A stretch of 64,000 bases of DNA, from contig JANJGN010000040.1 of the NCBI GenBank assembly GCA_026770705.1, positions 3,720,001 through 3,784,000 of the forward strand, read 5' to 3'. The translations under genes were made by a program, and so were the position numbers. Below the pieces are notes generated by a model. It saw nothing but the letters and a program-made list of their open reading frames with translations. It was not told the origin of the DNA and made no database searches. Of the stretch, positions 1-64,000 are shown one piece after another (position 1 is the stretch's first letter; each line of letters opens with the position of its first letter). Origin of the DNA: Isurus oxyrinchus. Taxonomy: Eukaryota.

Positions 1-600
1 CAGCTAACTCTAGTTTTCTGCTTTCTGTCTCCCTCCCTTTTTGAATAAAGGAGTTACATTTGCTATTTTTCAATCTAATTGAAACTTCCCCAAATCTGGG
101 GAATTCTGGGAAAATTAAAACAAATGCATCAACAATCTCACTAGCCACTTCTTCCAATTTCCTCAATACCACTTCCCAGGTAATTTTCCCCGAGTTCCTC
201 TTCCTGATTGACAGGAATTTCCTCCATTTCCTGATTTACAGCTCTTTCCAGGAGATTACTTGTGTCGTCTATCGTGAAGACCGAAGCAAAATAACTGTTC
301 CATTCATCCGCCATCTCCCTACTTTCTATTTTCAATTCTGCAGACGCATTTCCAGAGGACCAAAGCTCACTTTGTTAACTCTATTCTTATTAAATATCTG
401 TAGAAATTCCTCCCATCCGTCTTTATATTACTAGCTAGCTTTCTCTCATACTCTATTTTTTGCCCTTCTCATTAATATGTTTCCTTACTGTTCTTTTTAT
501 TCTTTCCAATCTTCCGATATATAATTATACCCTTTTCCTTTAACTTTGATTCTGTCTCTAATTTTCTCAGTAAATCATGGACGGCGGGCCCTCCCCTGAG
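1..600 (-). mobile_element. Decayed CR1 LINE ORF2 fragment
   Basis: Minus-strand translation EMADEWNSYFASVFT resembles the CR1 ORF2 linker before the RT domain; the frame is disrupted. Confidence 0.7.
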
Positions 601-679
601 AACATACACATTCCAATCAGAGCGAAAAATTCCATGAATTCTGAGATATCCCTTTAAATATCTGCCACTGCCTATCCCT

Positions 680-770
680 TCGCCATGATCTCATTGAATG
701 ACGGAGCAGGCTCGAGTGACTGAGGGGCCTACTACTACTCCTGCCCCTGGTTCGTATGGTCCTAGCTATG
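680..770 (+). mobile_element. CR1 3' tail fragment
   Basis: GCCATGATCTCATTGAATGACGGAGCAGGCTCGAG...CCTACT..CTCCTG matches the CR1 3' UTR seen near 29640, 35180 and 49385. Confidence 0.6.
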
Positions 771-1065
771 TTAGTACCAGAATTAACCAAAGTAATTCCA
801 CTCTCACATACAGCAGTGAAGATAAACAGATGCAGTATATGTTTCAAAGATTCCCAAATGTTGACAATGACTTTCACATCCCTATTCAATACCAGAAACT
901 GACAGATACAGACTGAATTCTACACTCTGATTGCGGATCAGATGTTGGCATGTCCGTTATTCTCAAACACAGACCGGGTTCTGGGAGAGAATGCGAATTG
1001 CACATTCGGAGAGCAGCACAGACTGAAATATATACAATCAATGCCACACTGATTTACAGCGCCAG

Positions 1066-1154
1066 AAACTGAGAAACTCATGAGTGAATCTCATTTCCAG
1101 TTCCATAAACTGAAAAACTCATGAGCGAATTTCATTTCAAGTTCTATAAACTGA
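1066..1154. repeat. 41-bp tandem duplication
   Basis: AAACTGAGAAACTCATGAGTGAATCTCATTTCCAGTTCCAT repeated at 1066 and 1107, with the start of a third copy at 1148. Confidence 0.85.
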
Positions 1155-1256
1155 CAAGAACAGGATACAGCAGACACACACTGTACCTCAGCTTCAAGAA
1201 CAGAATGCACCCACTGTACTCTATCCCCCTACCTCACACAGTATCCGAGTGAGTAA

Positions 1257-1306
1257 CAAAAACAGAATTACCTGGAAAAACTCAGCAGGTCCGGCAGCAT
1301 CAGCGG
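1257..1306 (-). mobile_element. Truncated Penelope-type short element with 14-bp target-site duplication
   Basis: CAAAAACAGAATTACCTGGAAAAACTCAGCAGGTCCGGCAGCATCAGCGG (nearly identical to 39942-39990) is flanked by ATCCGAGTGAGTAA at 1243-1256 and 1307-1320. Confidence 0.8.
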
Positions 1307-1507
1307 ATCCGAGTGAGTAAGTCGCACACATTAGCATAACTTCAGAGTACCAGAAGGAACCCTGCATTCCCGGACGGTCCCTGCAGCGACAGCCAGGCAA
1401 CGTTTCCCAATATATCTTTACACACGGAGAAATTTTGGCTGGAGAGAAGCTTATAAAATGTTCACCTGGTTGCAGTAAATGGGCTAATGGTGGAGAAGTC
1501 GAAATTT

Positions 1508-1637
1508 GATTGGATATTTATAGACACCAATCGGAATAATATAAAAGAATAGGCTGTTATAATTTGTAAAAATGTCCAATCAAAATCACGGTTCTCCAAT
1601 CCCTCATTAGCATAGATCTGGGAGACTGTCTATTTAA
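1508..1637 (+). promoter_or_regulatory. H2B promoter (CCAAT boxes, variant octamer, TATA)
   Basis: ATTGG/CCAAT near 1509, 1527, 1576 and 1596; ATTAGCAT at 1606-1613 (canonical H2B octamer ATTTGCAT); TATTTAA at 1631. Confidence 0.7.
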
Positions 1638-1682
1638 TCGGCGCTCGGAAGGGGTTTGGTTTATTTGTGTCTGAAAGTGACG

Positions 1683-2057
1683 ATGGTTGATGAGAAGAAA
1701 CCAGCTTCCAAGAAGGGAGGCAAGAAAGCCTTAAAGAAACCGATAGCAAAGGGCGGCAAGAAGCGGCGAAAGTCCAGGAAGGAGAGTTATGCCATCTACA
1801 TCTACAAAGTGATGAAGCAGGTTCACCCCGACACCGGCATCTCCTCCAAGGCCATGAGCATCATGAACTCGTTCGTGAGCGATATTTTCGAGCGCATCGC
1901 GGGTGAGGCTTCCCGCCTGGCCCATTACAACAAGCGCAGCACCATCAGCTCCCGGAAGATCCAGACCGCCGTGCGCCTGCTGCTGCCCGGGGAACTGACC
2001 AAGCACGCCGGGTCTAAAGGGACAAAGGCGGTGACCAAGTACACCAGCTCCAAGTAA
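1683..2057 (+). CDS. H2B: Histone H2B, open ORF with atypical substitutions (possibly a young pseudogene)
   Basis: [10 protein letters not shown]...[32 protein letters not shown]...[10 protein letters not shown]; changes versus canonical E93K, A107T, V111G, E113K. Confidence 0.9.
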
Positions 2058-2096
2058 ATTCCCAGAACTGACTGAAACACACATTCACAACACAAC

Positions 2097-2139
2097 GTCT
2101 CTTTTAAGAGCCACCCACAGTCTCTTTGAAAAAGCTATA
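2097..2139 (+). promoter_or_regulatory. Histone 3' stem-loop (one stem mismatch) and HDE
   Basis: GTCTCTTTTAAGAGCC then ACCCA (canonical GGCTCTTTTAAGAGCC); purine-rich GAAAAAGCT downstream. Confidence 0.85.
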
Positions 2140-2976
2140 ACATCTCAATTTTTATTTTGTCATAATTTAAATTTGAACATTTCGAACTATGTTATTTTCA
2201 TGCTATTTCCCTCATATTCGGGCTAATGTAGATTTATCACTCGCTCAATTCTAAGGTCCTGATAATAATGCCCCATAAATGAATGTCTGCCCGCTCACCC
2301 TCTGCGCTTTGTTCTCAGACACGTTCATATCCGGCCCCTTTCCCTGGTTTTGGAGAGAGAGAGAATAGAACGCAAATGCGTCAGTTTCCAGCTCTGGTCA
2401 AGTTTGGTCTCAATAATCGATCCGTTCATTTCCTATCAGCTCCGGTTGTGTCGGAACCTACAGTCACAACGCTGGCAAATTTACACCAGACATGTTCGCT
2501 TTTGACTCTCACGAATACCTACAATATAGCGTCCATTTGTAGAACGATATCAATGACACTTTGCCGGCCGTTTACAGGGTGGAAATTAACCCCGAATAGA
2601 TCCCATATTGTAAAAGCGAATCTGGAACTTGGGATAAAATGTGAAATAGTCCCATCAGGGACGGGTAATTTTAAAACTTTGTCGTCAGACCGAGTTCACT
2701 TTCTACATAAGAATTTCTACATGAAACGTATTTCTTGTTTTATAAATCTATCGGCCGCCTCTTCGATGTCGAAAAGCGTAAATTTCGAGTCGTTATTTTC
2801 GGGTTGTTTTCAGGTTCAGATAAATTCAGACTGAAAATCAGAAACAGACAAATAGAGATGAATTGTAAAATAGAGAAAGGGAGAGTGAAATTAAGTAAAT
2901 CTAACATTCCTATACTAAATACTGAATTACATATTTCCAATTAACACTATGTTCTGTCTGGTTTTTTTTTACAAAT

Positions 2977-3165
2977 TTGGCGGGCTTTGAAAATTTGAAA
3001 AAAAAATCGGTTGGAATTTGGCGCCGTCATTTTCCGCCCTCACTCAGTGGAGTCTCCGGATTGGTGAGTTCAGTAGATATCTGATTGGTGATATGAACAT
3101 TGAGACGCAGCACAACGTGACCAATCAGCAATGCCCGCAGCACCATTCATCCCGAAGATATAAGA
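2977..3165 (+). promoter_or_regulatory. H2A promoter (E2F/CDE-CHR-like, CCAAT boxes, TATA)
   Basis: TTTGGCGGGCTTTGAAAATTTGAAA at 2977, TTTGGCGCCG at 3017, ATTGG/CCAAT near 3060, 3084 and 3121, GATATAAGA near 3157. Confidence 0.7.
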
Positions 3166-3178
3166 GAAGCGAATGTGA

Positions 3179-3616
<438 letters not shown>

Positions 3617-3646
3617 AGCGGCCATTCTTTAATCTAATAACCCAAA

Positions 3647-3686
3647 GGCTCTTTTCAGAGCCACTCACAGAGTCTGAAAAGGGCTG
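3647..3686 (+). promoter_or_regulatory. Histone 3' stem-loop and HDE
   Basis: Perfect GGCTCTTTTCAGAGCC at 3647-3662; GAAAAGGGCTG downstream. Confidence 0.92.
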
Positions 3687-3712
3687 CTCACTGTCTGACC
3701 TCATTTCATTCT

Positions 3713-3803
3713 GGCTCTGAAGAAGCGTCATGCCGATTTGAAGCGATAATTCCCCCTCTCCACAGGTGCTGCCAGACCTGCTGAAATTTTCCAGCATTTT
3801 CAT
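3713..3803 (+). mobile_element. Penelope-type short element with degenerate hammerhead motif
   Basis: CTGAAGA-AGCGTCATGCCGATTT-GAAG-CGAT followed by the family arm CTCCACAGGTGCTGCCAGACCTGCTGAAATTTTCCAGCATTTTC. Confidence 0.65.
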
Positions 3804-4196
3804 TAAACATACTAGGTTTTATACTGGTGTGTTTTGCAGCGAAGCTGAGAAAAGTCATTTTCGCTCTACATGCCTTTCAACCCGGTTTCAATTCGCATTC
3901 ATTAACCGAGGCAGATAGAAAACTTCTACTGATGGGCTAAATCACCGTGAATAACGACAGTTCCGGGTCTGACAAACATGCACGGTATGGGTTTCCTTAA
4001 TGTCACGGTTCAATAGATGTTGAAGAGAAAATGGGGTGAGTCGTTCTTCCACTATGTTGGAGTAGGACATTGGAGTCTGGAGAGTTAATACACCGCTCCA
4101 CTCCCCACAAAGACATCAACAACCTTAATAAATTAACTAATGACAGAAGAAGAATGAAATCATGCTAAAGCTGCTTTTCAAGCAGTTACAGCTTCA

Positions 4197-4616
<420 letters not shown>

Positions 4617-4659
4617 TCACTCAGATCGCTGCAGAAAATGAGACACGAGCTTCTTCACG

Positions 4660-4730
4660 TTCCTTTTATATAACCCGCCCTGACCTGACTGAGAAAGGGA
4701 CAGAGAATGAGGGGCGGGGAGGAGACTGAG
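4660..4730 (-). promoter_or_regulatory. H4 promoter (GC box, site II-like element, TATA)
   Basis: Minus strand CCCCGCCCC...CTTTCTCAGTCAGGTCAGGGCGGGTTATATAAAAG upstream of H4. Confidence 0.6.
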
Positions 4731-5802
4731 TGACAGACAGAAAAGATGCTCCGCCTCCTGCCTGTTCGAACTGCTGTTTTCGAATTCTGGGCACCATTAG
4801 TGAACAGGGTGCTCGAAACAAATCTTACTCAATGGAACATATTGTTTATCTATAGTTTGAAACCCGGATCTTTTAAATCTAGATCTGTCAGCAATATCCC
4901 GCCTAATTCCAGTCGCTTCTACAACCAGACTAACAGTCTGCATTCATTTCTAGGACAGCTTCTATTCCATTAACACACAACTCCCCTCCCAGAAGCATTG
5001 AGACTTTTACTGACACCTCTTCCAGCTGAATTGGAGAATATAATGTGTTTGGGATTGAGTTGTGACGCGGGGTTTGGCCGAGGATGAGTTTGAGAGAGTT
5101 GTAAATTACAAAGTAGTCAAGAGGTATGAGGAGCAGTCAGAGAAGGAGAACTCAGGTCACAAACACGCCAGACAGCCTCTAAACCAATTAGTCTGCAGGT
5201 GTAACAAGTGAATGGGACTAAGAACAAGATAAGATCGGATCACGGGCCTGCAATTTAGTTTATTCAGCAGGGATTCGAAAAGTTTTGCAAAGATTGAACC
5301 GGTCAGTGAAAGTGTCTGTCTAAGAACTGGAAATGAATACCGGCTGAAATTTAAAACGTTGATATTGGAATTTGTGACAGCAAATCAATTATTTTAAGGG
5401 AGGTGTTGGTCTAATTATTTCAGACAGAACTTCATCATCCCTTCCAGGATAAGTTGCATTTTTTTTATTGTTCAGTACTTTGTGGATATCTGCATGGAGC
5501 CGTTGTAGTTGGTCACTATCTTTGTCTCTTTCACGGCCCGTTCCCCAGGCAGCAACAGACCTTTTCCTGTCTCGATGTGTCCACAGAAACAGCAGGAGCC
5601 AATTTATTGTGGATTGGTGCCGTCTGCTGGCTTAACGTGAGACGTGCAAAGAGGTAACTTCTTTGGGGACATTTTAAATGAGTGTGAAACAACATAAATA
5701 TGGTGAGAATTATTCCAAACAGTTTATCATTCAGACACAACATGCCAAAGATATAGTGTGTTTCGCGGTACTATAAATGCTGACTGTAATTTAAAACAAT
5801 GT

Positions 5803-5874
5803 TCGATGGTGGTATAGTGGTGAGCATAGCTGCCTTCCAAGCAGTTGACCCGGGTTCGATTCCCGGCCATCGCA
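5803..5874 (+). tRNA. trnG-TCC: tRNA-Gly(TCC), position 1 mismatch
   Basis: TCGATGGTGGTATAGTGGTGAGCATAGCTGCCTTCCAAGCAGTTGACCCGGGTTCGATTCCCGGCCATCGCA; A and B boxes intact, TTTT at 5886. Confidence 0.9.
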
Positions 5875-5919
5875 GTAGTGACTTATTTTCAGCCTAATCC
5901 GTGGTCAGACCATAATTCT

Positions 5920-6152
5920 CAACACCGGTTAAAATATGCGTTGGGGTTCTTACAGTTCCACGCTCTGTAAGATTGGTCTTATCGGCAACCTTGTAAACAG
6001 GGCCCGATCCATTTGCTCACCATGCAAGCTTAATGCTGAAATCGGGCTCATCAAAGCCATCCTGCAGGTTAATGGCTACCCTGATCAGATCATTTCGCGC
6101 TGTGTATCACACAAGCTCATGACCGGGCCTGAGACCGTCACCTTCCACCCTG
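5920..6152 (+). mobile_element. Penelope-like element RT C-terminal/linker fragment
   Basis: RWGSYSSTLCKIGLIGNLVNRARSICSPCKLNAEIGLIKAILQVNGYPDQII matches the PLE pattern K..LV.RA..ICS...L..E...I...L..NGYP. Confidence 0.8.
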
Positions 6153-6360
6153 AAGTATATTCTCCATCAGTATAAATTGTTGTCTTCCCCTTATATTGGT
6201 TTTCTTGGGAGTGTCCTGTTGAGTGCAGAAGGAAAAGCTTTGACATGTCTCTTTTTTCAGCCACACTCAAATAAATTGACGCTAATGTTCAATTTGTAAA
6301 CCTGTTTCAGCTCTGCCAGTTTGGCTCAGTCAATCTGCGGTCCATTTTCTTTTTGATCTT

Positions 6361-6535
6361 GGAAAAACTCAGCAGGTCTGACAGCATCTGCGGAGGGGAA
6401 TACAGTTGACGTTTCGAGTCCGTATGGCTCTTCATCAGAACACTCTGTATTCCCCTCCGCAGATGCTGTCAGACCTGCTGAGTTTATCCAGGTGTTTTTA
6501 TTTTTGTCTAGATTTCCAGCATCCGCAGTAACTTT
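6361..6535 (-). mobile_element. Fold-back Penelope-type element enclosing a hammerhead core
   Basis: 45-bp inverted arms 6361-6405 and 6445-6489 (one mismatch), then the family tail GATTTCCAGCATCCGCAGTA. Confidence 0.85.
6405..6441 (-). ncRNA. Minimal type I hammerhead ribozyme motif
   Basis: Minus strand GTT-CTGATGA-A-GAGCC-ATACG-GACTC-GAAA-C-GTC-AAC: CUGAUGA and GAAA cores, GUC triplet, palindromic ACGU in place of helix III. Confidence 0.7.
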
Positions 6536-6717
6536 TTTTCTTTTTGATGTTTGTTGGTTGGTGAAATAAGCTGCTCTCTGATTGGCTACAAAAGCCGCCC
6601 AATGAGATTCCGAACACTGACCTTTCAGAAGTGGCCGACTGCATTCGCCAGAAGATTGGGGAAGGGTGAGTGCGGGAGGAATTCTTTATTCGTGGTGTAA
6701 GTGTGTGTAAGTTTGTA

Positions 6718-6860
6718 GAAAGACCGGCGGGAAAGCCCAGGGCAAAGACAAAGCCAAAGCCAAGTCTCGCTCCCCCCGGGCCAGAATGCAGCTCCCCGCT
6801 GGCCGTGTTCGCAGGCTCCTGAGAAAGAGCAGCTATGCTGAGCGTGTGGCTGCTGGAGCG
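6718..6860 (+). pseudogene. H2A: H2A 5' fragment pseudogene
   Basis: AAGACCGGCGGGAAAGCC...GCCAAGTCTCGCTCC...GGCCGTGTTCGCAGGCTCCTGAGAAAGAGCAGCTATGCTGAGCGTGTG aligns to 3239-3368; no ATG, truncated; CCAAT boxes at 6581-6603. Confidence 0.85.
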
Positions 6861-7179
6861 CTCCGCTCTTCCGATTGTAACATTCCCGGCCGCTTTCAGG
6901 GGACAGGGTCAGAAACGGGCCGTTTCTCTCTGTCCCGGTGAAGCCTGTGTGAAGGAGTCGGTCGGTAACCTATGTTACTGCGTTTCCAGTGAGCTGAGAT
7001 TGGCTCTGTTTTAAATCGCTGCTTTGTTCCCGCCAGTTGCAGATAAAAAATTGACAAATTTAATCTGTTCCTAAAATACCGCCAGGATTCTGTGATGCAA
7101 AATGCAGTATTACAGCTCCTAAAGTGTGAGATTAAAATTGTTGCCTGGAAATTAAGGCGTTCATAACTTTTTCCCCCCA

Positions 7180-7310
7180 AAAATTGGCGTGCTTTTCGAA
7201 TTTGAAAATATAAGCCAATCGGCACTTCCAATTCCTGTTACCTGGCTCTCCGATTGGTTGACGATTTGGGTAGAGCATGGACTGACCAATCAGAGCTAGA
7301 GGCTGGCTAA
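7180..7310 (+). promoter_or_regulatory. Orphan histone-type promoter relic
   Basis: AAATTGGCGTGCTTTTCGAATTTGAAAA...CTCCGATTGG...TGACCAATCAG parallels the H2A promoter 2974-3128; no histone ORF follows. Confidence 0.55.
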
Positions 7311-8924
7311 AACCTCTCAAAGCATTCATAATGATTATTTATACAGGTTAAACTGATGGAATCTGTATCTTCTACCTCACCTGTACTTGAGTCCTAAAAT
7401 ATATATTTTCCCAACAGGCAAATAATGGAAGGAACCAGAATAAACGTGGTGTTTCCTCCAGCCAAGCTAGAATGAAGTTTCCCGCCAGCTCCTCCGACAC
7501 AGTCCGTACATTATCACTGACAGAGCGCAGAGACACAGACAGGTCATCAATTTCACAGTCTCAGACAGCAGAAATAGTTCCAGAGTCACACTTTCCATCC
7601 ATCAATCAAACAGTGCAGGAGAGATAGATGTTGTTCCAATGTTACCTCGACTCAGTACCACAGACGGGTAGTCCAAATTCTCACGCATGATCCAATTTTC
7701 ACCAGGTCAATCCCACAATATTACAGCCTCAGCTACAAACTAAATGTCAAATAAAACTGATACGTGTTTGCAGTTTCAAGTTTCCAGTCTTAACCTTCAT
7801 AATATACACTGAGATTCATGTTAAGCACCGGTGCAATATTTACACACATCATTAGTTTATAAATTGCAGTATTAATTCTCACGTTGTGTCCTGACACATC
7901 ATTAGATGCAAATCCAAATCTCAATTACATTATCAGTTTGAGATATTCTGAAAGTGAGTATAACCTGAGATACAAACTCAGACTCTAGTTAAAACTCACC
8001 CTGATTATGAAACTGAGATACAATATTAATTTGATGGATATGAATTGAGCTATGAACTCCATGCTAATTCTCAATCCTCACACAGTGTCAAATTAAAGAT
8101 ACTTTACCAATTCAGGACTGAGCTCCATTTTGCATTTGTGTGGAAATTCTGACTCAGAATCAGACTGAATGCCACATATCAAATCATTTCATACAAGCTG
8201 GAGTTACACTTGCGGACCAATCCAGGATCAGATTGAAGGATACATTATCTATCACAATTGTGTTCACAGTGACAGATTTAATACTCAGCCAAAGCTGACA
8301 CCCGTTGTTTGCTTTAAACCTACCATTTCAGTGGCCTGTTGTTCGGCTGGAAATGTATGTGGAATGAATCCAAAATTATTAATTAGTCCTAGACACTCAA
8401 GGTTATATAACGAATCCCACACTCACAGAAGCAGAGAATAATTCTCAAGCACATTTTCAGTGCCAGATGCTGAAAGATACGGGCTGTTCACTGCATTCAC
8501 TCACAATGGCTGAATCTGAGTGATACTAAAGCAATATGACACACCAATTGTACCACTGAGAAATTGAGAAAGAGTCCAAGAATCACACAGATTAACAGAT
8601 GCTGATGGATACAAATGGAAGACCACACACTAACACACACACACTATAACTTCTACTTTCAGATACAATACCGAAGATTGGAAAATTCCAATTGAATCTA
8701 ACGATTTTTAATAATACCAAAGATGGACAGATGTAAAATTAATCCCACTGACAGATACAGAATGAATCTCATGCACAGAAACAGAACCAAGTAATGAAAG
8801 AAACACACTTACTTTACAATCACACAGACACAGAGTGTCATTGACAGATCTGTAATGAATCTTATGCTCACACACATTACGAGAGTCTGACATGTATGTA
8901 ACGGATACAGAGTGGATACTACAC

Positions 8925-9141
8925 TCAAAATCCTGACTTGGAAATATATTGCTGTTCCTTCACTGTCACTGGGTCAAAATCCTGGAACTCCCTTCCGAAT
9001 AGTACTGGGAATGTGCCTAAACCACATGCAATGCAATGGTCCAAGAAGGTAGCTCACCACCACCTTCTCAAGGGCAACTAAGGATGGACAATAACTGCTG
9101 ATCTAGCCAGCGAAGCTAACACCCCATGAATGAATAAAAAA
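8925..9141 (+). mobile_element. LINE (CR1/L2 group) 3' end
   Basis: CCTGACTTGGAAATATATTGCTGTTCCTTCACTGTC...CTCAAGGGCAACTAAGGATGG...GAATGAATAAAAA; same tail at 59455-59708. Confidence 0.75.
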
Positions 9142-9977
9142 GGGCACCAAAGACTTCAAATTCAGAATGATTTCCACGTTGACATACAGTAGTACTGGCT
9201 GATAGGATTAAACACACACACACACACACGGTGAAGAGATTCAGAATGAGTCCCAAACTCATTTGCATTACCAGAAAGTGATTGAGAACAAAACACTTGC
9301 ACACCTACAGTCCTACTTTAAAAAGTATCCCGACGCTCATACAGTACCAGAAAATGCAATGTGCCTTCTTAATATGACACAGGTATATTGTACCAGAGAA
9401 TGACAGACACAGAATGACTGCAGCACTCACTTTCAGTAGCAGAAGGTGACCGACAGAGCAAAATTCTTCCACACATACAGTTCCACTGACAGTTTCAGAA
9501 TGTAACCCACCTCTCTCAGTATCAGAAAATGAAAGATAGGAATGGAATATAACACAAATATAATGTACAAGAGAGTGACTGTGACAGAATAAATCCAAAC
9601 ACACTGGTAGTTCTGCTGACAACTTCTCCACACTCACATACAGTAACCAAGACTGACAGGTTCAGAATATCTCTCAGTTTCACACAGTACCAGTGAGTGA
9701 CATTGAAAATAAATCCCACGTTCACAAAATGGGCCAGAAAAGGGCAGAGAAAAATGTATCTCACTCTCAAATACAAAACAACGGTCTGACGATTTCAGCA
9801 CAACATTGTAACTACTGCTGATATAAGAAAATATTACGAAATGTCATCTTCACCGTTAGTAATTCCAAATACCTCCCTTTGCCGTGCAATAAAATGTGAA
9901 CGGTTCATGTCTGTTCTGTCGCTCTCTGACTGTGCTGACATCTACTGGCCAGAGCTGAGAAGTGCAACAGAGCGGAA

Positions 9978-10140
9978 CTTTTTTTTATTAATTCGCTGGC
10001 TCGGCCAGCATTTATTGGCCATTCCTAAGTGACATTGAGAAGGTGGTGATGAGCTGCCTTCTTGGACCGCTGCAGTCCCTGTGGTGTAGGTAGACCCAAA
10101 ATGCTGTGAGGGAGGAAGTTCCAGGATTTTGATACAATGA
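9978..10140 (-). mobile_element. LINE (CR1/L2 group) 3' end fragment
   Basis: Reverse complement of the tail at 8925-9141. Confidence 0.7.
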
Positions 10141-10844
10141 CATTAACTGTGTGTGTTGCAGAAACAGCTCAATATGAGTAATTAGTGATGGGACGTGATA
10201 GGGTGGACATAGAGGTGTCAACAATCAGTTCAAAGAGATTTCGATATTACCTTATTTTCCCACTGAGTCGGTAGAATTTAGAATTGGCTGTCATATTGAG
10301 CAGTCAAGACGATTAGCACAGCTGTATTTTAGGGAAAGCAAGATAAGCATAGGAGAGGGAATAGATTTCATGGATAAACAGGTAATCTTACATCAAGTAA
10401 ACTGGATTAAAGATCGTTAGCAATAATGTACCAATGTGTCCAAATGGCCCAATGAAGCATGTTCTTGGTAGAATGAATACCGATTTTCAAAGTGCTTCAG
10501 AGACTCACAGATATATAATGAATCCCACACACACGTAGTGTACCAGAGACAGAGCAATGCAGAGTGAATCATACACTCACACACACCTCCAGAGACTGAC
10601 GAATACATAATGAATCCCCCACTCACATAGTTTTCCAGAGAGAGCAATGCAGAATGAATCACACATCCCCAGAGGCTGACAAATACATCATGAATCAGAC
10701 ACTCAAATCCTTTACCAGGGATAGAGCGATACAGAATGAATCTGGCACTTATACACATGGAATCTTAGAATAGTTACACCACAGAGAAAGCCCATTCGGC
10801 CCTTCGTGTCTCTGGTGGTTCTCTGCCAGGGAAACTCTGGTCAA

Positions 10845-10950
10845 TCTGGACTTCTGTAAAGTGCCCAACTGAAAAATGAGTTGCTGTTCCTCGAGAGTGT
10901 CCTGAGCTTCATTGGCACATTGCAGGAGGCTGAGGACCGAGTGATCTGCC
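10845..10950 (-). mobile_element. Penelope-like GIY-YIG endonuclease C-terminal fragment
   Basis: Minus translation ADHSVLSLLQCANEAQDTLEEQQLIFQLGTLQ resembles the PLE endonuclease end (E..LIF.LGTL.P.GLN). Confidence 0.65.
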
Positions 10951-11389
10951 TAAGATCCAGGTCGCCAGTCATTTTATTTCACCACCTCAATTCTTTAATG
11001 TGTTGGTTAGAGTTCCTGCTAATTTTTGGACGACTTTGGTATCAATTCTGACACAAGAAAATGCCACTATGAAAGATCTGTTCAAAGTTACTTCAACTCC
11101 AACACTTACTGCTCTAAGAAACTGCCACTGAGACAATTTGCTGCCTGGTTTGGTGGTGGAGGCAGAAACACTCAGCTTATTTCAAAGTTACCTGGATCTG
11201 CACCTAAAGTGTTGCAACATGCAAAGCTCTGTGCTGTAAGGTGGGATTGGAATGGGCGGCTAGATTTTGTGTGTTTCTTTTTCAGCCGGCGCAGACACAA
11301 TGGGTGGAATGGCCCCTGTTCTATGCCCTAAATTTCTTATTGTTCTATGAGACCAGGAAGGAAATATTTTCCGCAGAACTCATCTTCAC

Positions 11390-11620
11390 AGGTCAGCAGA
11401 GATCATCTTTACACAAGAGGAAACACTTTTACAAAACATGTTGCGCTTTAACACAGCTGGAACATATTTGAACAACAGGGAAGCATTTTCCACAGCCACA
11501 GTGAAGGTCTGTCACAGTTCCACGACAGAGAGAACAGTTGTACAGCAGAAAGCACAGTTACACAACAGGAAATATATTTTAAAAAGGGCTGATCTTCATG
11601 CAACAGCAAACACCTTTTTT
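11390..11620 (+). repeat. Degenerate ~21-bp minisatellite
   Basis: Units like CACAGTTACACAACAG; inverse of the array at 32890-33500. Confidence 0.6.
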
Positions 11621-11878
11621 CATAAATGATCAGTTTCTCCATCTCAGTTTCTCCCTGGTTTGACAGGCACTTTTTTGTGTCTGTCTTTGTGTGACCTGGT
11701 CGTGTCTTACTGCTTCTCTGTGTGTCTTCCGCTCTGTGCTCTGTTCGCGGTGGTGTGAAGTGGGGTTGTGCAGCCAGGCTGAGCTCCCCAACAGATGTCC
11801 TTTTAAAAAGAAATGAACAAGTGAGTCGTTGCTTGGCTCCCAGGCAGCATTAATATTAATTTGAAGCTCCTGCTTCAA

Positions 11879-11950
11879 AGCAGAGTTTTGCAGCAGAACC
11901 GTGCTAGGCCCATAACCCACAAGTCGATGGATCAAATCCATCGTCTGCTA
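11879..11950 (+). pseudogene. trnMi-CAT: Initiator tRNA-Met(CAT) pseudogene
   Basis: AGCAGAGTTTTGCAGCAGAACCGTGCTAGGCCCATAACCCACAAGTCGATGGATCAAATCCATCGTCTGCTA, 72 nt, colinear with vertebrate tRNAi-Met; A box damaged. Confidence 0.88.
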
Positions 11951-12276
11951 TTCAGGTTGCCATAAGGATGGAAAAGAAGGTTTTAAACTTCAATAAAAAA
12001 ACTCGGAGACTTCATTACAGTAAATTTGTATCTGCTTTATACTACCAGGAAGCATTTCAATCTGCAATCAAACACTTAAGTTGCTTTCATTCGCACATGG
12101 ACACAAACAATAATTGTTGCAAAAATACACCAGCCCCGGGGGATCTCTCCTTTCTCTCAGCCCATTGTTCGAATGGACTTCCCCCATTCTCTGTCACTAC
12201 ATGATTATCTGAAAGAAGAAAAAAAGCCTGTGAACTAAAGAACTGATGGTTGGTGCAAGGATCACCGTAAATATAG

Positions 12277-14345
12277 CAACTCGTGGACAGTCTCAGAATG
12301 TGTGGGTTCTTCAGTGCAGTCAGGACCATTTGCAGCCCAAGGACCTACCCCACTGAGAACTCAGAATGGAGCGGCGCTTATCAAGGACAGAGATACACTC
12401 CGGCTCATTGGAAGGAGCCCTTGTCTGATTTCCTCAACTGAGAATCTGTCCTCGACATGACTGCCCTTGACCACATTCCACAGCATGCTACACACCACCA
12501 GCTCAGTACAATCCCAGCCCGACATGAGGTTGAAAAGGCCATCCGACAGCTAAGAACCATCAAGGCTGCCGGCGCAGGAGGAATCCCTGCGAAAACACTA
12601 AAACAGGGTGGAGAACTACATGTTTTCATCTCCCTCATCAGGAAGGAGAGCATACCAGAGTATCTCTGAGATGCCTAATTGTCACTATCTTCAAAAAAGG
12701 AGACCAGACTGACTGCAGTAACTATCGAGGGCTATCTCTGCTGTCCACCACAGGGAAGGTCGTTGCAAGATCCCTCCGCAATTACCTTCTCTCCATGGCT
12801 GCAGAGCTCCTACCCCAGACACAATGCGGATTCTGTCCATCAAGCAGAACATTGAAAATGATCTTCACAGGAAGACAAACCTAAGAAAATGCAGAGAGCA
12901 GCAGCAACCTCTGTTCATGGTCTTCTTTGACCCCACAAAGGCCTTCGACTCAATCAACTGGGAGCGACTGTGGAGCATCCTCCTCAAATTGTTCTGCCCA
13001 CAGAAACGAGTCACCACCCTCCGCCTGCTGCAGGATGACATGCAAACCCTGACCCTGACCAAGGGATCTGCTGCAGACCCACACTAGTGCAAACTGGGGT
13101 CAAGCAAGTCTGTGTCATCGCACCAAATCCCTTTTCCAACTCCATCTCTGCAACACCCCACCCCATCTCCATGAAGCTTCCCGTCGGGGTGGAGCTACTC
13201 TACAGGACGAGCAGGAAACACTCAACTTACGTCACCTCCATTCCGGAAGCGAGATCACCCCAACTTCTGTCATCGAACTGCAGCGCGCTGACGACAGTTG
13301 TGTCTGCGCAAACTCAGAGACAGAGCTCCAAACTATCATTGACACATTCACGGAGCCGTGTGATAGGAAGGGCTTTAGGCTAAACATGTGGAAGGCAAAG
13401 GTTCTCTACTAGACAGCCCCCGCTGCGCACACTGCCACCTGCACCCTCCCCACCCCCCTCACCGGCCACCGCCCCCCCCTCCACCCTCCCCATCCCCTCC
13501 ACCCTCCCCTCCCTCCCGGGACTATCAAGATCCACAGTGAACCATTGGGCCTTGGGAGCCTCTGATCAGCGAGGGCAGATCTCAACAATGAAACTAAACA
13601 TCGCCTCCGGTTTGCCAGCGAAGCCTTCGGCCGACTGTTTAAAAGAGTGTTTGATGGCAAGGATCTCAAACCCGGCCCCCAGCTCCTGGTCTACAGCGCT
13701 GCAGTGCTACCTGCCACCTTAATGCATCAGGAAACTGGACAACATACAGCAGACACCTTAAATCCCTGGAGAAATATCACCAGCGGTGCCTCCACAAAAT
13801 CCTGCAAATTCAATGGCAGGAGAGGTGCTCCAATATCAGTGTCTCCTCTCAAATCAACATCCCCAGTATCGAGGCACTGGTTATGGTTAATCAGCCACGT
13901 TGGCCGGGCCACATCATCCACATTCCTGACACAAAACTCCCAAAACAAGCTCTCTACTCCGAGCTTCGTCACGGCAAGCGGTTACCAGGAGGGCAGAGGA
14001 AACGTTTCAGTGACGTCCTCAAAACCTCCCTGATAAAATGCAACATCCCCACCGATTTGTGGGAATCTCTCGCTTGAGACGCCCAAACTGGAGAAGAAGC
14101 ATCCGCGAAGGTGTCAACCATTTGGAACGGCTCCGACAGGCCCAGGTGGAGGCCAAGCGCAAACAGCGGAAGGAGCGGAGCAAAATCCGAGCAACCCACC
14201 CACCCGCCTCCTCAAACACTACCTGCCCCAACCTGTGGCAGACTGTGCAGAGCCAGCATTGGACTTTATAGGCTCCGCAGAACCCACAGCCCAGAGTGGA
14301 AGGTTGTCATTCTCAGTCAGGAGGCACTGTCTAAGACGGGAGGCT
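12277..14345 (+). mobile_element. RTE-clade LINE, 5'-truncated and frameshifted
   Basis: HEVEKAIRQL..KAAG..GIPA, KCREQQQPLFMVFFDPTKAFD, GVKQVCVIAP, QPRWPGHIIHIPDTKLPKQALYSEL.HGKR.PGGQRKRF, C-terminal CxxC...H motif. Confidence 0.9.
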
Positions 14346-14589
14346 AAATACTTCTGTGAGTGTCTCTGGGTGATGAACTGATGGTGCACGGAGCTCTCAG
14401 CTTTTACTCACAGATTTCACATGAGTTGATTCGGTTTTGATGTTGATTTGTTCTCTGATGTCGATTCCTCAAATTCTTCACCTGATTTTCTTTTAAATGA
14501 AGCTCTCTCAGCAGAATTCTCATTAACTCCCTGTCTTTTCCTCACAGCTTTTCAATCACAATGTTTTTGAACTATATTATTAAAGGGTT

Positions 14590-14912
14590 TGCAGCAGCCA
14601 GCTTCCAGGAACAGCAATGTGATGAAGGCAGGATAATCTGTTTTGAAGTGGTGTTAATTGAGGGGCAAATGTTGGCTCTGATGCGATAGTATAACTCCCG
14701 TCTCTCTGTGAAATTGTGCCATGGTAATTTTACATGAGAAGACAGATGGTACCTCAGTTTGCCATAGCATTTCCAAGCTGCTCCCTCTAACAGTGAAACA
14801 TTCACTCAGTAATGCACTGAAGTGTAAGCCTGACTTTCCACTCAGAATTCTGGAGAGAGTTTTGAACTCACAACCTCCTGACTGTAAAAACATGAGAGCA
14901 ACTGACTGAATC
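14590..14912 (-). mobile_element. DeuSINE (SacSINE1-like)
   Basis: Minus strand ...CAGTGCATTACTGAGTGAATG...CCATGGCACAATTTC...ATTTGCCCCTCAATTAACACC...CACATTGCTGTT resembles the Deu domain. Confidence 0.7.
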
Positions 14913-15444
14913 ATAGTTCACAGAATAGGGCAGAAGCGGCACGAGGTGTGTTATTTGGAGAGGTGTTACAGAGAATGAGAGATAAACACTCACAGTTGAA
15001 AGAGATGGAGTTTTTAGCAGGGCAGTGAGAGAGTGTTGCAGGAATTTCGATACGAGCTTCGAAATCAGAAAACGTTACCTTTGTTTTAAAGAGCCGAGAG
15101 ACTGAGGGTTCCAAATGCAGAAATCACCAAATTGAGTGAACAGGCTACTTTTTTTCAAGCTGAAATCAATCCGAATAAGTCATTTATACTTTACATCGAC
15201 AGCAATCTGCCTGTTAATTCATGTGTAATTGATGTTGATTTTGGTTTGTTTGTTAAAACAAAGTAAGAAGTAAAAACATAAGAAGCAAAATCTTGTCTTT
15301 TGGTTTTCTCATTGAGGTCATTGGGTAAATTTGATTCTATTGGTCTCCACGGAGACCTGAACAAAAGGCACGCTGGTTCCTGAGCTTTATAAATAGAAGC
15401 ATCGAGTACAAAAGCAAAACAGCAATGGAGAATCGTTATAAACA

Positions 15445-15640
15445 CTGAAATCAAAAGAGAAAATGTTAGAAAAACTCAGCAGGTCAGGCAGCATCTGTGG
15501 AGAGAGAAACAGAGTTATCGTTTGGAGTCTAATATGACTCTTCGCTGGATACTCTCTTTCTCTCTCCACAGATGCTGCCAGACTGGCTGAGTTTTTCCAT
15601 TCCCTGTTTTCATTTCAGGTTTCTAGCATCCGAGCTACTT
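15445..15640 (-). mobile_element. Fold-back Penelope-type element with decayed hammerhead
   Basis: Inverted arms AAAAACTCAGCAGGTCAGGCAGCATCTGTGGAGAGAGAAA / TTTCTCTCTCCACAGATGCTGCCAGACTGGCTGAGTTTTT around CGTTTGGAGTCTAATATGACTCTTCG. Confidence 0.8.
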
Positions 15641-15869
15641 CCTTCTAATCCATTCATGGATGTGGGTGTCCCTGGCTAGGCCTGCATTTATTGCCCATCC
15701 CTAATTTCCCTTGAGATGGAGGTTGTGAGTTGTCTTCTTGAACCGCTGCAGCTTTATAAAATAATGGTTGGGCCAGGAGCAGGGCATTGTGTCCAACAAT
15801 GATCATCACACTTTAGAAAGATGTGGCGACATTAGAGAGTGCGCAGGAAACATTGGGAAAAAATGATTT

Positions 15870-16340
15870 CTCTGAGAAACTTCAGTTACCCATGATCACT
15901 GCCATATGCTTGAAACATTTATCTCTAAATCCCTATTTACTGCCGTCCCCTTCTCTATCAATACTGCTTGGAGTCCTTTATACATCTCCCACTAATGTTT
16001 TCCACCCTTTATTGCTTCTTAGCTCTACACAGATTGATTCTATATCTAGATTTTATGAACCAATATCCTCTCTCAATATTGTACTGATTTCATTGTTAAA
16101 GAAAAATGCCACACCACCTCATTTTCCTTTTTGCCTATCTTCCCTAAATATTTAAAACCATTGGATATTCAGTTCCCAGAATTGGTCACCCTACATCCAT
16201 GTCTCTATTCTCGTAATCATGTTGTGCCCTTTTACATCTATTTGCAGTGTCAATTCATCCACCTTATTCCCAATGCTCCATCCGTTCAGATACAGTGCAT
16301 TTAGACGTCTCTTTTTACAAATATTTCTTTGTACTATGGC
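15870..16340 (-). mobile_element. CR1 APE endonuclease fragment
   Basis: Reverse-complement homolog of 46640-47070 (GGRVAF, VYR motifs). Confidence 0.7.
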
Positions 16341-17189
16341 CTTATTTTGATGGACAGCACCTCCAATACAGCAGTGCTCCCTCAGTAACGTACTGGAGTG
16401 TCAGTCTTACTTGTTACACACAAATTCTGTTGTGGGATTTGAAGACGTATCTTTGTGTTTCAAAGCCGAGTGTGACCAAGTTAGCCCCAGTCAAAGTGTT
16501 TAACAAATCGTCCAATCCACAGCTACATGACTGGGGCAATTATGATGTCATCCCCTGGCAGGTCACGTGGCAGCTGGAGCCACAAGGCATCACAACCAGA
16601 TTTGTGACTGGATTCAAACCCAAAATCCTGTCTCAATGATTTTTCAAATAAAGCTGTCAGCTGCTTGAAAATGCAGCAGTGAAACTTCCTTCTTGACCAT
16701 GAGGAGAGCTAGGGAGACAGGAGAAAAACTAAATCCTTTAATACAACAGTTCAAAAACCATCAAGATTGAAATCCTGAGAGGAAAAGTCAACTTATTTTT
16801 GAGAACTCTGCTGAGAGAACTTCACTGGACAGCAGAGGAATCAGGTGAAGAACAGAGTAAATCAACACCAGCGAACAAGTCAACATCAAAACTGGATCAA
16901 CTCTTCTCAAGATCAATGAGTAAGAGCTGAGAGCTCCGTGCATCATCAGTTCATCAAGTGGAGATATTGTCTGGATAAAGCATTCTCTTTAGAACAAGAT
17001 TTATTGAACTTAGTGGAATCGATGCAACATTGCAGAACATGCAAGTTACACTGTGATAAAGAAGTGGGACAATTAAATTGTAAACGAGAAGTTGAGTGAC
17101 CTCTGAACTCAAAAACAGATTAAACAGAGAGAGTGAATTGTAGAGTGAAGACTTTAAAAGAGGGATTTGTTGACAGAGGGGATTAGGTG

Positions 17190-18360
17190 CATCCTATGCT
17201 CTGTTGGACCTCCAAAGCAGGCTGATGGTAAATGTCAGATTCATAAAAAATTAAGGAAACAAGCACAATAAATAAAGTACAGCAGAGAACCGATAAAAAA
17301 TGAAATTAGAGCAGCAGACAGTGAGTGCATGAGGAAGGATTAGAAGGTAACACAAGAGAAAACAACGCAGACCTTTAACAAAAAACGGAGAGTCACTGAA
17401 AGGGTCGGCTGGTTAGGAGATCATGTGGAGGCAGAGGGCTGAGGTGTTCAATGAGAACATTACATCTGTCAGCACGAAACAGAGGATGCTGCTAATGTCA
17501 CAGTAAAGGAGGAGCTGGTGGAGAAACTGGATAGGATGAAAATAGATAAAGAAGAGGCAGGTAAAATGTTGGCAGCGCTCACAGCAGAAAAGTCACCCGA
17601 TCCGGATGCAATACATCCTGAATTACTGAGGGAAGGGTGGAAATAGTGGAGACGTTAGCCAAAATCTTTTCATCTTTCCTTGGATATGGGAGTGATGCCA
17701 GAGAACTGAAGGTTGTTAATGTTACATCTGTGTTTAAAATAGAGATAAACCCAGTACCAGTTAGTCAAATGGTGGTGATGGGGACACGTTTAGAGACAAT
17801 AATCCAGTACAAAACTCATTGTGACTTTGTAGAACATGGGTTGATAAATGTCAACCAGTTCAGATTGATGAACAGAAAATCATTACTGAAATACTTAATG
17901 GCGTTTGATGAAGTTTCAGAGAACATTGAGCAGGGGAGTGAGTTTGATGATGTGAGCCTGGACTTCCAAAGGTGTTTGAAAAAGTTCCATATAATAGACT
18001 TGTTAGTAAAACTCAAGCAGTGGCAGCATGGATATAAAATTGAATAAGGGGCAGAAAGGATAATGTAGAGGTGAGTGGTTGTTTTCAGAGTGGAGGGATT
18101 TAGACAGAACCAATGCTCTCTCACGTCAGACGGTTGTTCTATCCCCATTCCCAGAGCTCTTGTAAATTTTAATAAATTCCAGACAATATCCAAGTTTAGT
18201 GATGGCACTAGATTAGGTGACATGGTTAGAAGTGTAGGTGGGAGCAGCAAGTTTCAAAGGGTCATTAACAGATTCAGTGAGTGAACAAAACTGTGGCCGA
18301 TGGTGTTCAACATGGGGAAGTGTGAGGTCACCCATCTTGGAGCAAAGAAAGATCAATGAA
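17190..18360 (+). mobile_element. Decayed CR1 ORF2 (RT)
   Basis: KSPDPDAIHPELLRE, EIVETLAKIF, LDFQR, ISKFSDGTRLG motifs. Confidence 0.8.
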
Positions 18361-18394
18361 TTTCCGCAACAGTCAGAAACTTGGGCCTGTGGAG

Positions 18395-19110
18395 GAGCTG
18401 AGAGTGAGGGTAAGAGCTGAGTGAGGCTGGAGGGTGGATAAAAAGCAGCAGCAGAGCAGCCCGAGAGCAGCAGTAAGAGAGAGAAGGAGAGAAGAGTGAG
18501 AGCGGTGGGGGGGATAAAGAGTTGTGAGGGAGGGGTTGGAGCAAACTGGCCTTGTGTATAATAAATAGTCAAAGCATGATATCAGGGGAAAGAAGGGAGC
18601 TGGTTGGTTTGTGCAGATTTCTCTAAATTGGGCTTTGATTTAAACTAGAAGATGGAAAATTAAACATTTCGATCAGGGTCAGTGTGACAGTAAGTGTAAG
18701 TGTAATAAGAGTATTAGTGCAGAGCAGGTCTAGAGATAGTAAATAACATTTAGAGTTTAAACAAGGTACTCATTCGATTCTATAAGAAGGAATAGAGGTT
18801 TGTTTTAGATCACGGATGGGCAGCTGAGAGCTGTTGCTTGAAGTTCCTGACCCATTTGGGAACCTCAGGCCTTGGGGCCACATGTGTAGGAAGTCCCTGC
18901 AGCTGCTCGAGTTCGAGCTCAGGATTTCCAAAGTTGAGGGGCAGCTGGAGTCACTGCGGAGCATCGGGGAGGATGAGAGTTTCCTGGATCGTACGTTCCA
19001 TGTGGTAAACACCCCAAAGGGAGTGTGTTCAGGGTAGTAGATGGGTGGCCATCGTAAGAGTAGGAAGAGGCAGGAAATGCAGGAGACTTTGGGGTCTGTG
19101 CCACTCATTG
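18395..19110 (+). mobile_element. CR1 5' UTR and ORF1 N-terminal fragment
   Basis: HMCRKSLQLLEFELRISKVEGQLESLRSI (zinc finger/leucine zipper), homologous to 22864-23130. Confidence 0.7.
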
Positions 19111-22100
19111 ACTCATAGACGTTTACAGCACAGAAGGACGCCAGTCAGCCCATCGTGCAAGCGCAGGTCAACAAAGATCCGACGACACTAATTTCATTTT
19201 CCAGCACATGGCCCATAGCCCTGGAGGCTTTGGCAACACAAGTGAATATCTAAATACTTCTTAAATTTATGAGAGTTTCTGACTCAACCACCTTTCAGGC
19301 AGTGAGTTCCAGACTCCCACCACCCACTGAGTGAAAAATATTCTCCTTAATCCCCAACTTTGCTTTCTACCTCTTCCATTAAATCTATGCCACCTGGTTA
19401 TTGACCCCTCTACTAATGGAAAAAGTACCTTCCTATCCACCATGTCTGTGTCCCTCACAAAATATTTACCTCTATCAGGTCCCCTCTCAACCTTTGCTGG
19501 TCCAAAGAAAACAACCTCAGCCTATCCAATCTTTGCTCATAGCTCAGAACCTCCAGCCCAGGCAGCATCCTGGTAAATCCCCTCTGACCCTCACCAGCGC
19601 AATGACATCCTTCCAATAATGTGGTGACCAGGACGGCACTCAGTACTCCAGTTGTGGCTGAGCCAGCGTTTTATACAGTTCCAGCATAACCTACCCGTTC
19701 TTGTATTCTATGCCTCAGCTAATAAAGGCAAATCGGCAGTGGCGCAGTGGTAATGCTTTGGGGACTAGCGTTCGAATCCCATCAGGGCAAGTCTAATAAT
19801 GACCATGAAACCATTGTTGATCGTTGTAAAAACCCATCTGGTTCACTAATGTCCTTTAGGGAAGGAAACCTGCCACCCTTACCTGGTCCAACAATGTGGG
19901 TGACTATGAAATGCCCCCTGAAGGGCAATTAGGAATGGGCAATAAATGTCCTACCCTGCGACCTTCAGGGATCTGTGGACATGCACACTAAGATCCCTCT
20001 GATCTTCAGTACTTTCCAAAGTCCTAGAATTTAGTATAATCCCTTAACTTGTTAGCCTTCCCCAAGTGCATTACCTCACACTTATCCAGGTTGAATTCCA
20101 TTTGCCGCTGTTCTGTCCACCTGACCAGTCCATTGATATCCTCCTGCAGATTACGGCTATCCTCCTCACTATTTACCACCAGGCCAATTCTCGTGTCATC
20201 CGCACACTTCTTGAACTTACCCCCTACATTTAAGACCAAATCATTAAGTACACCACAAACAGCGCTGAGCCCTGTGGAACCCCACTGGAAACATACTTCG
20301 TGCCACAGAAACATCCCTCTACCATCGCCCTCTACTTCCTGCCTCTCAGCCAATTTTGGATCCAATGTGCCACGCTGCCGTGGATCACTTGTGCACTTAC
20401 TTTCTTGACCAGTTTGTCATGGGGACCTTAAAAAAAGCCTAACTAAAGCCCATGTAGACCACATCAAATGCATAATCCTCATCAACACTCCTTAACAAAT
20501 CCATTCTGACTATCCCTGATTAATCCCAGTCTCTCTCAGTGCAGATATATTCTTTCCCTCAGAGTTCTTTCTCAAGACTTCCCCACCACCGAGGTTAGAC
20601 TGTCAGGCCTGTAATTTCCTAATCTATGCTTTCCTCCCTTTTTTAATAATGGGACAACGCTAGCAGTCTCCCAGTCCTCTGGCACCTCCCCTGTGGCCAG
20701 AGCAGATTTGAAAATTCCAGCCAAATCCCCTGATATTGCTTCCCTCGCCTCCCTCAGAGGGACCTCATCCGGGCCTGCTGATTATCTACTTTTAGGCACT
20801 AAACTCTCTCGTACCTCCTCTCTCTCTAAGTTAATTTCATCTAATATTTCACAGTCCTTCACCCTGACGTCTATATCTGCGTTGTCCTTTTCCATTGTGA
20901 AGGCCAATGCAATGTATTCTTTGAGGACTGTACCCATGTCTTGTGGATCCACATACAGGTCACCTCTATGGTCCCTAATTGGGCCTACTCTTTCCCTAGT
21001 TGTTCGCTTGCTGTTTATATATTTTTAAAAACCCTTTGGGTTTTCCTTCATTCTACCCACCAATTTTTCTCATGCACGTTCTTAGCTTTCCTAATTTCCT
21101 TATTAAGTTCCCCCTGCACTTTTTATACTCCACTAGGACTCAGCCGTATTAAGCCCTCGGTATCTGTCATGAAGCTTCTCTTTTTTCCTTAATCCTAACT
21201 TTTATGTCCCTTGACATCCAGGGTTCTCTGGACTTAGTCCCCCTCTTTGTCTTTACAGGAACATACTTGCCTTGTACTCTCGCTATTTCCTCCTTGAATG
21301 CCTCCCACTGCTCTGACAGTTTTACCTGCAAGTCGCTGCTCCCAGTCGACTTGGGCCAAATCGTATCTCATCTTCGTAAAATTAGCCCTTCCCCAGTTTA
21401 GAACTTTTATTCTTGGCCCAACCTTATCCTTTTCTATAACTATGCTGAATCAAACTGAGTTATGGTCACGATCTCCAAAATGCTCCCCTACTGATATGCC
21501 TTCCACCAGCCTGGGCTCATTTCCCAATATTAGGTCCAGAACTGCCTGCTCCCTTGTTGGGCTTTCTACACACTGGCTAAAAACGTTCTCCTGGATGAAA
21601 CTTAAGAATTTTGCTCCCTCTCTACCTTGCACACTGAAACTATCCCAGTTATATTTGGGTAGTTAAAATCCCCGACTATTACTGCCTTATTATTCTTACA
21701 CATCTCTGAAATTTAATTACATATTTCATCCTCTATCTCCCTCCCTCTCACCCAACAGCATGTTTGCCCCTTCTGTGTTTTTTAATACTACTGATATGGC
21801 CTCATTTGATGACCCTTCCATGGTATCAAACCACCCCACTGCTATAATTGATTCCTTGATCAATACTGCTGCCCTCTTCCTCTTCTATCCACCTACACCC
21901 CCGTCTCCCCCAATCATGTCTGAATACATTATAACCAGGAATGTTGAGCTGCCCTTCTTTTAACCAAGTCTCGGTCATAGCTATGATATCATTCTCCCAC
22001 ATGCCAATTTGCGCCCTCAGATCGTCTGTCTTATTCCTCACGCTCCTTGCATGAAAATACATTCCACTTAGCCTTGCTAAATTCACTTCCTTCATAAGTG

Positions 22101-23160
22101 GCCTATGTTTCCTTTGCCTTTCAGACTCACTTGCTAGTGTTTTAACTTCTCATTCCATTTCAGCTTCTCTCCCCTCTGAACAACTTTGCAGGATCCCATC
22201 CCCCTAACAATTTAGTTTAACCCACCCCAACAGCACTAGCAAACCTCCCCGTGAGGATGCTGCTCCCGTTCCTGTTCAGATGTAACCTGTCCAACTTGTA
22301 CAGGTCCCATTTCCAAAAGAAACGGTTCCAATGTCCCCGGAATCTAAAGCCCTCCCACCTGCACCATCTCTCCAGCCACGCATTCATCTGCTCTATCCTT
22401 CTGCTCCTATACTCACTCCTGTGTAGCACCCGGGGTAAACCGGAGATCACCACCTTTGAAGTCTTGCTTTTCAATTTCCCACCTAATTCCCTAAAATCTG
22501 CTTGCAGGCCCTCATTTCTCTTTCTTCCTGTGTTATTGGTCCCAACATGAACCACGGCCTCTGACCGATCATCCTCCCCCCTTCAGAATGCCCTGCAGCT
22601 GTTCCGTGACATCCTTAACCCTGTCACCTGGGATGCAACAGACCAACCTGGAGTGAGACCTACAGTCACAGAAGCGCCTGTTTCCTCCCCTCACTAACCA
22701 ATCCCTTCCCACTATTGCCACTGTCCTCCCCCACTGAGCAGCTGGATCACCCACAGTGCCATGGCCTTGGCTCTGGTTGGCCTCCTCACAGGAACCGTCA
22801 CTCTCACCGTTTTCCATCACCGACAAACAGTTTGCAAGTGTGGTGCACTCGGGGATTCCCTCACTACCTGCCTGGACCCTTCTTCTGTCTGGTGGTCACC
22901 CATTCCCTCTCTGCCTGCACCTCCGTCAGCTGCAGGGTGACCACCTCCTGAAACGTGTTATTCACGAGCCTCTGAGCCTCATGGATGCACCGTAGTGCCC
23001 TCATCTGCTGCTCAAGCTGCAAAACCAGGAGCTCGAGTTCCTCCAGTCGGAGGCACCTGCTGCACACATGGTCATCCAGACCGCCGGGAGAGTCTAGGAT
23101 TTCCCACATAGCGCAGGATGTGCAAATCACAGCACTGAGCTCCCCAGGCCTAACTTAACT
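19111..23160 (-). mobile_element. Near full-length decayed CR1 (ORF1 zinc finger + SGNH esterase; ORF2 APE + RT; 3' tail)
   Basis: ICTSCAMWE...HVCSRCLRLEELE; VHVGTNN...VVISGL...LHLNRNG; YFHARSVRNK...TETWL; LDLILGNE...GDRDH; KKCADDTRIG...QMEFNLDKCEVMHLG. Confidence 0.92.
19735..19948 (+). mobile_element. tRNA-derived SINE inserted in CR1
   Basis: GGCAGTGGCGCAGTGG (A box), GTTCGAATCCC (B box), ...AAACCCATCTGGTTCACTAATGTCCTTTAGGGAAGG...AAGGGCAATTAGGAATGGGCAATAAATG (LINE-shared tail). Confidence 0.8.
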
Positions 23161-23204
23161 AAATAGAATATGAACTCTTGCTTTTATTTTACCCTTACTC
23201 CTAC

Positions 23205-24375
23205 TTGAGTCTCGCTGCTTTAACCCTCTCTCTCTCCTGGAGTATTGCTTGTTTAACCTCTCCCCCTGGAAGGGTCTGTGTTTTAACCTTTCTGTCCGAA
23301 GGTTTGCCGTTTTAACACCTCTGTCCCGAATCCTTGCTGTTTTAACCTCTCTGTCCCGAATACTTGCTGTTGTAACCTCTCCCGAATCCTCACTGTTTTA
23401 ACTTCTTCCTCCCGAAATCTGTCTGTGTTAAGCTGTCTGTCCCAAAGCCTCGCTGTTTTAACTTCTCCCTCCCAAATTCTGTCTGTGTTAACCTCTCTCT
23501 CCCAAACACTCGCTGTTTTAACCTCTCTCACCCAAAGTCTCGCTGTTTTAACCTCTCTCACGAAGTCTCGCTGTTTTGACCTCTCTCTCCCGAAGTCTCG
23601 CTGTTTGAACATCTCTCCTGAAGTCTCACTGTTTTAACCTCTCTCTCCTGAAGTCTCACTGTTTTAAACTCTCTTCAAAACTCTTGCTGTTTTAACCTCT
23701 CTCTCTCGAAGTTTCGCTGTTTTAACCTCTCTGCCGAAGTCTCGCTGTTTTAACCTCTCTCTCCCGAAGTCTCTGTTTTAACCTTTTTCCCGAAATCTCG
23801 CTGTTTTAACCTCTCTCCTGAAGTCCCGCAGCTTTAACCTCTCTCTCCTGAAGTCTCGCTGTTTTAACCTCTCTCTCCTGAAGTCTCGCTGTTTCAACAT
23901 CTCTCCCGAAGTCTCGCTGATTTAGCCTCTCTCCTGAAGTCTCTGTTTTAACCTCTCTCCTGAAGTCTCGCCGTTTTAACGACTCTCTCCCAAAGTCTCG
24001 CTGTTTTAACTTCTCTCTCCCAAAGTCTCGTTGTTTTAACCTCTCTCCTGAAGTCTCGCTGTTTTAACCTCTCTCCCGAAGTCTCACTGTTTTAACCTCT
24101 CTCCCGAAGTCTCGCTGTTTTAACCTCTCTCTCCCGAAGTCTCGCTGTTTTAACCTCTCTCTCCCGAAGTCTCGCTGTTTTAACCTCTCTCTCCCGAAGT
24201 CTCGCTGTTTTAACCTCTCTCCCGAAGTCTCTATTTTAACCTCTCTCTCTATCGTGATGTCTCTGTTTTAACCTCACTCTCCCAAAGTCTCAATGCTTTA
24301 ACCTCTCTGTTCCCAAACTCTCACTGTTTTAGCCTCTTCCTCCCGAAGTCTCTCTATTTTAACCTCTCTCTCCCA
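23205..24375. repeat. ~28-30 bp minisatellite, roughly 35-40 units
   Basis: Consensus CTCTCTCCCGAAGTCTCGCTGTTTTAAC; most homogeneous at about 24050-24230. Confidence 0.95.
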
Positions 24376-24394
24376 TAGTCACTGTTCTCACTGT

Positions 24395-25850
24395 CAAACT
24401 GGTACTCAGAATTGCAGACTGCTGGGAATGGTGACACCCTGAAGGAATGCCGTCCAGACCATGGCATCAATGGGCAGGAAACTGCACAGGTGGGAACAGC
24501 AAAGAGTAGAAACGCAGTCATTATTGGATATTTCATAGTCAGAGGGACAGACAGGCTTTTCTATCATTGAGAGTGCCACATAGTGTGTTGTCTCCATGGG
24601 GCCAGGGTAAAGAACATCACGGGGAGGGTGCAGAATATTCTGCAGGGGGAAGGGAGTGAGCCAGAGGTTGTCGTACACATCAGTATCAATGACAGAGGGG
24701 GGACAGGTATTGAGGTCCCTCCGTCAGAATTTCAGCAGCTCAGGAAGTCGTCAAATGTAGGACCTCAAAGAAAGTAATCTCTGGATTACTGCCAGTGCTA
24801 CGTGATACTGAGAGTAGAAATGTAGGAAGAAATAGGGAGCATCAATACATGGCTTGAGGCCATAGCAGGAGGGGAGAGAGCCTTTAGATTCTTGGGACAT
24901 TAGGGCCAGTTCTGTGACAGGAAACACCTATTCAAAAGGAACAGATTACACCTTAACAAGACTGGGACCAATGCCCTCATGGGGAGGGTCATTCATATGG
25001 TTGGGGGGTGGGGCTTGTACTGAACTGGCAGTGGGGGGGGGGGGGGGGGGGGGGGGGGGCGGGGGGGCAGCACCAGTCTATAGAAGTAGAAAAGAGGAAT
25101 ATCTAGAGAAGGAAGTAGAAACATATAAGAGAGGAGTAGATGAAGAAGGAATCTAAGAGGAATACAAGGCCAGGTTTAGAATGCATGTGCGTAATCGCAC
25201 AAACAGCGGTGAATAAAGCTGGTGAGCTAGAAGCACAAAGAGCCATGTGGGAAAATGATGTGGGGGCAATGATGAAAACGTGGTTTAAAAATGGTGAGGA
25301 TCGGGTTCATATTCAAGGATACAAAGTGTTCAGAAACGAGAGAGAGAGAAAAAAATGGAGTTGTGGTGAGAGAGATAGAGAAACAAATACGCAGGGAAAT
25401 CACAGAGATGTATAAGAACTATAGAGTGGTGATATTTTGGGATTGATGAAATGTGTTCAGGAGACCATCCTGGATCAGAATGTTCTCAGTCCAGTTAGGA
25501 AGGAGGCATTGCTGGATCTGGTGCTGGGGAATGAGGTGGGCCAAGGTCGGCCACGTGAAACAAGTGTGTGTGTGAACCCTTGGTTAAGAGTAATTGGAAG
25601 GGAGCGAACTTCAATGGGAGGAGAGGGGATTTAGCCAGGGTGAAATGGAACCAGAGACTGACAGGAAAAACTGTAACAGAACAATGGGTGATCTTTCTGG
25701 AGGAGATGTTTCAGGTACAGACTAGGTACATTCCAAGAAGGGGAAAGGGAGGGGAACCAAAGCCATGGAAGATGAGGAAGATAGAAAATATGATGAAACA
25801 ATGAAGAGGCCGTGTGACGCACGTCAGATGAATTATTCAAGTAAGATCCA
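24395..25850 (+). mobile_element. CR1 ORF1 esterase and APE fragment
   Basis: CCLHGARVKNITGRVQNILQGEGSEPEVVVHI; AVNKAGELEAQ..WENDV...TWF; EALLDLVLGNE. Confidence 0.85.
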
Positions 25851-25859
25851 GGTCACTTC

Positions 25860-26585
25860 TATTATATGAGTGTGTGGAATTAACTCTCTCTCTGTCCATC
25901 TCTGTTACTCTGTGAATGTGGAATTAATTAATCCACAATATCAGTCAAACTGCACAATTAACTCTCTATCCGTCAGTCTCTGTTGCTATGTTTCAGGGCA
26001 GAATTATGATAACTTTCTATCTATCATTAAATATTAGTCTGTATGATTGTGGAATTAATTCAGTATCTGTCAGCTTCTATTGCTGTACATCAATGTGGAA
26101 TTAACTCTCCCTCATCTCCGTTACTGGGTGTGAGTGCACAATTAACTCTCATCTGTCAGTATTTGCTTCTGAGTTTCAGTGTGGAATTACCTCTCTGTCC
26201 ATCTTCGATAGTGTGAGAGGGCAGAATTAATTCTGTATCTGGTATTCTATGTTACTGTATGTAAGCGGGGCATTAATTCTCTGTTTGTCTCTGTTATTGT
26301 ATGTGAGAGTGGAATTAACTGTCAGTCTTGGTTGTTGTTTATGAGTGCAGCATTTCTTTCTCTCGATGAGTGTAATTGAATACGGAATTAACTCTCTCTT
26401 TGACAGTCTCTGTTACTTTATGTGAGTGTGAATGAATTCTCTATCCTTTAGACTCAAGTACTTTACTTTAGTGTGGCATTAACACATTGTGAATCTCTGT
26501 TACTGTCTGTGTGTGGAATTCACTCTCTGCCCATCTACAATAATGTGATTTTCATTAACTCTCCATCCGTCAGTCTCTGTTACTC
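25860..26585 (-). repeat. ~42-46 bp satellite array, segment 1
   Basis: Repeats of GTGGAATTAACTCTCTATCTGTCAGTCTCTGTTACTGTATGTGA. Confidence 0.85.
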
Positions 26586-26589
26586 CATG

Positions 26590-29500
26590 GAAGTGGGTCA
26601 CTTTCAAGTTAGCAAACTGCAACCAGTAGAGTGTCACAGGGATCAGTGCTGGGTTCTCAGCTAACTACAATCTATATTAGTCACTCAGATGAATGGAGAG
26701 AGCAACACCAAATTTTCAGACAATACATAGAGAGGTGGGAAAGCAGATTGTGAGGGGGACACAAAGAGTCTGCAAGAGGATAGAGAAAGGTTAAGTCAGT
26801 GGGCAAACATTTGGCAGATGGAATACAATGTGGGGAACTTTGATGGAAAGAATAGAAGAACAAAACATTATTCAAATGATTTTTTAAATTAATGGACTAG
26901 ACTGTGGTGTGAAGCGGGATGAAAAATCTCAAAATTTTCAGATGATCCAAAGATTGGAAACATTGTCAACTGTGATTGGGATAGTCTTGAACTCAAAAAG
27001 GACATAGACATGTTGGTGGATTAGGCAGGCAAATGGCAGCTGAAGTTCAATGCAGAGAAGTGTCAGCTGATTCATTTTGGTAGGGAAAATATAGCGAGAC
27101 AGTATTAAACAAAGGGAGAGCCTCTAAAGGAGGTGCAGGAATAGAAGCACCTCATTGTATTTGTATATCGGTCATTAACGATTGTGGGGCATGTTGAGGC
27201 TGCAGGTAATAAAGTATATAGAATCTCAGGCTTTATTAATAGGGGCACTGAGTACAAGATTCTGTGATTCTGTGAAGAGTAAGGAGGTCATGTTGAACTT
27301 GTATAAGTCACTTTTTAGGCTTCATCTGGAGTGCTGTGTCCAGTTCTGGGTGTCATACTTAAGGAAGGATGTGAAGGCATTGGGGACAGTATAGAGGAGA
27401 TTCACAAGAATGATTCCAACATAAATGACTTGGATATAAATGTAGGGGGAATAATCAAGAAGTTTGCAAACAATACAAAAATTGGCTGAGCAGTTGATAG
27501 CGAGGAGGATTTCTGTAGACTACAGGAAGATATCAATGAACTGTTCAGGTGGGCAGAAAATGGCAAATGGAATTCAACCCAGAGAAGTGTGAGGTAATGT
27601 ATTTTTTAATTCATTCAAGGGATGTGGGCATCACTAGCTAGGCTAGCATTTATTGCCCATCCCTAATTGCCATTGTTCAGAGGGCATTTAAGAATCAACC
27701 ACATTGCTGTGGATCTGGAGTCTCATGTAAGGCCACAATACATGGGAGGATACTGAGAGGTGTAGCGGAAGTGAGAGACCTTGAAGTGAGTGTCCACAGA
27801 TCTCTGAAGTTAGCAGGACAGGTTCATAAGGTGGTTAAGATGGTAGATGGAATCCTTTCACTTATTAGCTGAGACATATAATATGAAAGCAGGGAGGTTA
27901 TGTTGGAACTACGTAAAACATTAGTTAGGCCACAACTTGAGTAGTGTGCAGTTCTGGTCAACTCATTGCAGAAAGGATACAATTGTAGTAGAGAGAGTCC
28001 AGAAGTTTATGAGGGTGTTGCAAGGATTAGAAAATTGCAGCTATGAGGAAAGATTGGATGGGTTGGTGTTGTTCTCCTTGGAACACAGGAAGCAAAGGGG
28101 AGATTTTATTGAGATGCACAAAATTGTGAGGGGCCTGGATAGAGTGGATGGGAAGGGCCGATTACTTTAGCAGAGATGTCAGTGACTAGGTGGCATAAGC
28201 TTAAAGTGATTGGAAAGTATCAAGGGGAGATGAAGAAAATGTTTTTCATCCAGGGGGGTGTGGGACTCTGGAACTCACTGCCTGAAAGGGTAGTAGAGGC
28301 AGAAACCCTCAGCTCATTTAAAAGGTGTCTGGATATGCACCTGAAGTGCTGTAACCTGCAGGGCTTCAGACTAAATGCTGGAAAGTGGGATTAGGCTGCA
28401 TAGCTTATCTTTTGGCTGGTGTAGATACGATGGGCCAAGAGGCCTCTTTCTGTGCCATAATGTTTCTATAATTCTATAAAGAATTGTAGCTATGGGGATA
28501 CACCGGAGAGGTTGGGATTGTTTTCCCTGGAGAAAAGGCGGCTGAAAGTAGACTTGATAGATGTATTCAAGATCCTGAGGGGTATGGACAGGGTAAATAA
28601 TGAGAAATTGTTCCCACTCAGTAGAACACTAAGAACTAGAAGGCACAGACTCAAAATAATTGGCAAAAGGATTAAATGCGATGTGAGATAGACTCATAAC
28701 GTTTAAGTTAAAATTATTATTTTTTTCACCTAGAGGGTGATTGGAGTCTGGAACACATGTCCTCAAAGGGTGATGGAGGCAGATTTGCTTGAGATATTCA
28801 AAAGGGAATCTAATTGCTAACTGAAAGGAAAGAACGTGCAAGGTTACGGGGACAAGGGAGGCGAGTGGGATGGGGTAGAAAGCTCTTTCAGTGAGCCAGT
28901 GCAGACTTAATAGGCTGAATGGCCTTCTTCAATACTGTGGTGAGAGACTGCAGAATGTTGCAGTACAGAGGAATCAAGATCCCCTAGTACATGAATCACA
29001 AGAAGTTAATGTGCAGCCGCAGGAAGTAATTAGGAAGGTAAATGGATTGTTGGCCTTTTTTATGGGTGGTGTGGGTGGGGTGGGGGGGGGGTGGGAGAGG
29101 TGGTGGAGTATAAAAGTAGGGAAGTGTTGCTACAGCTACACAGCATTGGTGAGATTACATCGCAAACAGTGTGTTTTGCTGTAGTCTCCTTACTTAAAGA
29201 GGGATATAACTGCATAGGGGGCACTTCAGAGAAGTTTGATTAGACTGATTCCTGGGATGAAGCAGTTGTCTCATGAGGAATACTTAAGCAGGATGGGGTG
29301 ATCTGCACAGGAGTTTTGAAGAATGAGAGGTGATCTCATTGAAACATATAAGATTCTGAGAGGGTTTGACAGGGTAGATATTGAATGGGATGTTTCTATT
29401 TGTGGGGAAAATAGAACAAGAGGGCACAGTTTAAAAATAAACATCTCCCATTTAAGACAAAAATGGGAAGGAATTTCTTCTCTCAGAGCGTCATTAATTT

Positions 29501-29712
29501 TTGTAATTCCTCTCCTCAGAGAGCAGTGGAGGCTGGGTCATTGCATATATTCATGCTGAGTTAGACAGATTTTTCATCGGCAGGAGGGTCAAGGGTTATA
29601 GGGCAGGTGGGAGAGTGTGTTTGAGGCCACAATCAGATCAACCATGGTCTTAATGAATGGTGACGCTGGCTCAATGGGCTGATTGGCCTCCTCCTGCTTC
29701 TCTTTCTTATAT
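26590..29712 (+). mobile_element. Nest of several CR1 3' RT/tail fragments with a SINE at ~27600-27740
   Basis: Repeated KFADD/WQMEFN/LVRxHLEYCVQFW/RGDLIE-type motifs in at least 4 partial copies; 3' tails near 28470 and 29710. Confidence 0.85.
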
Positions 29713-29714
29713 GT

Positions 29715-31320
29715 TTAATTTGTCAAGAGTGGGATTGACCCTCTGTCAGTTAACCTCTTTTGCTGTATTTCAGTGTGAAATTAACTCAGCCTTATCTGAA
29801 TGTAAGTGTGGAATTGATTCTCTGCCCATCATTTTCTGAATGTGAGTGTCTAATTTACATCTCTGTCAGTCTCTGTTACGGTTGAGAGTGGAACTAACTC
29901 TCGAGCAGCTTATGATACTGTATATGCGTGTGGAATTCAGTCTTTGTCAGCGTCTAGCTGTATGAGAATATGGAATTAACTCATGTCAGTCTCTGTTACT
30001 GTATGTGAGTGTGGAATTATCTCTATCACTCAGTCTTGGTTGCTGTAAGTGTGGAATTCTCTTTTCCAGTCTTTGTTCTGACATCTTAGAGTGGAGTTAA
30101 GACCTCACAATTTCCATTAATATTTCAATGAGGAATTAACTTACAACAACAGAGACTGAGTGAAAGTAAGCGAGTTAGTTCCACACTCTCATATTAGTCT
30201 GCCTGTGTGACTGTATGTGAGTGAGGAATAAACAAACAATTTGTCAGCCTCTATTACTGAGTGTGTGGAATTAACTCTCTATCAGTCAGTCTCTATTACT
30301 GTGTGAATTCACAGAATCAAAGAATTGTTATGCTATAGAAGGAGGCCATTTGACCTATCATATCTCCACCGGCTGTCTGAGCATTTTAACTTAGTGCCAA
30401 TCTCCTGCCTTTTCCCCATAATACTGCCCATTGTTTCTATTCAAATAATCATCCAATGCCCTCTTGAATGACTCAGTTGAACCTGCCTCCACCACACTTT
30501 CAGGCAGTGCATTCCAAAACCTAACAACTCGCTGTTTCTTTTGCAAAACACTTTAAAACCATGCCCTCTGGTTCTCAATCCGTTTACAAGCAGGAACAGA
30601 ACCTCTATATCTACTCTGTCCACACACCTCATGACTTTGAAAGCTTCTATCAAGTCTCCTCTTAGCCTTCTCCACTCCAAGGAAAAGAGTCCAAACTTCT
30701 CCAATCTTTCCTCATAACTGAAGTGTCTCATCCCTGGAAACATTCTCATAAACCTCTTCTGCACTTTCTCCAATGCATTCAGATCCGTCCTATATTGTTA
30801 ACCTTAACTTTCAATCTCTGTCATGTGTCCAAGTGCGGATTTAGCTTTCTATCTAATCATGTTGGTTATGGTACATGAGTGTGAAATTAACTAGTTGTAT
30901 GACACTCTGTTACTGTAGGTAAATACAGAATTAACTCCGTCAGTTTCTGTCACTGTACCAGAATGTGGAATTGATTCTTTATCTGTCAGTCTCGGTTACT
31001 GTAGCAGGCCATGGAAATAACTCCTTTTCAGGCTCTGCTACTTCAAGAAAGTTAATTCAACACTCATCATCTGTCAATCCATGTTACTGCATATGAGTGT
31101 GATATTAATTCTCAGTCGCTGTTATGCGAGTGAAGAATTGCATCTCTATCGTTTCGTCTCTGGTACTGTCTGTGGGTGTGGAATTTCATACCTTACATGT
31201 CAACCTCTGTTGCTGTACATGAATGCAGAATTAATTCTGTACCTGTCAGCCTCAATTATACTGAGTGTGTGGAATTAACTCTCTATCAGTCAGTCTCTAT
31301 TACTGTACAGGCAGCAGTTA
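29715..31320 (-). repeat. ~42-46 bp satellite array, segment 2 (interrupted by CR1 at 30312-30795)
   Basis: Same GTGGAATTAACTC...GTCAGTCTCTGTTACTG unit. Confidence 0.85.
30312..30795 (-). mobile_element. CR1 3' fragment
   Basis: EKVQKRFMRMFPGMRHFSYEERLEKFGLFSLEWRRLRGDLIE plus 3' tail. Confidence 0.88.
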
Positions 31321-31577
31321 TTGACCTTATGTCAGAAATGCTTGGGCGCTACTGTTCTTAAAAAGTGCTCGCGGTTAAACCATCGTCTTCTCCTCTCTCT
31401 ACTCTCCAGTTCTTAGTCAGCCAACAAGAACATACCTTCAAAGTAAGTGAGGAACGGCTTCCATATCCAACATTCTTTCTGCTTCAAAAGTGTTCTTCAT
31501 TTGTCAGTTTGAGTTTCTGACCTTGCTTCTGAGTAACACCTGCAACAATTCACTGGCAGCATCATGTGGATAGTGGC

Positions 31578-31670
31578 AATCTGAAATAAAGAGAGAAAAT
31601 GCTGGAAATACACAGCACATCAGACAGCAAATGTGCAGAAAGAAACGTTAACATTTCAGGTCACTGACAA
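31578..31670 (-). mobile_element. Old Penelope-type short element
   Basis: AATCTGAAATAAAGAGAGAAAATGCTGGAAATACACAGCACATCAGACAGCA...GTTAACATTTCAGGTC, a diverged copy of the family arm. Confidence 0.6.
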
Positions 31671-31714
31671 TCAACCTGCAATAAAACACTTAATAACATC
31701 TGCCCATGGTGGCT

Positions 31715-32300
31715 GCAGTTCCCACAATTCCCTGCATCCCAGAAACCGCTCTATCAAATGCACTGACTTGCCCGGCATTGAGAGTGCGCATGCTCCCCAG
31801 GGCCGGACCTGGGTCATTCTAAGGTCAAACTTATCGGCCCATTTTACCAATATGCTTATGTCCTTTTGAAGTTTAACACTATCCTCCTCATAGTTCACAA
31901 TACCTCCAAGTTCCATGTCATCCGCTAATTTTGAAATGGTGTCCCATACACCAACTAGTAGGTCAAAAATATCTATCAGGAAGAGCAGGGGATCTAATGC
32001 CGACCCCGGTTCCCTCGCCGCACGTCCGCCAGGCCCGGCGGCTTTGATTCGGCTCTGAGAGCTGACTCTAGGTGTTACTGAGGCTGCGCTCGACCACGCT
32101 CCTTGCGCATGCCCGGCGTAGACGGGATTCCGTTGACGACTGGTGCGCGTGAGCAGTGCAGCCCTTCTGATCGAGATAGGCCGTTTTATATCCCAGAGAG
32201 CATTCTGGGAATTCTTTTTGCCATTTTAGGATAAACTGCAACGCGGGACGAAGCGCCTAATAGATATCAACTACACTATAATTTCCATCCCAGAATTTCA
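31715..32300. promoter_or_regulatory. CpG-rich promoter-like region with ZNF143/NRF1-type motifs, interrupted by a CR1 fragment (~31815-32005)
   Basis: TTCCCACAATTCCCTGC 31719, TGCGCATGC 31785 and 32104, GCATTCTGGGAATT 32200; CpG-dense 32000-32160. Confidence 0.45.
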
Positions 32301-32568
32301 TATTCGGGTAATGATGGAGTGATAGTAAACGAGAAAAGAACATTCAGACCGTGCCCGCTCTTTGTGAGAATTGGGCTGGTCTCCACTGGTGTGTGTTTGC
32401 AGCAAATGCAGCTCATGTTCTTGTGTGAATAAATACAATTTGAGATATTTGTAGCAAATTCTAGTGTTTATAGGAAGCGAGATTCCAATGCTAATACCTG
32501 CAAACTGAAGTGATAAATCACATAAGTTTGTGAGGAGCAACAAATGTTTCTTTTAGTGGGAAAGTAAT

Positions 32569-32640
32569 TAGCAGAGGATGGTTTCGATTTATTAACCTCT
32601 GGGTAATAGGCCCAGCATGTTTCCACTGCGTCACTCTGCT
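32569..32640 (-). pseudogene. trnMi-CAT: Initiator tRNA-Met pseudogene
   Basis: Minus AGCAGAGTGACGCAGTGGAAACATGCTGGGCCTATTACCCAGAGGTTAATAAATCGAAACCATCCTCTGCTA; anticodon mutated to TAT, T-stem broken. Confidence 0.88.
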
Positions 32641-32889
32641 GAATGCCATCTGTAGTTGATGAATATTACTTCGTGTATTAGCGAGATAAATAGTCACTTA
32701 CTTCATGCTTTTGAGCAAGAGAACAAGGAGGGTCACCTTGGCTGCACAATTCCACTGCATAATACCAGAAACAGGCAGAGAAACACAGACAGAAAGGCAG
32801 CAAGAGACTGTCAGGATACACAAGATAACAGAGAAAGATGTCGAACAAATTAGGAAGACACTGAAGTGGTGAAGCTGGTCATTTGTGTA

Positions 32890-33500
32890 AACTGTTCCCT
32901 GCTGCAGAGAGATGTCCCCTGTTTGTAATAATGAGTCATGTTGTGCAACTGTGTATCCTGTTGTGTAACTGTGTTCTTTGTTGACGTGACTGTGTTCTCT
33001 GATGTGCAACAATGCTGTCTTTCCTGTATCTGTGTTCTCTGTTGTGCAACTGTGCTCTCCGTTATTTAACTCTTCCATCTGTTGTGCAACTGTTCCCTCC
33101 GTTGTGCAAATGTGCCTGCTGTTGTTTAACTGTGCCCTCTATTGTGTAACTTTGCCTTCTGTTCTGTAAGTGTGCCCTCTGTTGTTTAACTGTGCTCTCT
33201 GTTGTGTAATTGTGTTATCTGTTGTGGAACTGCGCCCTCCATTGTGTAAGTGTGCCCTCTGTTTTTTAACTGTGCCCTGTGTTGTATGACTGTGCCCGTT
33301 TCACTTCCCTGTCATACGAACGTGTTCCCACCTGTAAAAATGTTCTCTGTTTTCTCAATATGTTCCCTGTTCTGTAAAGATTTTCTCTGTTCCTCAGTGA
33401 GGATGTTTTCTGTTGGTAAAATATTTTCTTTCTGGGGCCTTTATTTTCCATGTCATGTTAATATGTTCTATGTTGTGTTCAGATGTTTTCTTTTCTTGTG
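32890..33500. repeat. ~21-bp minisatellite
   Basis: Tandem CTGTTGTGTAACTGTGCCCT-like units, clearest at 33040-33290. Confidence 0.85.
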
Positions 33501-33529
33501 TGAAAATCTGCTTAAGCCACAACTGGAAA

Positions 33530-33870
33530 ACAGTCGTTAATTCTCGACTGTATCTGTTAACTTCTCGGAGTGAATGTGATTTTGCGATACATCCTGAGAA
33601 CTCTGTTATAAGACATGAGCGAGATTTGTTCTGTAAATGTCCATCACATATAGTGTTGGTGAATGTAGGATTCGTTCTCTATCTCAGTCTCTGGAACAGT
33701 TTGTGAGAGTAGGATTCCTTCTTTATGGGTCAATGCCTGGTACTATATGTGAGGGTGAGAAATATTCTGTTTCAGTCAGTGGTACTGAATGTCAATGTGG
33801 GAATCATTCAGTGTCTATTAGACCCCATTATTGCCAGGGGAAGTGGGATTAATTATTTATCTTAATGTCT
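33530..33870 (-). repeat. Degenerate ~42-46 bp satellite segment
   Basis: GAGTAGGATTC...CAGTCTCTGG..CAGT units related to 10510-10760. Confidence 0.5.
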
Positions 33871-34512
33871 CCATTATTCTTATTATTCAGCTCTTCGGGA
33901 AAGAGAATGATTTGCTTCATCTCCCTCTTTCTCGCCCCTCTCTCTATTCCTCTCTGAACAGAGTCAGTGTCACATTCCATGACAGTGCTGCAGCACCCAG
34001 CTACTGCAGACCAAGGATTTGGATCATTTTACGATAACTTCATCCCAACCAGAAACAATCCACTACTCCATGAATGGGACTGAGTGACAGAGAAGGGAAT
34101 TCTGCACAGGTCAAATTACGACTTCCCATTCTCAGTTTCCACTGATGTTTTTATTTGTTCACGGGCTGTGGGAGTCGCTGACAAGGGCAGAATCTGTTGC
34201 CTCGCCCTAACTGCCCTTCAGACTAGACTCTGCTTGAGTTGCTGTTTTTAGCTTTCTGTTTTATCGTAATGACAATTAATTGAAACAAATCATTTGGTCT
34301 ATTTTGTGTTTGCTACCTCCTCTCTCTTCGGATTATTATAAATGCCTTTTTCTTCATTCAGGAAAATATTTGATTGCATCAAAATCAAAGTAGTGATTCG
34401 ATGACATAAGGAGAAGTGCAGCCAGCTCGTTTTCACAGAGTAAGTGCAGTATCAGTCACAGTGAGCAGGGACATCAGTTCCACAAGAACCAGCAACACAG
34501 AAAGAGATAAGA

Positions 34513-34710
34513 TCAAAATAGTGCAGATGCTGGAAATCTGAAAGAAAAGCAGAAAATGATTGAAAAAACTCAGGAGGTCTAATAGCATTTGCGGAGAGAA
34601 AGACAGAGTTAAATTTTAGAGTCATACAGGCATGAAACATAAACTCTGTCTTTCTCTCCACAGATGCTGTTAGACCTCCTGAGTTTTTCCAGCATTATCT
34701 GTTTTTTGTT
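34513..34710. mobile_element. Fold-back Penelope-type element with hammerhead remnants
   Basis: Arms AAAAACTCAGGAGGTCTAATAGCATTTGCGGAGAGAAAGACAGAGTT / AACTCTGTCTTTCTCTCCACAGATGCTGTTAGACCTCCTGAGTTTTT; loop contains GAGTCATACAGGCATGAAACAT. Confidence 0.82.
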
Positions 34711-34889
34711 AGCACAAAGTTAGACTGGCAGTGAGCTCAAGTTTCAGGAATGTATATTCGTTCGAACGGAGCTGGAGAGTGTGTGAACCAGATGGATTTT
34801 TATCACCATGACTTTAAGATTTTTTTAAAAATAAATGTCACCAGCAGCTGTGGTGGGATTTGATCCCGCGCCTCCATAACATTATCCTG

Positions 34890-35260
34890 AGAAGGTCCTG
34901 ATGTTTCTTGACACAGTAGGTGTGGAGAGTATGGTTCCTCTTGGAGGAGAATCTAGAAGTCGTGGTCACTGTTTAAAAATAAGGGGTCGCTCATTGAAGA
35001 CAGAGATGAGGAGATTTTTTTTCTCACTGAGGATTGTGAATCTATAGAACTCTCTTCCTCAGAAGAAGGTGAAGCAGAGTCTCTGATTACTTTTAAAGCA
35101 GGGTTAGAGTCTTGAAAGCAAGTGGGTGAGAGGTTATCGAGCGTAGGCAGGAATGTGGAGCTGAGGGTAAAATCAGATCAACCATGACCTTCCTGAATGG
35201 CGGAGCAGACTCGAGGGGCCGAGTGGCCTATTAATGCTCTTTATTCCTTTTGTTCTTTTG
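34890..35260 (+). mobile_element. CR1 3' end
   Basis: GGTCACTGTTTAAAAATAAGGGGTCGC...GAGATGAGGAG...CAACCATGACCTTCCTGAATGGCGGAGCAGACTCGAGGGGCCGAGTGGCCTA. Confidence 0.8.
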
Positions 35261-59708: not shown

Positions 59709-60059
59709 TCGACTCTATTGCATCACACGATAGAAACATGCAAATGTTACCGACTCAATGGGAAAAATGTGTTAATAGGGATTTCTACATTGGTTTTATT
59801 GCTGACACCTCTATGTCTACTTTATCACATCACACCACTAATTTCTCATGTTGACCTGTCTCTTCAACACCACAGTTCATGTGAATATCTAACGCTCTGT
59901 TGCAGTTCTCGGTTGCTGCCAATAGATGTCAGCACACTCTGATGGATTGCAGTTTGCAGATTAGGGAGTGGCACAACAGTCAAGACTTATTCACTTGATT
60001 TGGGGCGGAGAAATACAAATAGTCAGGGTCGGGATGACCTTTAATGGGATTCATTTTAT

Positions 60060-60650
60060 GACAAGCTGTAGCCTTGGTTGGTTGTACTCAGTTCGAGGAT
60101 GACACCAACCCGGGTCGCGAGATTATCCCATGGCTCTTCATACGGGTGAACTGGTCAATTCTCGATCCACGGAATTTTGAGCACATGGGGCATAATGTCC
60201 CACGATGTATTGAGATCTGGAGTGCAGGATTTTCTACCTTTTACTTCTCAGCCGCCGTTCTGCCTCATCATTGAGATCTTGTGACTCAAAGCGCGCTGCA
60301 GCTTGAGGGATAAGTTTTGTTCATTTGTATCGAAGGCTAGCAAATTCATTCCAGTCATTAATATCAATGCTGCCGCGTTTGAATGAGAGTTTCAGAGTGT
60401 CTTTGCAGCGTTTTCTTCGCCCTCCCCTGGAACGTTGGCCATTTGAGATTTGAGAAAACAGAATGTGGCGGGGGAGACGCTTTTCGACCATCCAGACACA
60501 GTTTTCAGTCCATCGAAGTTGCTCTTGTACTACTTTTGCATAATTGCTTGTGGAGCTGTCTTCAGTAAGATCACGTGGCATTTTTCGGCCGTCCTCCCGC
60601 AGAGACATTGTTCATGGATATTCTCTAGCACTCTTATGAGACGCTGACAC
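60060..60650 (-). mobile_element. RTE LINE 3' fragment
   Basis: QLRWTENCVWMVEKRLPRHILFSQISNGQRSRGGRRKRCKDTLK. Confidence 0.82.
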
Positions 60651-61099
60651 ATAGTTAAATAATATTAACATTGTGCGAAACTATCAACCTGTTGTCTTGC
60701 ATATGAAAGTGAGATACATCCTTATCTGCCCATGTCTGGTCCATTTTCCCTGCATGAAGTATCTCAAAGTAAATCAGTATGTTAAAGGCCAGTATTAGGC
60801 CACTCTTCAGCGTGCTGTAATGAATGCAAGAAGGAAAAAGCAAAAACTTACTTTTCACAATGGAGATCGGGCCCTCGGAGGCTGAGAACTACAGTTTCCA
60901 GAGGATCACAGCGGCTGGTTCTGAAATGATCGCTCATGCGCAGGTTGTTTATTTTTTTGCAACGTTGTTGGTACTGCGCATGTGCTGGTCATCAAATACA
61001 GGCACATGCACATGTAGTGCATTTTCTCGGTTGCAAGCCGGGACACGGCATTGCACGCATGCGCAGTTTGTTTTCGATATTTTTGGAGGTTGGAAGTTA

Positions 61100-62030
61100 C
61101 CTGTGCCTCTCTGCAGAAGTGAAAGTCTGTTCAAAACCAAAATAGCGTGAAGAGAGGTGCAGCTGACTGAGAAAAGAGCACCATTTGGAAGAAAGTGCCA
61201 GAAGAACTTGGGCACAGGAACAGGTCCCAAATCAAAGAAGCAGTCCCAAGCCAGGGACTTGGACAGAAATAGGTCCCAGGAAGGCAGTTAAATTGAGGGT
61301 CAGGGACAGGAATCTGAAACAGATCCTGTTCAGTGAAGATGGAGGAGCGGAATCAGAGCCGCGTGGAACAGACCTAGAACGAGGTGGACTTGCAAGAAGC
61401 CAGAAGATCTGAGTAGCGACCCAAAGGTTGGTGATTCCTTACTATGGACCTTTGGAGCAGTATTGTTCTGTTTGTCACGGCCTAATACCTGAGAATGTCC
61501 GTGTGGAAGGTGAAGCTAGAATGTATGGAGATCCAGGAGAAAAGAACCTTGAAAAGAGAGACTGAAACCCTGGAAGTGGATCCTTGTTTAAGGCATCTGA
61601 GAGAAAGCGTTCTTTGGGGGAGAATTCTGAAGCCAGTTCTTCGAACGTGAAGATTGAAAACCCTTGTTAGAAGGACAGAGTTTTAGTGAGACCGTTTGGC
61701 TTTTGAGAATCTGCGGGGTTAATGAGAAATCCCTAAGAATTTGATTTTGGAGTATGGTGTGGCCGACTGAAGCTGATCCATTAAGTTACATGGATTGTAT
61801 ACTTGCTGTGAATGTTAGAGTACAAGGTACTTTTTGTTACTTCTGTTATTTTCATGAATGTTTGTACATTGGTAAAGGTATAGGTTTGGTGAAGAAGTCG
61901 TGTAATTTACTTCATCTTTTCGTGTTTAATGAATGTTTTATTGTTTTGTTAAATGTTCATTAGCGGACCCCTGTTCAATAACCATCCTCCATGTTTCTAA
62001 GCAAAATAAAAGTTACAATATATCAAGTAA
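61100..62030 (+). mobile_element. Probable solo LTR (Gypsy-like), truncated
   Basis: Non-coding purine-rich 5' half with short internal repeats (GGTCCCA) and a T-rich 3' half with AATGAATGTTTTATTG; recognised by general resemblance only, no TG..CA ends or TSD found. Confidence 0.4.
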
Positions 62031-62644
62031 AAACGTGAGAGGAAGAGAGGGACGGAGCTTGAAGAAGAGAGGCAGCGGGCGGGAGGGAAGAGAAACTTGA
62101 ATTTTTCCACCACCTTTTTCAAATTTATGAAGACCTGAAGGCCAATGGTGCGGGAGCGGAGATGTGTCTTGGTAAGTGTGATTGCTGCTTCAATGTGAAT
62201 AACAACATCCCACCGCAGCAACCTGATCAATGACTGTATAATCTGTTGCAGAGATTCTGTTTGAGGGATTAATATTGATCCCAGGGCTCCGGGTAAGACT
62301 CCGCTTCTCTTGCTGTAAACAGCCTGGTCGGATTGTTCACATCCGTCCGAGAGGGGAAGATGGGGTTTTGGTTTCAATTGCGCTTTATGCCTAGAATAGT
62401 CATAGATCTTTATAACCCCTTTGTGGTGTATTACACAATATTGTGAAACATATTTGCCTCTTCTAAATGTTCAAGCTGTTGGAAACGCTGAAAAAGTCCT
62501 GTTTCTATCCTTACTAACTCACAGACCTGGGATAATAATAACAATCTATTTCTGCTTCTCCTCACAGAGTGTCATCTATCCTGTATTTTTTTCTCTCTCT
62601 ATGCTGTGACCTATGATTCAGTCTGTTGTTCTCTTGCTTTTTAC

Positions 62645-62930
62645 GATCATGAGGTTGTGAGATCAAAACTAACGTCAGAATCCTGAGCACAAATTCAGGC
62701 TGACTCTCTAGTACAGTGCTGAGTGAATGCGTCACTGTTAGTGGTGCTAGCTTTTAGATGATATGGTAAACTGAGGCGCCATCTGCCATCTCAGGTGAAA
62801 TATACCATGGCAGAATTTCGGAGAGCGGCGGGCGGAGCGAACATTTGTCCCTCAATTAACATAACTTCAAAATAGATTCTGTTGTCTTTTTCACATTGCT
62901 GTTCCTGGAAGCTAGCTGTGTGCAAATCCT
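62645..62930 (+). mobile_element. DeuSINE
   Basis: CAGGCTGACTCTCTAGTACAGTGCTGAGTGAATGCGTCACTGTTAG...TAAACTGAGGCGCCATCTGCC...CACATTGCTGTT. Confidence 0.72.
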
Positions 62931-63752
62931 TTAACAAATTGTTCAACAACATGGTGATTGAAATCCTGTGAGGAAAGGTCGAGCTATTATTGAAAATTCT
63001 GCTGAGTGAGTTCCATTGGACATCAGAAATCAGGTGAGGAATTCGAATGAATTCATACCAGTGAACAAGTCACCGTTAAAACTGGATCAACTTTTGCGAA
63101 GATCAATGGGTAAAAGCTGAGAACTCCGTGCATCATCAGTTCATTGACCAGAGACACTCACAGAAGTATTGTGTTACATGTGTCTGTCAGGCAAACGTGA
63201 AGAAATGAACCCTTACCAGTTCATGGCGATATTAGGGATGGAATTTCATATTTTATATCTGTGATTGAGAATGAATGACCATATCTGTCAAAATAATGAG
63301 TAACTGTGTCTTTGACGTGATGATGTTTCCGCTATACTGGTAATGTTGCCCTTTCGGATGGTACATGTCTCAGGGAGGACGCTGCTGTCCAAAGTCGCAT
63401 GGGAGTTACTGCAGGATCCTGTAGATCGGTAATACTGAAGCTAATATTTATAAACTCCACCAAATGTTTCCGCTTAGAGGTGTGTTTTATGTTTTTTAAT
63501 CCATTCAGATAATCATGAAATGATGGAGAACAAGGGAATGCCATTCGGACCATGGCCTGAAATGGGCTGAGAGAAAGGGGAAATCCTCGGCTGGTGTATT
63601 TTTGCAACACTTACTGCTTGTGTCTGTGTGTGCAAAAACGCTATTTGAGAGGTTGAAGTGAGAAGCTGATGCAAAGTTACTGTAAGGAAAACGTCAGGGA
63701 TGCTTTTCGGTCGCCACCAGTTGTTTCCTTTTGGTGCGAATGAGAACAAAAC

Positions 63753-63824
63753 TAACAGAAAATGGTTTCGATCCATCGACCGCGGGATTATGAACACAGC
63801 ACGCTTCCGCTGAACCACTCTGCG
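63753..63824 (-). pseudogene. trnMi-CAT: Initiator tRNA-Met pseudogene
   Basis: Minus CGCAGAGTGGTTCAGCGGAAGCGTGCTGTGTTCATAATCCCGCGGTCGATGGATCGAAACCATTTTCTGTTA; A1 lost, anticodon stem damaged. Confidence 0.87.
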
Positions 63825-64000
63825 ACCAAGTGAGCTGTTTCCTTCCTGCCTTTTGGTGCTGCATCAAGAGCAGGCGTGTTGGGCAGCGCACCCTGCCTGC
63901 GCAATAGCACTTCAACCCCGAATGCAATATGTATTCCCAGATCCGTGCTCTGTCCCCATTGTCCTGTGTCTCCTTCCTTCAAGTTGTTTTTTTCTCCAAT

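Follow-up and report, generated by a model that had tools for sequence, protein, structure and literature searches.

A hammerhead ribozyme motif placed at the apex of a long and nearly perfect hairpin raises the question of whether the two form a working unit or were brought together by the way the DNA was inserted. The question is posed by positions 6361-6535 of the 64-kb stretch of DNA analyzed here (the window), which contains histone genes, tRNA genes and many repeats, the latter resembling cartilaginous-fish repeats. A first-pass annotation had put forward a dispersed functional module of hairpin and ribozyme. The evidence below points elsewhere: 6361-6535 is probably a very short, inert head-to-head Penelope-like element (PLE) insertion, made of two cDNAs that were joined at the helix I repeat.

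Inspection of the minus strand reveals a motif that begins with GUU (6441-6439) and CUGAUGA (6438-6432), continues through an extra A into helix II (GAGCC-AUACG-GACUC, 6430-6416) and GAAA (6415-6412), and ends on its 3' side with C-GUC (6411-6408) and AAC (6407-6405). GUU and AAC form helix I, and the palindrome ACGU stands in place of helix III. Core features shared with the consensus in the compared part of PMC4209133 are CUGANGA, the extra nucleotide, G10.1-C11.1, GAAA, a palindromic 15.2-16.2 and NUH. The earlier claim that all core residues are present on this strand is borne out, both by reading 6441-6405 letter by letter and by a match to our own minimal-hammerhead descriptor. Likewise, the cleavage position proposed at that stage, after the GUC near 6408, agrees with the predicted cut at 6408^6407, and the identification as a PLE-type minimal type I hammerhead, a class thought to need dimerisation, is in line with the compared portions of PMC4209133 and PMC6765202. 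A hammerhead search, which had been suggested as a check, gave a divided answer: the descriptor finds only one site in the 64-kb window, the motif at 6405-6441, whereas an Rfam search of the window has no hammerhead among 20 matches at E ≤ 1. In shuffled windows, the descriptor yields a mean of 0.03 matches, with at least one match in 6 of 200. The bare pattern CUGANGA..GAAA is not enriched in the window (5 found vs 8.4 expected).

The arms on either side of the motif, 6361-6405 and 6445-6489, differ at one of 45 positions, and one further pair (6360/6490) can be added. The hairpin has a calculated stability of -99.2 kcal/mol (z -17.7; 0 of 200 shuffles as stable) and forms on either strand at about -99 kcal/mol each. 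The 45-bp arms with one mismatch stand as the first-pass annotation described them, except that base 6405 had been counted twice, in the arm and in helix I; as corrected, helix I is extended by 6360-6404 paired with 6446-6490 across a 4-nt bulge.

Two features had gone unnoticed in that annotation, a target-site duplication (TSD) at 6345-6360 and 6536-6551 and a one-sided tail at 6491-6535 (Table 1). The TSD is exact over 13 bp and has one mismatch over 16 bp, and 5 of 400 random sites score as high. The tail is homologous to the ends of family segments 15551R, 34509L, 39898, 59305 and 31560, and where arm 1 stops, contigs of the same family run on into the tail (loose ends before 6360). The 175 bp of 6361-6535 are one TSD-flanked insertion. 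Because arm 1 has the ribozyme and arm 2 has the tail, neither was copied locally from the other, and since each holds sequence absent from its partner while the TSD lies outside both, the two were delivered in one event. Both arms also have in common a rare letter at 6396 and its mirror 6454, absent in about 95-98% and 82-97% of family depth, respectively. Likeness of the arms within the locus, together with this letter in both, argues for one source RNA or locus per event. In this copy, one reading frame is open across ribozyme and arm. No empty site was found within the window or among the 15 joints listed of 61 in public contigs. Contig pieces over the outer edges of the insertion reach 6-30 letters inside it, against the 31 needed to count as bridging, and hint that two other organisms have the insertion at this site too.

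Table 1. Coordinates of the insertion, of related copies in the window and of neighboring genes and gene fragments.
Feature	Position	Strand	Remarks
TSD, left copy, 16 bp, 13/16 A/T	6345-6360	+	repeats 6536-6551
Arm 1, from the copy with the hammerhead: repeat sequence on the ribozyme's 3' side	6361-6404	minus	ends before the tail
Minimal type I hammerhead motif	6405-6441	minus	descriptor match; fits consensus line in the compared part of the PMC4209133 supplement
Arm 2: inverted, 5'-truncated copy	6442-6490	+	starts at helix I 3' strand
One-sided 3' extension (tail), 42-45 nt	6491-6535	+	arm 2 only
TSD, right copy	6536-6551	+	repeats 6345-6360
Second fold-back	15441-15639		join near helix I; core C3-N7 replaced by unrelated letters; arms differ 11/73
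Third fold-back	34512-34710		join at GAGTC inverted repeat of helix II; arms differ 11/70
Single-arm stub without ribozyme, 53 bp	1255-1307	minus	exact 14-bp TSD
Single-arm copy, decayed hammerhead	3713-3804	+
Single-arm copy with tail	31557-31672	minus	truncated within helix II
Single-arm copy with tail, variant core CUGUCGA	39912-40044	minus	interrupts histone H3 reading frame
Single-arm copy with tail, decayed core	59308-59443	minus
Two very decayed family segments	51049-51115, 51885-51970		profile HMM only, E about 1e-5
PLE-type RT frame fragment, decayed, post-RT region with NGYP motif	5924-6202	+	outside TSD
tRNA-Gly(TCC) gene	5802-5875
tRNA-Phe(GAA) gene	41844-41916
tRNA-Trp(CCA) gene	52459-52532

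A profile HMM search of the window counted 13 hits, 11 of which are its own training segments; the two weak remaining hits (E 0.089 and 0.47) were dropped, and the reversed control gave 0 hits. The window holds 10 family loci, three of them fold-backs, and one of the 10 passes the hammerhead descriptor. The layout that had been said to recur at 15445 and 34513 does so in part: both fold-backs are real (Table 1), but the ribozyme core is in neither, and the one at 34512-34710 has no CUGANGA on either strand. Each of the three fold-backs has one arm that extends to the family 3' end and one that ends earlier. The arms differ by 1/45, 4/45 and 4/46 within each fold-back and by 6-12 of 44-46 between these three loci; over the whole overlap, drift in the two older fold-backs amounts to 15-16%. 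Among eight family copies tested for TSDs, two have clear ones (13 bp exact and 14 bp exact), and the other six have an 8-bp (one copy) or 4-7-bp (five copies) direct repeat, not clearly above the random range. One single-arm copy, 39912-40044, breaks a histone H3 frame (MARTKQ...QLATK, 39829-39910) and has the core CUGUCGA (A6 to U).

Public contigs from four of 24 listed runs were aligned to 6240-6660 at 80% likeness, giving 15209, 28024, 16674 and 1660 contigs per run. The four runs represent at most three samples (two runs are from one sample) and two organisms, and one of them is guessed to be an RNA run. In the three non-RNA runs, summed depth over 6405-6434 is about 0.5-3.7 million, compared with about 130-3300 on the flanks, which places depth over the ribozyme (depth not being copy number) at hundreds to thousands of times flank depth. 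The repeat in 6361-6535 belongs to a very high-copy family. Loose contig ends mark single-arm copies with a sense ribozyme before 6442 and with the tail before 6360, and family contigs extend upstream of the ribozyme, behind 6441, into a longer element. The flanks themselves (6240-6345 and 6550-6660) contain many variant letters, with pieces at depth up to 519 beside pieces below 30; this hints that the locus lies within a multi-copy segment, to the extent that depth, which is not copy number, can indicate it. The run guessed to be RNA has family depth over the repeat and none over most flank bins and is not informative on expression; similarly, no RNA run is listed for 5900-7000, which says nothing on expression. 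Pattern scans found no family copies in viral contigs or prokaryote genomes, and two metagenome loci considered as family members (L001 and L002) have only a short pattern in common and were set aside as chance.

The family provides a background against which the letters of the motif can be read. Helix II of 6405-6441 is 5 bp long, its fourth pair being a C.A mismatch (position 6427), where 95-98% of family depth has the letter that gives a perfectly paired helix. At 6408, the triplet is GUU in 63-71% of family depth (non-RNA runs). The CpG of the helix III palindrome (6410/6411) is mutated in 7-10% of depth and an arm CpG (6392) in 11-13% (three non-RNA runs), and loss of the helix III CpG is, judging from these proportions, ordinary decay after insertion. 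The A6-to-U change at 6435 makes up 27-38% of family depth in the three non-RNA runs and 56% in the run guessed to be RNA. Because the CUGUCGA change recurs at this depth, a subfamily with an altered core position may exist.

Joins between arms are varied in the same contigs. Immediately beyond the join (6443), depth falls to 0.06-0.11% of its value at 6427 in the non-RNA runs and to 0.38% in the run guessed to be RNA; the former range is rough, since contigs fitting both arms may go to one and other helix I joins are perhaps clipped. Among the 15 joints listed of 61, 14 link arm 1 (6381-6404) to arm 2 (6442-6471) at varied positions. No ribozyme letters are reported between the arms in 13 of the listed joints (6 are marked as not known between the arms), and the remaining listed joints are one with partial ribozyme and one deletion within arm 1. 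These joints have 22-27 letters on the short side at 80% likeness, such that some may be misalignments or library chimeras. One contig from the second organism aligns to 6361-6474 without gaps, differing at 7 positions. Because this contig carries a matching join, the join is old or shared, and sharing is equally compatible with retention.

The anatomy of the insertion is best understood by comparison with PLEs. PLE insertions frequently carry, immediately adjoining their 5' end, a 5'-truncated copy in inverted orientation, along with a tail of 30-40 bp at one of the ends (PMC8557442), and rotifer PLE copies have an inverted pLTR, a tail, an 8-10-bp TSD and palindromes at the inverted junction (PMC3846280). 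At 6361-6535 there is a terminal repeat with a minimal type I hammerhead motif, a head-to-head inverted and 5'-truncated copy (6442-6535 vs 6361-6441, with two further window loci alike), a tail at one end that is slightly longer than the published length, and a TSD at an A/T-rich site. By these sequence features, the locus appears as a match to an endonuclease-positive (EN+) PLE insertion in four of five respects. A copy linking the repeat to an RT/GIY-YIG gene was found neither in the window nor by protein searches, and the translated repeat gave no longer protein relative. The PLE origin consequently rests on architecture. In the compared parts of PMC8557442, PMC3846280 and PMC11167929, the likeness to EN+ PLE insertions covers the adjacent head-to-head copy at the 5' end, the tail on one arm, the TSD at an A/T-rich target, the hammerhead inside the repeat and heavy 5' truncation. 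In contrast to the EN+ PLE units described there, 6361-6535 is only 175 bp long and lacks coding sequence, its arms abut and its ribozyme sits at the apex; relative to published PLEs, the tail is 42-45 nt against 30-40 and the TSD is 13-16 bp against 8-10.

We infer head-to-head joining of two cDNAs, one for each nick and start site. At a T-rich target, the element endonuclease would nick the two strands with a spacing of about 13-16 bp, and each nick would prime reverse transcription at one of two start sites on the element RNA, namely the end of the tail and a site about 45 nt inside the tail end. One cDNA would copy through the hammerhead and the other would stop just short of it, whereupon their 3' ends would join where the helix I strands give 3-4 nt of microhomology. 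After a helix I join of this kind, the apex would hold the complete motif and the duplicated arm would lengthen helix I, and a join at some other short inverted repeat, such as helix II in the 34512 copy, would produce a fold-back without a ribozyme. That is to say, the ribozyme would lie at the hairpin apex because the helix I strands are an inverted repeat at which the cDNAs joined, and as the clamp would follow from the geometry of this join, selection would not be required. The join in 6361-6535 carries 2 extra bases and is therefore no clean microhomology join. Several properties of the anole PLE are relevant here: its protein nicks and extends both strands at AT-rich sites, reverse transcription starts at two internal sites bounding the tail, and its ribozyme is dispensable for insertion in vitro (PMC11167929). 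Junction palindromes in rotifers have been accounted for by self-priming on an antisense template (PMC3846280). Two cDNAs are preferred here because self-priming on arm 1 cannot supply the tail. By hand count (6430-6535), the tail end lies at +115 to +118 from helix II, and the main reverse transcription start of the anole element lies 111-118 nt into a frame beginning at helix II (PMC11167929); this agreement may be coincidence.

Does the clamp help the ribozyme? With C15.2 directly next to G16.2, the monomer is unable to form helix III. In ViennaRNA folds, UGAUG of the core is base-paired to CGUCA across the cut site with a probability of 0.75-0.90, and in helix II the three closing pairs form with probability 0.93 and the rest in a shifted register. 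The open hammerhead fold has a probability of 1.8e-4 when clamped and 5.4e-4 without the 5' arm. The double-hammerhead dimer is calculated at -179.7 kcal/mol, compared with -198.4 kcal/mol for two monomers, and is thus 18.7 kcal/mol worse; the arm helix alone accounts for -87.2 kcal/mol. In the double-hammerhead model, helix I forms between two molecules (PMC4209133, PMC6765202, PMC6155905, in the portions compared), so the 45-bp arms must be swapped for the dimer to assemble. The clamp is thus predicted not to favor the open ribozyme fold and to hinder the strand swap that a dimer needs, and the clamped RNA is predicted not to cleave, within a nearest-neighbor model that ignores Mg2+, tertiary contacts and proteins. 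According to PMC4209133, a single minimal motif does not cleave in vitro and dimers have only low activity, and for cleavage the anole PLE ribozyme depends on its protein (PMC11167929). If transcribed, the 45-bp duplex on either strand could serve as a Dicer or ADAR substrate.

A different origin of the join would give the ribozyme an active part. In this reading, which we regard as unlikely, the join records ribozyme activity: the tail-bearing cDNA would have run off a hammerhead-cut 5' end, and an uncut partner RNA would have served as template for the other cDNA, as would be the case in a double-hammerhead dimer of which one half is cleaved. It would explain why arm 2 starts at 6442, one base past the predicted cut, with the 15441 fold-back agreeing to the base (in two of the three window fold-backs, arm 2 starts no more than a base from the cut), and why the join has 2 extra bases instead of a clean overlap; it would also suit PLE ribozymes, which are thought to act as dimers (PMC4209133; PMC6765202), and the anole PLE protein, a predicted dimer that extends both strands (PMC11167929). 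In both fold-backs, however, the other arm also ends at about the helix I 5' strand, which microhomology predicts and run-off need not, and in the 34512 copy both arms continue past the cut site to a join at helix II. Moreover, in most of the 15 joints listed of 61, the start of arm 2 falls at 6455-6471, at a distance from the cut, and anole ribozyme mutants insert normally, with no read starting or finishing at the cut (PMC11167929). Were run-off nonetheless true, high-copy families would constitute a genome-wide record of PLE ribozymes cutting in vivo, for which no demonstration was found in the compared parts of the PLE literature. It is very unlikely, in turn, that the repeat is not PLE-derived at all (a SINE tail or MITE-like sequence) or that the fold-back arose through later local inverted duplication or gene conversion. 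Such an origin would sit well with the lack of an attached RT/GIY-YIG gene in the window and of any link in protein searches, and later conversion would also make arms more alike within than between loci. Against it, both arms lie within the TSD and each carries sequence missing from its partner; the ends are ragged and asymmetric, unlike terminal inverted repeats; the motif agrees at each position with the PLE minimal-hammerhead consensus in the compared part of PMC4209133; and on the upstream side of the ribozyme, family contigs run on into a longer element.

We give least credence, and very little of it, to the dispersed functional module of the first-pass annotation, kept as a unit and either self-cleaving as a dimer or feeding Dicer or ADAR. 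All core residues are intact in the 6405-6441 copy, the 45-bp duplex is near-perfect on either strand, a matching join is present in the second-organism contig and three of 10 window loci are fold-backs, all of which speak for a module. Yet two of the three fold-backs are without the core and have arms that drifted 15-16%, joins are heterogeneous and the one in 6361-6535 is a tiny share of family depth, the helix II mismatch is absent from the family majority, and folding predicts an inactive state with a high barrier to the dimer. In addition, across 11 window segments none of eight ribozyme pairs changed on both sides and shuffles were not beaten, a weak test on a small, decayed sample. With the core in one of three fold-backs, varied joins and a layout that is a described PLE arrangement, the module is not supported. 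The head-to-head insertion of two cDNAs is what we retain: the structure is real and its origin likely ordinary, one more PLE-type stub in a layout already described for PLEs.

Other short elements resemble parts of this locus. MITEs and hairpin-derived small-RNA loci are, as is 6361-6535, short, non-coding, dispersed fold-backs, and MITEs have terminal inverted repeats at both ends and form uniform families of equal-length copies. MITE identity was rejected given unequal arms, ends and joins that vary among copies, and a long TSD. MicroRNA identity was rejected as well, with Rfam matches at the sister fold-backs of 24-41 bits against gathering cut-offs of 53-90, and Rfam plastid matches are below cut-off. 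Metazoan PLE minimal hammerheads (PMC4209133; Lunse et al. via PMC6765202) have the same core, GAAA, a 3-bp helix I and no loop III, and the CGUC ending of the motif is that of the fugu, cichlid, lamprey and Xenopus rows of the PMC4209133 supplement; the portion of that supplement compared has no cartilaginous fish row. The motif at 6405-6441 differs from them in its 5-bp helix II with a C.A mismatch and in a helix I continued by a 45-bp duplex. PMC4209133 also describes motif pairs on opposite strands, 100-700 bp apart. Animal non-LTR retrozymes, reported from one chondrichthyan genome, are likewise non-coding and PLE-related with a type I hammerhead (bioRxiv 10.64898/2026.07.22.740005, as far as compared). 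They are head-to-tail tandem units with a ribozyme in each, whereas 6361-6535 is a single head-to-head unit with one ribozyme; retrozyme identity, which takes at least two consecutive head-to-tail hammerhead units, was rejected for this single unit with one descriptor match in the window. Further comparison came from the compared portions of PMC6765202, PMC6155905 and PMC8969392, and the role of the PLE hammerhead is called unclear in PMC8557442. A literature search that stopped short of subscription journals and repeat databases turned up neither a report of a clamped hammerhead unit nor one of this family in sharks.

As most likely read, the locus is of little importance, being one short stub among very many retroelement repeat copies. 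Such stubs nevertheless call for caution: they can pass for microRNA precursors or for hairpin and ribozyme units built by design, and the ribozyme escapes Rfam. The lead of real value is where the join lies, and the abundant family permits a computational comparison of arm starts with helix I microhomology.

The surroundings of the insertion include a decayed coding fragment of PLE type (5924-6202), which lies about 160 bp to its left, between the tRNA-Gly gene and the TSD. This fragment has 81 relatives at E ≤ 0.001. Ten of these were scanned, and seven have RVT_1 (four above Pfam's cut-off), with two of the seven also having a sub-cut-off GIY-YIG match. The fragment itself has no Pfam match and no hit in a word-indexed search. 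It is the sole PLE-type coding fragment in the window, and there is no long repeat copy there.

On the right side, the insertion is just left of a promoter-like stretch, in which CCAAT-type boxes at about 6580-6605 precede a truncated H2A pseudogene (6729-6860). The pseudogene has no start codon and is 66% identical to residues 5-48 of the H2A at 3224-3616. The histone cluster (1683-4616 and 39201-39400) comprises H2B, H2A and degenerate H4 frames with histone 3' stem-loops. Minisatellite arrays occupy 23228-24373, 25854-26586, 29719-31328 and 32919-33328 with units of about 28-30, 42-46 and 20 bp, and broken LINE-type reverse transcriptase frames, judged by eye, extend over 12534-14077.
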